Source: Candidatus Binatia bacterium (GTDB lineage Bacteria > Desulfobacterota > Binatia > UBA9968 > JAJDTQ01). Taken from it: a DNA stretch of 64,000 nt. Shown in pieces: positions 1 through 64,000 of this stretch (positions are counted from its first letter, which is position 1; each line of letters opens with the position of its first letter). Under the pieces are notes generated by a model, which saw nothing but the letters and a program-made list of their open reading frames with translations, had not been told where the DNA came from and searched no databases. Where the stretch lies: contig OY762897.2 in NCBI GenBank assembly GCA_963666515.2, forward strand, positions 2,080,001 to 2,144,000, in the 5' to 3' direction. A program made the translations under genes and the position numbers.

Positions 1-7
1 CGGACTG

Positions 8-958
8 ATGGGCTACTGGCAGCGCCAGCGCGAGCAGCACAACGTCGAGCCCAGGCTCTGGCGCTGGGACGACGTCCATCCCGCGCTGATGCAGGCCGCC
101 GATGTGATCAGCATCGGCGCCGAGGCCTTCCGCCGAAACGTCGGCCTGGAGACCGAGAGCCGCACCATCGTCATGGGCTACCAGATCGTCATGCCCGGCG
201 AGGCCGCTCCGGCCCACCGGCACACCAACACGGCGCTCCGGTTCGTGGTCCAGGGCGGCGGCGCCTACACCACCTCCAACGGCGAGCCCATGACCATGCA
301 GCCGGGCGACCTGCTGATCCAGCCCAACTGGGTGTGGCACGACCACGTGAACGACTCCAAGGAGCCCATCATCTGGATCGACGCCCTTGACGTCGGCATC
401 GTCAATTTCCTGGGCGCCTACCGCTTCCGTGAGGAGTGGTCGGAAGGAGTCCAGCAGCCTCTGACCCGCAAGGAAGGCGCATCGCGCCGGCTCTTCGGGC
501 CCATCCGGGAGCCGGAGATAAGCTACGAGGGGGCTGCCGGCGTGCCCTACCACTACAAGTGGGACGAAACCGTGGAGGCCTTGAACACGGTGGCGGACGC
601 CGGCGGCGGCGACCCCTACGACGGCGTGCTCCTGGAGTACAAGAACCCCGTCACCGGCGGGCACACGTTCCTGACCATGACCTGCCACATCCAGATGCTG
701 CTGCCCGGCCAGACCACGCGCGCGCACCGGCACACGGGCACCACCCACTACCACGCCGTCCAGGGCCAGGGCGTCACCGTCGTCGACCGCGACGAGCCCA
801 TCGAGCTCGAATGGGAGATCAACGACGCCTTCACCCTGCCCCCGTGGCGCTGGCACCACTTCCGTAACGCGTCGGAGACCGAGCCCGCGATCCTGTTCTC
901 GGTCACGGACCGGCCGATGCTGGAGATGACGGGACTGGACCGGGAAGAAAGAGAATAA
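8..958 (+). CDS. Gentisate 1,2-dioxygenase-like bicupin (true start may lie upstream of the window)
   Basis: Two cupin modules, AHRHT...WVWHDH and AHRHT...WRWHHF; YDGVLLEYKNPVTGG segment typical of the GDO family. Confidence 0.8.
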   Translation: MGYWQRQREQHNVEPRLWRWDDVHPALMQAADVISIGAEAFRRNVGLETESRTIVMGYQIVMPGEAAPAHRHTNTALRFVVQGGGAYTTSNGEPMTMQPGDLLIQPNWVWHDHVNDSKEPIIWIDALDVGIVNFLGAYRFREEWSEGVQQPLTRKEGASRRLFGPIREPEISYEGAAGVPYHYKWDETVEALNTVADAGGGDPYDGVLLEYKNPVTGGHTFLTMTCHIQMLLPGQTTRAHRHTGTTHYHAVQGQGVTVVDRDEPIELEWEINDAFTLPPWRWHHFRNASETEPAILFSVTDRPMLEMTGLDREERE

Positions 959-974
959 CCTCCGACCGCTGCGG

Positions 975-2003
975 CTATCCGCGCACGGCGCTTCGCTGAA
1001 GCTCGGAGGCGGCACCCATCATACCGGCCACCAGCTCGAAGGACCGGAGCCGCTTGGCGTGATCATGGATGTTCGCGGTGATCATGACCTCGTCGGCGCC
1101 GGTTCGCTCGACGAAGGCGGCGATCTCGCGTTCGACCGTATCGGGCGCGCCGACCGCCGAGCAGGACAGAGCCTCCTCGATCATCGCACGCTCGTGCGGA
1201 GCCACGTGATCTTCAAAATCGGCGACCGGCGGAGGCAGCTTACCCGGCATGCCGCCGCGGCGCCGGTTGACGAAGGACTGCAGGATCGAGGTTCTGAGGA
1301 AGTGGGCTTCCTCGTCGGTATCGGCGGCGACGACGGTCATGCCTACCATGACATAGGGCTTGTCGAGTTGCGCCGACGGCTCGAAACGTTGGCGGTACAC
1401 GGCGATGGCCTGCATCAGGGCCGCCGGCGCAAAGTGCGAGGCAAAGGCATAAGGGAGCCCAAGGGCGGCGGCGAGCTGGGCGCCGTAGAGGCTGGAGCCC
1501 AGGATCCAGATCGGCACGTTCAGGCCGGCGCCCGGCACGGCGCGCACGAACTGGTTTGGCGCCGGGTCCTTGAAATAGTGTTGCAGCTCCAGCACGTCTT
1601 GCGGGAAGTCATGGATGTTGCCGGCCAGGGTGCGGCGCAGGGCACGCTCGGTGTACCGGTCGGTGCCGGGCGCGCGACCCACGCCGAGATCGATCCGGCC
1701 CGAGAACAGGGCCGCGAGGGTGCCGAACTGCTCGGCGATGACGAGCGGTGCATGGTTGGCCAGCATGACGCCGCCGGCGCCGACCCGGATGGTTGTTGTT
1801 GCCTCGGCGACCTGGCCGATCACCACCGCGGTGGCCGCACTGGCGATACCCGCCATGTTGTGATGCTCGGCCAGCCAGTAGCGCGTGTAGCCCCACGCGT
1901 CGGCATGGCGCGCCAGGTCGATGGTATTGAGCAACGCCTGGCGAGCATCGCCGCCCTCGACAATCGGCGACAGGTCAAGAACGGAGAGCGGTGTGCCGAT
2001 CAT
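975..2003 (-). CDS. Luciferase-like (LLM) flavin-dependent oxidoreductase, YhbW-like
   Basis: [54 protein letters not shown] motifs. Confidence 0.92.
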
Positions 2004-2052
2004 CAGAACACTATAGGCGATCGTCGCGGAAGGACCAACATACCGGCCCGAC

Positions 2053-3798
2053 TTACTGGGCGATGGACTGCCCGATGACCTTTCTGCCGGCGACCACGAA
2101 GATCAGGTTGAAGGTGATCAGCACCACCAGCATGGCCGCGGACTCGTTGAAGTGGCCGCCGATGAAGGCCTCGTAGACGATGTTCGCCACCAGCACGCTG
2201 CCGGCGGAGGCCAGCAGCAGCGCCACGGAGAAGTCCTTGGCGGCGTGCACCAGCACCCAGAGCCATCCGCTGAGGAACGCGGGGATCAGGAGCCGCAACG
2301 TGATCCGGACGAAGGTCTGCAGGTTGTTGGCCCCGCTGGCCTGCGACGCCTCCTCCAGCTCATGGTGGAGCTGCAGCATGGCGGAGTGCATGAGCCGGGT
2401 GCCGAAGGCCAAATAGCGGGCCACGAACGCCAAGGTCAGGAGGATCAGCGTGCCGTAGAGCGGCGTGCCCACGAACATGAGGAAGAGCGCCAGGGTCGAG
2501 ATGACGCCCGGGATGGCCAGGGGCATGAACGCCACCACGTTGATGAGGTCGGTCAGCCTGGAGGGACGCCGTACCACCAGCCAGCCGATGAAGCTTACCA
2601 GCAGCATGGTCAGGGTCGCGGCCTCCACCGCCACGATCAGGGTGTTGACGAAGTAGCTGCCGAAGAAGCGGTAATCCAGGAGCCGCGTGTAGTGGAGCAG
2701 CGTCCAGCGCATGTCCGCAGCGAACTCCAGCACCGGCGGCACGTAGAAGCGCAGGAAGCTCGCGTACAGCAGAATCGCAAACGGCAACACCACCTTCATC
2801 AGGATAAAGAGCATCACGGCGCCCAGGGCCACGTACCTCCACCGCCCCAGCGAGATGAGACGGGGGCGGTAGCCCTTGCCCGTGATCACGGCGAACTGGG
2901 AGGTCTGGCGCACCAAGCGGATGTAGATGAGGCTTCCCAGCACCCCCATGGCCAGCCCCAGCATGCCGAAGGCCGCCGGGATGCCGTAGTTCACTCCCAG
3001 GTCCGCTGAGGGCAGCAGGCTGAAGAATATCTTGGTGGACAGAAGCTCGATGCCCGCGGTAGGCCCCAGAGCCAGCGGCAGCTCCAGCGACTCCAGGCCG
3101 GTGACGAAGAAATAGATGCCCACCGCGGCCACGCCCGGGCGCATGAGCGGCGCGGTCACGGTGCGGAGCACCTGCCAGCGCGAGGCGCCGGATGCCAGCG
3201 CGGCCTCCTCCAGGGCCGGGTCCATCTGCCGCAGCACCGCGGTAAGGAAGAGCCACATGGTCGGTATGATGCCGAGCACGTGGACGAAGACGAGCCCGGT
3301 CATGCTGAAGATGTTGAACGGCCCCTCGCCCGACTCGATGCCGAAGAGCATGCGCAGATACACGTTGACGGTGCCGCCCCGTGGTCCCAGCAGCAGCACC
3401 CAGCCCAGCGCGGTGGCGAACACCGGCGTGCTCATGGGAACGAACATGAGCACGTACATGGAGTTGCGCAAAGGCATGTCCGTGCGCTCGGTGAGGAAGG
3501 CGAATCCGAACGCGATGGGCAGCGCGAACAGCACGCCCAGCCCGGAGTACAGCAGCGTGTCGCGGATGATGGGCCTGAAGTCCGCGCCGGTGAAGGCCTC
3601 GATGTAGGGAGAGACGGTGAAGGGGCCGGGCTCCAGCGGCAGCAGCCCTTCGGGACGGAAGCTCGCGAGCACCATGAAGAACAGCGGCACGATGACCAGC
3701 ACCACCAGCACCGCGAGCACGGACAGGGCGCCGGGCTGCCGGAACTGCCACAGCCGGGACAGGGCCGGCTGCGAATGCGCGCCTGGGGGGCTTCCCAT
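2053..3798 (-). CDS. ABC transporter permease, FbpB-like (two fused TM domains)
   Basis: Two EAA loops ([13 protein letters not shown]; [11 protein letters not shown]), ERTDMP and TGKGYRP motifs, many hydrophobic helices. Confidence 0.9.
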
Positions 3799-3914
3799 GG
3801 CTGCTACACGGGGCGGGCGTGGGCCGTTGAAGAGGGACGGCTCGCGACGGGCGTTACACCCCCGGCGTCACACCCGTCAGAGCCACAGCCGCCAGCCTTC
3901 GGAGCCCTGACGCC

Positions 3915-5051
3915 CTATTCCGCGATCTTCTTCTTGCTTGCGATCCCGGCCTTCAGAGCGTTGATGGCGGTCTTGCGGTACTTGCCCGCGAGCTTCGCCT
4001 GCTCTTCCGTCTTGGGGCCGGCCACCTGAGCCGCGGACTTGATGCCGTGCTGTTGCGCCAGCTTCACCAGCGGCAGACGGTCGGCCTCCTCCTCGTACAT
4101 GCGGAACACCCCGCCGCCCGTGATGGCGGCCTCGGTGTAGTTGCCGTCGAAGTGGTTCCAGCCCCAGTAGAGCGCCGCCATGTTGGGGTCGTTGACGCCG
4201 GGCTGGATCAGGCAGGAGACCGTGAGGTTGCCGAGCACCATGCCCGCGAAGGTCATGTCCAGCGGCGCTCCCAGGGTCTTCTGCTGGACGATCTGCACCA
4301 TGGAAGCCACCGCGATGTCGCCCTCACCCTGTATGAGCGCCTGCAACACGCCCGAGGTGCCGCCGGAGACCAGCCTGACGCCGTTGGCGCCCAGGTTGTG
4401 CGCGTACACCCGCAGCTTGTCCTCGCTCCAACCGGGGGCGAACGGCAGCACGTACAGCCCCAAGGCGCGCACGTCCCAGACCACCCGGTTGCGCCACTTC
4501 TCGTCGGTCAGGTCCTCGAAGCGGATGCCCTTCAACTCTTCAGGCTTCACCCTGCGGGTGTTGTACACGATGGTCCAGGTCCCCATCTGGTGGTGCAGAC
4601 AGTGGTCCTGCAGCGATGCGCCTCCGGCGCTCTTGATGGGCGGCACCGTGGCGCGGAGCTTGCGCGCCAGGGGCCAACCCTCGTAGATGGCGTCCCACGG
4701 CGGCTGCCGCGTGTGGCCGGCCTTGAACATCCGCAGCACCAGCGGCAGCCCGCCGTCCCACATGTCCACCACGCCGCGGCCGGTCTTGGCCGCCTGCATG
4801 ATCTTCACCGGGGCCTTGCGATGATGTCCGGGCTCCGATTCCAGGCGCAGGTTGAAGCCGAAACGCTTCTCGAAGGCATTCTCCTTGGCCCGGATGATCT
4901 CCGGCGGCACCCCCTCCAGAGTCATGGTGATGGTGCCACTCGATGCCTTGGCCTTGGCCGCCAGGTCATCGAGGGGACCCGCGCCGGCCGTGCCCCACAA
5001 TGCCCAGAGGAGAAGAAAGACGGATGCTGCGACAGCAAGAATTGAACGCAT
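3915..5051 (-). CDS. ABC transporter substrate-binding protein (FbpA/SBP_bac_6-like)
   Basis: Signal peptide; IVYNTRRVKP...FEDLTDEKWR; directly upstream of the permease. Confidence 0.8.
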   Translation of the reverse strand: MRSILAVAASVFLLLWALWGTAGAGPLDDLAAKAKASSGTITMTLEGVPPEIIRAKENAFEKRFGFNLRLESEPGHHRKAPVKIMQAAKTGRGVVDMWDGGLPLVLRMFKAGHTRQPPWDAIYEGWPLARKLRATVPPIKSAGGASLQDHCLHHQMGTWTIVYNTRRVKPEELKGIRFEDLTDEKWRNRVVWDVRALGLYVLPFAPGWSEDKLRVYAHNLGANGVRLVSGGTSGVLQALIQGEGDIAVASMVQIVQQKTLGAPLDMTFAGMVLGNLTVSCLIQPGVNDPNMAALYWGWNHFDGNYTEAAITGGGVFRMYEEEADRLPLVKLAQQHGIKSAAQVAGPKTEEQAKLAGKYRKTAINALKAGIASKKKIAE

Positions 5052-5114
5052 GGGATTGCCCTCCTGTTGCCGAGGCTCAGTGCTCGGCGTTCGATGCGAA
5101 GAACACCGTATACA

Positions 5115-6329
5115 CTATGCTCCGGTCCCCGTGCCCGCCAATGTAGCGCCAGGCTCGCGCTCCAGGTCGATGGCCGCATCGAGATGGAAAAACTCAATCG
5201 CGTTGCCCGCCAGCATGGCGTAGCGCTCCTCTTCGGCCACGTCGACGAAGGTCTCGTTGATGACATCCTGGGAGTGCGGCCAGTTGCCGGTGGCGTGAGC
5301 GAAGTCGCTGCCCCACAGCAGGATGTTCACGCCGATCTCTCGGCGGCACTTGACGCCCCAGGGGTCGCGCATGAAGCCCCACAGGCAGTTGTCCCGCAGG
5401 TACTCGCTGGGGCGCCGGGCGCTGGCCTTGATGCCGTAGTCGCGCTCGCCCCAGTAGCGGTTGCGCTCGTAGTTGTCGTCGATCTGGTCATAGCTGTACG
5501 GCAGCCAGCCGCACTGGCTCTCCGCCCAGTAGACCCGCAGGTCCGGCAGGCGGTCGAAGACCCCGGCCATGGCCATCTGCAGCGGCGCGATGGGCTGCTC
5601 GCCGGCGAAGCGGAACAGCAGCGTCACCGGGTCGCGCTCGGACTTGGGGCCGCCGCCGTCGGGGTAGATGAAGACCGGCCCCTTGTTGCCCAGCCGGGTG
5701 GTGCCGCCGAAGGTGTGCGAAGCGATGGGCATCTTGAGGTCCACGGCCGCCTCCCAGAAGCGGTCGTCTTCGAGGGTGACATAGGATTGGCCGCCAGGAA
5801 AGCGGTGGAGATTGACGCCCTTGAGACCGGCCTTGGCGCAGTACTCCATCTCCGCCACGGCGTCGTCCACGCCCGTGTCGGGAAGGACGCCCATGGCGAT
5901 GAGGCGGTTGGGGCTGTAGGCGCAGTACTCCTCGGCCAGCCACTCGTTGTAGGCGCGGATTACGGCCAGGTACGCTTCGTCGTCGGAGATGCCGCGCCAG
6001 AACATGGGATAGGAGCCGTGGGTGAAGAGCACCTCTGCGTCGACCCCGTCCTGGTCCTGTTCCCACAGCCGCTGCTCCGGCGCGCCCGTGCCCGGCCCCT
6101 CGAACCAGTATTTCTGCAGGCCGTGCTGCTCGTAGGGGATGCCGGTGATGGTGGTGGCGCCCGGGCTCCGGGGCGGGCGGTTCTCGACGATGATGCCCTC
6201 GTCGCCGTTGGCCAGCGTCACCGTTCTCGGCGCGCGCTCGCGCCAGCGCTCCGGCACCCGATCGCGCCAACGTTCCGGCCGGATGTCCAGGTGGGAATCG
6301 GCCGAGATGCATCGGTAATGTCGTGCCAT
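5115..6329 (-). CDS. Amidohydrolase family 2 protein
   Basis: ISADSHL, QDGVDAEVLF, AYNEWLAEEYC, LWGSDFAH. Confidence 0.9.
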   Translation of the reverse strand: MARHYRCISADSHLDIRPERWRDRVPERWRERAPRTVTLANGDEGIIVENRPPRSPGATTITGIPYEQHGLQKYWFEGPGTGAPEQRLWEQDQDGVDAEVLFTHGSYPMFWRGISDDEAYLAVIRAYNEWLAEEYCAYSPNRLIAMGVLPDTGVDDAVAEMEYCAKAGLKGVNLHRFPGGQSYVTLEDDRFWEAAVDLKMPIASHTFGGTTRLGNKGPVFIYPDGGGPKSERDPVTLLFRFAGEQPIAPLQMAMAGVFDRLPDLRVYWAESQCGWLPYSYDQIDDNYERNRYWGERDYGIKASARRPSEYLRDNCLWGFMRDPWGVKCRREIGVNILLWGSDFAHATGNWPHSQDVINETFVDVAEEERYAMLAGNAIEFFHLDAAIDLEREPGATLAGTGTGA

Positions 6330-6519
6330 GGTTACCGTCCTTCCTCGAAGAAACCGTTGAACGTGCCCTCAATTTTCTTCGCGGTAGAGCCCGATACTCT
6401 CAAGGAGCGAGCGGCCGTGTCAAGAACGGCCGGCATCGTGGCAGACTGCCTCGGTCCGCTCCACCTCCGGGCCGGTCAGGGCTGCGAATTCACTCTTCCC
6501 GGCAGCCGCGGATCGGCTC

Positions 6520-8340
6520 CTAGCGCTGTTCCCGTATCCGGGCTCGAAGCTCTTCGGTGGCGGCAACGTCGACCCGTGGTTCCGGTTGCTCCAGGGCGAC
6601 GCCGTAGATTTCCCGGGCGGCCTCCACCGAGACGATGCCGTTGACCACGTCCCGCAGCACCGCCTCGGGGTCACGGTCCAGGGGATCGCCGTAACCGCCG
6701 CCGCTGGCCATGCGCATGTACAGCACGTCATCGGTGCGCAGGTCGAAGTCGCAGTACGGCAGCATTTCCGAGGTGCCCCCCATGGCTTCCACGTCCACCG
6801 GTTGGCGGTTTTCTCCGACCGTATCCCAGACGTGGGTGCCCTCTTTCAGCACCAGCAGGCTGGGCGCGGCGGACAGGCCGCCGAAGACTCCCTGCCCGGA
6901 GTTCCGCAAACCCGCCACTCCCAGCGCCACGCCCTTGATGCCGCCTTCCGGCGCCTCGTGCACGGTGAGCGCGGTCTCCGCCCCCGCGCCCCCGCGATAC
7001 CGCCCGGCCCCGGCTCCGTCCGTCAGGTGGCGCCGGAACAGGTAAAGGATAGGGAAGTTCTGCTCCACCCATTCGACGTTCTGGCAGGAGTGCCAGCCAC
7101 GCCCGCCGGAGTCCACCCCGTCCTTGCCGGCGCGGGCGCCGTATCCGTCGATGGCTCCTTCGGAGAGGCTCGACACGTAGTAGCGGCCGTACTGGTTGAC
7201 GCCGGCGTGGCGCGCGAAGCGGTGGCCCGCGTTGGACGCCATCACCTCGTGCCGCCAACTCTCGCTGGTGGCGAGCATCTGCATCAGCACCGCCGGGGCC
7301 AGGTAGCGGCACGTTGCCGCCCCCGAGGTGGTGTTCAGGGACACCGGAGCCGGGTATTGGGCGTTGACCACCGTGCCCGGCGGGGCCACGATCTCGATGG
7401 GGCCGAAAGCGCCGTGGTTCCGGGGTATGTCGAATCCGAGGGTCTCCACGACCGCGGCGAAGCAGGTCCCGAAGGTGGCGTGGTACGGCATGTTGATGCC
7501 GGTCGTGGCCTGGGGATCGCTGCCGGTGAAGTCGAAGATCAGGCGGTCGTCGCGCTTGCGCAGGGTGAGGTGCATCTTCCAAGCCTCGTCGCCCTGAATG
7601 AGCGCCATGTCGCTCCAGGCGCCGTCCGCGAACTCGGCGATCCGCTGCCGCAGCACCGACTCCGTGTAGCGGATGATCTCCGCCGACACCTGCTCCAGGA
7701 GCTCCGGGCCGTACTGACGGGCGATTTCCTGTATCCTGGCCTTGGCGATGTTGTTGGCGGCGATCTCGCACTTGAGGTCGAGCCCCACCATGACGGGCTG
7801 CCGCGTCATGTTCAGGATGGTGTCGAAGACGTCCCGCCGGAGCTGGCCGCGCTCCACCAGCTTGAGACCCGGCACGCGGACGCCCTCGTGACAGATATCC
7901 GTGGCCCCGGGCGAGTTGCCTCCCGGCGACATGGCGCCGATGTCCATGACATGGACGAAGGTGGCGCTCCAGGCGATGCGGCGGCCCTCGTGGTGAATCG
8001 GAGCGATGACGTAGACGTCGGACTGGTGGATGGCCGCCACGTACGGGTCGTTCAACAGGAAGACGTCGTCGGGGTCAATGCCCTCGCCGTCCTCGAACCG
8101 CTCGATGATCTTCTTGACCGCGAAGCCGGCGCAGGCCACGTGCTGGCCCAGGGACTGGCCCGCGGACAGCACGTCTCCGTCCGCGGTGTAGAGCGACGCC
8201 ATGTAGTCGTGCTGCTGGGTGGTGTTCACCGTGCCGCCGACCCGCTCGAGGGTAATCCCCATCTCCCGGGCGATCTGGTAGAGGCGGTGCGACAGGATCT
8301 CCAGGGTGATGGGATCGACGGCGGTGCCGGACACGGTCAT
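6520..8340 (-). CDS. Hydantoinase B/oxoprolinase subunit (copy 2)
   Basis: DPITLEI, LNDPY..IHQSD, HVMDIG, FDFTGSD, GGGYGDPLDR. Confidence 0.93.
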   Translation of the reverse strand: MTVSGTAVDPITLEILSHRLYQIAREMGITLERVGGTVNTTQQHDYMASLYTADGDVLSAGQSLGQHVACAGFAVKKIIERFEDGEGIDPDDVFLLNDPYVAAIHQSDVYVIAPIHHEGRRIAWSATFVHVMDIGAMSPGGNSPGATDICHEGVRVPGLKLVERGQLRRDVFDTILNMTRQPVMVGLDLKCEIAANNIAKARIQEIARQYGPELLEQVSAEIIRYTESVLRQRIAEFADGAWSDMALIQGDEAWKMHLTLRKRDDRLIFDFTGSDPQATTGINMPYHATFGTCFAAVVETLGFDIPRNHGAFGPIEIVAPPGTVVNAQYPAPVSLNTTSGAATCRYLAPAVLMQMLATSESWRHEVMASNAGHRFARHAGVNQYGRYYVSSLSEGAIDGYGARAGKDGVDSGGRGWHSCQNVEWVEQNFPILYLFRRHLTDGAGAGRYRGGAGAETALTVHEAPEGGIKGVALGVAGLRNSGQGVFGGLSAAPSLLVLKEGTHVWDTVGENRQPVDVEAMGGTSEMLPYCDFDLRTDDVLYMRMASGGGYGDPLDRDPEAVLRDVVNGIVSVEAAREIYGVALEQPEPRVDVAATEELRARIREQR

Positions 8341-8377
8341 GGTTTCCTCCTGACCGGCGTACAGAAACCGAAACTCC

Positions 8378-8403
8378 TGGATTCCGGCTTCCGCCGGAAT
8401 GAC
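8378..8403 (-). repeat. REP/dRS3-like intergenic palindrome
   Basis: TGGATTCCGGC-TTCC-GCCGGAATGAC; same family as 46080 and 50688. Confidence 0.85.
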
Positions 8404-8442
8404 GGATTCGGGATATCGGTGCTCATTTACTTACCGTAGCCA

Positions 8443-10539
8443 CTAGCCGATGTGGATCACGATGTTGCGGAACTCGTCCATCTCCGCGCGGTCGTTGGGG
8501 TTCACGACGATGGTGGTGACCGGAGTCTCGATGATGGCCGGGCCGGCGAGACTCGCGCCGGGAGACAGGCGGTCGAAGTCGTAGACGTCGGTGGCCACGA
8601 AGTCTCCGTGCTCCTCGAAGTGCGCCGCCCGTGTCCCCTTCCGGGCCTCCCGGGCATCGCCGGGCGCGGCCTCGCTCCTGTGGACCGCCGGCCGGGCCAG
8701 CTTGCCGATGGCCGTGACCCGCAGCGACAGCATCTCCCTGCCCGCCTCCGGATAGCCGGCCCCCTGCCCGAAGGACTGCTCGTAGAGGTCGTCGAAGCGG
8801 GCGTAGAGCCGCTCCAGATCGGCGTCCCCCAGCGGTCCCCGCCCCGGGATCGGGACGTTGATCTCGTTGACCTGGTAGCGGTAGCGCATGTCCACGCTCC
8901 GCAGCATCTCGGTATCGCGGTCCTGGAACCCGGCCCCGGCCAGATCCGCGGCGGCGCGGGTGCACAACGTCTCGAAGCCGGCGTTCAGGCGGACCGGGTC
9001 CAGCGGCGCCACCACGTGGTCGGACATGCCGTACTCGTAGGTCACGTCCGCGGAGATCAGCCCGGTGGCCGCGTGCACCGAGGCCGTCAGCGGAATGACC
9101 ACCTTGCGCATGCCGAGTTGAAGCGCGCAGCGCGAGGCGTGGGCGGGCGCGGAGCCGCCGATGGCCACCATGGTGAACTCCCGCGGGTCCTGCCCCCGCT
9201 CCACCGTGCAGCGGCGGATGAGATCGCTCATGTGTGCGTTGATGATCCGGAAGATCCCGCTGGCGGCCTCCGTCACGGTCATCCCCAGCGGCCCGGCGAT
9301 CCGCTCCTCGATGGCGGCCACGGCCGCGTCCTTCCTGAGCGCCAGGCGGCCGCCCAGGAAGTAGTCCGGGTTCAGATACCCCAGAGCCACGTCGGCGTCG
9401 CATACCGTCGGCTCGGTCCCGCCGACGCCGTAGGCCACCGGACCCGGAGCGGCGCCCGCGCCCTGCGGGCCGACCTTGAGCAGTCCCGACGCACGGTCGA
9501 TCCAGGCGATGCTGCCGCCGCCCGCGCCGATGGACGCCACCCAGATCTTGGGCGCCAGGATGCGGTAGCGCTCGAACACCGGCTGGTAGTCGCGCTCGAT
9601 GACTCCCTGCCGGACCAGGCTGACCTTGAAGGTGGTGCCGCCCATGTCCGCTGCCAGGACATTGGGCTCGCCGATCAGGTCGCCCACGAACTTGCTGCCA
9701 ACCACCCCGGCCGCGGGTCCGGATTCCAGGGCGCCGATGGCCCGTTGAGAGGCGGCTTCGATGCCGAGCATGCCGCCGTAGGCCTGCATGACCAGGGGGT
9801 CGCTCCCGAGCCCCCTGTCCACGAGGCCTTGCTGAAGGTTGCGAAGGTACGAAGCGATGCGCGGACCGATGTAGGCATTGAAGATGGTCGTGGCGGTGCG
9901 CTCGTACTCACCCAGGAACGGGGCGACGTCGCTGGAGCAGCTTACGTGGATGCCGGGATGCCTGCGGTGGATCACGTCGGCGACGGCCTTCTCGTGAACA
10001 TTGTTGGCGATGGACCACAGCAGGCACACGGCCACCGACTCGACGCCCTTGGCCGCAAGGCGCGCCGCCACCTCCTCGATCTGCCCGACATCGACGTCGA
10101 TCAACACCGATCCTCTGTAGTCGATGCGGCCCTGCACCTCCTCGGTCAGGCTTCGCGGCGCCAGCGGCTCGGGCTTCTCCAGGGCCGCCACGTGCGAGGC
10201 CTCGGCCTCCGTCAGGCCATGGGTGACATCGCCTCGCATCATCAGGAACGTGTCGGGAAAACCCCCGGTGACCACCAGCGCGGTCCGTGCCCCGGTGCGG
10301 GTGATGAGGGTGTTGTCGGCCACCGTGCACGCATGGAAGAAGAGGCGCGTCGAGCGCAGCAACTCTTCCACGCCCGCCAGCCCAAGATTGGCGGCGCCGT
10401 TCTCAAGGGAATCGACCACGCCCACGGCAAAGTCGTGGGGAGTCGACAGCGCCTTCCCGATGCTGAGCTTCCCGTTGCCGTCGAGAATGACGCAATCCGT
10501 GAAGGTGCCGCCGATATCGACGCCGATGACGTATTCCAT
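8443..10539 (-). CDS. Hydantoinase A/oxoprolinase subunit (copy 2)
   Basis: GVDIGGTFTD, ESGPAAG, DMGGTTF, GAGGGSIA, PTVCDA; start trimmed to MEYVIG by comparison with copy 1. Confidence 0.93.
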   Translation of the reverse strand: MEYVIGVDIGGTFTDCVILDGNGKLSIGKALSTPHDFAVGVVDSLENGAANLGLAGVEELLRSTRLFFHACTVADNTLITRTGARTALVVTGGFPDTFLMMRGDVTHGLTEAEASHVAALEKPEPLAPRSLTEEVQGRIDYRGSVLIDVDVGQIEEVAARLAAKGVESVAVCLLWSIANNVHEKAVADVIHRRHPGIHVSCSSDVAPFLGEYERTATTIFNAYIGPRIASYLRNLQQGLVDRGLGSDPLVMQAYGGMLGIEAASQRAIGALESGPAAGVVGSKFVGDLIGEPNVLAADMGGTTFKVSLVRQGVIERDYQPVFERYRILAPKIWVASIGAGGGSIAWIDRASGLLKVGPQGAGAAPGPVAYGVGGTEPTVCDADVALGYLNPDYFLGGRLALRKDAAVAAIEERIAGPLGMTVTEAASGIFRIINAHMSDLIRRCTVERGQDPREFTMVAIGGSAPAHASRCALQLGMRKVVIPLTASVHAATGLISADVTYEYGMSDHVVAPLDPVRLNAGFETLCTRAAADLAGAGFQDRDTEMLRSVDMRYRYQVNEINVPIPGRGPLGDADLERLYARFDDLYEQSFGQGAGYPEAGREMLSLRVTAIGKLARPAVHRSEAAPGDAREARKGTRAAHFEEHGDFVATDVYDFDRLSPGASLAGPAIIETPVTTIVVNPNDRAEMDEFRNIVIHIG

Positions 10540-10553
10540 GTTCGCTCGCCCCG

Positions 10554-11672
10554 TCACGAACCGCCGACGGGCGGGAGTTCGTCCCTGGAGTGCGCCCGGA
10601 AGACGCACGCCTTGTCCCGCGGGATGCGCACGCCGACGGTGCCGCCCACGAGCACGGAAGCCAGAGTCCGCACAAGCAGCACGTGCTCTCCGACCTCGAC
10701 AGTGTAGACCCGGTGGTCCCCCAGGAACACGTTGGAAACCACGCGGCCGCGAAAGCTGTTCTCTTGCGCCGCTTTCCCCTGCCCGTCGGGGGTCAACTCC
10801 ACATCTTCCGGCCGCACGCCGACGACCACCGACTCGCCCGCGGCCCAGTTGTCCGAGGCGGGCACCGCAAGGGGACCCACGATGGTGTCCACCGCGTCGC
10901 TGCCGCGCATGCGGCCGTCGATCCAGTTGGTGGACCCGAAGAACTGCGCCACCCGCGGGTCCGCCGGGCGGCAGTAGAGGTCCTCGGGCGATCCCTGCTG
11001 CAGGATGTCGCCCTCGTGCATGACCGCAATGCGGTCGGCAAGCTCCATGGCCTCCATCTGGTCGTGGGTCACGTAGAGGATGGTGATGTCGAGCCGGGCG
11101 GCGAGGCTGCGTATCTCCTTCCGCACCTCCTCCCGCAGCCGCGCGTCGAGGTTGCTCAGGGGCTCGTCCATCAGCAGCACCACCGGCTCGGTGGCGAGGG
11201 AGCGCGCCAGCGCTACCCGCTGCTGTTGCCCCCCGCTCAGTAGCGGCGTCGGACGGCGCTCCATTCCCTCCAGTCCCACCAGGGCAAGCGCCCTGCTCAC
11301 ACGATCAGCGATCTCGGCCTTGGCGAGCCTGGGCCGTTTCTGAGCCAAGGGGAGCGCGACGTTCTCGAAGATGGTCATGTGCGGCCAGATGGCATAGGAC
11401 TGGAACACCATGCCCAGTCCGCGCCGCTCCGGCGGCACCAGCACGCGGTTCTCCCGTGAGTAGACGGTCACGCCGTCGAGCACGATTTCGCCCCGATCCG
11501 GCACCGCCAGACCCGCCACGCAACGCAGCAGCGTGGTCTTGCCCGAGCCGCTGGGTCCGAGCAGCACGAAGAACTCGCCCCGCTCCACCGTCACGTCCAC
11601 GGTGCGGAGCGCATGGACGACGGACTCGCCGGCGCGCTGAAAGTCCTTTCCCAGGCCGCGGATCTCGATCAT
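10554..11672 (-). CDS. ABC transporter ATP-binding protein (PotA/FbpC-like, TOBE domain)
   Basis: Walker A GPSGSGKT, LSGGQQQR signature, LLMDEPLSNLD. Confidence 0.95.
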   Translation of the reverse strand: MIEIRGLGKDFQRAGESVVHALRTVDVTVERGEFFVLLGPSGSGKTTLLRCVAGLAVPDRGEIVLDGVTVYSRENRVLVPPERRGLGMVFQSYAIWPHMTIFENVALPLAQKRPRLAKAEIADRVSRALALVGLEGMERRPTPLLSGGQQQRVALARSLATEPVVLLMDEPLSNLDARLREEVRKEIRSLAARLDITILYVTHDQMEAMELADRIAVMHEGDILQQGSPEDLYCRPADPRVAQFFGSTNWIDGRMRGSDAVDTIVGPLAVPASDNWAAGESVVVGVRPEDVELTPDGQGKAAQENSFRGRVVSNVFLGDHRVYTVEVGEHVLLVRTLASVLVGGTVGVRIPRDKACVFRAHSRDELPPVGGS

Positions 11673-11696
11673 CGGTTGCCCGTCTCCGCGCGACGC

Positions 11697-13538
11697 CTAC
11701 TGCGCCACGCCGATGTGCCTCCTGCCGAACACGTAGTACAGCACGATCAACGGCGTCATCAAGGCGACGAACACGAGAGCCGTGGCTGCCGCCTGGTTGA
11801 GCCGCCCCGCGGTCCACATGGACCAGATGATCACCGGAAGCGTGAGATTGTCCCGGCTGGCGAGAAAGGCCGCCATGGTCAATTCCCGGAACGCCAGCAG
11901 CGCCATCCACAGCCACGAATAGAGCAAGGTGGGAGACAGCAAGGGAATGAGGATCTTGCGGATGACGCCCAGGGGTCCCAACCCGGCCACGTAGCCCGCT
12001 TCGTCCAGCTCCTCGTGGATCTGCACCAGACCGCTGTTGAGCATGCGGGTGGCAAAGCTGATGCGCGTCACCACGTATACGAGGATGATGATCCCGATGC
12101 CGCGCTCGAACAGCCCCCACTGGGCCGGGAACCAGACGATCGCCAGCAGGAACGCCCCCACGGCGAAGATCAGGTTGGGAATCACGTGGGGCAGGAAGGC
12201 GAGCACGTCCAGGGTGCGGGCCACACGCCAGTTGGAGCGAATGACCAACCAGGAAATGGCCATGCCCGCCACCAGGCTCAGGGTCGGCACCGCGAGCAGC
12301 AGGATGACGCTGTTGCGCAGGCCAACGGTGAGGTTGGCCCACGGTACCGCGCGGAAGTTGTCCAGCGACACGGTCTGAAACGCCGCCGCGGAGGGGACCT
12401 GCAGGAACGGGATGAGGGACACCCAGGTGAGCGCCAGGAGCGGCAGCACCACGTTGAACACGATCACCGCGCCGACAATGAGCCATCCCAGAACGGCCCA
12501 ACCGCCCAGGTCCACGAGATTCGCGCGGTAGTCCTTGCCCCGCACCACGGCGTAGCGGTGCGATTCGCCGATGACGATCATGTAGCGCCAAGTGAGCAGC
12601 AGGCCGATGAGCAGCATCACGGCGCTGGAGGCGCCGATGAGGCCGTAGTTGGGGACTTCCTCCAGGGGTAGCGCCGTGGTGTAGACGAAGGTGCTGAAGG
12701 TGTGTATGCGGTTGGACAATCCGATGACCGCGGGAATGTCGAAGGCGGCAATGGTGATGGCCGCCACGTAGAGCACCGCCCCCAGGATTCCGGGCGTCAA
12801 GAGTGGCAGGGTGATGCGCCGCAGGCGCGTGAAAAAGGAAATGCCGTGGACCCGTGCGCTCTCTTCCAACGCCGGATCCATGGCCCGGAACGATGCGGCG
12901 ATCATGATGAAGGCCAGCGGCACCAGCGCGATTCCCTCCACCCAGCCCATGCCCACGAGGCTTATGACGTTGAAGGGCGACTGTTCGATGGGCAGGAGTT
13001 GAACCAGCGCCTTGTTGGCGATGCCGATGCGCGGATGGAACAGGATCACCCAGCCCATGGCCGTGAAGAAGCTGGGCACCAGCAGGGTCACGGTCAGGAG
13101 CGGAAAGACCAGCCCCCTGCCCGGCAGCGTGGTCCGTTCCGCCAACCAGGCGATAGGGATCGCGAACGCGAATGCCACCAGCAACGCCACTCCCGCGAAC
13201 ACGGCGGTGTTGAGGAACGCCTTGGCGGTGAAGGGGTCGGTGTAGAGCTGCCGGAAGTTCTCGACGCCGTAGACCGTGCCGGCGTCTTCCTCGACCTGGA
13301 ACGACACCTGCACGATGACCACCAGGAAGACGACCACCAGCCCCAGCGTGACGAACGCGATCAACGGGAGCGGCACGCGTTCCGCCGCCTGCACGAGCCG
13401 TGAGCGCAACGCGGCGAAGGCCTCGCCGACGTTGCCGCCCAGGCCCTCTCCGCCCCGTTCCTCCGCGTGATACACCAGCAGACCTCGCCTGTGCTGCGCC
13501 CGGGAACCTGCGCCGCGGGAAGACCGGGCGGGGTTCAC
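11697..13538 (-). CDS. ABC transporter permease, FbpB-like (true start probably about 110 nt inside the ORF)
   Basis: LAERTTLPGR, MDPALEESARVHG, ELDEAGYVAG. Confidence 0.88.
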   Translation of the reverse strand: MNPARSSRGAGSRAQHRRGLLVYHAEERGGEGLGGNVGEAFAALRSRLVQAAERVPLPLIAFVTLGLVVVFLVVIVQVSFQVEEDAGTVYGVENFRQLYTDPFTAKAFLNTAVFAGVALLVAFAFAIPIAWLAERTTLPGRGLVFPLLTVTLLVPSFFTAMGWVILFHPRIGIANKALVQLLPIEQSPFNVISLVGMGWVEGIALVPLAFIMIAASFRAMDPALEESARVHGISFFTRLRRITLPLLTPGILGAVLYVAAITIAAFDIPAVIGLSNRIHTFSTFVYTTALPLEEVPNYGLIGASSAVMLLIGLLLTWRYMIVIGESHRYAVVRGKDYRANLVDLGGWAVLGWLIVGAVIVFNVVLPLLALTWVSLIPFLQVPSAAAFQTVSLDNFRAVPWANLTVGLRNSVILLLAVPTLSLVAGMAISWLVIRSNWRVARTLDVLAFLPHVIPNLIFAVGAFLLAIVWFPAQWGLFERGIGIIILVYVVTRISFATRMLNSGLVQIHEELDEAGYVAGLGPLGVIRKILIPLLSPTLLYSWLWMALLAFRELTMAAFLASRDNLTLPVIIWSMWTAGRLNQAAATALVFVALMTPLIVLYYVFGRRHIGVAQ

Positions 13539-13551
13539 GACCCGCCCGGTC
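13522..13551 (-). other. GC-rich hairpin between SBP and permease genes (mRNA stabiliser or attenuator)
   Basis: GACCGGGCGGG-N8-CCCGCCCGGTC, 11-bp perfect stem just after the SBP stop. Confidence 0.6.
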
Positions 13552-13557
13552 CCGCCC

Positions 13558-14718
13558 CTACCGGTTCAACAGCTTCCGGTACTTGGCGTTCTGGGTGCGG
13601 TATATCTGAGGGTTGCCCCCGATGATGTCCGCGGTCTCCAACATCAGCGGCTTGCCGGTGGCCTTGCGCTTGGCGAGGTACTCCTTCATCCCGGTGCCCC
13701 GGTAGTGCGAGTCGCGCTCGGTGTGCTTGAAGAAGATCCTCTGGCCCTCGGATGTCATCATGAACACGCTCGCCAGCAGCGCCAGGTTCGGACTCCGGCT
13801 GGCCTTGGGCACGCTCACGTAGGCCAGGAAGGCGGCATTAATCTCGCCTCCCAGGTCGGTCCACTCGATGGGCGCCCCCTTTGCCTTGAGTATCTCAACC
13901 TCCACCAAGTTCCCCTGAAACAGGTACAGGCCGAACTCCCCGGAGATGATGCGCTGCAGGTCGCCGTTGATGTTTCCGGCGAGGTTGCCGTTGGCGGCGA
14001 TGGTGGACAGCACCTTCTCCACCTTCTCCGCCCCCAGGTTCAGGGTGATCTGGGGCCAGCCGGAACCGTAGGTGGTCGCCGCGATGAGCCCCTTGAACTT
14101 CGGGTCGGTAACGTCCTCCAGCGACTTGGGCACGTCTTGCGGCTTGATGACGTTGGGGTTGTAGGCCGCCACGATCACGCCGATGCCCACCAACGCGCCG
14201 GTGCCGTCGGTGGCAATCTCGTCATCCCTGATGTCGGGAACGTACTTGCGCCAGTCCAACTCCATGAGAGCGCCCGCGGAGGCCAGCTTCAACTGGTTCC
14301 GGCCCGACGCGATCATGATGTCGGTGGAGGCGGGGGACCGGCCCTGCTTGTGCTCCTGCAGGAGCCTGGACGTCACCTGGGACATGTTGGGGCCTCCCGC
14401 CGTGCCCTGGAGATCCACCTTGATCCCGTACTTGGCGTTCATGGCCGCTTCCAGCTCGTCCCAGAACTCGGTGTCGCCGTACCTGCCGCCCTGGAGCATG
14501 GTAAGTTGCTTCTCCGCTTGGGCCGCCTTGATGAGCTTGGCCATCGCCTCCTTGGACGCTTGGGCCGCGGCCGGGGAGGCCACGAACACGACGAGTGCCA
14601 GCGCCGCCAGGAGGGCGCCGGCAGCAAGAAGTCCGCGACGATGCCCGCTCCTTTCAACGCCGGCGGCTCGGGTGCCCGCAACGCGTCCGTTACACAGTCG
14701 ATCGGTATGCTGTTCCAT
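13558..14718 (-). CDS. ABC transporter substrate-binding protein
   Basis: Signal-like segment; AYNPNVIKPQDVPKSLEDVTDPKFKG; SPNLALL. Confidence 0.85.
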   Translation of the reverse strand: MEQHTDRLCNGRVAGTRAAGVERSGHRRGLLAAGALLAALALVVFVASPAAAQASKEAMAKLIKAAQAEKQLTMLQGGRYGDTEFWDELEAAMNAKYGIKVDLQGTAGGPNMSQVTSRLLQEHKQGRSPASTDIMIASGRNQLKLASAGALMELDWRKYVPDIRDDEIATDGTGALVGIGVIVAAYNPNVIKPQDVPKSLEDVTDPKFKGLIAATTYGSGWPQITLNLGAEKVEKVLSTIAANGNLAGNINGDLQRIISGEFGLYLFQGNLVEVEILKAKGAPIEWTDLGGEINAAFLAYVSVPKASRSPNLALLASVFMMTSEGQRIFFKHTERDSHYRGTGMKEYLAKRKATGKPLMLETADIIGGNPQIYRTQNAKYRKLLNR

Positions 14719-14770
14719 GACTCGCTCCTTTCCTGTGTCCTGCGCGACACAGCGCGTCCGTAAGCATGCC

Positions 14771-15343
14771 TTACTCGAACCTGATCCGAGACAGTTCCGT
14801 GAAGTGGATGTGGCCCGCCGCCCCGGCGGGCAGGATGGTCATCTGGTGAAAGCTGTACTCCTGTTCGTAACGGGTGCGCGCCAGCACGCCGTCCATGGGC
14901 ACCACCACCTCGTAGCGGTGCACCCGGGCCGCGCTGGTGACGGTGTAGAGGACGGCGAAGGTGGTTGCCGCCCCTACCACGATGAGGTGCTCGACGCCGT
15001 GGGACCGCAGGTAGCCGTCAAGCTCGCCGCCGATGAACTTGTCGAAGCTGTCCGGGTAGATGACCGGCTCCGCCTGCGCGCGCTTCAGCGGTGCGGCGAC
15101 GCGGTCATGGGGTCCGCCCTTGGCTACCAGGGAAATCGTGTAGATGATGGGGACGCCGTTCCGGCGCGCGCGCTCCAGGAACGGCGCGACCCCCGGCAAG
15201 AGCTTGTTGGCGATGGCGCCGGGCTCTTCGGCGCGGGCGTTCATGTCGAGCACCGCGATGCCGGTGGCCGCCGGATCAAGAGCCATGTCCCGGGGGGCGG
15301 GACGGTTGGGCGCGCCCGCCTCCAGGGTGTCCACAAGGCTCAC
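14771..15343 (-). CDS. Isochorismatase/cysteine hydrolase family protein
   Basis: IAVLDMN, ARRNGVPIIY, FDKFIGGELD, LIVVGAAT; catalytic Cys position reads Ala (TTFAV). Confidence 0.8.
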   Translation of the reverse strand: MSLVDTLEAGAPNRPAPRDMALDPAATGIAVLDMNARAEEPGAIANKLLPGVAPFLERARRNGVPIIYTISLVAKGGPHDRVAAPLKRAQAEPVIYPDSFDKFIGGELDGYLRSHGVEHLIVVGAATTFAVLYTVTSAARVHRYEVVVPMDGVLARTRYEQEYSFHQMTILPAGAAGHIHFTELSRIRFE

Positions 15344-15591
15344 GATTCAACCTCCACGATCTGCGAGTCGAGCAGGGTCTTGCACTGCGGGCAGAAGAGC
15401 TGCTCCAGCAGGAACTGGCCCTCGAGGTCCTTCATCAACGGGCCGCCGGCCGTAGGAGACTGCCGCTTCACGTAGCTCCGTTCCCGCCATTCGTCTTCGC
15501 CGCCGAAGTCGAAGCCGCAACGGGTGCACAGCACGCGCGGGCTGCCGGAATCGTCGTCGAGCTCCAGGTTCTCTCTCAACGGTCGTTTCAT
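15340..15591 (-). CDS. Acetone carboxylase gamma-subunit-like Zn-ribbon protein
   Basis: CTRCG and FCPQCKTLL CxxC pairs; GAGGAGG RBS; follows a hydantoinase B gene. Confidence 0.8.
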   Translation of the reverse strand: MKRPLRENLELDDDSGSPRVLCTRCGFDFGGEDEWRERSYVKRQSPTAGGPLMKDLEGQFLLEQLFCPQCKTLLDSQIVEVES

Positions 15592-15608
15592 CCTCCGCGC
15601 CTCCTCGG

Positions 15609-17432
15609 TCAACGCTGCGCCCGAATGGCAGCGCGAAGCTCCTCCGTGGCCGCCGCGTCCACCGCCGTTTTCGAAGGGGTGAGGGCCACCCCGTATATCT
15701 CTTGCGCTACCTCCCGCGAGACGAGGCCGTTGGCCACGTCCCGGAGCACCGCTTCAGGTTCCCGGTCCAGCGGATCGCCGTAGCCGCCGCCGTTGGCCAG
15801 CCGCATGTACAGCACACTCCTGTCCTTCACGTCGAAGTCGCAGTAGGGGAGCATCTCCGACGTGCCTCCCATGGCTTCCACGTCCACCGGGTGCCGGTTC
15901 TCGCTCATCGTGTCCCAGATGTTGGTCTCTTCCTTCAGCACCAGCAGGCTGGGGGCGCCACAAAGGCCGCCGAACATTCCCTGGCCCGAGTTCCGCAGGC
16001 CCGCCACCCCCAGGGCCACGCCGCGGATCTGCCCTTCGGGGGCGTCATGAACGGTGAGGGCGGTCTCCGAGCCGGTGCCGCCCCGGAACCGCCCGGCGCC
16101 CGATCCGTCCTTCAGGTGGCGCCGGAAGAGATACAGGATGGGAAAGTTCTGCTCCACCCACTCGATGTTCTGACACGACGACCAGCCCCGGCCCCCCGAG
16201 TCCACGCCGTCCTTGTCGGCGCGGGCGCCACGTCCGTCTATCGCCCCTTCCGAGAGACTGGACACGTAGTACCGGCCGTACTGGTTGACCCCGGCGTGAC
16301 GGGCGAAACGGTGGCCAGCGTCGTGGGCCATCACCTCGTCCCGCCAGTGCTCGTTGGTGGCGAGCATCTGCATCATCACCGCGGGCGCCAGGTAGCGGGC
16401 GGTGGCTCCGCCGGAGGTGGTGTTCAACGAAACCGGACCGGGGTACTGCACGTTGGCCACGGTTCCCGGCGGAGCGACCACCTCGATGGGCGCGAAGGCG
16501 CCGTGGTTTTTCGGGATATCGTAACCGATGGTGGAGAGGACCGCGGCAAAGCAGGTGCCGTAGGTTGCATGGTACGGCAGGTTGATCCCGGTCTTGGCCT
16601 GCTTGTCGCTTCCGGTGAAGTCGAAGATCAGGCGGTCGTCCCGCTTGCTGAGGGTGACTTGCATCTTCCATGTCTCGTCGCCCTGGATGAGCCCGGTCTC
16701 GCTCCAGGAGCCGTCGGCAAACTCCCGGATGCGTTCCCGCAGCACCGATTCGGTAAAGCGGATGATCTCCCTCGACACCGCCTCCAGCATCTCGGGACCG
16801 TACTGGTCCACGACCTCGTGCACCCTGGCCTTGGCGACGTTGTTGGCGGCGATCTCGCACTTCAGGTCCAGCCCCACCATGATCGGCTGCCGGGTCATGG
16901 TCACGAAGGCGTCGAACACGTCGCTGCGGAGCTTTCCCCTTTCCACCAGCTTGATGCCCGGTATGCGCACGCCCTCATGACAGATGTCCGTTGCCGCGGG
17001 AGAGTTGCCGCCCGGGGACAGGGCGCCGATGTCCATGACGTGAACGAAGGTGGCGCTCCAGGCGATGCGGCGGCCCTCGTGATGGATGGGGGAAAGCACG
17101 TAGACGTCGGACTGGTGGATGGCCGCCTGGTAGGGGTCGTTCAGCAGGAAGACGTCGTCGGGAAAGATGCCGTCGCCGTGCTCGAAGCGCTCGATGATCT
17201 TCTTCACCGCGAAACCGGCGCAGGCGACGTGCTGGCCCAGCGACTCGCCCCCGGACAGCACGTCACCGTCCGCGGTATAGAGGGAAGCCATGTAGTCGTG
17301 CTGCTGGGTGGTGTTGACCGTCCCGCCCACCCTTTCGAGCGTAATGCCCATCTCCCGGGCGATCTGATGCAGCCGGTGCGAAAGGATCTCCATGGTGATG
17401 GGATCGACGCCGCCGTTTCGGGCTGTGGTCAT
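15609..17432 (-). CDS. Hydantoinase B/oxoprolinase subunit (copy 1)
   Basis: Same motifs as 6520-8340 and collinear with it. Confidence 0.93.
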   Translation of the reverse strand: MTTARNGGVDPITMEILSHRLHQIAREMGITLERVGGTVNTTQQHDYMASLYTADGDVLSGGESLGQHVACAGFAVKKIIERFEHGDGIFPDDVFLLNDPYQAAIHQSDVYVLSPIHHEGRRIAWSATFVHVMDIGALSPGGNSPAATDICHEGVRIPGIKLVERGKLRSDVFDAFVTMTRQPIMVGLDLKCEIAANNVAKARVHEVVDQYGPEMLEAVSREIIRFTESVLRERIREFADGSWSETGLIQGDETWKMQVTLSKRDDRLIFDFTGSDKQAKTGINLPYHATYGTCFAAVLSTIGYDIPKNHGAFAPIEVVAPPGTVANVQYPGPVSLNTTSGGATARYLAPAVMMQMLATNEHWRDEVMAHDAGHRFARHAGVNQYGRYYVSSLSEGAIDGRGARADKDGVDSGGRGWSSCQNIEWVEQNFPILYLFRRHLKDGSGAGRFRGGTGSETALTVHDAPEGQIRGVALGVAGLRNSGQGMFGGLCGAPSLLVLKEETNIWDTMSENRHPVDVEAMGGTSEMLPYCDFDVKDRSVLYMRLANGGGYGDPLDREPEAVLRDVANGLVSREVAQEIYGVALTPSKTAVDAAATEELRAAIRAQR

Positions 17433-17477
17433 GATGGCCTCCCAGGGCTCCTGCGCAACTCCATAACGCTGTTCGGG

Positions 17478-19574
17478 CTAGCCGACGTGGATCACGACGT
17501 TGCGGAACGCGTCCATCTCCGCGCGGTCCTTGGGGTTCACCACGATGGTGGTCACCGGGGTCTCGATGACCGCCGGTCCGGCGATGCTCATGCCCGGCGA
17601 CAGGCGTCCGAAATCATAGATGTCCGTGGCCGTGAAGCCTTCGTATTCCTCGAAGTACACGTCCCGCCGCTCCTTGCGAGCCTCCAGGACGTCACCGGGG
17701 CCGCCCGGGTGCTTGTGAACGGCCGGCTTGGCCAGCTTGCCGATGGCGGTGACTCTGAGCGACAGCATCTCCCTGCCCGCTTCCGGATACCCCGACCCCT
17801 TTCCGTACGACTGCTCGTACAGCTCGTCGAACCGGCTGCAGAGCTGCTCCAGATCGGCTTCCTGCAACGGACCCGCGCCGGGAACCGGAACATTGATCTC
17901 GTTGACTTGGTAGCGGTAGCGCATGTCGACGCTCCGCAGAATGACCGTGTCATCCTGCCTGAAACCGGCACTGGAGAGGTCTTCGGCGGCGTGGGCGCAC
18001 AGCTTGTCGAAGCCTCCGTTGAGACGCGCCGGGTCCAGCGGAACCACCGCGTGGTCGGACATGCCGTACTCGTAGGTTACGTCCGCGGAGATCAGCCCGG
18101 TCGAGGCATGCACGGAAGCCGTCAGGGGTATCACCACCTTGCGCACGCCGAGCTGCACGGCGCAACGGGCCACGTGGACCGGAGCCGATCCGCCGATGGC
18201 CACCATGGCGAAGTCCCGCGGGTCGTGCCCGCGCTCCACCGTGCAGCGGCGGATGAGGTCGCTCATGTGCGCATTGATGATGCGGAAGATCCCGCCCGCG
18301 GCCTGAACCGTCGTCATGTCCAGCGGCCCGGCGATGTGCTCGTCGATGGCGGCGGTGGCCTTTTCCTTGTCCAGGGTCATGCGCCCGCCGAGAAAGTACC
18401 CGGGGTTCAGATAGCCCAGGACCACGTCGGCGTCGCACACGGTGGGCTCGGTTCCACCCAGGCCGTACGCCACCGGGCCGGGAGCGGCGCCCGCTCCCCG
18501 GGGGCCGACCTTCAGCAGTCCCGAGTTGTCGTCGATCCAGGCAATGCTTCCGCCTCCCGCGCCGATGGACGCCACCCATATCTTCGGCGCCAGGATGCTG
18601 TAGCGTTCGAACACGGGCTGGAAGTCACGCTCGATATGTCCCCCCCGGACCAGGCTGACCTTGAAGGTGGTGCCGCCCATGTCGGTGGCCAGGACGTTCG
18701 GCTCGCCGATCATGTCGGCGATGAACTTGCTGCCCACGACTCCCGCCGCGGGCCCGGATTCCAGGGTCCCGATGGCGTTTTGGGAGGTGGCCTCGATGCT
18801 CAGCATGCCGCCGTAGGCTTGCATGACGAGGGGCGCGCTCTTGAGTCCGTTGCCGGCGAGCTTCTCCTGGAGACTCCGCATGTAGGCGACGATCTTGGGG
18901 GCGATGTAAGCGCTGAAGATGGTCGTCGTCGTGCGCTCGTATTCCCCCAGGAAAGGCGCGATGTCGCTGGAGCAGGTTACATGGACCTCGGGGTGCTTGC
19001 GGCGAATCACGTCCGCCACGGCCTTCTCGTGGGCGCTGTTGGCGATGGACCAGAGCAGACAGACGGCAACGGACTCCACCCCCTTGCCGACCAGCAGGCC
19101 GACCGCCTCCTCGATCCGCGCAGCATCGGTGTCGATGAGCACCGATCCCTTGTAGTCGATCCGGCCCGGCACCTCTTCCGTGAGCCCGCGCGGGACCAGC
19201 GGCTCGGGCTTCTTGAGCGCCGCCAGGTGAGAGGACTCGGACTCCGTCAGCCCGAGGTGCACGTTGCCGCGCATCATCAGGAAGGTGTCCGGAAAGCCCT
19301 CGGTGACCACCAGCCCGGTGACGGCCCCGGCCCGGGTGATGAGCGTGTTGTCGGCCACCGTGCAGGCGTGGAAGAAGAGGCGCGTGTGGCGCAAGAGGTC
19401 GCCTATGCCCGGCAGCCCCAGGTTCTCGGTGGCGTTGCGGAGAGAGTCGACCACGCCTACGGAGAAGTCATGAGGAGTCGAGAGCGCCTTGCCGATGGTC
19501 AGCTTGCCGTCGCTGTCCAGCACCACGCAGTCGGTGAAGGTGCCGCCGATGTCGACGCCGATGATGTATTCCAT
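17478..19574 (-). CDS. Hydantoinase A/oxoprolinase subunit (copy 1)
   Basis: GVDIGGTFTD, ESGPAAG, DMGGTTF; start at MEYIIG. Confidence 0.93.
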   Translation of the reverse strand: MEYIIGVDIGGTFTDCVVLDSDGKLTIGKALSTPHDFSVGVVDSLRNATENLGLPGIGDLLRHTRLFFHACTVADNTLITRAGAVTGLVVTEGFPDTFLMMRGNVHLGLTESESSHLAALKKPEPLVPRGLTEEVPGRIDYKGSVLIDTDAARIEEAVGLLVGKGVESVAVCLLWSIANSAHEKAVADVIRRKHPEVHVTCSSDIAPFLGEYERTTTTIFSAYIAPKIVAYMRSLQEKLAGNGLKSAPLVMQAYGGMLSIEATSQNAIGTLESGPAAGVVGSKFIADMIGEPNVLATDMGGTTFKVSLVRGGHIERDFQPVFERYSILAPKIWVASIGAGGGSIAWIDDNSGLLKVGPRGAGAAPGPVAYGLGGTEPTVCDADVVLGYLNPGYFLGGRMTLDKEKATAAIDEHIAGPLDMTTVQAAGGIFRIINAHMSDLIRRCTVERGHDPRDFAMVAIGGSAPVHVARCAVQLGVRKVVIPLTASVHASTGLISADVTYEYGMSDHAVVPLDPARLNGGFDKLCAHAAEDLSSAGFRQDDTVILRSVDMRYRYQVNEINVPVPGAGPLQEADLEQLCSRFDELYEQSYGKGSGYPEAGREMLSLRVTAIGKLAKPAVHKHPGGPGDVLEARKERRDVYFEEYEGFTATDIYDFGRLSPGMSIAGPAVIETPVTTIVVNPKDRAEMDAFRNVVIHVG

Positions 19575-19617
19575 GCACGCGCTCCGCCCGTAAATTGCCA
19601 CGCGGCATCGTGACAAG

Positions 19618-19983
19618 TCAATCCACGGGCGTGAGCACCTCGCTGGGAATGACCTCAATCATGCCGTTCCGCTCCGGGTCACGCACGACGCCGCGCGGGT
19701 CGCGGCCCTGGCGCACGCCGTCGGCGACCGTCACATCGAAGTCGCTCCAGTCCTCCTTCTCGGCTGCCATGGCGCGGTAGGTTTCTTTCCAGGACAGGCT
19801 GTTCGTTTCCTTGCCGTAAAGAAACACCCCATCCTCCACCTCTTCAAGGACAAGGGAATCGCCCCAACCGTACTTCTGCAAGAGGGCCTTCGGAAGACGT
19901 ATCCCCTTGGAGTTGCCCACCGAGACCAGCTTGACATCTCTCTTGACCGCCTTGTCACCTCTCGTGACCATTCCCTCACGCAT
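19618..19983 (-). CDS. AbrB/MazE-type antitoxin with a foreign C-terminal extension; no toxin gene follows
   Basis: KLVSVGNSKGIRLPKALL swapped-hairpin motif; acidic tail EDWSDFDVTVADG, then about 32 unrelated residues. Confidence 0.75.
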   Translation of the reverse strand: MREGMVTRGDKAVKRDVKLVSVGNSKGIRLPKALLQKYGWGDSLVLEEVEDGVFLYGKETNSLSWKETYRAMAAEKEDWSDFDVTVADGVRQGRDPRGVVRDPERNGMIEVIPSEVLTPVD

Positions 19984-20010
19984 CGTCGAACACCTCCTCG
20001 GGCAAGACTC

Positions 20011-20047
20011 GGTAATTACTGTAATTACCTGTGTTGCTTGACTTCAA
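20011..20047 (-). promoter_or_regulatory. Promoter and palindromic operator of the antitoxin gene
   Basis: Perfect GGTAATTAC-T-GTAATTACC (20011-20029) overlapping TTGAAG-N18-TACAGT on the minus strand. Confidence 0.65.
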
Positions 20048-20176
20048 GCGGTATCGTGGCTCGACTAGAATCCTTGATCGACAGGATCTTGACTCAGGAA
20101 GACAAGATATTTGAACTGGACTTCGTTCGTACATGAATACTATCGTAGGCCATCGCGAGTTGTAACGCTCGGTAGT

Positions 20177-21784
20177 TTAAGCGACGAGCTTCGCCTCATC
20201 GCAAATGGCATCGAGGTTCCTGGTGATGGCGGCAAAGCGCCGATGGGTCTTGGTATTGCCGCTCACGGCGTCGGGCGCAAGATGGGCCAGGCCGGGGCGA
20301 AGGATGCGGTTGTAGACACGCGTGTAGAACATCGCCACCTTGAGGCCGTGTTCGGTCAAGTGGTAGCGGTAGGCGCCGGGGATGCGCTCGATCAGGCCGT
20401 GCAGGCGCAGGCGTCTCAGGTCGTAACTCATTCGGCCCGGGCGCATTGGACTGGGATCGAGGCCCAGGAGTGCACCGAGGTGCCCGCGCAGGTCGCGGTT
20501 GGAGAAGCCGCGGGCCGAAAGAGTGAACAAGAGCAGGGCCTGCATCAGAGCCTGCACGCGCTCATCGGCGAAGCGCAGGGCCGAGGCGCGTTGTCCGTGG
20601 AACTCCAGGCCGCGTTGATGGCGTTGGAGTTCGTCTTCACCCAGGGCACAGTCGTGGCTGATGGTTTCTATCTGCAACAGACGACGGTTGGCTGTGAAGC
20701 CGACCTGGCACAACGCCGCCAGGTTAGACAGCCGCCGGCCCAGGGCGAAGTCATAGGTGTCGTTGACGGTGGTCTCGGTGCGCAGCGCCTGCCCTTCCTT
20801 GTGGTACTGCTTGATGCGCGAGTGCTTGTAGTCCACGTGCAAGGAAGGGGTGACGCCTGCGGTGATGACCCGGGTACGGAACCGACCGGGGGTGCGCCGG
20901 GTGACCCGGCGCTGGAAGATCAACTGCACCTGGCTGGGGCGACCGAGATCGAGGTTCTCGCGGATCACGTCCTCGAAAAAGACGCGGCCCGAGGCCGGGC
21001 GGTCGAGCACCTGGGTCAGGCTGAACTCCGCTTGCAGGATGGAGATGTCGTAGCGCAGACCGGCGCGACGGTCCTGAGGCGTATACGGATGCGGCAGGCG
21101 ATCGAACCACTTGCGCGCCAGTCTGTCGATGAAAGCGGCATCGAAGCCTTCGCAGATCTGTTGCAGCGCCTCGGGGTCTCCGCAGCAGCGCACGCCGTTG
21201 TCCAAAGCCTCGAACGGGATGCCGCGCTCGCGCAACTGGCACTTGGCGTACTCGTTGCCGTTGAGGCACAGCTTGCCGTTGTACGGGAAGTAGGTGCAGA
21301 ACTTGATGAAGAACGGCCCCGCCTGTTTGTCCACGCAATAGAAATACACATGGTTGACCATCGCGGTAGACGAGACCACCCACGGATAGGTGACCCCGGT
21401 GTCCGGGTTCCGGCGCCGCTCGGTGCGCATCACACGGGCCTTCTCCTGCGCTATCCCGATGTACAAAACCCCTTCGGTTCCCTTGAACCGCCCCAGGTAC
21501 TCCTGCGTCACCTCGTCCTTGCGCTGGCCCTTCTTGAAGTGCACCACCTCGATCTGCTCCCGCTCCGCAAAGTCCTTCACCGCCTGCACGAACTCCCGAC
21601 TCTTGGGCGCCAGCGCCACCGTCGACGCAAACCGCTGGCCATGGTGCTTGTGCAGATACCCCACTACCCCGCCCACGCTCTGCAACTGCGGCACATACAG
21701 GTTCAAGTACAGGCGATCCACCGACTCGTATTCCAGCGTCACGTGATCGCGCAATACTTCCGCTACGGTTTGTGGTAGGCTCAT
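20177..21784 (-). CDS. Putative transposase with Rep_trans-like core and C-terminal winged helix
   Basis: 535 aa from MSLPQTV; KQYHKEGQALRTETTVND; wHTH GFSNRDLR...SYDLRRLRLHGLIERIPGAYRYHLT. Confidence 0.65.
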   Translation of the reverse strand: MSLPQTVAEVLRDHVTLEYESVDRLYLNLYVPQLQSVGGVVGYLHKHHGQRFASTVALAPKSREFVQAVKDFAEREQIEVVHFKKGQRKDEVTQEYLGRFKGTEGVLYIGIAQEKARVMRTERRRNPDTGVTYPWVVSSTAMVNHVYFYCVDKQAGPFFIKFCTYFPYNGKLCLNGNEYAKCQLRERGIPFEALDNGVRCCGDPEALQQICEGFDAAFIDRLARKWFDRLPHPYTPQDRRAGLRYDISILQAEFSLTQVLDRPASGRVFFEDVIRENLDLGRPSQVQLIFQRRVTRRTPGRFRTRVITAGVTPSLHVDYKHSRIKQYHKEGQALRTETTVNDTYDFALGRRLSNLAALCQVGFTANRRLLQIETISHDCALGEDELQRHQRGLEFHGQRASALRFADERVQALMQALLLFTLSARGFSNRDLRGHLGALLGLDPSPMRPGRMSYDLRRLRLHGLIERIPGAYRYHLTEHGLKVAMFYTRVYNRILRPGLAHLAPDAVSGNTKTHRRFAAITRNLDAICDEAKLVA

Positions 21785-21788
21785 GTCC

Positions 21789-21930
21789 GGCTCCGGTTGC
21801 TTCGGGCTTTTATGCCCATTTGACCCTTTGAGGTCCGACCTTGCAAGGTCCCATGACCAGGGATTCAATCCCTGCTACAAGCGACCGGAGCCAATCCCCT
21901 TACCCCCTCGTCGGTCTGAGGCGAAGCCTC
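21789..21930. other. Multi-hairpin structured leader/end of the element
   Basis: Outer stem 21789-21802/21879-21892 enclosing four hairpins, plus GAGGC-GAA-GCCTC at 21918-21930. Confidence 0.7.
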
Positions 21931-22094
21931 GCTAGTCGTCGGCAGCGCCGCGGATTGCTTGCCCGGAAAACCGCGGCATGATTTGATCGTAGCAGGTCGA
22001 GGCGGTCGAGACGCTAGTCGCCGTGGCCGCGAAGAGGATTCCTAAAGAGTGCTGGGGAAAGGGTAGCGGCCGTGCATGAAACAGGGAGGCGGCG

Positions 22095-23342
22095 GTGAAG
22101 CTCGCCAAACTTGCGGTGATGCTGCTGGCCACGGCCCTGTCGGGGGCCGCCTTCGCCCAGACAACCCTCGTCCTCGAAAGCTGGCGGGACGACGACCGAA
22201 ACGTCTGGCGGAAGAACATCATACCGGCTTTCGAGGCCGCCCATCCCGGCATCAAGGTGCGGTTCCGGCCTTCCGCACCGGCCGACTACGATGCGGCCCT
22301 GAAGGCCCGGCTCAAGGCGGGCGCGGCCGGCGACCTGATCGCCTGCCGTCCGTTCGATGTCTCGATAGCCCTCTACGAGGCCGGACACCTCGCCGACCTC
22401 GGCAATCTCGACGGAATGGCCCGTTTCCCGGGTGTCGCGAAATCGGCTTGGCAGACCGATGACGGGGCCGTAACCTTCTGCGTTCCCGTGGCGTCCGTGA
22501 TCCACGGGTTTCTCTACAACCGGGAAGGGTTCCGTAAACTCGGACTCGATGCGCCCGAAACGGAAGATGAGTTTTTCGCGATCCTCGAAAGAATCCGCAA
22601 CGACGGCGCTTGGCTCCCGATGGCCCTGGGAGTCCGCGACCGGTGGGAAGCCGCGACCCTGGGCTACAACAACATCGGACCTGTCTACTGGAAGGGCGAG
22701 GAAGGCCGTCGAGCCCTTGTCGTCGGCCGGCAGAAATTGACCGACGAGCCGTGGGTGGCCCCCTTCCGGACCCTGTCCAGGTGGCGCCGCTATCTGGGCA
22801 AGGGGTATGAGACGCGGACCTACAAGGACAGCCAGGACCTCTTCGCCCTCGGCCGGGCGGCCGTCTATCCCGCCGGAAGCTGGGAGATCGCTGGTTTCAA
22901 CGCCCGGGCCAAGTTCACGATGGGCGCCTTCCGGCCACCCGTGCGAAAGGCCGGCGACGCCTGCTACATCTCCGACCACACCGACATGGCCATCGGCCTG
23001 AATACCGCCAGCCCGAACAAGGAGGCGGCGCGCGTCTTCCTCGACTGGGTGTCTTCGGCCGCCTTCGCTTCGCTCTACGCGCGGGTGCTGCCGGGGTTCT
23101 TTCCGCTGTCGGATCATCCGGTGGAAATAAACGACCCGCTGGCCCGGACCTTCCTTTCCTGGCGTGACGAATGCCGTTCGACCATCCGTTTCGCGTCCCG
23201 CATCCTGTCGCGCGGAACGCCGAACCTGGAACGCGAGACCTGGAATGCCTCGGTCGCCGCGATCCGTGGCACGGCGCCCGCGCAGGAACTCGGCGCCCGG
23301 CTGCAGAAACAACTGGCACGCTGGTACGCGCCGCATCAGTAG
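22095..23342 (+). CDS. Sugar ABC transporter substrate-binding protein (orphan)
   Basis: Signal peptide, GGAGG RBS, ESWRDDD, GDLIACRPFD, VIHGFLYN; no permease adjacent. Confidence 0.88.
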   Translation: MKLAKLAVMLLATALSGAAFAQTTLVLESWRDDDRNVWRKNIIPAFEAAHPGIKVRFRPSAPADYDAALKARLKAGAAGDLIACRPFDVSIALYEAGHLADLGNLDGMARFPGVAKSAWQTDDGAVTFCVPVASVIHGFLYNREGFRKLGLDAPETEDEFFAILERIRNDGAWLPMALGVRDRWEAATLGYNNIGPVYWKGEEGRRALVVGRQKLTDEPWVAPFRTLSRWRRYLGKGYETRTYKDSQDLFALGRAAVYPAGSWEIAGFNARAKFTMGAFRPPVRKAGDACYISDHTDMAIGLNTASPNKEAARVFLDWVSSAAFASLYARVLPGFFPLSDHPVEINDPLARTFLSWRDECRSTIRFASRILSRGTPNLERETWNASVAAIRGTAPAQELGARLQKQLARWYAPHQ

Positions 23343-23429
23343 ATGCCGGCACGCTCGTGTCCTGGGGCGTCCGTCGATCCGAGTTCTCTGCGGCCGCGGG
23401 TGGAAGGGTCCGTGCTGCGCTAGCCGCGT

Positions 23430-23600
23430 ATCAAGCCAGGAACCCGCACTCTCGACGGCACCGATATACAGCATGACGAAGACCGTCTTGGCCGCGATCT
23501 CACGGGTTACGTAGTTTCGATTCGTGGTTCCGTCAGGGAAAATCGCCAGCAACCGCTCCTGAATGTCGGCAACGGGCAACAGTGGCGGGTATGGCATCAT
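23430..23600 (-). pseudogene. 5' fragment (about 56 codons) of a BsuBI/PstI-type restriction endonuclease
   Basis: IQERLLAIFPDGTTNRNYVTREIAAKTVFVMLYIGAVE; ATGA-coupled to the MTase; afterwards runs antisense into the SBP gene; breakpoint approximate. Confidence 0.65.
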
Positions 23601-25389
23601 CCGGCCCCGTTGCCGTACAGGTGCTCCACGACCCGTTCGAGAGTCTCGCGCTTCGCCCTTTTCTTCACCAACCGCTCGACTTCCTCCATTTCCTGGGGTG
23701 ACGGCAACGGCAGTGCTTCCATCTCGTAGGCCGAGACGGCCACGCTACCGTTGATGCACCGGAATACCTGGTCGACGACGTGACTGTTCAAGAGGGCTGC
23801 CAACGCCGCCGGCGCCACCTTCGGGGTGTCGTCAAGCGGTTTGATCATGTTCAAGTGATTCTCGACGACAACCGCACCGTACTCGTCCATAAACGGCTCG
23901 GGCAGTTCCACCGCGATCAAACGCCGGCATTGCTCCTTGGCCGTCGTCCTTTGCAACAGCACGCACGGTGATCCGTCACGACCCAGGTCTCGTTTGCGTT
24001 CGGCTCAAAATAGGGTTTGTGGTTTCGCTTGTCCGCCCTGAACTCGAACACGCCATCGGACCGTACGGATTCAGCCCAGATCAAAGGATAGCGTCCCTTT
24101 CCCGGTCGGTCCCGCAGGCTCTCCTTGTGGCGGTTCCACACCAGTGGTCCCGTACTGACCGTGTAACCGTAGTCCGCCAACCGATGGGGCATCTCGTCAA
24201 CCCGCCGTACCAGCGCGTCTTGTGCTTCCTTCCTGGGCATCAGCCACGGATGGTCCACGGTCTCGGGCAAGTTGAACGAGCCTGTGGGGTTCGTCTCGAT
24301 ACAGCCGTCTGGTTCCGGTGTGACGAAATGCACCTCTCCGGCTGTTGGATCCCCTCCGTGTCGGTAGGTTGCCAAGAGCGTTTCCTGCAGCACGTTGGCG
24401 AACACGCCCTTGCGTGCTCCGATGAAATCAATCCTCACCGGCGGCGCTTCCCGTCCCAGCAATCCGCGTAGCGCCTTGAAATACTCCCCGGCCAGGAAAC
24501 TCGTCGGGGTCACGAAAGCAATGATCCCGCCCGGCCGCGAGAAACGGAGCGCCAAGTCCGTGAACACGCCGTACAGGTTCGCATGGCCGAACAGGCTACG
24601 CCGATATTTCTTGCGCAACCACGACGACAGCGTGATGCGCCCGTAGGGCGGATTCCCCACCACCAAATCGAACCCTTCTTCCCCCGGCATCTGGTCGAGA
24701 CTGTCGCACACACGCACGACGGACCGAAGCCGGATGCCTGGTTCGCCGTACAGTCCACCGAGCGTCACATCGAGAAACACCTGCGACATCCAAGCCGCAA
24801 ACGGGTCCAGCTCGAACCCGATCAAGCGACGTTGTATGTCCCTCAGAGCAGCATTGGCGCTGCGGTCCTTGAGGCATTCCGCCATGCGCCGGGCCACCGG
24901 AGACAAGAAGGCGCCCCCGCCACAAGCCGGGTCCAGCACCCGGGCCGAAAGCCAGTCGACGCCGGCGTACGTCGCCATATCCAACAGCCGCTCGCACAGT
25001 GCTGGCGGGGTGTAGTACGCGCCCAACTGCGCCCGGAACGTGCTGGGCATCATCCCGGTGTAAAGCGTTCCGATCATGTAGCCGGTGTCCGCGACATCCA
25101 ACTCGGAAGCCGCCGTCCCGATGCTTTCCGCCAACTCCGCTGCTTCCTCTGAGACCGCAGGAAGCTCTATCTCGGACGGGACGTTGCGGAGTGCCCAACC
25201 TCGACCGGACACCGCATCGACGTGCGTCCAGTAAGCGGAGATTGCGCCGAAGACGACCGCCCGCGCGAAGTCCAATCGGGCTTCGCCGGTGACCGACGAC
25301 GCCAGTGTCCGGGCGCTCGACGATAGATGCTCAACCATCGACCGGGCTGACATTGCCGGATCCCTCTCTCCGTTCGCCGCCAAATTCAC
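23597..25389 (-). pseudogene. N6-adenine DNA methyltransferase (Eco57I/BsuBI-like), frameshifted
   Basis: GAYYTP, LDPACGGGAF, VVGNPPY; frame changes at about 23967, and one added base restores DHPCVLLQRTTAKEQ. Confidence 0.82.
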
Positions 25390-25396
25390 CACCCCC
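25244..25396. repeat. Diverged direct repeat, copy A (5' end of MTase gene)
   Basis: 153 bp ungapped match to 34843-34995; 25 mismatches by hand count. Confidence 0.9.
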
Positions 25397-25479
25397 GTCG
25401 TCACGATGCCTCGGGTCCCGTATTCAACCGCCGGACCTGTCTCTCCCGGATAACACATGCACCCGACGGGTTCCTTGGG

Positions 25480-27027
25480 TCAAGGGTGGGAGTTTTCCCC
25501 GAACGCCTTGAGGTACGCGGCCTCGATCCGCACCACCTCTTCCTCGGTCAGCGCCGCGAATTCGTTCTCGCGACGACGGCGGGGCAGTGTCCCGCCGTTC
25601 TGTTGCAGGAAGCGAAACAGGAGGTCGGCCAGACGGTCCGGCAGATCGAGCATCACGTCCAGGTCGGCACGGAACGCATCGTATCGTTTCAGGAAAGCCG
25701 CTTCTACGGGCAAATCGTGCTCCACGGTCCGCTGCACGCACGCGTACAGGAACTCCGTTTGGGGCGTGGCATCGAAGAACCGATAGAAGTCCCCGGTGTC
25801 CGTGAGCACGCGGACATTGCCGTTGTCGGTCGCCTCCCAGTCCACGACCGGCAGAAGCCTCCGCGAATAGTCCTCAAGCGCCGCCCGGTAGCCCTCCATC
25901 CGGTCCAGGATCACGGCCGAGACCGGGAAGACGACGCCCGGCGGGTTGAATCCGCGTTCCGCCAGGACGTGGTGCATCAGGTAGCGATGCAACCTGCCGT
26001 TGCCGTCCTCGAAGGGATGGATGAACACGAACCCGAACGCGAGGACCGACGCGGCCACAACCGGATCGAGCTGCCGCGCGGCCTGCCTGTCGAAGGCGGT
26101 TACGCCGTCGATGAGCCGTGTCAGGTCCTCGGGCCGGGCGCTGATGTGAACCGGGATCGGCATGCGCGTGTCGCGATCGTGCTCGCCGACAAAACCGCCC
26201 TCGGTCCGCAGGCCGGGACGCAGGAAACGAAAATCGCCTACTACGATGCGCTGCAAACGCTGCAACTCTTCGAGGTCAATGGGTTGTCCGCCGGCTTGGG
26301 CGATGGCGCGGCCCCACCGTTGAACGCGGTCCTCCCGGGGACGCTCGCCCTCGATGGCGAAGCTGGACCTGGAGTCCTTCAGCAAAAGGAAAGCGGCGGT
26401 TCTTGCCAGCAGATCGCGCGGCACGGCGGCGGCCGCCTGCCGGGCGCGTACTTGCAACTCCATGCGGACAAAGCGCTCCAGCACATCCGTTCGAAACACC
26501 AGCGGACAGAAATCCGGCGTGCCGGGCAGGTTGTTCTTGACCCGATGCCGGGACGAAATCTGCGCGGGCGCTGCGTATTGCTGATCCGGATCGACCACGT
26601 GCGGGTACATGCCGCGATCGGCGTCCGGCAGACCCAGACGCTGTCCGGTCAACCATTCGTAGAGGAACCACATACGCCGCGCGTACGAGCCCGTCGGCTT
26701 TGCCCGGACGATCGCCTCGACGGGTCCGGGACCGGCCGCGGCGAAGAGGCGCTTGAGAACGGCCAGGTCGAGTCCTTCGTATTTGAGAGCGAAGGTCAGG
26801 TGATCTTCAAGTGTGGGATCCGGAGCATAGCGGGGCGGGTAGATGCGCCAGCCGCCTTCTTCGATGCGTCTGTGGCGTTCTCCCACCGCACTGAGGGTGC
26901 GGGGCAACGGCACACGCAGACCATAGGCCCCGATCAGCGCGGCATAGCCGGCCGGGGAGGCTGGAACAGGGAGGCGCCGCTCGTGAAAAACAGTAACGGG
27001 GCCTGCGAAACGATTATGACGGAGCAT
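25480..27027 (-). CDS. Fic domain protein
   Basis: Complete HPFEDGNGRLHR motif and upstream inhibitory SFAIEG motif. Confidence 0.92.
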   Translation of the reverse strand: MLRHNRFAGPVTVFHERRLPVPASPAGYAALIGAYGLRVPLPRTLSAVGERHRRIEEGGWRIYPPRYAPDPTLEDHLTFALKYEGLDLAVLKRLFAAAGPGPVEAIVRAKPTGSYARRMWFLYEWLTGQRLGLPDADRGMYPHVVDPDQQYAAPAQISSRHRVKNNLPGTPDFCPLVFRTDVLERFVRMELQVRARQAAAAVPRDLLARTAAFLLLKDSRSSFAIEGERPREDRVQRWGRAIAQAGGQPIDLEELQRLQRIVVGDFRFLRPGLRTEGGFVGEHDRDTRMPIPVHISARPEDLTRLIDGVTAFDRQAARQLDPVVAASVLAFGFVFIHPFEDGNGRLHRYLMHHVLAERGFNPPGVVFPVSAVILDRMEGYRAALEDYSRRLLPVVDWEATDNGNVRVLTDTGDFYRFFDATPQTEFLYACVQRTVEHDLPVEAAFLKRYDAFRADLDVMLDLPDRLADLLFRFLQQNGGTLPRRRRENEFAALTEEEVVRIEAAYLKAFGENSHP

Positions 27028-27161
27028 GGTCTCAATATCCGATAACAGACGTTGAAGTTTGATGAAAAATAGTAACACATGGCGTGAGGTTAGAAAAGAC
27101 CGTCTGGTCGAGAACCGCCCATCCGGTTGATTTTGATTCGACAAGACTCGATATTCATGGC

Positions 27162-27848
27162 CTAATCTGCCTTCGCCTGCCTCCGCATGAACCCCTTGCC
27201 CGTTAGGCAGGTCCTCACATATCTCCAGCGATCCGAGGGAGTCGGGTCCATCAAGCCTCCCCGTCCCCCGCCAATTGCATCATACGCCGCCATCACGCAC
27301 TCCGATCTGGCTTTCTCCTGATCGCTTGGCGTCATCGTCGGATGCGCCCACAGAGCCCATGATCCCAGGTCCTCCCACTCTTCCTGGGTCATCCTCGTAA
27401 ACCCTTCGCTCATCAGACATAGGGAGTTGTTGCTGCGGATGTACGCCTCGCGATCCCTGCGCGACAACTGCAAGCTGCCCTCCTGCGCTTCCTTGGCGCA
27501 TTTCGCGTAGATTTTCATGGCTGCCTTAGAGTCCATGCCCGGAGGGGCGATGTGATAGATGGTAGGGGATGACTCGAAAAGACCGAGTTGAAACCCCGTC
27601 ACCACGGTCCCCAGGACAAGAAGGACGCCAGCGACCAGCAGCACAGGCTTCCAGGGAATGCGATACTGTCTCAACCGCCGAACAAGAAGCCATAGAATTG
27701 TGCCAAATCCGATGAGGATCAGCAGTAGTGCGGCCAATCCCACCAAAGCTGCCACGTCCCATCTCGCATCGCGAAGCGCCTCCCATGTGGCCTCGGACAT
27801 AAGCACCAAACCAAATTGTCGTATAAACTCCACAACCTTTGCGTACAT
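27162..27848 (-). CDS. Membrane-anchored hypothetical protein with two Cys-pair modules
   Basis: GGAG RBS, two TM helices, repeated C...A...Y...CL...GF unit. Confidence 0.65.
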   Translation of the reverse strand: MYAKVVEFIRQFGLVLMSEATWEALRDARWDVAALVGLAALLLILIGFGTILWLLVRRLRQYRIPWKPVLLVAGVLLVLGTVVTGFQLGLFESSPTIYHIAPPGMDSKAAMKIYAKCAKEAQEGSLQLSRRDREAYIRSNNSLCLMSEGFTRMTQEEWEDLGSWALWAHPTMTPSDQEKARSECVMAAYDAIGGGRGGLMDPTPSDRWRYVRTCLTGKGFMRRQAKAD

Positions 27849-28046
27849 CAGCTCTCCGTCCCCTGTTCACGGCAGGGATTCAAGCCCACTACGGATACCT
27901 TCAGTTCTTTACCCTTCGCAAGCTGGGTCGGCTAACAGCTCGCCGTGTCGGCCCACAACCATGCGGCTAGAGTGGCCGACAGCGCGGTCCTGGACACGTT
28001 TGGACACGTAGACCTTGGCACCCGAAGGTGGTGAACGGATCGGTTG

Positions 28047-29237
28047 TCATGGACGCAAAGCGAGAGAAGCTGTTTTCGCGTCGTAGCAATACTGGGTGAT
28101 GGTTCCGTCTCGGATCTTCTCGACGGCATCGTCGATCGCGCCAAGGGGCACCAGGAACCACTCGTGCGGGACAACAGGATTGCCGAAACGATCCTTGATC
28201 TCGACCTCAAGTCGCACTGGAGCAAAGATGCGGTGGATCAGGTTCTCCAGCTTGCTGCGGTTGATGTTGTAGAGCTTGTAAGTAGCGACGACCTCAACAT
28301 CCGCCATCAGGAACGTCGGTTGAAGCCTTGCGCCTGCTATGCGCTCTTCAACACCTGCATTCGTGACGCCGATCTTGTGGACCAGTTCGCGGTTCTCCGC
28401 GATGAACGGAAAATCGGATTTGCTTCTCAGGACATAGATCGTTCCGCTGGCCTCGTCGCCGTCTGCCGTCTGGTCGGCAAACAGGGGGCCGGCCGTGGCA
28501 TCGGCAATCCTTCTGCCCGCGGCATCCTTGTGCAGCGCACGCTGAAGCGAGCGCATGAGCATGTTGTTTTCGGTGCCGTTGTCAAAAATCACGCGTAGCC
28601 GGGCGTCCGTGTCGCCATACTGTTGCGTGAACTGCTTCCCTATTTCGGCCACATAGGCCTTCTGGCCGCCGACGATGAAGAACCGGCCTGGTTGGATTTC
28701 AGCCTTGAGCTCGACCGGACAGGTCTCGCGGATGCCCATATCGAGTTCTTTCTGGACCTGCTCAAAGAGCGGTCTGAACGTCTCGAAGTCCTCGCATTTC
28801 CGGCGGGTGGCGACTTCCTCCGTCGCGCGCCTTTCGGCAGTCGATCTCACATGGCGAAGCTCGGTAATGTCTGGCGCCCTGGCCTCAACGCCGAGTTCGG
28901 CCAACAGTGCATCATCATCCATGTCGTCAGGCAACGGCGATGTCGTTGCAGCTACACCCGTCAGGAGCGCGTGACGGTCGATGGGCGCAAGCAGCGAGCG
29001 GGATTCTTCCTGTTCGCGGATACGATCCAGCCTGACCGCATGGAGTCGCTCGAAAACGTCGCGGTCCTCGCCATGCTGTGGCGCGCGGCCATGCGCCTCA
29101 ACGAACCGCTGGATTTCTTCAAAGCCTGCTATGATCCGTTCATCGCGTGGCGTGCGGCTGGCCGCCTTCACGGGTTCGACCTCGACCCCGAGGTCGGCAA
29201 GAAGGGCGTCGTCCTCTTCCGTGAAGTCCTTAGACAT
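28047..29237 (-). CDS. GIY-YIG/T5orf172 nuclease-domain protein, YeeC-like
   Basis: GTIYVL...HKIGVT...EERI, LENLIHRIF, PHEWFLV; overlaps the helicase stop. Confidence 0.85.
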   Translation of the reverse strand: MSKDFTEEDDALLADLGVEVEPVKAASRTPRDERIIAGFEEIQRFVEAHGRAPQHGEDRDVFERLHAVRLDRIREQEESRSLLAPIDRHALLTGVAATTSPLPDDMDDDALLAELGVEARAPDITELRHVRSTAERRATEEVATRRKCEDFETFRPLFEQVQKELDMGIRETCPVELKAEIQPGRFFIVGGQKAYVAEIGKQFTQQYGDTDARLRVIFDNGTENNMLMRSLQRALHKDAAGRRIADATAGPLFADQTADGDEASGTIYVLRSKSDFPFIAENRELVHKIGVTNAGVEERIAGARLQPTFLMADVEVVATYKLYNINRSKLENLIHRIFAPVRLEVEIKDRFGNPVVPHEWFLVPLGAIDDAVEKIRDGTITQYCYDAKTASLALRP

Positions 29238-31281
29238 CGGTGGCCTGGGCTTTCATCCGGGCAAGGAAGGCCACGCCTTCGGCCATGCGCTTCTCCCAAG
29301 CATCGGGCGATGTGATTGAAGGGAGCCGGCCGCGCTCCTGCTTGAACTTCAGGGCACGTCTTGCGAGGTCGCGGGCCTCCTCGGGGGTAAGCTGGATCTT
29401 CTTGGCTGAAATGACGGCGGCAACCTGCTTCAAGCTTTCCTCGCTCATCGTCTTGGCGAGGATGGCATACGCTTCGCCAAACGGATTGATCCGGTCAATG
29501 AGGTCGATATTGAGGTCGCGGACATCCATCGCGAATTTCCGCACCCCGTCGATCAACGCCGTGCCGCCATTGTACTCGGTCTCGTCGTCGCCAACCACGA
29601 ACTCTTTCGCCTTTTGGGTCAGGTTCAGGGCGGCAATGGCATGTTGGCGCACCGCCTCCTGATCCACTTCGTCGAGATCGGGGTACCGGTCCTTGATGAT
29701 TTTGCCCATCCGCACCTGGGTCAGTTCCTCGGGCACAAGCTCGTCGTCAAAAATCCCACGTTCGACGGCCGTCTTGTCCTGCACAAAGGCGGTAATCACC
29801 TCGTTCAGGTCTTCCTGACAGATACGCCCGGCTTCCTTGCTCTTCGGCTCCGCCAACCCCTTGATTTCGACCTGGAACTGGCCGGTTTCCTCGTTGAAGC
29901 CGATATTGCACTTGTCCGAGTCGTAGCCCCCGTCCCCATAGTCGAAGCCTTCGACCGGCCCGCTATCCTGCACCTTGGGCGTGAAGTTGAAGCGCGGAGT
30001 CAGCACCTGTTCCATGAGCAAGCTCGCCGCGATGGCCTTGAGCGTGTCGTTCACGGCCTCGGTGACGGCCTCTTCGGAGGCATCCGGCTCCGCAATCAAG
30101 TTGGTGAAGCGGGTACGAGTCTTGCCGGGTGCGTCGCGGGTAGCACGGCCGATGATTTGCACGATCTCGGTCAGGCTTGACCGGTAGCCGACCGTCAGCG
30201 CGTGATCGCACCAGATCCAATCGAACCCCTCCTTGGCCATGCCCAGAGCGACGATGATGTCCACATGGTCACGGTTGTTCTTCTGCGCGGGGTCCCTGAG
30301 CGCCGCGACGACCCGGTCCCGCCGGACGGGGTTGTCATCGACCAGATCGGCGATCCGGAGGACACGGCCTGCGGACGTCTTCACCAGTTGAAATCCGCTC
30401 GCTGGATCGGTCCCCTGCCACTCGCCCAGTTCCTCGATGATGTGCTCGACCTCCCGGACCTTGTCCTTGGTGCTCTCCCGTGAATTGACGCTTGGAATGT
30501 GAAGGATCGTCTTCTCGTCTGGATCCAAGACCTTCAGAATGTCGTCCGCGTAACTCCCAGTGTAGAAGAAGTAGCCGATGTCAAGTTGCTTCAAGTGCTC
30601 ATAACCGTTGAGCTGCTCGTAGTAGGTGTAGGTAACGCTCTCGAACTTCGCCTCGTCATCCGGCATCAGCACGGGTTCGGCATCCCCTCGGAAGTACGAC
30701 CCGGTCATCGCCACGATGTGGGTCTTGCCGCGTACAAGGAACTGGCCGAGGTGCAGGCCCAGCTTGTTGTCGGGATTGGCCGAGGCATGATGGAACTCAT
30801 CCACGGCCATCAACCGGTCATCGAAGGCTTCGACGCCGAACTTGTCCACTGCGAAGCGAAAGGTGGCGTGGGTGCAGATCAGCACCTGATCGCTGCTGTC
30901 GAGAAACGCCTTGACCGACCTGATTTTGCCGCCCTCGGTACCTGGCGCATTGCAAAGGTTCCATTGCGGCTCGACCGTCCAGTCGGCCCAGAAGCCGAAT
31001 TGGCTCAAGGGCTCGTCATGGAAGCTGGCGCCAATCGTCTTCTCGGGCACGACGATGATCGCTTGGCGAAGCCCCTGGTTGCGGATCTTGTCCAGCGCGA
31101 TGAACATCAGCGCCCGGCTCTTGCCGGATGCCGGCGGCGATTTGATCAGCAGATACTGCTCTCCTCGCTTCGCCCAGGCCCGCTCCTGCATCGGGCGCAT
31201 GCCCAGTTCGTTGGATCTGGTCGAGTTGCCGGTCTGCGCGTAGGTGACGGAGACGGAGGGAATGGTCCTGTCGGTAGTCAT
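29230..31281 (-). CDS. SF2 DEAD/DEAH-box helicase, YeeB-like
   Basis: SPPASGKS, DEFHH, MTGS, KEGFD, QIIGRATR. Confidence 0.9.
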   Translation of the reverse strand: MTTDRTIPSVSVTYAQTGNSTRSNELGMRPMQERAWAKRGEQYLLIKSPPASGKSRALMFIALDKIRNQGLRQAIIVVPEKTIGASFHDEPLSQFGFWADWTVEPQWNLCNAPGTEGGKIRSVKAFLDSSDQVLICTHATFRFAVDKFGVEAFDDRLMAVDEFHHASANPDNKLGLHLGQFLVRGKTHIVAMTGSYFRGDAEPVLMPDDEAKFESVTYTYYEQLNGYEHLKQLDIGYFFYTGSYADDILKVLDPDEKTILHIPSVNSRESTKDKVREVEHIIEELGEWQGTDPASGFQLVKTSAGRVLRIADLVDDNPVRRDRVVAALRDPAQKNNRDHVDIIVALGMAKEGFDWIWCDHALTVGYRSSLTEIVQIIGRATRDAPGKTRTRFTNLIAEPDASEEAVTEAVNDTLKAIAASLLMEQVLTPRFNFTPKVQDSGPVEGFDYGDGGYDSDKCNIGFNEETGQFQVEIKGLAEPKSKEAGRICQEDLNEVITAFVQDKTAVERGIFDDELVPEELTQVRMGKIIKDRYPDLDEVDQEAVRQHAIAALNLTQKAKEFVVGDDETEYNGGTALIDGVRKFAMDVRDLNIDLIDRINPFGEAYAILAKTMSEESLKQVAAVISAKKIQLTPEEARDLARRALKFKQERGRLPSITSPDAWEKRMAEGVAFLARMKAQATDV

Positions 31282-31604
31282 TGGAACAGTTCAGCATGGG
31301 TGCCGACACGAGTGAAATACACCGAGCCGCTGGGGCCGTCTGTGTCGTCGATGCGATAAATCAGCAGGAAGTCGCCGCCGACATGGCATTCCCGGTGGTC
31401 CGCCCATTCACCCTTCAGCGGGTGATCCTTCCGTTCCGGACCGAGCGGGGCATCGTTGGCGATGAGAAGCAGCATGACCGCCTTCAGCCGCTTCATGTCG
31501 AATCGGCCGGAACGCGAAAGCCGTCTCCAGTCCTTCAGGAATTCCCTGGAGTAGTCAACCCGGCGCGGCGGGTTGCTTCTCTTACTGGTCGCCGGCTTCT
31601 TCAA
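31278..31604 (-). CDS. yafQ: YafQ family mRNA interferase toxin
   Basis: KDHPLKGEWADHRECHVGGDFLLIY, RVGTHAELF; overlaps antitoxin and helicase. Confidence 0.9.
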   Translation of the reverse strand: MKKPATSKRSNPPRRVDYSREFLKDWRRLSRSGRFDMKRLKAVMLLLIANDAPLGPERKDHPLKGEWADHRECHVGGDFLLIYRIDDTDGPSGSVYFTRVGTHAELFQ

Positions 31605-31863
31605 GGTCGGTAAACATCTCGTCCGCGTTCGCGAATCGTGCCTTGCGCGTCTTCACCATCTCGTCGACCTCGGCCATCGCTCTTCGCGTTTGCGCGTTCG
31701 GAACCTTGAGTTCGAGAGGGAATGCCTGATCGACCGCGATGCGGTGGAACAGCAGGCGCACGGCATCGGAAACCGTCATCCCCATCGCCGCCAGAGTCTC
31801 GGTCGCCTTCCGCTTCAAAGCGGTGTCCATCCGGACGTGGAGCATGGAACTTTGTGTGCTCAT
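31582..31863 (-). CDS. dinJ: DinJ/RelB family antitoxin
   Basis: RHH LHVRMDTALK...GMTVSDAVRL, FPLELKVPNAQT; GGAGG RBS. Confidence 0.9.
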   Translation of the reverse strand: MSTQSSMLHVRMDTALKRKATETLAAMGMTVSDAVRLLFHRIAVDQAFPLELKVPNAQTRRAMAEVDEMVKTRKARFANADEMFTDLEEAGDQ

Positions 31864-31875
31864 TGAAGCCTCCCG

Positions 31876-31891
31876 TATCTCACCTGAGATA
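31876..31891. promoter_or_regulatory. Palindromic operator upstream of dinJ
   Basis: TATCTCA-CC-TGAGATA, 12 nt upstream of the start codon. Confidence 0.65.
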
Positions 31892-31926
31892 TGTCAGGTC
31901 AACGCGATCCAGTCAACCGGACGCGA

Positions 31927-34680
31927 TCAGACCGCCCTCCTGTTGCCGGCCATCTCCGTGTACATCTCGAACAGTTTCTCCAGACGCTCCGTATCGTTCC
32001 TGAAGCAACGGCCGACGTAGATGCGCTCCAGCACCTCGTCGTTTCGGTCATGGGCGGCATGCAGGTCGTCCGGCATACGCTCCGGGTCGTAGAGATCGGC
32101 GATCGTCGCAGGGAAATACGCCTCGCGCACCAGCAAGATATCTTCGGCACACCGCGTCAGGTCCGCCTTGTTCGTCTCGGTGAGCGTCGGTACGGGGAAC
32201 GTGTTCCAGCCAAGGGTATTTGAATATGAGAAATCCGTCCTCAACCGAACACAAACCGTGCCGATCCAGACCCAATGAAGCCTCGACGCGATCAGCGCCA
32301 TGTTCCAGAGCGGAGCGTCGTAGAGAGCGAAGTTCCGGTCTCCTATAATTGTGCCGCCCGCCACTAAACCGACCGGCAGATAGGGACGATTCTCCGACGA
32401 GACGCGGGGGACGACGATCGCCGTCTCCGATCCGGACTGACGAATTTCGCCGAATTGATGAGGTGTTTCCGCGAGTTGCTTTGTAGTAGGGCGATTAGAC
32501 GCTGCTCGCTGCGCACGAACGGCCTCGAACCGCGCGGCCAGCCATTCGCTGTCCATGGCTTCCGGACAATCTTCATCAGTGACCCATATACATCGTCGTT
32601 CCGTGCCGCTGATGAATTCCTGCGAGCCTATAAATGGCCGAATGAAGCGACGATCTACGCCATGACGTTCAATCGCATCCTCCGCCTCGGAATGGTTCAA
32701 CAACAGACACCCCCCTTCATTGGGCATGTTGCCAAAGCTCATTCCGCCCAGATCCGCCATCGGTTTGCTGGCGGGACGCACCAGGACATCTGGTCCGCTG
32801 ACCAAGTAAGGGTTGATGTTCCCTGTTTCGCGAACCGTTGTTTGTTCTGTGGTCTCGATGGAATACAGCTTGCGGACGGGACCTGCGTTGTTGGAGACTC
32901 CGACGATTACAACGGTCACGCCGGCATTGTGACTCGCTAGATTGGCCCACTTGAAACTCGTGTGCGCGAAGGGAATTCCGTGGCCACTCTCAAACATGAG
33001 CGACCAGAGCGTTTCGACCTGACGGCCCTGGCAGATTGAGTTCGTGGAAACGAAAGCCGAGACTGTCGTCGTATGGACGCCATAGTCAGCAGCCTTCATG
33101 AACCAGCCGGCAACATAGTCAAGGGATTTCCACTTCCTCGTCCGGCCCTCGAAGACGCTTCTCAGGTCCGCTTTTTGTTCCACAGTTTGCCATTGGCTCC
33201 CACGGTACGGCGGGTTCCCACAGATGTATGTTTCACCACCTTCGTTCTCAAAATCGATCTCGGCCTGATCGACCGGCGTGTGGAAGAGATCGGTAGCGCG
33301 GTGCTTCACTCCTGCCCCTGTGGGCGGGCAGATGCTGCGCCAGTCAATCCGCAGGGCATTGCCAGTCGTTATCCAGTTCATGGCGTCGAGCGGCAAGAAC
33401 TCGGCCAGCGCTTCTCTTTGCCCACGATAGAGGACATCACACTGATACTCAGCGATGATAAGAGCAAGACGTGCGATCTCGGCCGGGAAATCCCGTATCT
33501 CGATCCCGCGAAAGTTGGTCAACGGGATGTCGGATCGGCGTTCACCCTCCCGGCGCCGCTTGTTGATCTCCGCTTCAATCGCACGCATCTCCTTGTAGGC
33601 GATCACCAGGAAATTGCCGGAACCACAGGCCGGATCAAACACCCGGATGCAGGCCATGCGGTTGCGAAGATTCAGGAGCTTCCGGCGGTTGCCACCAGCC
33701 TCTTCGAGCTTATCGCGCAGATCGTCGAGGAATAGTGGATTGAGGACCTTCAGGATGTTCGGCACGCTGGTGTAGTGCATGCCCAAAGCACCGCGTTCCT
33801 CGTCGTCGGCGACCGCCTGGATCATCGATCCGAAGATGTCCGGGTTGATTTTCGTCCAGTCCAGACTGGCCATGTGGAGCAGGTAGGACCGCGCGATCCT
33901 GCTGAAACGCGGCACGTCCGTCGAGCCCGAGAAGAGTCCGCCGTTCACGTACGGGAACACCTCGGCCCAACGGTAGATCTTTGCTGCCTCCCGTTCCTTC
34001 GCATCAATGTTCATGGCGCGGAAGATCTCGCCGACTACCTCGTGGGTGTTCGAACCGTCCCGCGCGCTCATTTGCTCGATCGTCTGAGTGAACAGGCTCT
34101 TGCCAGTGAAGATATCTGTATCTTCGGCGAAGAAACAGAAGATGAGACGCGCCATGAAATGGTTCATCTCATGCTGGCGATCCGCAGCACCCCAGTCAGG
34201 GTTGTCCTTCAGCAACTCGACATAGAGCCGATTCAGGCGTCCGGTCGCTTTGATGTCGAAGGCGTTCTCGCGGATCTGCTTGACGGTCGTGATTCCGGCA
34301 AGCGGCAGAAAAAGTCCGAAATGATCGGGGAAATCGGGATAGTCGCAGACGACGACCTCGCCGCTGTTCAGGTCTTCGGCCTGGAAGTCCTTGCCATCCG
34401 TGGCGAGGACAAATTTCGCCATGGAGCGGGTTGTTGCTGGGCTCGCTTTCAGCGCGGCCAGCGTCGCCGCTGCTTTGCCTTCAGAGGATACCTTGATGTG
34501 AATGTTGTTGCGCTGGAGAACGCCACCTATGTCGGAGTTGTTCGTTGCCCCGGTACGCAGGCGCTTGATGGTAGTCGCCTTGTTACCGAAGGCTTCGAGA
34601 AACGCGAAAGGGAACTCAACGGGGTCGAAAGGCTCCACCGCAAGAGCCGAAATGGCCTCTTCTATCTCAACGGCATTCAT
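31927..34680 (-). CDS. MmeI-family (YeeA-like) DNA adenine methyltransferase with target-recognition domain
   Basis: RLIFCFFAEDT, FPYVNGGLF, GMHYTS, FDPACGSGNF, GNPPY, VSSENRPYLP. Confidence 0.9.
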   Translation of the reverse strand: MNAVEIEEAISALAVEPFDPVEFPFAFLEAFGNKATTIKRLRTGATNNSDIGGVLQRNNIHIKVSSEGKAAATLAALKASPATTRSMAKFVLATDGKDFQAEDLNSGEVVVCDYPDFPDHFGLFLPLAGITTVKQIRENAFDIKATGRLNRLYVELLKDNPDWGAADRQHEMNHFMARLIFCFFAEDTDIFTGKSLFTQTIEQMSARDGSNTHEVVGEIFRAMNIDAKEREAAKIYRWAEVFPYVNGGLFSGSTDVPRFSRIARSYLLHMASLDWTKINPDIFGSMIQAVADDEERGALGMHYTSVPNILKVLNPLFLDDLRDKLEEAGGNRRKLLNLRNRMACIRVFDPACGSGNFLVIAYKEMRAIEAEINKRRREGERRSDIPLTNFRGIEIRDFPAEIARLALIIAEYQCDVLYRGQREALAEFLPLDAMNWITTGNALRIDWRSICPPTGAGVKHRATDLFHTPVDQAEIDFENEGGETYICGNPPYRGSQWQTVEQKADLRSVFEGRTRKWKSLDYVAGWFMKAADYGVHTTTVSAFVSTNSICQGRQVETLWSLMFESGHGIPFAHTSFKWANLASHNAGVTVVIVGVSNNAGPVRKLYSIETTEQTTVRETGNINPYLVSGPDVLVRPASKPMADLGGMSFGNMPNEGGCLLLNHSEAEDAIERHGVDRRFIRPFIGSQEFISGTERRCIWVTDEDCPEAMDSEWLAARFEAVRAQRAASNRPTTKQLAETPHQFGEIRQSGSETAIVVPRVSSENRPYLPVGLVAGGTIIGDRNFALYDAPLWNMALIASRLHWVWIGTVCVRLRTDFSYSNTLGWNTFPVPTLTETNKADLTRCAEDILLVREAYFPATIADLYDPERMPDDLHAAHDRNDEVLERIYVGRCFRNDTERLEKLFEMYTEMAGNRRAV

Positions 34681-34842
34681 CGGTCATCACAGAGCACAGA
34701 CACCTGTCGGCTATGCTGACGCAGCTCCAACTCAACGGCTAAAACGTCGTTGTAAAACCGGTCGGTCATTTGTCTGACCTTGTATCACCCCGGCATGTAT
34801 AGGATGGAATCGTCAACCGTCTCATCTGGCACGTCCACTCCT

Positions 34843-34995
34843 GCGCCGAACACGACCGACCGCGCGAAGCCCAATCGGGCTTCGCCAGTGATAGCCGATG
34901 CCAGTGTCCGGGCGCTCAACGACCGATGCTCGACCAGCGCCCGAGCCGATGTCGCTGGAATCCTGTCTCCGTTCGCCGCCAAAGTCACCGCCCCC
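34843..34995 (-). pseudogene. Diverged direct repeat, copy B: 5' remnant of a second MTase gene
   Basis: LAANGDRIPATSARALVEHRSLSARTLASAITGEARLGFARSVVFGA matches the N-terminus encoded from 25389. Confidence 0.85.
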
Positions 34996-34999
34996 TTCG

Positions 35000-35296
35000 C
35001 TATGATGCCTCACGGTCACGCCGCTCACGGCGAGATTCGGCAATTTCGGCGACGGTCTGCTCCATAATCTCATCCTCGGTGCGACCGATGTTGTCAAGCG
35101 ACTGCTCCGCCGCCAAAAAATGAGCGGCGATACGATCAGCGACGCTTGCTCTGTAGACAATCTCCATCGGACGGAGCAAAATCCCGTTTCCCATGATCGT
35201 GGCCTCCATGACATCGCCCTCTTGCAGATTCATCCCCCTGCGGAGCTTGGCGGGTATGGTGACCTGGAACTTCGGTTTGACGGTGACCAACGGCAT
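35000..35296 (-). CDS. AbrB/MazE/SpoVT DNA-binding protein (no adjacent toxin)
   Basis: MPLVTVKPKFQVTIPAKLRRGMNLQEGD. Confidence 0.85.
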   Translation of the reverse strand: MPLVTVKPKFQVTIPAKLRRGMNLQEGDVMEATIMGNGILLRPMEIVYRASVADRIAAHFLAAEQSLDNIGRTEDEIMEQTVAEIAESRRERRDREAS

Positions 35297-35381
35297 AACA
35301 GACCCCACTTGGAAAGTTGGAATTTCCTTATTTCTACCATCGGACGCCTGAACGGACAAGCTCCGACCAGCCATTCCCGCC

Positions 35382-36701
35382 TCACTCCTCCGCCAACCCC
35401 TCCGGCGTGAGCTCCCGGACCCCACGGTTGGCTACCGCGGTCACCGCCACCACGGCCACCATCATCACCCCACCCAAGATCACCGCCGACGGCGCGCCGG
35501 CCAAGGCGCCCAGAAACGGCGACAGGTGGTCCCGGGACAAGCCGGCGACGGCGCCCATCTGCAGTTGCCCCAGCGGGAGGACGACGCTGTAGTTCATGCC
35601 CCAGATGGCCATGACGCGGCCGCGATAGTCGTCAGGGACGCGTGTCTGGACGGAGGTCTGGGTGCTTATCATGAAGATGGAGAGGCCGACGCCGGCCATC
35701 AGGAGCAGGCACAATGCCAGCGGATAGATAGCGGATAACCCGAACAGGGTAAGGAAGAACGCCTGGATTCCGGCGCCCAGGAGGATCAGCCAGCCGCGTC
35801 TGGGGAAGTAGCCCAGGTTGGCGCCGATCAGGGCGCCGATCAGGGCGCCGATGCCACTGACCACGTACAGGTTGCCCAAGGTCGTGCCGTCGCCTCGGAA
35901 CACCACATCGGCGAAGACCGGCAGGAGCGCGGTGTGGGAAGCAAGGAAGAAGATGTCCAGGTAGTTCAAGCCGATGAGGGTGCGGAAGATCCTGCGGGTC
36001 CAGACGAACGAGAGCCCGCCCAGAAGGGTGCGCAGGAAGCTACCGCCCCCGGTACGCTCGATGACCGGCACCCGCACGGGGAGGAGCAGCAGACCGAACG
36101 CTAGGTAGGTGGTGGCGGCCACGTAGTAGGCCGCTCCGGCGCCTGCCAGGGGAGAGCCTATGTACCACCCCACGTAGTCGATGGTGAACCCTGCCAAGGC
36201 AGGGCCGAAGATGCGGGTGCCGGGCCAAATCATGGAGTTCAGGCTCACGGCGTTCATCAGGTGCGAGCGGTCCAGGAGGTGTGGAAACAGCGCCTGGCGG
36301 GCGGGATGATCGAAGGCCTGTATGCCGCCGTGGATGAAGGCCACCGCAAACACGTGCCAGACCCGCACCCATCCTGTTACCACCAGCGTCGCTATGGCGA
36401 ACAACAGGAGCGCGGTGACGTGCTGGAGCAGCATGAGGAAGCGCCGCAGTTCCAGCTTGTCGGCAGCGGCGCCTCCGAAGAGCGTCAATGCGATCGCGGG
36501 CGTAGCGGCCACTAGCCCTATGGCGCCCAGCACATACTCGGACCGAGTGAGCTCCCAAGCCAACCAGCCGTGAGCCAGAATCACCATCTGGTGGCCGGCC
36601 ACCGCGGTGAGGTGTCCGAACCAGTAAAGGCGAAAGCCGCGGTAGCGTAGGACTCGGAAGACGTGCAGCTTGTCACCGATGCGTGCGAACCTGTGCCTCA
36701 T
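35382..36701 (-). CDS. MFS transporter (MFS_3/EntS-like)
   Basis: FRLYWFG, GGAAADKLELRR, FDHPARQAL, VPDDYRGRV. Confidence 0.9.
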   Translation of the reverse strand: MRHRFARIGDKLHVFRVLRYRGFRLYWFGHLTAVAGHQMVILAHGWLAWELTRSEYVLGAIGLVAATPAIALTLFGGAAADKLELRRFLMLLQHVTALLLFAIATLVVTGWVRVWHVFAVAFIHGGIQAFDHPARQALFPHLLDRSHLMNAVSLNSMIWPGTRIFGPALAGFTIDYVGWYIGSPLAGAGAAYYVAATTYLAFGLLLLPVRVPVIERTGGGSFLRTLLGGLSFVWTRRIFRTLIGLNYLDIFFLASHTALLPVFADVVFRGDGTTLGNLYVVSGIGALIGALIGANLGYFPRRGWLILLGAGIQAFFLTLFGLSAIYPLALCLLLMAGVGLSIFMISTQTSVQTRVPDDYRGRVMAIWGMNYSVVLPLGQLQMGAVAGLSRDHLSPFLGALAGAPSAVILGGVMMVAVVAVTAVANRGVRELTPEGLAEE

Positions 36702-36832
36702 CAAAAGCACTACCAAGGGAGACCTCAACAATAGAATGTCGACCGTAGAGCTAACGAAGACCCGATCTCAATCGTAAACCCTGGTTGACCTGCCTTCTTA
36801 GTGGTTGGGCTTCTTCAAGCGCCGTCACAACG

Positions 36833-36872
36833 CCAAACAAACGAAAGCCGAGCCCCTAAGAGCTCGGCCTTT
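36833..36872 (-). terminator. Intrinsic terminator downstream of the low-GC gene
   Basis: GCCGAGC-N8-GCTCGGC followed by TTTCGTTTGTTT on the minus strand. Confidence 0.65.
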
Positions 36873-36946
36873 GTACTCGTTGAGGTAGGTTGGTGCCACA
36901 TGGAGAAGTGCCCTGTGTCCCGACCGACGTCCATTAATACCGCATC

Positions 36947-37855
36947 TTACACGCCAACTACCTCTCGGAAAATTAGAAGCGGAGTAATACCAAAATAACC
37001 TTCTGGCCGACCAAGTAGGTTCTTCGTCGTCGGCCCAAGAAGGGTCATCATTTTAGCCGCAATCTCCTGACCGTCGGAGAAATCCGGTTCCTCTTCCGTA
37101 TAAGCAGAACGCTCAGGCTTGGCATCTAGAATCCCCAACGCGTACCACTCACCAGGAATTTGCGTCCCATGTTTCAAAGTGATGTCGCTTGCAAGCGTAG
37201 ACATTCCATCTTGACTGAGACTACACCATACGTTTGCCGCACCCGAAATTTTCGCCTGGATTGTATGAGGCATTATCGAAAGAAGATCTATCACCAAATC
37301 CAAATTGTCCGTTGTTGGAGAGTTGGAGACGTTCTGTGCCCTCCGTTCTCTTCTATTCCGCGCCGCCGGTTGTTGGCCAGCCTTGATCAAAGTCTGAACA
37401 CTTCTTAGTTTCCACGTCCGCTCCATCAATTGCAGGTCGGTGATCGAGAGACTACCGGAACACAGCACAAACTGGCCCATGTTGGCCTCGGCAACATTCC
37501 TGTGAATCATCTCTCGTTCACTCAAATAGTCGAGGAACGTGCGAGCGTTGGCCCAGATGGGATCATACACTCTTTGACTTTCGTGTTGGAAGCCGGCACC
37601 GGTCTCGCTCGTTTTTTCACCTTCGGCTGTAGCAATCAGTGGTACGCCGCCAACTGCCTTGATTGTGCCAGTGGTCCGCTTTGATCCTTGAGCCGACTCG
37701 TTTTGGACGATTTCCTTCAGTTGTCCTGAACTATCAAATTGTGACAGGAACGAAGCAATTCGCCTTGCATCATAATAGAGAAAATCAAAGACGGAATCGG
37801 TGTTTAGTCCGTCTTGCTCCTCTGTTGATGGAGTCTTCAGTTTTCTCGACGTCAC
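36947..37855 (-). CDS. Hypothetical protein in low-GC islet
   Basis: 302-aa ORF in AT-richer DNA; DFLYYDARRIASFLSQF...GITPLLIFREV. Confidence 0.75.
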   Translation of the reverse strand: MTSRKLKTPSTEEQDGLNTDSVFDFLYYDARRIASFLSQFDSSGQLKEIVQNESAQGSKRTTGTIKAVGGVPLIATAEGEKTSETGAGFQHESQRVYDPIWANARTFLDYLSEREMIHRNVAEANMGQFVLCSGSLSITDLQLMERTWKLRSVQTLIKAGQQPAARNRRERRAQNVSNSPTTDNLDLVIDLLSIMPHTIQAKISGAANVWCSLSQDGMSTLASDITLKHGTQIPGEWYALGILDAKPERSAYTEEEPDFSDGQEIAAKMMTLLGPTTKNLLGRPEGYFGITPLLIFREVVGV

Positions 37856-37994
37856 GTTCTACCTCTTCTGCGTCGTTCTTGGTTTGTTCAATCTCTGACC
37901 AGACTTCCGTCGGCTCAAAAGCAAGAAGCCCTTCGAAAGCGTGCCCAGCGGTCTTCTTCTTAATACTGCGCTTCCGTTTAGGCTCTTTGCTCAT
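37785..37994 (-). CDS. Small charged hypothetical protein overlapping the next gene
   Basis: AAGGAG upstream; 69 aa ending GARRTKHRFRL. Confidence 0.55.
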   Translation of the reverse strand: MSKEPKRKRSIKKKTAGHAFEGLLAFEPTEVWSEIEQTKNDAEEVERDVEKTEDSINRGARRTKHRFRL

Positions 37995-38169
37995 GATGAG
38001 AGGATCTCCTTAGAACGCAGTTACCGAAAGATTTCCATCAACAAGTCCAAATGTGACGGCCCACAGGGCCTCACATCTTCTTTAGTCGCAATTTACTCCG
38101 GGCCGTTGTCTTAGCCAGCGGAACTAGGCTTGTTGCCAAGACCATTCAAAACATGCCCCTATCACCCCT

Positions 38170-39036
38170 TTACAGCTTTACCAGATCCGAGTAGCTCGCC
38201 TGGGAGTCGGGCTTGAGGCCGTAGCCGGCCATCCAGTTGCGCGCCCGGTTGAACTCCTCTTCAGTGTAGTCCTCGGGGTAGACGTAGTCCAGCCGGTTGA
38301 GATTCAGATCCTCGAACTTGAAGTCGCCGATGAGGTCGCCGGGGATGTCGCGCAGCAGGAGCGCGGCATGCTTCCTGAGGTCGGAGTTGATCTCGTCCAC
38401 GGAACGCCGCAACGCGCGGAATATCGCCTCGCGCGTATCCTCGGCGTCGTCGGCGTTGACGAACAGCAGACCCCAGTACTTGGACTCGGCCAGCACGCGG
38501 CAGCCGCGTTTCTCGGCGAGGCTGATGAACGGCTCCATCAGGGTGGCGGCCTCCACCTCGCCGTTCAGCAGCATCCGGGTACGGATGGCGGGTCCGCCGT
38601 CGTGCCGCAACCGCACCCGGTCCTTGTCGACGTGGCCTTCCAGCATCTTGTAGGTCATGTAGTGGGAACCGGTCTGGTCCTGGATGGAGATGGGCGCGTC
38701 TGCCAAGTCGTCAAGCCGGTGGTACGACGAGTCGCCCCGCACGATGATGGCCATGGTGGCCACGCTCTCGCGCCGGCCCAGGATCCAGCCGTCGCGCTCG
38801 CCGTCGGCCGCGCGCTTGATCACGCCCCACTCGCACTTGTTGTAGCCTTCCAGGTCACCGCACTCGTAGTCCGAGGCGATGGGGCGCTCGAACACGTCCG
38901 CGGGCTGGAGCTGGGAGTCCGGTGTCACCACTTCCGCGTCGATCCCCTCCGCGGCCATGAAGCCCTTTTCCACGCCCACGTCCCAGGGCAGCGTCCACAC
39001 GGTCCCTTCGCTGGTGACTCTGATCTTGCGCGACAT
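38170..39036 (-). CDS. NMT1/SsuA-like ABC substrate-binding protein, no signal peptide
   Basis: EKGFMAAEGID, LDDLAD, TGSHY, GEVEAATLMEPF; GGAGGT RBS. Confidence 0.75.
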   Translation of the reverse strand: MSRKIRVTSEGTVWTLPWDVGVEKGFMAAEGIDAEVVTPDSQLQPADVFERPIASDYECGDLEGYNKCEWGVIKRAADGERDGWILGRRESVATMAIIVRGDSSYHRLDDLADAPISIQDQTGSHYMTYKMLEGHVDKDRVRLRHDGGPAIRTRMLLNGEVEAATLMEPFISLAEKRGCRVLAESKYWGLLFVNADDAEDTREAIFRALRRSVDEINSDLRKHAALLLRDIPGDLIGDFKFEDLNLNRLDYVYPEDYTEEEFNRARNWMAGYGLKPDSQASYSDLVKL

Positions 39037-39175
39037 GATGACCCGACCTCCGATTGTGTTGGATTGATTCGGGGAGACTAGCATACCGGCTCCGATGATG
39101 GAACAATTCCGGGCTGAAGGGTGACTTTCCTCCGTTCACGCTTCGACATCACAACCCAGTCAAGGAGACTCGTGC

Positions 39176-40174
39176 ATGCATACCTGTGCCATCGACATTC
39201 ACCACCACTACATGCCGCCGGGCCTGATCGAGGAGCTGAAGGTCCACGGCCAGGCCGTGGGCACGGAGGTGGGCCAAACCCCGGAAGGGCTGAATACCCT
39301 GACCATCGGAAGCGGGCCGAGCTTCGTGGTGCCGCCGCCGCTCATGGACGTGGCCAAGCGGCTGGAGAACATGGACAAGGGCAAGATCGCCCTGGCGACC
39401 CTGGAGCCCCACACCGCATGCCTGGGCTACCGGCTCAACCCGGAGCAGGGCGAGGCGTGGTGCAACCTCTACAACGAGGGGCTGATGGAGCTGCGGAGGC
39501 GGCACCCGGACCGTTTCGCCGCGCTTGCGGCGGTGCCGTTGCAGGATCCGAAGCGTGCGGCCAAGGTGCTGGAGCGCGGCATCCTGGAGCACAAGCTGGC
39601 CGGGGCCTACATCGGCACCAACGTGAACGGCGAGTACTACCGGAGCCACGAGTTCGACGCCTTCTGGGGCAAGGCCCAGGAACTGGACGCGCTCATCGTC
39701 ATGCACCCCGAGGACATCGCAGGGCTGGAACGCATGGGCGCCTACGGCCTGTTCCTGATCTGCGGCAATCCCGCGGACACGGCCCTGTCGCTGGGGTTCA
39801 TGACCTACAGCGGCGTGTTCGACCGGTTCCCCGACCTGAAGCTCTGCACGCTCCACGGCGGCGGCTTCTTCCCCTACCACCTGGGGCGTTTCGACCAGGG
39901 ATTCGGAGTGCGGCCGGGGGCCGCGGACGCGGAGGCGGAGAACAAGCCCAGCGCCTACCTGAAAAACCTTTACTCCGACGCGCTGGTGTACCGTGTCGAC
40001 ACCCTGGAGTACCTGAAGAGCCTGCTGGGGTGGGAGCACCTGATGGTGGGGACGGACTACCCCTATCCGCTGGGCGACTGGAACGCGGTGGAGAAGGTGG
40101 AGGGGCTGGATTGTTCGGACGAGGAGAAGCTGGCGATCCTGGAGGGGAATGCGAGGCGGCTGTTGAAGTTGTAG
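39176..40174 (+). CDS. Amidohydrolase family 2, ACMSD-like decarboxylase
   Basis: IDIHHH, VPLQDP, IVMHP, HGGGFFPY, GTDYPY; AAGGAG RBS. Confidence 0.9.
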   Translation: MHTCAIDIHHHYMPPGLIEELKVHGQAVGTEVGQTPEGLNTLTIGSGPSFVVPPPLMDVAKRLENMDKGKIALATLEPHTACLGYRLNPEQGEAWCNLYNEGLMELRRRHPDRFAALAAVPLQDPKRAAKVLERGILEHKLAGAYIGTNVNGEYYRSHEFDAFWGKAQELDALIVMHPEDIAGLERMGAYGLFLICGNPADTALSLGFMTYSGVFDRFPDLKLCTLHGGGFFPYHLGRFDQGFGVRPGAADAEAENKPSAYLKNLYSDALVYRVDTLEYLKSLLGWEHLMVGTDYPYPLGDWNAVEKVEGLDCSDEEKLAILEGNARRLLKL

Positions 40175-40187
40175 AGGCAGGGGGGGC

Positions 40188-40265
40188 CGCCGGATGCCGG
40201 GGTGAGGCCCGGGAAGACGAAGGGCGGACCCAACGTCTTCCCGGGCCTCACCCCGGCATCCGGCG
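40188..40265. repeat. 32-bp perfect inverted repeat (paired REP-like units) between convergent genes
   Basis: CGCCGGATGCCGGGGTGAGGCCCGGGAAGACG (40188-40219) and its exact complement (40234-40265). Confidence 0.9.
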
Positions 40266-40320
40266 AAGGCGGTGGTATGCGACGATCATGGTCGTTCGTT
40301 CCGCCCCTGGCGTGGAAAGG

Positions 40321-42480
40321 CTAGCCCGTCGGCCAGAGGGGGAAGATGGACTCCGGCCAGACGATGTGCAGGGCGAAGTCGTAGAAGCCGACGATGAGCG
40401 CCAGGAACGCGAGGGCGACGCCTGCGGAGCCCAGCCAGCCGGCCTTGCCGTAGTACATGAGATAGAGGAAGAGCATGCCCGGCAGGGCCACGTGCACGCC
40501 GATGAGCCAGATGGCCACGTACATGATCGTGGTGAAGCCGAAGATGCGCACGAACCGCTGGCCCTCGGTCTTGGGATCGTCCCCGAGGATGAAGCCCGTG
40601 TCCATGATGTCGCCTTCCTCGATGCGCTTCTCCGGGGTGCCTCGCAGCAGCGTCCACACCCGGATGAGCCAGAACGGCGTCCCCACCAGCACCGCGAGCC
40701 TCGGCATCAGGTCGGCGCCTTCCGGATAACTGAACGAGTCGATGAACATGTACAGAAAGAAGGCGCCCACCGCGAGCAGGAGCACGACCTCTCCGGCGAC
40801 CTCCAGGGTGAAGCGGCGTCCGGGGGAACTTTCCCCGCCCTTGTCGGCCGCTACCGGTGATTCCGCGACGGCTTCCCGTACTGCCGCATCATCCAGGTCC
40901 TCCCGGGCTCCGGCCGTGTCATCGCCTGCCGCCGGCGCGCCGCCTTCCGCCGTCGCCTGCCCGGACTCCTCACCCTCGGTCATGGACATCATGGCCTGCC
41001 GGGCACCGCGCTGCGCTCGCAGGCTGAACAGGGTCACCGCGACCATGAAGGCCAGGATGGCCAGGAACTGCGGCCGCAGGAGCATGCCCCAGCCGTAGTT
41101 GCTGACCGAGATCCACAGGAACCGCTCCAGGATGTCGGCCAGCGCCACGGCGATGAGGATGGGCGGACGCGGCCAGCCGTAGCGCTTCATGAACACGCCC
41201 AGCAGGCCGAAGGCCAGCACCGCGCCCAGGTCTCCCAGGTTGCCGGCGGCGGCCAGCGCCGCCAGCGAGACGATGCCCACCACCACCGGAGCCAGGATGT
41301 TGGGCGGGATCACCGAGATGCGGCACAGGGTCGGGGCGAAGGCCAGCATGATGGGCACCACGACAAGATTGGCGAAGGCGATGGTGTAGACCATGCTCAC
41401 GGTGAGGTCGAGGTGCCGCGTGAGCATGAGCGGGCCCGGCGTGATGCCGGTGAGGATGAGGATGGCCAGCACGATGGCCATGCCGCCGCTGCCGGGAATG
41501 CCGAAGACGACGGTGGGAATGAGCACACCCCCGTCCACCGAGTTGTTGGCGGCGTCGGAGGCGATGACGCCGCGCACGTCGCCCTTGCCGAAGGTCTCGG
41601 TGCCGCCGGGCTCGGTCTGCCGCGCCTGGGCGTAGGCGATCCAGTGGGCGGCGCTGCCGCCGACCCCCGGCATGATGCCCACGAACACGCCGATGAGGGA
41701 CGAGCGGATCATCAGCCACTTGTGGCTCCAGGCCTGCAACATGCCCCGCCACACGTCGGATTTGGCCTCCCGGAGCAGCGTGTCCAGCCGCTGCCGGGCG
41801 ATGGTGGTGTCCCCCACCACCAGCGCGATGGCCTCGGGCAGCGCGAACAGCCCCACCACCACCGGCACCAGCGTGAAGCCGTCCCAGAGGTAGAAGTCGA
41901 ACCCCATGGCGGCGCGCACGTTGCCGCCCAGGTCGGCGTAGCCCACCATGGCGATGGCGATGCCGAAGGCCGCGGTGAGGATGCCCTTGACGAAGGCTCC
42001 GGCGCTCACCACGGCCACGGCCAGCACCCCCATGAGCGTCAGCAGGAAGAACTCCGCGGAGCCGAACCACTCCAGGAGCTGGCGGCTCACCGGCAGCGCC
42101 AGCAGCAGCGCGATGGCGCCGATGACGCCGCCCACGATGGTGGTGGTGTAGCTCGCGCCCAGCGCGACCCCGGCCAGGCCCTGCTGGGCCATGGGATAGC
42201 CGTCCAGCACCGTGGCCTGGGCGGAGCGGGCGCCGGGAACGCCGAACAGGATGGCGGGGATGGGCTCGGTGATGTCGCTGGCCGCCATGTGGAACACCAC
42301 GATGGTGATGGCGACCCAGGGGTCGAGGTGGACCGCGAGGCTCAGGACCACCACGGACACCGGCAGCCCGCCTCCGGGCATGAGCCCGGAGAACAGCGCC
42401 ACCGGCAGCACCAGCGCCATCGCCAGCAGCGGCCCCGGCGAAAACAGGTGGAAGAAAGCGTCAACGGACGCTTCGAGCAT
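40321..42480 (-). CDS. tctA: Tripartite tricarboxylate transporter TctA with fused TctB-like C-terminus
   Basis: ILFGVPG..SAQATVLDGYPMA, FGKGDVRGV, FGIPGS, WPRPP; acidic linker then four TM helices. Confidence 0.88.
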   Translation of the reverse strand: MLEASVDAFFHLFSPGPLLAMALVLPVALFSGLMPGGGLPVSVVVLSLAVHLDPWVAITIVVFHMAASDITEPIPAILFGVPGARSAQATVLDGYPMAQQGLAGVALGASYTTTIVGGVIGAIALLLALPVSRQLLEWFGSAEFFLLTLMGVLAVAVVSAGAFVKGILTAAFGIAIAMVGYADLGGNVRAAMGFDFYLWDGFTLVPVVVGLFALPEAIALVVGDTTIARQRLDTLLREAKSDVWRGMLQAWSHKWLMIRSSLIGVFVGIMPGVGGSAAHWIAYAQARQTEPGGTETFGKGDVRGVIASDAANNSVDGGVLIPTVVFGIPGSGGMAIVLAILILTGITPGPLMLTRHLDLTVSMVYTIAFANLVVVPIMLAFAPTLCRISVIPPNILAPVVVGIVSLAALAAAGNLGDLGAVLAFGLLGVFMKRYGWPRPPILIAVALADILERFLWISVSNYGWGMLLRPQFLAILAFMVAVTLFSLRAQRGARQAMMSMTEGEESGQATAEGGAPAAGDDTAGAREDLDDAAVREAVAESPVAADKGGESSPGRRFTLEVAGEVVLLLAVGAFFLYMFIDSFSYPEGADLMPRLAVLVGTPFWLIRVWTLLRGTPEKRIEEGDIMDTGFILGDDPKTEGQRFVRIFGFTTIMYVAIWLIGVHVALPGMLFLYLMYYGKAGWLGSAGVALAFLALIVGFYDFALHIVWPESIFPLWPTG

Positions 42481-42495
42481 GAAGGCTCCCGGCGT

Positions 42496-43545
42496 CTATC
42501 GCTTCTCGCCCATCAGCTTCTGGAAGAACAGCGCGCCGTCAGGAGGCAGATCCTTGATGGTGGCGAGCTGTTTCTCGTAGTGCTCCGGAGAACCGTAGCC
42601 CACGTCGTAGCCGGCGACGGTGGCGATCTTCACGAATTCCGGGTCCTCAATGGTAGCCTTGAAGGCCTTGCGCCAAGTGTCCACGATGGGTTGGGGCGTC
42701 TTCGGCGGCAGCATGAAGGCCCTGAGGGACTGGTGGATGTTCACGGCCGTGTTGAATGCCGTTTTCTGCGCCTCACTGATCTTCAGACCCGGCAGCTTGA
42801 GGATGTTGCGTGGCATCTTGGCTTCCATCCGCGCGAGCCACCCTTCGCTGGGCGGGGCGTTCCACCAGAAGATCGGCACCAGCCGCTTCTTCTCGACAAG
42901 CTCCGGGTACATGCGCGGCAGGCGGCGCTCCAGGCAGGTCACCACCTCGGTCTCGCCCCGGGCGAAGGCCGCAAACTCCTCGGCTGTGGACTTGTAGCCG
43001 TAGATCAGCTTCATGGGGCCGCCCACGAGCTGGACGAACTCCCCGCCCATGGGAACACGGCCGATGCCGGGCCGCTGGGACGCCATCCGCAACTGCCGCC
43101 CCATCTTGAGCATGTCTTCCCAGGACTTGGCGACGTTGCGGTCGACGCAGATGGTGTAGTTGTCGTCCACCAGTGTGGGCGCGCCCAGGATGATGAGTTC
43201 CTTGACGTCGAAGCCCGGCACGTCCACCCCTGCCAGCTCCTTCATCACCAGGCTGGTGAAATGCGGACCCACCGTGAGGCCGTTGGGCTTTTGGCGGTTG
43301 ATGTACTGGGTTCCCTTGAGGCCGGCGCCGCCGGGAACGTTGCGCACGATGAACCGGGGACTGCCCGGCAAGTGCTTGGGGGCCACCTTGGCGAACAGGC
43401 GGGCGATAATGTCGTAGCCGCCCCCCGCGCCGGTGCCGACGATGAGGTTGATGGTCTTGCCCTTGAAGTTGACGTCCTGTGCGGCAACATTGCCTGCAAG
43501 GAACAGGACGAACAATGCGGCGACGGCAAAGCGCATGTGTCTCAT
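42496..43545 (-). CDS. tctC: TTT substrate-binding protein TctC (Bug family)
   Basis: Signal peptide; IVGTGAGGGYDIIAR, VRNVPGGAG, PPKTPQPIV. Confidence 0.88.
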   Translation of the reverse strand: MRHMRFAVAALFVLFLAGNVAAQDVNFKGKTINLIVGTGAGGGYDIIARLFAKVAPKHLPGSPRFIVRNVPGGAGLKGTQYINRQKPNGLTVGPHFTSLVMKELAGVDVPGFDVKELIILGAPTLVDDNYTICVDRNVAKSWEDMLKMGRQLRMASQRPGIGRVPMGGEFVQLVGGPMKLIYGYKSTAEEFAAFARGETEVVTCLERRLPRMYPELVEKKRLVPIFWWNAPPSEGWLARMEAKMPRNILKLPGLKISEAQKTAFNTAVNIHQSLRAFMLPPKTPQPIVDTWRKAFKATIEDPEFVKIATVAGYDVGYGSPEHYEKQLATIKDLPPDGALFFQKLMGEKR

Positions 43546-43652
43546 GGCGGATTCCTTTCTCCGTGTCTTCCACGGATGGTGGCCCGTCACTTGAGCTATA
43601 GGCCACTAAACGCCGATATTCACTTGTCTTTCCTTTGCTGAACTCCCTGCGT

Positions 43653-44768
43653 TTACGGATAGAGGGCGTCGACCATCCGGCGCTTGTGATAGTCCGGCGT
43701 GCCCAGGTACTGGTAGAGCGTGTGCGCCAGCACGCTGTGGACCATCAGCGGATGCAGGTAGTCCGTGCCCGGTCCGGCGTGCACCATGTGCGAGTAGCTG
43801 CACGCCTGGTGGTAGCCCTCGCTGGCCGCGGCCTTGGACTCGTGGATGCCGGCCTCCGCGGGCAGTCCCTCGTCCAGCTCCCACAGGGTCTCATAGGTGG
43901 CCATGCGCGCCCGGTCCATGTGGATCGAAAGCTCCACGCAGTGGTCCTGCACCCGCTGGAAGCGGCCGATGAGCTGGCCGAAGGCGCGGCGTTCGTTGGT
44001 GTACCGGACGGTGAAGTCGTAGATCTCCTGGCACGCCCCCACCTTGTAGGCGCACAGGATCGGAATGGCCTTCTCCGCGGCCTTGTCCAGCAGCTCCCAG
44101 CCCGCGCCTGCCGCGCCGACGAGGTTTCCGGCAGGGACCTCTACGTTGTCGAAGGAGACCTCGCTCACCGACACCATGAAACCGTTGTGCGGCGTCACCG
44201 TCACCCCCGGCGCGTTCCGGTCCACCAGCACCACCGAGACCCCGCCGTCGCCGCCGCGCACCGCGCACAGGAAGGCGGTGGCGCCCTCGGCGTCGTAGAC
44301 GTGGCGCTTGGCGCCCTGGAGGGTCAGGGTGTCGCCGGACTGCGAGCACGCGGTGGCGACCGTCTCCGGCCCCCAATGGGCGCCGTGGTCGCCGATGGCC
44401 GGGATGACGATGGCGTCGCCACCGCAGATGGCCGGCAACAGCTCCTGCTTCTGGGCGTCGGAGCCGCCGTCGAGCACGATCTGCGCCGCCAGCACGCCGG
44501 ACGAGAATACCGGCCCGGGAACCGGCGCGCGCCCGAGCTCCTCGAACACCACCCCGCAGTCCAGGTAGGACAACCCGGCGCCGCCGTACTGCTCCGGCAT
44601 GAGCATGCCGAGCCAGCCCAAGCCGGCGATCTTGGCGTAGAGGTCGGGCAGGAAGGTCTCCTTCTTGAGGAACTGCTGCGTCAGCATGGTGGTGGGCGCC
44701 TCCGCCTGGACGAAGTCCGCGGCCACCTTCTTGAACATCTCCTGGTCTTCGTTGAGTCTCAGATCCAT
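43653..44768 (-). CDS. Acyl-CoA dehydrogenase, short partner subunit
   Basis: LGWLG..PEQYGGAG, EELGRAPVPGP, RRAFGQLIGRFQ. Confidence 0.9.
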   Translation of the reverse strand: MDLRLNEDQEMFKKVAADFVQAEAPTTMLTQQFLKKETFLPDLYAKIAGLGWLGMLMPEQYGGAGLSYLDCGVVFEELGRAPVPGPVFSSGVLAAQIVLDGGSDAQKQELLPAICGGDAIVIPAIGDHGAHWGPETVATACSQSGDTLTLQGAKRHVYDAEGATAFLCAVRGGDGGVSVVLVDRNAPGVTVTPHNGFMVSVSEVSFDNVEVPAGNLVGAAGAGWELLDKAAEKAIPILCAYKVGACQEIYDFTVRYTNERRAFGQLIGRFQRVQDHCVELSIHMDRARMATYETLWELDEGLPAEAGIHESKAAASEGYHQACSYSHMVHAGPGTDYLHPLMVHSVLAHTLYQYLGTPDYHKRRMVDALYP

Positions 44769-44778
44769 GATGTCGTCC

Positions 44779-45993
44779 TTACACCGTTTCCGGCGCCTTC
44801 TCCTTCGTCTCCCGGCCGATGCCGGCGCGACGGGCGAAGATGAGCCGGTCGGTGTCCAGCGTGCCACCGCCGTGGAGCTGCCCGGGGCCGCTGCGGATGA
44901 CGTACTCGAAGTCCAGCACCTCGTGCACGCCGTGATCCGGGATCAGCGCGTCCGCGCCCATGATCTTCTGCAGCCGCTCGCCGTTCCTGAGCCGGACCAT
45001 GCGCTGGTAGTAGCGGAACTGGGCGCCGCCGTAGGCGTGCGGCTCCTTGACGAAACGGTGCCAGAAGATGCGCCGGTTCATGCGGTTGACCGTGTTGATC
45101 TCCAGGATCATGTCGGCGATGATGTCGCGCACGTGCGGATCGTCGATGAGCGGCTTGCCGCCCACCTCGTGGTTCCGGCAGTACTCCACCACCCGGTCCA
45201 CCACCGGGTCGGTGCCGACCCGGCCGTCGCCGCCGTGCTCCAACTCCAGGTGGGTGTGGGCCACCTTCCAGCCGTTGTTCTCGCCGCCGACGAGGTACTT
45301 GGCGGGCACCCGCACGTTGTCGAAGAACACCGCGTTCTTGATGCCCATCATCAGGTGCATGTGCTGGATGGTGACGCCCGGCAGGTCGGCCGGGATGTGC
45401 AGCCAGCCCAGGTTCTCGTGGCGCTTGCCGTCGGGGTCGGTGCACACCAGCGTCCACAGCACGTCCGGCGGCAGGTGGTGGCCCACCATCACCTTCTGGC
45501 CGTTGACGATGTAGTCGTCGCCATCGCGGATGGCGCGAGTCTGGCAGTTGGCTACGTCGCTGCCGCTCTGGGGCTCGGTAAGCACCTGCCACACCACGAT
45601 CTCGCCGCGGGCGATGGGCGGCAGGAACTCGCGCTTCTGCTCCTCGCTGCCCCAGTGGAGCAGCACCGGGGCGACGATGCGCGCCAGAGTGTAGAAGATG
45701 TGGGTGAGGTTCAGGCCGTAGCGCGACAGCTCGGTCTCCAGCACGAACTGGTGATCCACGGTGAGGCCGGCGCCGCCGTACTCCTCCGGGAACATCGGGA
45801 ACAGCCAGCCCTTCTTGCCCAGCTTCTCCCCCAGGCCGCGGCGGAAGCCGTACTCCTCCTCGTCCTCCCGGGTGGACCACGAGGCCGACCACCGCAGGTG
45901 CTCCGAGCCCTTCATGTTCTCTTCCATCCAGGCCCGGACCTCCTTGCGGAACTCGGTCATCTCCGGTGAGTCTTCTTGCAGGTTGAAATCCAT
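44779..45993 (-). CDS. Acyl-CoA dehydrogenase
   Basis: PEEYGGAG, LTEPQSGSD, YIVNGQK, VFFDNVRVP, GGENNGW. Confidence 0.9.
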   Translation of the reverse strand: MDFNLQEDSPEMTEFRKEVRAWMEENMKGSEHLRWSASWSTREDEEEYGFRRGLGEKLGKKGWLFPMFPEEYGGAGLTVDHQFVLETELSRYGLNLTHIFYTLARIVAPVLLHWGSEEQKREFLPPIARGEIVVWQVLTEPQSGSDVANCQTRAIRDGDDYIVNGQKVMVGHHLPPDVLWTLVCTDPDGKRHENLGWLHIPADLPGVTIQHMHLMMGIKNAVFFDNVRVPAKYLVGGENNGWKVAHTHLELEHGGDGRVGTDPVVDRVVEYCRNHEVGGKPLIDDPHVRDIIADMILEINTVNRMNRRIFWHRFVKEPHAYGGAQFRYYQRMVRLRNGERLQKIMGADALIPDHGVHEVLDFEYVIRSGPGQLHGGGTLDTDRLIFARRAGIGRETKEKAPETV

Positions 45994-46035
45994 GGACTCT
46001 CCTTCGTCGCTATGCTGCCAGTTCAACCGACTCCG

Positions 46036-46105
46036 TGTTTCCCGGCGGCCTCTCCGTCATTCCCGGCGGCCCCCTGTCCGTCATTCCGGCGAAAGCCGGA
46101 ATCCA
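46036..46105 (+). repeat. REP/dRS3-like palindrome preceded by two degenerate half-copies
   Basis: GTCATTCCGGC-GAAA-GCCGGAATCCA at 46080-46105 after TTCCCGGCGGCC repeats. Confidence 0.85.
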
Positions 46106-46123
46106 GGGCTCGCCCGGGTCCCC

Positions 46124-47194
46124 TCAGCCCGTCCGTATCGGCTTGGTCACCGCCAGCGTGTTCCGTCCCGTCCACATGGGCAGCAGCACGCAGTGCCGGT
46201 GCTTGCCGCCGGTCACGATCACCATGATGTCGTCGGGCCGGGTGGCCAGGTGCACGATGCCGTCGGGGGTGACGTTGGGGGACTCCCGCAGCAGTTCCTC
46301 GTCGCTCTTGGTGCCCTTGCGGCGGTCCGGGATGCTGGCGAAGGTGAGGGTGGAATGCTCCCACAGGTACTCGCGGACGTCCGCCCGCGTGATGCCGTCC
46401 CGGGCCATGATCTCGGCGTCCTCGCTGCACAGGGCCACCAGCGGCGTGCCGCCGCCGAAGCTGCCCACGTCCAGGTGGCTGCCGCCGTGGTGCATGGCGA
46501 TGACCTCGGCCAGCGACGACAGCGCCTCCTGCCCGGTGCTGCCGGCGGTGTGCATGGGGATGAAGCCGTTGATGCCGCACACGGTCACGGCGCTCTGCTC
46601 GGGCTTGTAGCCCCGGCTCACGTGGTAGGGCTCCCAGGGGCTCTTCTCTTCGTTCTCGCCGAAGCAGAAGCTGTACTTGCCGGGCCAGCCGAAGGTGGCG
46701 CGGTCGGTGTCGCCGGGATAGCCGCCGCCGATGGTGATGAGGATCAGGCGGACGGCGCGGCCGATGGTGGCGTTGGCGCGGTGGCCGGGGCCGAACGCGC
46801 CGGCGTCGCAGTTGATGCCGATCTCGTTCCGCACCGGGCCGTTCACCAGCAGCGCCGGACCCGCGTAGCCGGTGGTGGCCTGGACCCCGTAGAGGTTGAA
46901 GCGGGGCTCCATGATGCCCTCGACCGCGGCGATGACCACCGGCAGGTATTCCGGCAGGCAGCCCGCCATCACGCAGTTGACGGCGACCTTCTCGACCGTG
47001 GCCGGTGCCCACTTGGGCGGCACCTGCCCCAGTATCTCCTGGGGGTCGCGGTGGGTGCCCGCGAGCATGCGCTCCACGCGCTCGCGGGTGGGCGGCACGA
47101 TGGGCAGGCCGTCGCTCAACTGGCGCTCCAGGAACCAGTCGTTGGCCGCCTCCAGCGAGTCCTCCACCTCGATGACGTCGGAGACGAGCTTCAC
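46124..47194 (-). CDS. Conserved partner protein of UGSC selenoproteins
   Basis: SDGLPIVPPTRERVERML, ATVEKVAVNCVMAGC, RANATIGRAVRL, ENEEKSPW; GTGA overlap with the upstream gene. Confidence 0.8.
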   Translation of the reverse strand: MKLVSDVIEVEDSLEAANDWFLERQLSDGLPIVPPTRERVERMLAGTHRDPQEILGQVPPKWAPATVEKVAVNCVMAGCLPEYLPVVIAAVEGIMEPRFNLYGVQATTGYAGPALLVNGPVRNEIGINCDAGAFGPGHRANATIGRAVRLILITIGGGYPGDTDRATFGWPGKYSFCFGENEEKSPWEPYHVSRGYKPEQSAVTVCGINGFIPMHTAGSTGQEALSSLAEVIAMHHGGSHLDVGSFGGGTPLVALCSEDAEIMARDGITRADVREYLWEHSTLTFASIPDRRKGTKSDEELLRESPNVTPDGIVHLATRPDDIMVIVTGGKHRHCVLLPMWTGRNTLAVTKPIRTG

Positions 47195-47772
47195 CTAGCT
47201 TCCGCCCCCGAAGCACCGGCCTCCGCCGGCTTGCCGGCGTCGGCGTCCGTCAGGATCTCGCGCACCGGCCCGATGGCGATCCTTGCATCCTCGGCGTGCT
47301 CGCCCGGCCGCGCGCCGCCGCTCGGGTGGTGCGGGATCTGCACCAGCGGCAGCTTGGGCATGCCGAAGAACGTCGCTTCCTTCCGGCCCAGCTCCATGAA
47401 GATGGTCTGGCACAGGGTCACCGTGGGGGTGCCGCGCTTCTGGATCTCGATGGCGTCGTGGACACTCCACGACGTGCAGGACCCTCAAGCGCCCAGGCCG
47501 GTGACGACCGCGTCGCACCGGCTCAGCATCTCCTCGATCATCTCCCCCGGCGCCGCATTCATGTGGCTGGGCTTCTTCTTGAGCAGCACCTCGGCCGCGC
47601 CCGTCTGCTCCTCGATCAGCCTCGCCAGTTCCTCGAACATCGGACTCGAGTTGGCCTGACCGTTGTCGATGATGCCGACGACTTTCCCGGCCAGACCATC
47701 CAGCCCAGGGACGGGCGGATGATTCTCCAGCAGGACGTCGGCCCTTGGATCGAGCATCTCAAGCTTTCCCAT
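47191..47772 (-). CDS. UGSC family selenoprotein (Sec UGA at 47485-47487)
   Basis: ORFs 47485..47784 and 47191..47421 are one frame: ...GLGA-U-GSCTSWSVHDAIEIQKRGTPTV... Confidence 0.88.
47454..47474 (-). other. Bacterial SECIS-like hairpin
   Basis: CGUCGUGGA-GUG-UCCACGACG starting 10 nt after the UGA; loop begins GU. Confidence 0.75.
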
Positions 47773-47851
47773 GAGGCCCTCCATCGCACGCGTGATTTAC
47801 CTGCGAGACCTTACCCAAGGGGCAATTGGATTGTCAACGGCATGACGAGCG

Positions 47852-49060
47852 TCACAAGAGCTGGGACAAGAAAGTTCTGGCCGGGACCACCAGGGGCGGT
47901 CCCGGTCCCGCAAAGCAATCGGCGTCAACGAAGTCCGCATCTACCACCACCTGAAACGCAAACGGCGCGTTGACCTGATCCTGGAAGTACTTGAGAGACC
48001 CGCTCATGGATTCATCCCGGTGTTTCACCTCCACCAGGAACCAGGGTCGGCCTTCGCGGGCCACTACGAAGTCCACTTCCCGCTTTTCCCTGTCGCGCAG
48101 GTAGCCGAGTTCAAACCGCCCGAGGCCCATATCGTTCCAACCGTCAACCGCCTTGAGGAGATGACACGCAACAAAAGTCTCCGCTTTCTCCCCCACATCC
48201 TCGATATCCGACCAGTCCCTCAAGTACCACTTGGGCTCCTTGCGCAGCGATCGGGAGACGTTCCGGAACCACGGTCTGACGAGAAAGCCCAGGTGGAAGT
48301 CGCACAGTGTGGCGACCCAGCGACGGACGGTGTCCGCCGCCACCCGCACTTCTCCGGCGAGGTTGCCGTACACGAGTTGACCCCCCGACTGACGGCTCAG
48401 TCGATGGACAAGGACCTCCATCTGGTCGATCTGCTGAACCTGGGTGATGTCGCGGATGTCTTCCCGGACCAGTTGCGCGAGACGTAGCGACCGCCACCTA
48501 CGGCTGAAGCGGATGTCGCGTTTAAGGAACGGCTCAGGATATCCCCCGTGACTCCAAAGCGCTTCGAAATCACCTGCGTCGATTCTGCCTGGAAACCGGA
48601 CGATCCGCTCGGGATCGGGAAGCTCCCTACTTATCGTCTCCGCTACGGAGAAAGGGTGCATCCGGTAGGAGAAGTACCGCCCCATCAGGCTGTCGCCACC
48701 CCTGCGGAAGACGTCCAGACGGCTGCTGCCCGTGACGATGATCCGGAGGCGGTCACTATAGGTGTCGAACAGGCCCTTGAGGAAGGGTTTCCAGTTCGGG
48801 AACTTGTGTAGTTCGTCGAAGAGCGCTACCGGAGAGGTGGCGGAGAGCCGCTCCACTCCCATGGCGGCGGCAAGGCTGGCCGGACCCGCCAGCACGAGTT
48901 CCCGGTCGTCGAGATTGTCCCAGTTGCAGTAGTTGTCGGCGTGACGCCGGCACGTCGTGGTCTTGCCCACCTGCCGCGGACCGCTGACAAACACCATCTG
49001 CCGGTTGGCGGACAAGTGCTCGGCCAGCAGGGCATCGTAGACGCGCGATTCCGTGTCCAT
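47852..49060 (-). CDS. AAA+ ATPase (AAA_14 + DUF4143)
   Basis: GPRQVGKTT, FDELHK, TGSS, GGYPEP, KREVDFV..LVEVK. Confidence 0.9.
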   Translation of the reverse strand: MDTESRVYDALLAEHLSANRQMVFVSGPRQVGKTTTCRRHADNYCNWDNLDDRELVLAGPASLAAAMGVERLSATSPVALFDELHKFPNWKPFLKGLFDTYSDRLRIIVTGSSRLDVFRRGGDSLMGRYFSYRMHPFSVAETISRELPDPERIVRFPGRIDAGDFEALWSHGGYPEPFLKRDIRFSRRWRSLRLAQLVREDIRDITQVQQIDQMEVLVHRLSRQSGGQLVYGNLAGEVRVAADTVRRWVATLCDFHLGFLVRPWFRNVSRSLRKEPKWYLRDWSDIEDVGEKAETFVACHLLKAVDGWNDMGLGRFELGYLRDREKREVDFVVAREGRPWFLVEVKHRDESMSGSLKYFQDQVNAPFAFQVVVDADFVDADCFAGPGPPLVVPARTFLSQLL

Positions 49061-49275
49061 AGCTTGACCATTATCCATAGCATCGTATTCTGGTCAAGAC
49101 TATTCGACGATGTACCGTATTTTGGCCGGACTTCGTCGTACTTGGTCAATCCCTCGGGCCGACATATGGCATGGAACTTGCGTTACTCAACGGCATGTCG
49201 GCTTGACGGGCCAAGGCTCAAAGGATAGGTTCCAACACGGCGGTCGTTACGGCCGCACTATGGGGAGACTGACCG

Positions 49276-49461
49276 ATGGAATTGGAAGAAAGGATGACCC
49301 GCCTCGAAACGGCCTTCGAAACCACCCTGCCGCATTTGGCTACCAAAGCGGATATTGCAACACTGGAAACGAAGATCGCCCGACTGGAAAGCAAGATGGC
49401 ATGGGAGACCGTCGCCATCCTGGTGGCCTTGGCGACGATCCTCGTCAAGCTGTTCACGTAG
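49276..49461 (+). CDS. Small coiled-coil protein with C-terminal TM helix (DUF1640-like)
   Basis: GGGGAG RBS; LATKADIA motif; hydrophobic C-terminus. Confidence 0.7.
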   Translation: MELEERMTRLETAFETTLPHLATKADIATLETKIARLESKMAWETVAILVALATILVKLFT

Positions 49462-49484
49462 AGCATCCTTTTCCGTAACCGCCC

Positions 49485-50654
49485 TCACCCCCACAGCCGC
49501 TCGCTCGCCAGCCGCGCTCCCTCGGACATGGCCTGGAACTTGGCCCAGACGATGGCGGGGTGGATCTCCGGCACTTCCAGGGCCTGGGTGCCGAAGCCGC
49601 AGTCGCTGCCGGCGATGACGTTCTCGCGGCCGACCACGCTGGCGAAGCGTTCGAGGCGTTGGGCGATCAGCTCGGGGTGCTCCACCAGCACCGACGACTG
49701 GGTGATGACGCCGGGAATGATGAGCTTGCCGTCGGGCAGCTTCACGTCCTCCCATATCTTCCACTCGTGCTCGTGGCGCGGGTTGGACGCCTCGAAGGAG
49801 AAGGCGCCGGCGCGGATATTGAGCACGATGTCGATGTAGTCCTTCATCTCCATGTCGTAGACCCGGGGACCCATGTTGATGCCGTAGCAGGTGTGGTAGC
49901 GCACCCGGTCCTCGGGAATGTCCCGCAGCGCGTGGTTGATGGCCTCAATCTGCCCTTCGGCCCAGGCGCGGCACTGCTCGACGCTCAGGTCCGGGTTCTT
50001 GACGTAGTAGTTGATCAGCAGCGGGTCGTCGATCTGGAGCAGGAAGCCGGCGTCGACGATGGCCTGGTACTCCACCCGCAAGGCGTCGGCGATGGCGAAC
50101 AGGAACTCCTCGTCCGACTTGTAGTACTCGTTCTCCTGGTTGCCGGCCACGTCGCACGGGGAGATGGCGGGCACGAAGGCCTCGACGGCGCCGGCTTCCT
50201 CCACCGCGGCCTTCAGGTTCGCCAGATCCTGCGCAATGCGATCCTGGGCCTTGTAGACGATGGGGCCGGTGCACGCCATCTGCATGTTGCTGGGGTTGGG
50301 TTTGGCTCCCGGCACCGGGCTGTAGTAGCCGTAGTACTCGGGAAACGCTTCCGACTCCCGTGAGCCTGCCCAAGGCGACACCCGCACCCGCCCGGTAGGT
50401 GTGAGGCCGTCGAGGCGCTGGTGAGCGTAGACCGCGAACCCGCGCTTGCTGAACTCGCCGTCGTCGACGACGTCGACGCCGAGATCCATCTGGAAACGGA
50501 CGATGTCCCCCACCGCGGACCGGAGCTTGTCCTCGTACTCGGCCGGGTCCACCGCCCTGCCCTCGTTCTCCGCCAGCATCAACTCGATGAGTTGGCGGGG
50601 GCGCGGCAGGCTTCCGGTGTGGGTGACGAGAATACGGTCGGTGCTGTGCAGCAT
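49485..50654 (-). CDS. Cobalamin-independent methionine synthase II family (single-barrel MetE-like)
   Basis: THTGSLPRP, DDGEF, HTCYG, PRHEHEW, GSDCGFG. Confidence 0.9.
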   Translation of the reverse strand: MLHSTDRILVTHTGSLPRPRQLIELMLAENEGRAVDPAEYEDKLRSAVGDIVRFQMDLGVDVVDDGEFSKRGFAVYAHQRLDGLTPTGRVRVSPWAGSRESEAFPEYYGYYSPVPGAKPNPSNMQMACTGPIVYKAQDRIAQDLANLKAAVEEAGAVEAFVPAISPCDVAGNQENEYYKSDEEFLFAIADALRVEYQAIVDAGFLLQIDDPLLINYYVKNPDLSVEQCRAWAEGQIEAINHALRDIPEDRVRYHTCYGINMGPRVYDMEMKDYIDIVLNIRAGAFSFEASNPRHEHEWKIWEDVKLPDGKLIIPGVITQSSVLVEHPELIAQRLERFASVVGRENVIAGSDCGFGTQALEVPEIHPAIVWAKFQAMSEGARLASERLWG

Positions 50655-50687
50655 GGTTACCTCCGGTGATAACGCCACCTCCTCCCC

Positions 50688-50713
50688 TGGATTCCCGCTT
50701 TCGCGGGAATGAC
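50688..50713 (-). repeat. REP/dRS3-like palindrome
   Basis: TGGATTCCCGC-TTTC-GCGGGAATGAC. Confidence 0.85.
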
Positions 50714-50739
50714 GGAGAGGATGGGTGGATTTGCAAACC

Positions 50740-51156
50740 CTACGCGTCGTTCACGGGCTTGAACTTGTAAAGGGTCCGGTCCTCGGTGACGTCGTCGAAC
50801 ACGACCTCCACGGGCATGTCGCAACTCAGCGCGTCGGGCTTGCAGCCCACCACGTTGGTGGTGAGGCGCGGGCCTTCGTCCAGCTCCACCACCACCAGGG
50901 CGTAGGGCAGCTCTTCCGCAAAGCCCTTGTGGTAGGCGCGGTGGTACACCCCGAAGGAGTATATCTTCCCCTTGCCGCTCACCCGGGTCCAGGTCCACTC
51001 GGTGCTCCAGCACTCGGGGCAGGTGGCGGTGGGCGGGAACCAGTGATTGGAGCAGGCGTCGCAACGGGGCACCAGCAGCTCATGGCGCTTGCAGCCGTCC
51101 CAGAACGGTTCGGATTCGACGGACGGCGGCGGCAGCGGCTTGTTGTACTCGCTCAT
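50740..51156 (-). CDS. Zn-ribbon/OB-fold protein (DUF35, ChsH2-like)
   Basis: PFWDG, CDAC, CPEC, SGKGKIYSF, VELDEGPRL; ATGA-coupled to the thiolase-like gene. Confidence 0.9.
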   Translation of the reverse strand: MSEYNKPLPPPSVESEPFWDGCKRHELLVPRCDACSNHWFPPTATCPECWSTEWTWTRVSGKGKIYSFGVYHRAYHKGFAEELPYALVVVELDEGPRLTTNVVGCKPDALSCDMPVEVVFDDVTEDRTLYKFKPVNDA

Positions 51157-52325
51157 CCGGCTTCCCTCCCCAGGATCAGCGCCGACTGGCACACGGTGTT
51201 GCCGCCGTGGCCGCTCACCAGGGCGATGTTGCAGTCCTTCACCTGCCGGTCGGGGGTGTGCTCGCGGCGCACTTGGCGGGCGCCTTCCAGCACCTGGAGC
51301 ATGCCCTCGATGTGTCCCTCGGAAAGCTGGCCGCCGGAGGTGTTGGTGGGCAGCACGCCGTCGGCCTCCAGCGCCCCGGAGGCGACGAAGGGACCGCCCT
51401 CACCCTTGGCGCAGAAGCCGTAGTCCTCGAGCTGCAGCAGCACCATGTGGGTGAAGCAGTCGTAGATCTGCGCGGTGTCCACGTCCTTGGGGCCGATGCC
51501 CGCCATCCTGTAGGCCGCCTCCCCGGCCTCCCTGGCGCCGGTGGTGATCATGTTGTCGCCGGCGTACCAGCCGCTCAGGCGGTTGCCGAAGCCGAAGCCC
51601 AGCACGTAGGCGGGCGGCTGCCGGAGGTCCCGGGCGCGTTCCGCGCTGGTCACCACCACCGCGCCGGCGCCGTCGATGAACACGCTGCAGTCGTACAGGC
51701 ACAGCGGATCCACGATGAGACGCGCGCTCAGGTACTCGTCCAGGGTCAAGGGCTTCTGCATGAACGCGTGCGGGTTCTTGCGGGCGTGGTTGCGGAACGC
51801 CACCGCGATGGCGCCGAGCTGCGCCTTGGTGGTACCGAAGCGCTCCATGTGGCGCCGCGCCGCCACGGCGTAGTTCACCGGCGCGCCGAACTGGCCGAAC
51901 TCCGAACCGAACTCCGAGTAGGTGCGGGGCCGGGAGGCGACCGCCTGCTTGGCCTCGGCGTTGCGGTGCGTGCGGGACCAGGTGTCCCGGCCGTAGCCCA
52001 CCACCACGGTGTTGCAGACGCCGGCCTCGATGGCCATGCACGCCATGGCCACGGCCATGGTCTGGCTGGCGCCGCCGTTGGCGGTGGAGGTGCTGTAGGT
52101 GACGTCGAGGCCCAGGGCCTCGCCCACCTTCTGGTGGTGGCAGTAGACGTCGTCCGGGCCGCGGGTGATGAGGCCGTCCACGTCCTCCTTCTTGAGGCCG
52201 GCGTCCTCGATGGCGTTCTTGGCCGCCACCGCGAAGAGCCCGATGGGGCCCATCTCCGGCACCTTGCCCAGGGGGCTCTGCCCCACGCCGACGATGGCGT
52301 ACTTGCCGCTCAGGTTCGTGCTCAT
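51153..52325 (-). CDS. Thiolase-like protein (SCP-x/Ltp2 type)
   Basis: AIVGVG, ARRHMERFG, QIYDCFT, NTSGGQLSEG; start MSTNLS with GGAGG RBS. Confidence 0.88.
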   Translation of the reverse strand: MSTNLSGKYAIVGVGQSPLGKVPEMGPIGLFAVAAKNAIEDAGLKKEDVDGLITRGPDDVYCHHQKVGEALGLDVTYSTSTANGGASQTMAVAMACMAIEAGVCNTVVVGYGRDTWSRTHRNAEAKQAVASRPRTYSEFGSEFGQFGAPVNYAVAARRHMERFGTTKAQLGAIAVAFRNHARKNPHAFMQKPLTLDEYLSARLIVDPLCLYDCSVFIDGAGAVVVTSAERARDLRQPPAYVLGFGFGNRLSGWYAGDNMITTGAREAGEAAYRMAGIGPKDVDTAQIYDCFTHMVLLQLEDYGFCAKGEGGPFVASGALEADGVLPTNTSGGQLSEGHIEGMLQVLEGARQVRREHTPDRQVKDCNIALVSGHGGNTVCQSALILGREAG

Positions 52326-52348
52326 GTGTTCCTCCTGTGTCCCGTGGC

Positions 52349-53149
52349 CTACCGGGCCTTCCACACCGCCGGGCGTTTCTCCGCGAAGGCGCGGGAGCCC
52401 TCTTTCTGGTCCTCGGTGGTGGAGAGCGCCAGGCCCAGGTCGCTCTCGAGCCTGAGGCCCTGCTCCAGGGGTAGCTGCATTCCCTTGGTGATGGCTTCCT
52501 TGATGGCGATGACCGACAGCGGCGCGCCCAGGCAGATCTTGCGCGCGATCTCCCGCGCCGCGTCCATGTAGCCGTCCACCGGCGCCACCTTGTTCACCAG
52601 GCCGATGCGAAACGCCTCGTGGGCGTCCACGGCCTCGCCGGTGAGGGACAGCTCCAGCGCCTTGGCCATGCCGACGAGCCGCGGCAGCCGCTGGGTGCCG
52701 CCGCCTCCGCCGAGCCGCCCGCGGCGCACCTCGAACATGCCGAGCTTGGCGTCCTCCGCGGCCACGCGGATGTCGCAGGCCAGCGCCAGCTCCAGGCCGC
52801 CGCCCACCGCGTAGCCCCGTATCGCCGCGATGGTGGGCTTTTCCATGGCGGCCACCACCATGTTCTGGCCCTGCGTGCTCGGCCGGTTCCGCACCCGCCG
52901 TTTCTCGAAGAAAGTCGAATCGTCCACTTCCCGCGCCCGTTCCTTCAGGTCGAGGCCGGTGGAGAAGGCCCGCTCCCCCGCCCCGGTGATGATGCACACC
53001 CACACGTCCGGGTCCGCGGACACCCGGCCGCAGGCGTCGTGCAACTCGTCCCGGGCCTTGTAGCTGATGGCGTTCATGGACTCGGGGCGGTTGAGGGTGA
53101 TGGTGGCCACATGGTCGGTGACGTCGTAGAGGATGTTGTCGTAGGTCAT
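52349..53149 (-). CDS. Enoyl-CoA hydratase/isomerase
   Basis: ITLNRP, AFSTGLDLKE, GGGLELALACDIR, FEVRRG. Confidence 0.93.
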   Translation of the reverse strand: MTYDNILYDVTDHVATITLNRPESMNAISYKARDELHDACGRVSADPDVWVCIITGAGERAFSTGLDLKERAREVDDSTFFEKRRVRNRPSTQGQNMVVAAMEKPTIAAIRGYAVGGGLELALACDIRVAAEDAKLGMFEVRRGRLGGGGGTQRLPRLVGMAKALELSLTGEAVDAHEAFRIGLVNKVAPVDGYMDAAREIARKICLGAPLSVIAIKEAITKGMQLPLEQGLRLESDLGLALSTTEDQKEGSRAFAEKRPAVWKAR

Positions 53150-53239
53150 CGAAGCTCCCGGTTTGGGGGCGACCGCGGGTCGCCCCTACCTGAGTGTTGC
53201 ACCTTGACGGCGGGCGACAGCCGGTTGCCCTTTCCCGGA

Positions 53240-55369
53240 TTACACCGTGATCAGCGCGTCCGCCACCGCCACCCCGCGGCCCTCGGGACGGACCATCACG
53301 GGATTCATCTCGACGGCGGTGAAGCGTCCGGCGTTGTGCGCCACGAAGTCGCCGAAGCGCACCACGCAGGCCACCAGCGCGCCCACGTCCCGGGGCTCGC
53401 CGCCCCGGAGACCACTCAATAGCGCGACGCCGCGCAGCTCCGCCAGCATCTCGCGCACGTCTTCCTCGTCCAGCGGCGGCAACCGGAAGGCGGCGTCCCG
53501 GAAGACCTCCACGTGGACGCCGCCCAGCCCCAGCGTCACCAGCGGCCCGAACTGCGGATCGTGCACCATGCCGACGAGGATCTCCAACCCGTCGACGACC
53601 ATCTCCTGCACCAGGACGCCGTCGATGCGGGCGTCCGGGTGGGCCGCCTGGACGTTCCGGACGACACGGAGATACGCCGTCTCCACCTCCTCGGCGGTCG
53701 CCGCGCCAAGATGGACGCCGCCGGCATCCGACTTGTGCGGCACGTCGGGCGACTGGACCTTCAGCGCCACCGGAAGGCCGAGGCTGCCGGCGATCTCGAC
53801 CGCCTGCTCGGGAGTGCCGGCCAGTTCTTCCCGGGTCATGGGGATGCCGGTGCGCTCCAGTATCCTCTTGCTCTCATGCTCGGTGAGCGCGCCGGCGCCT
53901 TCGGGCGGCCTGAAATCCACGGACGCCGCCGGCATCCGGATCCGCTCGTCCTTGCGGCGGAACGCCGCGTAGTCCACGAGCCGGCGCACGGCCTTCATCC
54001 CGCCCGCCACGTCCTCGAGAATGGGCACGCCGGTTTCGGCAGAAAACGCGCGGCAGTCGCCGGTGAGGCTGTTGGACGCAAGGGACAGCACGAACAGCGG
54101 CTTGGCCGAGCCCTTGGCGCACGCCACCGCCTGGTCGAGCAGCTTCTGCTGACCCGGCGCGGTCGTCCGCTTGACGCTCAGCGCCATGCCCACCGCGTCG
54201 ATGCCGTCGTCGCTCAAGAGCGTGTCGAGCACGGTCGTGAGATTGTCGCCCTGTTCGATGCGCGGCATCCCCACGGTGTCGATGGGGTTGCTGAAGGGCC
54301 GGTCCGCGACCCCGAGGATCTCCTGGAGCCTTCCATTCACGGCCGTGGACAGGGGCGGGCACTGGAGGCCCGCAACCGCGTTCACGTCGCTGATGAGCGC
54401 GGTGGCGCCGCCGGAAATGGTCAGGAACACGACCTTCTCCCCCGCCGGAAGACGCCCGTGAAGGAACAGGCCCGCGGTCTCCACCAACTCGTCGAGGCTT
54501 TCCACCGCGGCCACGCCGGTTTCCCGGAACAGCGCCTCGTAGGCTTCCCGCTGGCCGGCCAGGGTGCCGGTGTGGGCCACCGTGGCCCTCTGCCCGGACT
54601 CGGTCCGGCCCAGCTTCAACACCACCACGGGCTTCTTCCGGCTGGTGGAGGCCAGTACCCGGCGCAGCTTGGCGCCGTCCTTGGCGCCCTCCATGATGCA
54701 GGCGATGACGCGGGTCTCGGGGTCGCCGGCGAGGTACTCGATGTAGTCGGCCATCTCCACCACCGCCTCGTTGCCGCTGGAGATGATGTAGTTGAAGCCG
54801 ATGCCGCGGCTGGCGCCCAACTCGGTGACGGCGTTGGTCAAGCCCCCGCTCTGGGAGATGAGCGAGACGCCTCCGGGCGCCAGGTCTTGCGGAATCGAGA
54901 AATAGGAATTGGCGAAGCCGTACCGGAGGCTCGCCACCCCCATGCAGCAGGGACCGGTGACGGCCATGCCTCCGGCGGAAGCCAGACGCTGAAGCTCCTG
55001 TTGGCGCCGCCGGCCTGCCGCGGTATCGCCGTCCGAGAAGCCCTCCGCCACCACGATGCCCGAGGGCACCCCCGCGGCAACGGCCTCCTCCACCACCCCC
55101 AGCACGCGGGTGACCGGCAACGCCACCACCACGCAATCGGGCACCTCCGGCAGGCCGTCGATGGACGGATAGCACGGCCTGTCCTGGATCTCCGTGTAGT
55201 TGGGATTGACCGGGTAGACCGCGCCTCGGAAACCCGACGCAAGGACGTTCCCCAGGATGCGTCCGCCCGTGCCCCCCTTGGGGGACGCCCCGACAACGGC
55301 CACCGATCGCGGCCGGAGCAAGGCCTGGAGGTTGGCGTTCCCGCTCATAGTCCGTTGGGAATCAGTCAC
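53240..55369 (-). CDS. ADP-forming acyl-CoA ligase (fused alpha/beta)
   Basis: PRSVAVVGAS, SQSGG, AHTGTLAG phospho-His, HKSDAGGV ATP-grasp. Confidence 0.92.
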   Translation of the reverse strand: MTDSQRTMSGNANLQALLRPRSVAVVGASPKGGTGGRILGNVLASGFRGAVYPVNPNYTEIQDRPCYPSIDGLPEVPDCVVVALPVTRVLGVVEEAVAAGVPSGIVVAEGFSDGDTAAGRRRQQELQRLASAGGMAVTGPCCMGVASLRYGFANSYFSIPQDLAPGGVSLISQSGGLTNAVTELGASRGIGFNYIISSGNEAVVEMADYIEYLAGDPETRVIACIMEGAKDGAKLRRVLASTSRKKPVVVLKLGRTESGQRATVAHTGTLAGQREAYEALFRETGVAAVESLDELVETAGLFLHGRLPAGEKVVFLTISGGATALISDVNAVAGLQCPPLSTAVNGRLQEILGVADRPFSNPIDTVGMPRIEQGDNLTTVLDTLLSDDGIDAVGMALSVKRTTAPGQQKLLDQAVACAKGSAKPLFVLSLASNSLTGDCRAFSAETGVPILEDVAGGMKAVRRLVDYAAFRRKDERIRMPAASVDFRPPEGAGALTEHESKRILERTGIPMTREELAGTPEQAVEIAGSLGLPVALKVQSPDVPHKSDAGGVHLGAATAEEVETAYLRVVRNVQAAHPDARIDGVLVQEMVVDGLEILVGMVHDPQFGPLVTLGLGGVHVEVFRDAAFRLPPLDEEDVREMLAELRGVALLSGLRGGEPRDVGALVACVVRFGDFVAHNAGRFTAVEMNPVMVRPEGRGVAVADALITV

Positions 55370-55624
55370 TTAGCGGCATTCCGGTACGGGTTGCGCCGCA
55401 CGGGCCGGCTGTCGGATGCCCGACGGCTGCCGGACCCTATCTTCACAACTGCGCGAATTTACACGAAAAAACGATGCGCAGAAATTGTGCAATTTGTTGA
55501 ATCCCGGATGAACAGGGCCGTTTTACGCGCGTCCGCGCCCAATACACAGGTTTTTCCACAGACCCTGTTACCAAATTGACATGCTCTCGTAACATTGACA
55601 CCCGTCGCCTCGGTCCGCCTGATC

Positions 55625-56689
55625 CTACGTGACGGTGGGGACGCCCGGGTCCTCGGGCTCCTGGCCGTCGTGGTCCCGCACGTGGTCGTACTGCCGCGCG
55701 AACCAGCGCATGTAATCGCCGTAGGTCGTGGGCTCGTAGCGGGGCGGGTTGTCCGGCCCCTGGCACGTGGGCAGACAGGCCATGGGGAAGTCGTGGGTGG
55801 CGTCGAAGAAGAACGGGATGGCGTAGCGGTCCCGGCCGGCGTTGCGGTTGACCACCCGGTGAGGGGTGGACAGGAACCGGTGGTTGGTCCACCGCCGCAG
55901 CATGTCCCCGGAATTGACCAGGAAGGTGCCGGGCGCCGCCGGCGCGTCGGTCCACTCTCCCGACGGCATGCGGATGGCCAGGCCCGGCAGCTCCGACTGC
56001 GGCAGCATGGTGAGGAAGCTCGAATCGGTATGCGGGGCCAGACCGTACTGGCCGGCGTCGCCCTGCTCCGCGGGCGGGTAGTGGGACATCCGCAGGGTGT
56101 ACTGGGGTTCCCTGAACGCCTCGTCGAAGTAGTCCCGCGGCAGCTCCAACGCCGCGGCATAGAGCGGCAGCATGCGCTTGCAGAGCTGCTCCATCGCGTC
56201 CAGGTAGGCCGCCACGGTCTCCCGGAAACCGGGCAGGACGCGCGGGTCGGGCCATGGATTGGCGCAGCGGTAGCGCACCCCCGCCACCACGTCGGGATGG
56301 TCGAGGGGAAGGTCCCTCTTAAGGAAGTACGCCTCCACGAAGTTGGGCCGCGTCGCCTTCTCCACCCGGGAGCTGCGGGACACGTACCCGTTCACCGGCA
56401 TGTATCCCACGTTGTGCTCGTTGCCCCGGACCGCCATCTTCTCGGCCAGCGGCCGGGCGTGGAAACGGGCGCACTGGGCGAAGACGTCGTCGATGAGGGC
56501 CTGGGACACGCCGTGGCCGTGGATGTAGTAGAAACCCACCCGCTCCAGGGCATGGCGCAACTCCGCGGCCAGGGACTCCATCGCGCCGGGAGCGCCGGCC
56601 ATGAAACCGGCCAGTTCCAGGACAGGGATGCCGCTTTCGACCGCGGCGGCAAGCTCGGGCTCGCGCAAGGCCTTGGCCATGCCGCTCAC
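55625..56689 (-). CDS. Isopenicillin N synthase family 2OG-Fe(II) oxygenase
   Basis: GFYYIHGHGV, PHTDSSFLT, STPHRV, RYAIPFF. Confidence 0.92.
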   Translation of the reverse strand: MSGMAKALREPELAAAVESGIPVLELAGFMAGAPGAMESLAAELRHALERVGFYYIHGHGVSQALIDDVFAQCARFHARPLAEKMAVRGNEHNVGYMPVNGYVSRSSRVEKATRPNFVEAYFLKRDLPLDHPDVVAGVRYRCANPWPDPRVLPGFRETVAAYLDAMEQLCKRMLPLYAAALELPRDYFDEAFREPQYTLRMSHYPPAEQGDAGQYGLAPHTDSSFLTMLPQSELPGLAIRMPSGEWTDAPAAPGTFLVNSGDMLRRWTNHRFLSTPHRVVNRNAGRDRYAIPFFFDATHDFPMACLPTCQGPDNPPRYEPTTYGDYMRWFARQYDHVRDHDGQEPEDPGVPTVT

Positions 56690-57240
56690 CCGGTGGGAAG
56701 GACCGGCATGCCATCGGGAGCGCCGATCTCGAAGGCGTTGAGGGAGCAGGCCAGGGCCACGTAGCCGCCGATGATGCCGGTCAGCTCCGCCAGCCGGTGG
56801 TTGCCGAGGCGGTCTCGCAACGCCCGGAAGGTCGGCTCGGTCACGCGATGGGGCGGCCGGAGAAGCTCCTGGACGTACTTGACGAACGCCGCTTCATCGT
56901 CGTCCAGGCCCTCGGGCGCCCTGCCGTCGCGGATAGCGGCCACCGTCTCCTCCGGCACCCCGGCGTCCAGGGCGTGGCCGGAGTGGGCGGCCCACTCGTA
57001 AACGCAGTCCATCTCCCGCGCCACCGTGCAGATGACCAGTTCCTTCTCCCTCAGGGGGAAGTCGGAGGTGAACAGCGAGTACCCTACCAAGTGCGCGGTG
57101 CGCGCGGCCAGATCCGGACAGTGGAGCAGGTTGGCGTAGGGCGCGCTGATGCGCTTCCGGCTCGCCATGATGGAGTCGTAGTGGTGCCGCTGGTCCTCCG
57201 GTATGGCCTCGCGTTCGGTCAGCTCGGGCAAGCGGGACAT
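56686..57240 (-). CDS. Carboxymuconolactone decarboxylase/AhpD-like protein
   Basis: LLHCPDLA, KELVIC.VAR, YEWAAH. Confidence 0.85.
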   Translation of the reverse strand: MSRLPELTEREAIPEDQRHHYDSIMASRKRISAPYANLLHCPDLAARTAHLVGYSLFTSDFPLREKELVICTVAREMDCVYEWAAHSGHALDAGVPEETVAAIRDGRAPEGLDDDEAAFVKYVQELLRPPHRVTEPTFRALRDRLGNHRLAELTGIIGGYVALACSLNAFEIGAPDGMPVLPTG

Positions 57241-57259
57241 GCTGAATTCCTTCCGGCCG

Positions 57260-58735
57260 TCACAGCGCCGGCGTGGTGGCCGGCGGCTTGCGGTGGTTCG
57301 TGGCCTGTTCGTAGGCGTAGGCGAACCGGATCATGCGTGCATCGTCGTACGGCCGCCCCAGGAAAGTGATGCCGCCGGGAAGGCCGTCCCGGGTGAAACC
57401 TCCGGGCACCACCACCGAGGAGACGAAGATCAGGAACGTGTTGATGTGCGGCACTCCCCGCATGTTGACCCAGGGCGGCTGGATGCCGTCACGGATGAGG
57501 GTGGGCTGGTGTTCCACCGACTTGTGCACGATGGCGTCGAGCCGGTGGTCGGCCATGACCTTCAACAGGTTGCCCATGAGCTTTTCGCGCGCCAGCAGGT
57601 ACTGGTAGTGCTTGTCGGCGTCCAGCGGCGCCTTCCAGCGGTTCTGGGCGTTGTAGTGGACCTTGGCGAACTCCGGCGACGCCATGGCCTCCTGGCGCGA
57701 TTCGAACGGCCGCTTGGCGCTTCTGTGGTAGTACAGCTTGAACGCCTCGTCGGCGTTCTTGGGGTTCCATGACCGCTGTGCCAGCAGCTCGTTTAGCTGC
57801 GGTATCTCCACCGGGTCCACCACCTCGGCTCCGGCGGCCTGGAGGTCCGCCACCGCCCGGTCGAACAGCTCGGTGATCTGCCGGAAATCGTCGGTGTCGG
57901 GCTCCGAGGTGTGGCCCATGGGCTCGCGCAGGATACCCAGACGGGCGCCGCCGAGTCCATTGGCGTCAAGGGAATCGGTGTAGCTCGAAGGGACGTGGCC
58001 GACGCCGCGGGCGGTCACCGGGTCCTCGGGATCGTAGCCCACCATCGCGTCCAGCAGCTTGGCCATGTCCGTCACGGTGCGCCCCATGGGTCCCAGCGAG
58101 CCGGTCATGTCGGGCCAACCGTCATAGACGCCGCCCCGGCTCACGAGCCCGGGCGTGGGGCGCATGCCGGCGACGCAGTTCCAGGTGGACGGCCGGCGGA
58201 TGGAGGCGTAGCCCTCCTGTCCCACCGCCACGGTGGCGAAGTTCGCGGCCAGCGCCCCGCCGGAGCCGCCGGAGGAGCCGCCCACCGTGCGCTCGACGTC
58301 GTAGGGGTTGCGGCTGGAGCCGAACAGCGAGCCGTGGGTGTCGCCCCCGCCCAGTTCGCCCAGGGTGGCCTTGGCCAGGATGATGGCGCCGGCCGCCTTG
58401 AGCTTCTCCGCCACGGTGCAGTCGCGGTCCGGGTAGAAGTCCTTGAACAGCACGCTGCCCAGGGTGGTGGGCATGCCCTTGACGTCGCCCTGGTCCTTGA
58501 AAACGATCGGAATGCCGTGGAGCGGGCCGGTGAGAGGCGAGGCGCCGAGCCGGTCGGCTTCCTCCAGGGCGTTGGGGTTGACGGTGATGATGCAGTTCAG
58601 CGCCGGCCCCTTCTTGTCATAGGCCTCGATCCGGTCCAGGTAAGCCTGCACCAGTTGGCGCGGGGTCAACTGCCCCGACTGATACGCCTTGTGGACGGCC
58701 TCGATGGTGGTTTCCACCACGTCGAAATTGCTCAT
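57260..58735 (-). CDS. Amidase (amidase-signature family)
   Basis: GPLHGIPIVFKD, GGSSGGSG, ASIRRP. Confidence 0.92.
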   Translation of the reverse strand: MSNFDVVETTIEAVHKAYQSGQLTPRQLVQAYLDRIEAYDKKGPALNCIITVNPNALEEADRLGASPLTGPLHGIPIVFKDQGDVKGMPTTLGSVLFKDFYPDRDCTVAEKLKAAGAIILAKATLGELGGGDTHGSLFGSSRNPYDVERTVGGSSGGSGGALAANFATVAVGQEGYASIRRPSTWNCVAGMRPTPGLVSRGGVYDGWPDMTGSLGPMGRTVTDMAKLLDAMVGYDPEDPVTARGVGHVPSSYTDSLDANGLGGARLGILREPMGHTSEPDTDDFRQITELFDRAVADLQAAGAEVVDPVEIPQLNELLAQRSWNPKNADEAFKLYYHRSAKRPFESRQEAMASPEFAKVHYNAQNRWKAPLDADKHYQYLLAREKLMGNLLKVMADHRLDAIVHKSVEHQPTLIRDGIQPPWVNMRGVPHINTFLIFVSSVVVPGGFTRDGLPGGITFLGRPYDDARMIRFAYAYEQATNHRKPPATTPAL

Positions 58736-58744
58736 GCGGTTCTC

Positions 58745-59581
58745 CTAGAAAAACGCCAGGGTGCGCATCTCGATGCTCTCCCGGGCCGGCGCATCGGGAG
58801 GCGTGTCGGGGTCGTCGAAGGCGCAGTGCAGGGTCCAGCGGGCGCGCCCGTCCTTCTCGGACTCGAAGGTCTTGAACACCACGGCCTCGTGGCGCTCCAT
58901 GTGCGGAAAGTAGTACCAGTAGTGCCTGGGATTGAAGGTGTAGTGCAGCGTCTCGCCGCGCCGGTCCGGGTAGATGCGCGCGGTGGGGATGGCGCCCTCC
59001 ATGCCGGTGCTGCCGGCGTCGCAAATGGCCAGCGGATCCCGAATCACCGGCCGGTTGATGGGACGCCAGGTCTGGATCACGCCGAACCGGCCCTTGAGTA
59101 GCTCCTCGGCTTCGTCCGGCAGAATGTCGCGCACCCGCTGCGGCCCGGACCAGTCCGTGTAGTCGTTGTGGGCGCCGCGCACCGGGCCGCCCACCTGCTT
59201 CGCCTCCCGCGTGGCCTCGTCGCCCGAGCGCAGCGTGTGGTCGAACACCACCACGCGTTTCGCCCCGGAGGTCTTCTTCACCAGCTCCTCGGTCTCCTTG
59301 TAGTAGACCGTGCGCACCTCTTCCTCGTCGTAGAAGTCCTTCATTTGCGTGTCGTGGCGCACCAGCACGAAGCCCTCGCGCTCCAGCGAAAGCCCCCCGG
59401 CCAGGAGCCGCGCGTTGTGGATAGCGACCGTGTGGCTCTCGTAGTTGCCCCTGCGCCTTCGGTCGGCCTCCTTCTGGCTCATGCCGCCGTAGCTCGCGGG
59501 GGCCTCGGTGTCTTTCTTGAGGTAGTTGACCACGCCCTGTATGCATTCCGGCTGTGCCGCCTCTTGGGGTCTTGCCATCAC
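58745..59581 (-). CDS. CmcJ/NvfI (AsaB-like) oxidoreductase
   Basis: FDHTLR, AHNDYT, WRPI, PLAICDA, HCAF, RESIEMR. Confidence 0.85.
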   Translation of the reverse strand: MMARPQEAAQPECIQGVVNYLKKDTEAPASYGGMSQKEADRRRRGNYESHTVAIHNARLLAGGLSLEREGFVLVRHDTQMKDFYDEEEVRTVYYKETEELVKKTSGAKRVVVFDHTLRSGDEATREAKQVGGPVRGAHNDYTDWSGPQRVRDILPDEAEELLKGRFGVIQTWRPINRPVIRDPLAICDAGSTGMEGAIPTARIYPDRRGETLHYTFNPRHYWYYFPHMERHEAVVFKTFESEKDGRARWTLHCAFDDPDTPPDAPARESIEMRTLAFF

Positions 59582-59608
59582 GCCCTCCTTCGGATCGGGA
59601 AATCCTGA

Positions 59609-60727
59609 CTAGTCAAAACCATAAAACCGCGCGCAGTTGTCCCACAGGATCTTGCGCTTGGCCTCGTCGGACAGGTCGAGTTCCAGGAACCCCTCCACCG
59701 CATGGGGATACTTGGAGTCACCGTGCGGGTAGTCGGTGGAAAAGACGAGCTGGTCGCAGCCGAACTCCTCGATGGTGAACCGCGCCGGGGTCTCGTCCGG
59801 CTCGATGGAAATCCAGCATTGGTCCTTGAAGTAATCGCTGGGTTTCCGGTCCAGATCGGGCATGTAGACGTCGCCCTCCCGCTCGAAACCCTCGTCGAAG
59901 CGCCAGAGGAGCCACGGCAGCCACGAGCAGTTGGCTTCCAGGAACGCCACCCGCAGCCTGGGATGACGCGCGAGCACGCCGCCGCCGACAAAGCTCCCGA
60001 GCCCCATCATCTGCTCCAGGGGCTGGGAATAGACGCGCCTCAGGCCGAAGTTGGGCTCGAACTGCTCGCCGGCCTGGGCTGTGCGGGAAGTGGTGGCTTC
60101 GTGGAACCCGATGGGAACGGCCAACTCCTCCAGGGTATTCCACAGGGGCTCGTAGTACGGGTCGTGCAGGGCTTTGCCGTTGACGATGTTGGACCTCAGG
60201 AAGACCGTGCGGAAGCCGTACTCGCCCACCACCCGGCGCGTCTCCTCCACCGCGTCGTTGATGTCGTAGACCGAGATCATGCCGGCGCCGAACAGCCGGT
60301 TCGGGTCGGCTCGGCAAAAGTCGTGGAGCCAGTCGTTGTAGGCCCGCGCCAGAGCCGCGGCGAATTCCCGCGTGTGTCCCGGAAAGGTGAGCACATGGAG
60401 GCCCCGGGTCGGGAACAGCACCGCGGCGTCGATGCCCTCCACGTCCATGGCCTCGAGCTGCACCTCGCCGGTCCAGCCCCTTTCGGAGTGGTCACGGTAG
60501 GTGTTCTGGTTCTTCTCGTAGTTGTGGCCGCGATGCTCCTCCGTGCCGGTGCGGCGCGTCTCAGCCGCCTTGTCGGGGAAGCGCAGCCCCAGGTCCCGAA
60601 CGTTCTCGGACGTGCGCCCCAGCGGAGCCTGTGCCTGAAACTCCGGCGGCAGGTACCGGGGCCACAGATCCGTGGGTTCCATGATGTGCATGTCGCTGTC
60701 GAATACTTTGAAACCGTCCCTGGCCAT
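59609..60727 (-). CDS. Amidohydrolase family 2 protein
   Basis: FDSDMHIMEP, EGIDAAVLFPT, FSTDYPHGD. Confidence 0.9.
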   Translation of the reverse strand: MARDGFKVFDSDMHIMEPTDLWPRYLPPEFQAQAPLGRTSENVRDLGLRFPDKAAETRRTGTEEHRGHNYEKNQNTYRDHSERGWTGEVQLEAMDVEGIDAAVLFPTRGLHVLTFPGHTREFAAALARAYNDWLHDFCRADPNRLFGAGMISVYDINDAVEETRRVVGEYGFRTVFLRSNIVNGKALHDPYYEPLWNTLEELAVPIGFHEATTSRTAQAGEQFEPNFGLRRVYSQPLEQMMGLGSFVGGGVLARHPRLRVAFLEANCSWLPWLLWRFDEGFEREGDVYMPDLDRKPSDYFKDQCWISIEPDETPARFTIEEFGCDQLVFSTDYPHGDSKYPHAVEGFLELDLSDEAKRKILWDNCARFYGFD

Positions 60728-60808
60728 GAACTTGCCCCTTTCCTTGCGGGGAGCCCACACGCGCCGCCTTGGGGGCCGCCGCCCGCTCCGTCTCCCCGAT
60801 GGATGAGA

Positions 60809-60835
60809 AAGGCCGCCCCTCGGGAGGGCGGCCTT
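60809..60835 (-). terminator. Intergenic hairpin / probable terminator
   Basis: AAGGCCGCCC-N7-GGGCGGCCTT just after the 60840 stop; only a short T tract. Confidence 0.55.
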
Positions 60836-60839
60836 CGCG

Positions 60840-61901
60840 TTACTGTACCGGCTGAGAAATGTCGAGTTGGTAGAGGTTCTTGACGTTGGTGCAGACCAGC
60901 TTCTTCCGTATGTCCGCCGGCAGGTGGCCCAGGTCGCGCTCGATATAGCGCTTGGACTCCGGCCACGTGGAGTTGGCGTGGGGGTAGTCGTTGGACCACA
61001 TGCAGTTGTCCTGACCCCACCACTCGAAGTTGTGCCCGGCCACCGTGTCGCGGAAGAAGGTGCCGAAGAACTGCTCGTTGAAGTACTCGCTGGGGTTCTT
61101 GGTGATGGAGATGGGGTTCTCTCCCTTGAACCGGTTCCAGTAGTAGTCCCACTGCTGCAGCATGAACGGCATCCAGCCGATCTCGTTCTCGACGCACACG
61201 AACTTGAGCTTGGGGTGGCGCTCCATGATGCCGTAGAAGATGAAGTCGAAGACGGCGTTGATGATCTCCTGGAGCTTCAGGTTGACGCTGCCGCGGTAGG
61301 GCTCGACGCCGATGCGCTGGTTACCGAACACGGTTTTCTTGTGGTAGCCGTGGCCGGTGAGGATGTGCAGGTGCACCGGCAGCTCGAGGTCCGCGGAAGC
61401 GGCCCAGAACTTCTCGTAGTGGTCCGAGTGGAACGGCAGGTCCGCGTGCGGCGCCTGCCAGATGAGCGAGCCCTTGAGACCCTTCTTGGCGCAGCGCTCG
61501 AGTTCCTTCACCGCGTTGTCGATGTCGTACATGGAGATGGCCGCCACCCCTACCAGCCGGTTGGGCGCCACCGAGGAGTAGTCCACCACCCAGTCGTTGT
61601 AGGCGCCGAATGAAACTTCCTGCAGCTTGGCGTCATCCATGGCGAAGTGCGGCAGCAGGTAGGTCGGGAAGAGTACCTCCGCGCTCACCCCGTCGGTCTC
61701 CATCTCGGTGATGCGCTTGTCCGGGTCCGATCCGCCCGGCTGGGTCTGAAAGCTCTCCCCCAACTTCAACTGGGGAAAGCGCGGCACCTGGTCCCTGTAC
61801 CCTTTGGGAGCCCTTTCCACCAGGATGTCCGACGGCTCCATGACGTGGGAGTCCGATGAAATAATGACTTCACAGCCCGCCAGTGTTCCGTTGTCTGCCA
61901 T
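60840..61901 (-). CDS. Amidohydrolase family 2 protein
   Basis: ISSDSHVMEP, DGVSAEVLFPT, WSNDYPHANSTWP. Confidence 0.9.
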   Translation of the reverse strand: MADNGTLAGCEVIISSDSHVMEPSDILVERAPKGYRDQVPRFPQLKLGESFQTQPGGSDPDKRITEMETDGVSAEVLFPTYLLPHFAMDDAKLQEVSFGAYNDWVVDYSSVAPNRLVGVAAISMYDIDNAVKELERCAKKGLKGSLIWQAPHADLPFHSDHYEKFWAASADLELPVHLHILTGHGYHKKTVFGNQRIGVEPYRGSVNLKLQEIINAVFDFIFYGIMERHPKLKFVCVENEIGWMPFMLQQWDYYWNRFKGENPISITKNPSEYFNEQFFGTFFRDTVAGHNFEWWGQDNCMWSNDYPHANSTWPESKRYIERDLGHLPADIRKKLVCTNVKNLYQLDISQPVQ

Positions 61902-61995
61902 TTGATTGTCCCCCTTGCGAACGTTTCACAAATTTTCGCGCACTTAACCTAGCGTCTAGCATTACCGGTCTTGGGGCGTCAAGATTCGCCCTCCT

Positions 61996-63174
61996 TCACG
62001 TAACGCCGTTCTCGCGCAACTCCGCCAGCGCCTCCTCGTCGTAGCCGAGGCCGCGCAGGATTTCGTCGGTGTTCTCGCCCAGAACCGGCGCCGCGCGGTG
62101 AAACCGCATGGGCGTGTCGGACAACTGGATAGCGTTGCCGATGAGGTTGCTTGTCCCCATGCCGGGATGGCGGATCTCCTGCGGCAGGCCCATCTCCTTC
62201 ACCTGCGGGTCGTCCAGCACCTCCTCGATCTTGTATATCGGCGCGTTGGGCACGCTGACCGCGTCCAGGGCATCAAGCCAGTGGTCCCGCGGCTTTTTCT
62301 CGAACTCCGCCTGCAGGATGGGGACGATGTCATAGTGGTGCTTCCAGCGGTCGTTGCGGGTGGCGAAGCGCGGGTCGTCCAGCAGGTCCCGGCGGCCCAC
62401 GGCGCTCACCAGCCCCTCCCAGGCCTTCTGGTGTCCGGAGAGGTGGATCACCAACGGTTTACGGTCGCTGGGGATGAAGCAGTAGATGCGCCCGCGCGGG
62501 AAGTTTTCCCGGGTGATGGCTTCGCCGCCGTTCAGGTAGTCGGCCATGTGCGACTCGATGAACGCCAAGCTGATGCGCAGCAGCGAGGCGTCGACGAACT
62601 GGCCGCGGCCGGTGTGGTGGCGCGCCAGCAGCGCCCCGAGGATGCCGTAGGCGGCGAACACCCCGGTGGAATGATCGGTGACCGAGACCCCCACTACCTT
62701 GGGCTTGTCGAAGTCGGTCATGAGGCTCAGCATGCCGCTCAGGGCTTGGCCGATGGTGTCGAAGCCGGGCTTGTCGCGGTAGGGGCCCTCCTGGCCGTAC
62801 CCCGTGATGGAGCAATGGACCAGCCTGGGATTGAGTTCGGAAAGGCGCTCGTAGTCGAGGCCGAGCTTCGTGCGCGTCTCGGGACGGAAGTTCTCCAGCA
62901 GGACATCAGCCTTTTCCAGCAGCTTGAGCAGGATCTCCTTGCCCTGGGGCTTGCGGAGGTCCAGGGTGAGGCTCCGCTTGTTGCGGTTGAGCGCCCGGAA
63001 GCTCGGTCCGTAGCCCTCGTACAGCGGATTCCGCCCGCGGTGCGTATCACCCCCGTCGGGCAACTCCACCTTGATGACGTCGCACCCGAGGTCGCCCAAG
63101 AGGCTCCCGCAGAACGGCCCGGCCACGTGGCCGCTTAGATCCAGCGCCATGGTCCCCTGCAATGCCGCGTTCAT
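61996..63174 (-). CDS. CoA-transferase family III (CaiB/BaiF)
   Basis: AGPF, VIKVE, NRNKRS, ENFRP, GFD. Confidence 0.93.
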   Translation of the reverse strand: MNAALQGTMALDLSGHVAGPFCGSLLGDLGCDVIKVELPDGGDTHRGRNPLYEGYGPSFRALNRNKRSLTLDLRKPQGKEILLKLLEKADVLLENFRPETRTKLGLDYERLSELNPRLVHCSITGYGQEGPYRDKPGFDTIGQALSGMLSLMTDFDKPKVVGVSVTDHSTGVFAAYGILGALLARHHTGRGQFVDASLLRISLAFIESHMADYLNGGEAITRENFPRGRIYCFIPSDRKPLVIHLSGHQKAWEGLVSAVGRRDLLDDPRFATRNDRWKHHYDIVPILQAEFEKKPRDHWLDALDAVSVPNAPIYKIEEVLDDPQVKEMGLPQEIRHPGMGTSNLIGNAIQLSDTPMRFHRAAPVLGENTDEILRGLGYDEEALAELRENGVT

Positions 63175-63398
63175 GATTCAGGACGCCTCCCTTTCGCCAC
63201 ACCGCTGCCACTGCCCTTGAGACTCCGTAGTGGACCAATTCGCACAGATCGTTCGATAGTTCCCGCATCGGGGTTCTCGGGCATGACGAGTTCCAGGAGA
63301 AGCTGCAGTCGCTGGTTCCCGGACAGCTTCCGGTAGTAAGCGTAGTCGGCTTCTTCTTCCTCGGCGAAGGAGGTGAATTTGCGAACTACCCTTTCCAT
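63171..63398 (-). CDS. Small hypothetical protein, antitoxin-like
   Basis: MERVVRKFTSFAEEEEADYAYYRKLSGNQRL resembles small genes that precede nucleotidyltransferases (recalled, not searched). Confidence 0.5.
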   Translation of the reverse strand: MERVVRKFTSFAEEEEADYAYYRKLSGNQRLQLLLELVMPENPDAGTIERSVRIGPLRSLKGSGSGVAKGRRPES

Positions 63399-63493
63399 AA
63401 CGGCCTTCGACGGCTTCCCAGTATAGCCGATATGGACCATAGTGGGGAACGGGAACAGAGGATTGAGATGACCGAGATACCGACGGAGGACTC

Positions 63494-63874
63494 GTGAAGG
63501 ACGGAATCGTGAAAGGACTCGAAGGCGAGTGGGTGATCGAAACGACGCGGGAGATGGCGGCGGCGCATATCGCGGACGAAGGTCTCCTGGTCTACTCGAC
63601 GCCCGCCATGGTCGGCCACATGGAGCGCGCCTGCGTGGAGACGGTACGCCCGTACCTGGACGACGACGAGGTGTCGCTGGGGGTGCGGGTAGAGATCTCC
63701 CACATCGCCGGAACGGGAATGGGCGAGACCGTCCGCACGAGCGCGAAACTCACCGGCGTGGAAGGCCGCCGCCTGAGCTTTACGGTGGAGGCGCACAACG
63801 AACGCGAGAAGATCGGCGAGGGTAGCCACCAGCGCGTGGTGGTGAAACGGGACCGGCTGCCGTCAAAGAAGTGA
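63494..63874 (+). CDS. FlK-like hotdog thioesterase
   Basis: VYSTPAMVGHMERAC, ISHIAGT, IGEGSHQR; GGAGG RBS. Confidence 0.88.
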   Translation: MKDGIVKGLEGEWVIETTREMAAAHIADEGLLVYSTPAMVGHMERACVETVRPYLDDDEVSLGVRVEISHIAGTGMGETVRTSAKLTGVEGRRLSFTVEAHNEREKIGEGSHQRVVVKRDRLPSKK

Positions 63875-64000
63875 CCACCCGCCGCCCCGCGCCGGCGCCG
63901 GGCCGCGCTTGACAGCCCGTCGGGGCGCGTGGTGATATTGGGCGCCGCGCGGGTTTGGCTGCGCGGGCGGCTTCGGCAAGAACTTCATGGGCGTGCGACG

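Follow-up and report, generated by a model that had tools for sequence, protein, structure and literature searches.

A CTAG-bounded insertion sequence in Candidatus Binatia and the predicted TBP-like fold of its putative transposase

Known prokaryotic transposases belong to a handful of catalytic classes, and we know of no transposon that uses a Rep_trans-type rolling-circle nicking enzyme. A short unit with CTAG at both ends in the genome of a Candidatus Binatia bacterium raises the question of whether such a transposon exists. The original prediction, made from a 64,000-nucleotide stretch of contig OY762897.2 (the window), described this unit as a mobile element that lacks terminal inverted repeats and encodes a Rep_trans-like putative transposase. 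A literature search, with ISfinder, subscription journals and supplements outside its scope, found no description of the element or of a Rep_trans-like or TBP-fold transposase.

Copies, target sites and mobility of the element

The unit and its borders comprise the following features:

20065..20068, no strand: CTAG adjoining the right end (right being taken along the strand of the ORF), from sequence and copy comparison
20069..21931, minus strand: insertion sequence core of 1863 bp, the same sequence in all nine copies
21932..21935, no strand: CTAG adjoining the left end; its fourth base is element-borne, G here and A in most relatives

Positions 20065-21935 are a genuine insertion sequence that was mobile in the recent past. 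The core on the minus strand is present in nine copies genome-wide, which are 100% identical to each other and carry CTAG on both sides in 9/9 cases, and the remaining flank sequence is unrelated between copies. An insertion sequence is generally marked by several identical copies whose ends are defined, by empty sites and by one gene for its own mobility, and all of these are found here. Under the favoured model, the CTAG at 20065..20068 is part of the element or common to element and target. In sequencing run X1, a near-identical element has a different left flank, which begins exactly at 20065. In six other genomes, the copies that were read lie on the chromosome between defined flanks, and a mycobacterial relative, 41% identical, has CTAG on both sides as well.

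The tetranucleotide occurs at 1197 sites in the 4.66 Mb of the own genome, compared to about 14,760 expected by base composition, and is thus so rare that the 18 flanking CTAGs are beyond chance. Empty sites, which the original prediction had named together with extra copies as a check, were recovered as well. The genome of a sister species in the same genus (G008) shows a single CTAG at the orthologous empty site of copy 1796292, and probably also at that of copy 943997. In a sequencing run of the same organism (X16) the window site is empty, a contig at flank depth joining 20066 to 21935, and the junctions are present in runs X17 and X19; at this site, the sole empty allele obtained has CTCG in place of CTAG. 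Among 30 relatives, no empty site of the window copy was found, and three relatives gave no readable empty site for copies 856092, 1046029, 4413314, 4322590 and 3519751, their flanks being missing or too diverged.

Rejoining the flanks with one CTAG (not zero or two) opens long reading frames at three of the nine sites (976, 840 and 415 codons); no Pfam domain of the half-genes beside these three insertions spans the junction, the support here being reading-frame continuity only. The palindrome CGACTAGTCG, initially seen at the rejoined window site, is indeed there, but the other eight sites have CTAG alone in common. Genome by genome, the fourth base on the left side is A in 6/7, 6/6, 4/4 and 7/7 cases and G in 3/3 and 9/9. 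Given this constancy, it moves with the element, and the shared core is CTA.

Conserved ends, a miniature derivative and the 5' leader

Comparison with relatives defined three non-coding features:

20069..20108, minus strand: right end, whose terminal CAAGGATT fits CAAGGAnT, with small hairpins at 20070-20087 and 20086-20108
21907..21931, minus strand: block CGAGGCTTCGCCTCAGACCGACGAG of the left end, conserved among the relatives compared, with the hairpin GAGGC-TTC-GCCTC at 21918-21930
21789..21892, minus strand: structured 5' leader, from an inverted-repeat pair and covariation

Across phyla, the left end follows the consensus CTA(A/G)-C-GAGGC-loop-GCCTC-AGACCGACGAG and the right end AAACTTGACTCA..CAAGGAnT-CTAG. 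The left-end motif was found in 65 of 80 loci of other phyla, where it is preceded by CTAA (48), CTAG (16) or TTAG (1), and the right end closes with CTAG in 39 of the 41 related loci with a readable right end. Among the longest 25 of 157 inverted-repeat pairs, none joins both termini. With its extra copies, empty CTAG sites and conserved ends, the element is therefore what had been claimed, a CTAG-bounded mobile element without terminal inverted repeats.

The hairpins proposed at the ends fared less uniformly: all three exist, but their single-sequence folding energy is no better than that of shuffles (z 0.26, -0.61). The left-end pairing GAGGC/GCCTC is kept in 44/44 aligned relatives, with a compensatory change of one pair in 10, and the right-end stem obtained with RNAalifold consists of four invariant pairs with zero covariation. 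Comparative support among the three hairpins thus falls to the left-end GAGGC/GCCTC only.

Genome G066, which holds full-length copies of the element, also contains an 89-bp miniature that consists solely of the two ends, with about 26-30 nt from the left one and 63 nt from the right one. It has 14 full-length matches in this genome; 11 distinct loci were read, 10 of them with CTAG on both sides. The miniature has no 5' leader, yet it has spread.

Single-strand transposons of the IS200/IS605 type are biased in their orientation relative to replication. Such a bias would be expected if single strands were inserted at replication forks. Neither the nine copies (6:3) nor the G066 miniatures (7:7) nor the copies in another genome, G062 (3:3), showed one, these counts being small, with origins placed by GC skew or dnaA and termini taken as opposite.

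These observations leave some room for cut-and-paste transposition that duplicates TA within CTAG in the style of IS630/Tc1-mariner (C-TA-[G...C]-TA-G), catalysed by a metal nuclease that forms no covalent tyrosine link. Every copy can be read as CTA before and TAG after the element, the empty site is CTAG, an orientation bias is absent and several acidic residues of the protein are invariant (see below). Nevertheless, we regard this route as improbable: terminal inverted repeats are missing, the two ends are unlike each other and both bear hairpins, no DDE transposase model of Pfam or NCBIfam matches, and the predicted fold of the protein is TBP-like rather than RNase H-like.

The 5' leader contains a long-range stem in which GGCTCCGGT (21892-21879) pairs with ACCGGAGCC (21802-21789), surrounding smaller hairpins and overlapping the GGAG ribosome-binding site directly 5' of the ATG. 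Covariation was detected at 9 of 11 pairs in 44 relatives, and the position of the stem over the ribosome-binding site suggests translation control. A promoter scan in and beside the element gave no sigma-70-like site, and an Rfam search of 19000-23000 returned just two rows, at chance level and under threshold.

A conserved, covarying non-coding leader adjoining the left end is also what one might expect of conservative site-specific recombination between a circle and the target via the CTA core, following the logic of IS110/IS1111 or IS607 with an unrelated enzyme, in which the leader might act. CTA at both junctions with a differing fourth base (carried by the element at the left junction, G at the right one), the absence of inverted repeats and of any duplication past the core, and the unseen strand bias would all fit. 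We still consider such recombination unlikely, as a 4-base target requires no guide, the leader stem on the ribosome-binding site points to translation control, the leaderless 89-bp miniature has spread, and neither DEDD nor serine recombinase models match the protein.

The 535-aa protein and its predicted fold

The coding part of the element was annotated as follows:

20177..21784, minus strand: single long ORF of 535 aa, putative transposase; the ATG at 21784 is the start used by homologues
20645..21784, minus strand: predicted TBP-like double domain (residues 1-380), putative Rep_trans-like nuclease, from AlphaFold and structure searches
20273..20641, minus strand: winged helix-turn-helix (residues 382-504), Z 8-9.4 to many wHTH proteins and weak Pfam wHTH matches
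21716..21718, minus strand: codon of D23 (VDRLYL), candidate metal ligand, invariant in 25/25 relatives
20804..20806, minus strand: codon of Y327 (K-Q-Y-H-K), candidate catalytic tyrosine, invariant in 25/25 relatives, on predicted strand 322-329

The ORF is the sole gene of the element in every lineage read, and the same ends accompany it across phyla at 41-65% identity. Its relatives number more than 10,000 at the 50% cluster level, and most homologues come from contigs that are 1.8-2.0 kb long. For one distant relative, the annotation reads ArsR regulator. The protein has no family match in Pfam, NCBIfam, PHROGs or PDB sequences, and the models for DDE, DEDD, HUH and serine recombinase enzymes in Pfam and NCBIfam do not match it, which bears out its proposed place outside the defined insertion sequence families. 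The only sequence-level signal comes from weak Pfam wHTH matches; likewise, the PDB matches to a profile built from 25 relatives were all either weak winged-helix ones or due to chance, and the ESM Atlas, searched by features, returned unnamed clusters only, with scores of 0.77-0.81, under the useful range.

Similarity to Rep_trans proteins was not found at the sequence level. The PF02486 (Rep_trans) model has no match to the protein at E up to 1, none among 25 relatives at E up to 10 and none in the six-frame translation of the genome holding the nine copies; hhalign of the N-terminal profile with four Rep_trans proteins gave a probability of 0.1. The sequence model DUF7845 (Rep-Arvir) also matches neither the protein nor the 25 relatives.

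Structure prediction gave a different picture. The AlphaFold model of the full-length protein has a pLDDT of 86 and that of the domain one of 81.5, and comparison of the latter with 48,161 chains returned Z values of at least 5 for only 18. The top seven chains are TBPs (Z 8.9-6.6) plus the Rep_trans initiators 4CWC_A and 4CIJ_A. The best TBP aligns over 178 residues (Z 8.9, rmsd 4.2), 4CWC_A over 181 (Z 6.9, rmsd 5.1) and 4CIJ_A over 189 (Z 6.5), and Foldseek finds 4CIJ with a probability of 0.98-0.99. The scores for the Rep_trans fold are of intermediate size, with Z at 6.5-6.9, TM at 0.2-0.4 and a Foldseek E of about 1e-3, and the lowest Foldseek E-value (1.8e-5) belongs to the polyketide cyclase di-domain 4XRW. 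TBP itself, which outscores both initiators (Z 8.9), is not an enzyme. In a viral structure library, the model matches A0A345MNV4 and A0A2N9QVX7, both of which appear as structural neighbours of RepSNJ2 in the accessible text of PMC13107129. Overall, the model predicts a TBP-like fold for the catalytic domain, as in Rep_trans. The proposed Rep_trans-like character thus finds its counterpart in the predicted fold but not in PF02486 or hhalign, and the link would be by fold only. The C-terminal winged helix, also proposed from the sequence, was recovered by the structure search on the model.

The ORF contains all four motifs read from it at the outset: VDRLYL (residues 22-27), QAEFS (251-255), KQYHK (325-329) and LRTE (334-337). 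Across 25 relatives, down to 29% identity, D23, Q113-E114, Q251-E253, K325-x-Y327 and R335 are invariant and D152, K329 and E337 nearly so; the residues first singled out as candidates (D23, E253, Y327 and R335, with K329 and E337) are all among them. The conserved residues all lie on predicted strands, with K325-Q-Y327-H-K329 on 322-329 and R335-T-E337 on 333-340. Candidate metal ligands are the invariant D23, E114 and E253 and the near-invariant D152 and E337. In the accessible parts of PMC5714925 and PMC13107129, Rep_trans enzymes are described as having a beta-strand tyrosine within a YxK motif, an RxE motif after it and three acidic ligands. The corresponding motifs of RepC are D46, R140xD142, Y191xK193 and R212xE214; Y327 and E337 are 10 residues apart, compared to 23 in RepC. 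D23 would fall near D46 of RepDE if the alignment is ungapped (model residue 16 pairs with residue 39 of 4CWC). Taken on the model, the conserved residues could fit a tyrosine nickase of the Rep_trans type, and by analogy with Rep_trans the protein may act as a dimer.

Alternatively, the ORF might be a DNA-binding passenger or regulator, the element being moved by an enzyme encoded elsewhere. The weak winged helix as sole sequence-level signal and the ArsR annotation would be compatible with such a role, which we nonetheless hold to be highly improbable: the element has no other gene in any lineage read, homologues of 41-65% identity from different phyla have retained the same ends, its conserved polar residues form an enzyme-like set on a beta sheet, and miniatures occur in a genome that also holds full-length copies.

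Proposed mechanism, known systems and meaning

Our preferred reading, to which we assign a probability of roughly 0.6, is that of an active insertion sequence from a large undescribed family, whose transposase combines a TBP-fold nuclease of the Rep_trans/Rep-Arvir kind with a winged-helix DNA-binding domain. The protein would recognise the hairpin-bearing left and right ends and cut a single strand at the CTA|N step next to each of the hairpins, with Tyr327 as nucleophile and a metal site built from conserved acidic residues (candidates D23, E114, D152, E253 and E337). The two ends would then be joined to a junction with a single CTA-N, and the reaction would be reversed at a target CTAG. By this route the target would gain 1867 bp in net terms, with a CTAG on either side and nothing else duplicated. 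Mobility, the targeting of CTAG, the structure of the ends and the predicted fold follow from the observations above; the covalent tyrosine chemistry, the choice of the cut strand and the rolling-circle or single-strand route, with a rolling-circle copy or a single-stranded circle as intermediate, are what we infer. That this is the first transposon family run by a TBP-fold tyrosine nickase of the Rep_trans/Rep-Arvir superfamily has, in our estimate, about an even chance of being correct.

Among known systems, Rep_trans/MOB_T proteins (PF02486; pT181 RepC, pC221 RepD, RepSTK1; 4CWC, 4CIJ) share the TBP-like double-domain fold predicted here and DNA hairpins adjoining the presumed nick sites. 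They would also share a strand-borne conserved tyrosine in a YxK setting with RxE after it, and an N-terminal Asp that is conserved and lies on the first strand. The element protein resembles them in neither sequence nor profile, exceeds their length by about 220 residues and has a C-terminal winged helix, and it would nick outside the hairpin rather than within the loop. Rep_trans proteins are reviewed for plasmids, phages and conjugative elements only in the accessible text of PMC5714925 and PMC13107129. The latter, as far as its accessible text goes, describes the fusion of a TBP-like domain with a MarR-like winged helix in Rep-Arvir (RepSNJ2, DUF7845; archaeal viruses and plasmids) and as absent from bacterial Rep_trans. 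The element protein is predicted to have this same architecture and has the neighbours A0A2N9QVX7 and A0A345MNV4 in common with Rep-Arvir (PMC13107129, same text). Unlike Rep-Arvir, it has no DUF7845 match, belongs to a bacterial element family and is associated with transposition instead of viral or plasmid replication.

With replication initiators as the nearest structural relatives, the Rep-Arvir layout of TBP-like domain and winged helix and most homologues on 1.8-2.0 kb contigs, the element might also be an integrated miniature rolling-circle replicon, the protein mainly initiating replication of a 1.87-kb circle after its excision and the nickase inserting it at CTAG in a side reaction. 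However, any repeat yields short contigs, no self-closing contig of the element was seen, and the second contig of the assembly (5333 bp) does not contain it. The nine copies and those read in six other genomes all lie in chromosomes; being multi-copy and delimited by two ends, the element is transposon-like rather than replicon-like, and we consider the replicon a quite remote prospect.

As a transposon, the element recalls IS200/IS605 (HUH Y1, peel-and-paste) in the absence of inverted repeats, the dissimilar left and right ends with subterminal hairpins, the fixed short target without duplication past it and the miniatures built from both ends. It differs in that its protein has no HUH motif or fold, CTA(G) is the same at both element ends and no lagging-strand orientation bias was seen; furthermore, the protein comprises 535 aa, compared to about 150 aa for IS200/IS605 transposases. 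The likeness of its ends to Helitron ends is only loose. Like IS91/ISCR elements and Helitrons, as the accessible text of PMC5714925 describes them, the element has no inverted repeats, a target of four nucleotides and hairpins close to its ends, and its transposase would also be a nickase of the Rep type, but the fold predicted here is TBP rather than HUH, and no one-ended or read-through products of their kind were seen among the copies. In the accessible text of 10.1101/2022.12.15.520654, the Rep-type transposons described (IS200/IS605, IS91/ISCR, Helitrons and Replitrons) are all HUH. The preferred target CTAG is common to IS630 and IS5, whereas the DDE transposase and terminal inverted repeats of IS630/Tc1-mariner and IS5 are both missing here. 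IS630 inserts at CTAG and duplicates TA, and IS5 duplicates CTAG or YTAR. Compared to IS110/IS1111, there is no DEDD match, and the leader, in the place of the guide RNA there, is missing from the mobile 89-bp derivative.

If the preferred reading is true, the element would represent a transposase class apart from the DDE, DEDD, HUH, serine and tyrosine-recombinase types, and a second, non-HUH lineage of rolling-circle initiators would also have given rise to transposons, here with a compact enzyme that puts DNA into CTAG. The family is very abundant (more than 10,000 clusters at 50% identity) and spans many bacterial phyla with its ends kept nearly base for base. The preferred reading would account for thousands of proteins listed as "hypothetical" on metagenome contigs of 1.8-2 kb and supply the missing annotation models. 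A fixed 4-base target, small requirements in cis (about 30 + 63 nt) and a single protein make the system directly amenable to testing and a possible tool. CTAG is rare in bacterial genomes, and the preference of this element for CTAG bears on the rarity of the tetranucleotide.

Limits, copies and empty sites of the element

The surroundings of the element, whose ends are named along the ORF strand, comprise the following features (window positions):

15609-19658, hydantoinase/oxoprolinase A and B genes left of the element, from a many-membered paralogue family in the genus
19437-19632, segment of very high contig depth in all four public sequencing runs compared
19618-19983, small MazE/AbrB-like gene immediately beside the insertion
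20065-20068, flanking CTAG at the right end
20177-21784, minus strand, putative transposase ORF of 535 aa
21789-21892, minus strand, leader stem enclosing two or three variable hairpins
21932-21935, flanking CTAG at the left end
23917-25458, Eco57I-type N6 DNA methylase gene, 2 kb right of the element

The original prediction described a CTAG-bounded unit without terminal inverted repeats and proposed looking for additional copies and empty CTAG sites. We searched the whole assembly (4.67 Mb, two contigs; the window is C1:2080001-2144000 of the chromosome) with the 1863 bp between the two CTAGs and obtained nine matches, each 100% identical and split seven to two between the strands. An immediate CTAG stands on both sides in 9/9 copies, confirming the proposed unit, and the flanks otherwise share no common sequence. 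The chromosome holds 1197 CTAG sites; its base composition would predict about 14,760. Of the 157 inverted pairs, the 25 longest include none that connects the two ends, in agreement with the predicted lack of terminal repeats. The 535-aa ORF and the motifs named in it are likewise present as described. The three predicted hairpins exist, but their stability, each folded singly as DNA, does not exceed that of shuffled sequence; the palindrome CGACTAGTCG is present at the window site but peculiar to that site among the nine. Searches of the genome with tblastn and the left-end motif revealed no further copies except a short stretch at C1:2645461-2645643, where two adjoining 92-bp pieces, 90-92% identical to element-internal parts, represent the remnant of an older, diverged copy.

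An empty site was found in G008, a sister species of the same genus. There the flanks of copy 1796292, matched at 96% identity, are united by a single CTAG (...GACCACG-CTAG-TGTCGATAC...). At copy 943997, G008 likewise has a single CTAG at the start of the right flank, with a left side that is diverged yet alignable. When, for all nine copies, the flanks were rejoined by script with zero, one or two CTAGs, long frames crossed the junction only with one CTAG, at three sites (976, 840 and 415 codons); the remaining six were intergenic or uninformative.

The window site itself differs between public runs of the same organism. The flank contigs of X17 and X19 enter the element for 26-29 bases, while in X16 the left-flank contig ends at 20066 and a 442-base contig at flank depth (6.4) consists of 21935-22345 plus 31 more letters, namely one C followed by sequence ending at 20066. 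We read this contig as the empty allele ...GGCTCGACT-C-GTCGTCGG. Since X16 is empty and X17 and X19 are filled, the site is polymorphic among near-identical strains, which fits the nine identical copies. The element stands at roughly 8 times the depth of its flanks in X16 and at 10-11 times in X17 and X19. In the metagenome X1, an element of about 94% identity has another left flank, and similarity begins exactly at 20065.

The X16 empty allele reads CTCG, one base off the CTAG predicted and found in G008. A chance SNP at this base is unlikely because the listed X16 flank contigs (five pieces, about 3.8 kb) show no other difference from the window. Starting from a CTCG target, no single cut-and-join, insertion or excision scheme that we tried leaves CTAG at both junctions. 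The intergenic control region in which the site lies, between the MazE-like gene and a solute-binding protein gene, might have gained a second mutation independently, a possibility that is unsupported. A further misfit is a lone copy in the related genome G061 whose left side reads CTAG in place of CTAA and which also differs at the base preceding the right CTAG; these two bases are its sole differences in 1830 bp.

Family spread, conserved ends and a mobile miniature

More than 8000 proteins, every one of them unnamed or 'hypothetical', share words with the putative transposase, and a full HMMER scan returned 10,355 clusters at 50% identity (E up to 0.001). For most relatives the contig measures 1.8-2.0 kb, an expected outcome where a repeat interrupts assembly. 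Plasmid-borne relatives, labelled 'hypothetical protein', occur in Burkholderia, Caballeronia, Rhodococcus and Mycobacterium; others are in MAGs labelled Acidobacteriota, Chloroflexota, Actinomycetota, Planctomycetota, Verrucomicrobiota, Cyanobacteria, Armatimonadota and several proteobacterial classes. The relative on a Mycobacterium riyadhense plasmid (41% identical) is bounded by CTAG...CTAG and has a similar GAGGC/GCCTC hairpin.

On the ORF strand, the left-end motif (C/T)TA-N-CG(A/G)GGC-loop-GCC(T/C)C-AG was present in 65/80 related loci, preceded by CTAA (48), CTAG (16) or TTAG (1). Its stem is GAGGC/GCCTC in 53 loci and GGGGC/GCCCC in 12; across 44 aligned left ends, 10 carry the A-T to G-C exchange as a compensatory change. 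The right end, CAAG(A/G)..(C/T)TA-N, was located in 41/65 loci, 1750-2009 bp downstream (median 1826), and terminates in CTAG at 39/41; most of the other loci leave their contig first. About 35-40 bp inward, right ends contain a conserved AAACTTGACTCA. In the aligned relatives it includes TTGACT, an outward-pointing -35-like hexamer that could serve as a promoter for neighbouring genes or as a junction promoter; in the window copy this sequence is degenerate (CTTGTCT).

Multiple copies inside single genomes give identical element limits. Their right end is CTAG without exception, and the fourth base preceding the left end is near-constant within each genome.

Fourth base preceding the left end in copies within single genomes
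G061: A, 6/7 copies
G062: A, 6/6 copies
G064: A, 4/4 copies
G065: A, 7/7 copies
G063: G, 3/3 copies
Own genome: G, 9/9 copies

The left fourth base thus travels with the element. A true 4-bp duplication is excluded for most lineages, and what both junctions have in common is CTA. The simplest account is that a target CTA-G and the element junction ...CTA-N-CGAGG... undergo an exchange at CTA|N. The junction letters are matched equally well by a TA duplication within CTAG, C-TA-[N...C]-TA-G.

In Rhodococcus and G063, some copies are bordered at their ends by short tetranucleotide runs resembling CTAG (CTAG-CTAC-CTAG-CTAC-CTAG and TAGCTATAG-CTAG; locus L023, 3180-3205; loci L108, L113 and L118, around 1490-1507), which may have been left by repeated insertion into the CTAG that flanks the element itself. 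Same-genus genomes without the full element carry 29-48-bp matches (92-97%) to the left terminus plus an internal piece (G016:C208:52810-52885; G035:C1:2068588-2068616; G045:C2:1332740-1332772), which are remnants or solo ends.

In the gammaproteobacterial MAG G066, an 89-bp unit (L082, 1240-1336) stands head to tail before a full copy with one shared CTAG. It fuses the left end's first 26-30 nt to the right end's last 63 nt, and a search of G066 with it gave 14 full-length matches at 93-100% identity. We read 12 of these miniature loci (L169-L180); two belong to one segmental duplication, leaving 11 distinct sites with unrelated flanks. Ten of these are bordered by CTAG at either end, and the eleventh reads CTAG...CCAG. 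The mobility of an end-only miniature implies that the ends suffice in cis and that the element is moved in trans, as expected with the ORF as transposase.

The leader and the predicted fold of the putative transposase

Within the 147-nt leader, GGCTCCGGTCG pairs over a long range with CGACCGGAGCC directly ahead of the ATG. Among 44 relatives, 9/11 pairs of this stem show compensatory changes and 86% of cells are paired, compared with 28-44% when partners are shifted by 1-3 columns; 0/500 shuffles match the observed value. The stem buries the GGAG ribosome-binding site, and we read it as a translational restraint of the transposase. Because the miniature has no leader, the leader is dispensable in cis. 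At the C-terminus (20177-20185), nearly all aligned relatives close with ...A-A (KLAA and KIAA are examples); this copy has KLVA. Such a tail looks like an ssrA-type tail, which directs proteins to ClpXP or Tsp degradation, and could mark the transposase for degradation.

The ORF matched nothing in NCBIfam, whose models cover defined IS families, in PHROGs or among PDB sequences, and in Pfam only a sub-threshold winged helix (AbiEi_4, E 0.06); 25 relatives likewise gave no family match. AlphaFold2, with 25 diverse sequences as input, returned a model with mean pLDDT 86 and pTM 0.80 (pLDDT 81.5 for the N-terminal 380 residues modelled separately). Residues 382-504 form a predicted winged helix (Z 8-9.4 to many such domains), and residues 1-380 two similar halves, each sheet-plus-helix. 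Compared with 48,161 representative chains, the 1-380 model reached Z 5 with only 18, the first seven being TBPs and Rep_trans initiators.

First seven structural matches of the 1-380 model
TBP 1MP9_B: Z 8.9, 178 of 189 residues
TBP 7O4I_O: Z 7.6
TBP 5FUR_A: Z 7.3
Rep_trans initiator 4CWC_A: Z 6.9, 181 aligned, model 16-380 on chain 39-241
TBP 6E24_A: Z 6.8
TBP 6CNB_R: Z 6.6
Rep_trans initiator 4CIJ_A: Z 6.5, 189 aligned

Foldseek gave the 4CIJ chains at probability 0.98-0.99 (E 1e-3 to 5e-3) and also 4XRW, a polyketide cyclase di-domain, at E 1.8e-5 with low TM. In a viral structure library the best match was an unnamed 468-aa protein (E 1.5e-6); A0A345MNV4, A0A2N9QVX7 and giant-virus TBPs were also found. 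The first two are described as RepSNJ2 neighbours, an Inoviridae Rep_trans protein and a TBP, respectively, in the available text of PMC13107129, which also assigns the TBP fold to Rep_trans enzymes. The same text describes the archaeal Rep-Arvir family, in which such a domain is fused to a MarR-like winged helix, and reports this fusion as unseen in bacterial Rep_trans.

Across 25 sequences, down to 29% identity, D23, R24, Q113, E114, Y147, G156, F159, P167, N175, N196, Q251, E253, F290, K325, Y327, R335, D345, Y454, L456 and L459 are invariant, and D152, K320, K329, E337 and N341 nearly so. Predicted strands hold D23, E114, D152, E253, Y327 and E337. In Rep_trans, the tyrosine sits on a beta strand and the motifs are an N-terminal Asp, RxD, (T/S)x(Y/E)xG, YxKxxE and (W/L)xRxE, according to the available part of PMC5714925; RepDE uses Y191 with D46, D142 and E214 (PMC13107129, in part). 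Our alignment of four Rep_trans proteins shows D46, R140-x-D142, Y191-x-K193 and W211-R212-x-E214. The conserved pattern thus suggests an enzyme with a sheet-borne active site paralleling Rep_trans, a parallel drawn from predicted fold and motif logic. Sequence profiles fail to link the transposase family with Rep_trans.

Putative mechanism and relation to known systems

It is established that the element has a single gene and asymmetric, hairpin-bearing ends 1-3 nt from CTA-N, that it targets CTAG and adds its core plus four bases there, and that end-only derivatives can be mobilised. In the mechanism we propose, the winged helix and saddle would bind the end hairpins, and Tyr327 of an enzyme that is probably a dimer, by analogy with Rep_trans, would nick one strand at CTA|N of both ends, forming a 5' link. 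The two ends would then be joined and the reaction reversed at a target CTAG. Candidate intermediates are a single-stranded circle (IS200/IS605-like), a rolling-circle copy (IS91-like) or a nicked duplex. With origins taken from GC skew or dnaA and termini assumed opposite, orientation relative to replication was unbiased in small numbers (own genome 6:3, G066 miniatures 7:7, G062 3:3), which argues against insertion confined to the lagging-strand template. Beside the presumed origin of this chromosome (C1 3.8-4.0 Mb), cumulative GC skew rises by about +2.4 within 200 kb, a sign of a segment with strong skew or of some feature of assembly or rearrangement.

In its hairpin ends, absence of repeats and target specificity the element behaves as the Rep transposons IS200/IS605 and IS91 do, but it lacks their defining HUH enzyme. 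With IS630 and IS5 it shares the target, whereas their enzyme fold and inverted repeats are missing. Its enzyme resembles Rep_trans and Rep-Arvir by predicted fold and motif pattern, but by sequence it is not a member. In the available text of two reviews (PMC5714925, PMC13107129), the Rep_trans fold is assigned roles in replication and conjugation only. Our search of the open literature, as distinct from ISfinder, closed journals and supplements, returned no paper that describes the element or any Rep_trans-like transposase. We are nearly certain that this insertion sequence is real and undescribed, and we give Rep_trans-type chemistry of its putative transposase a probability of roughly 60%.
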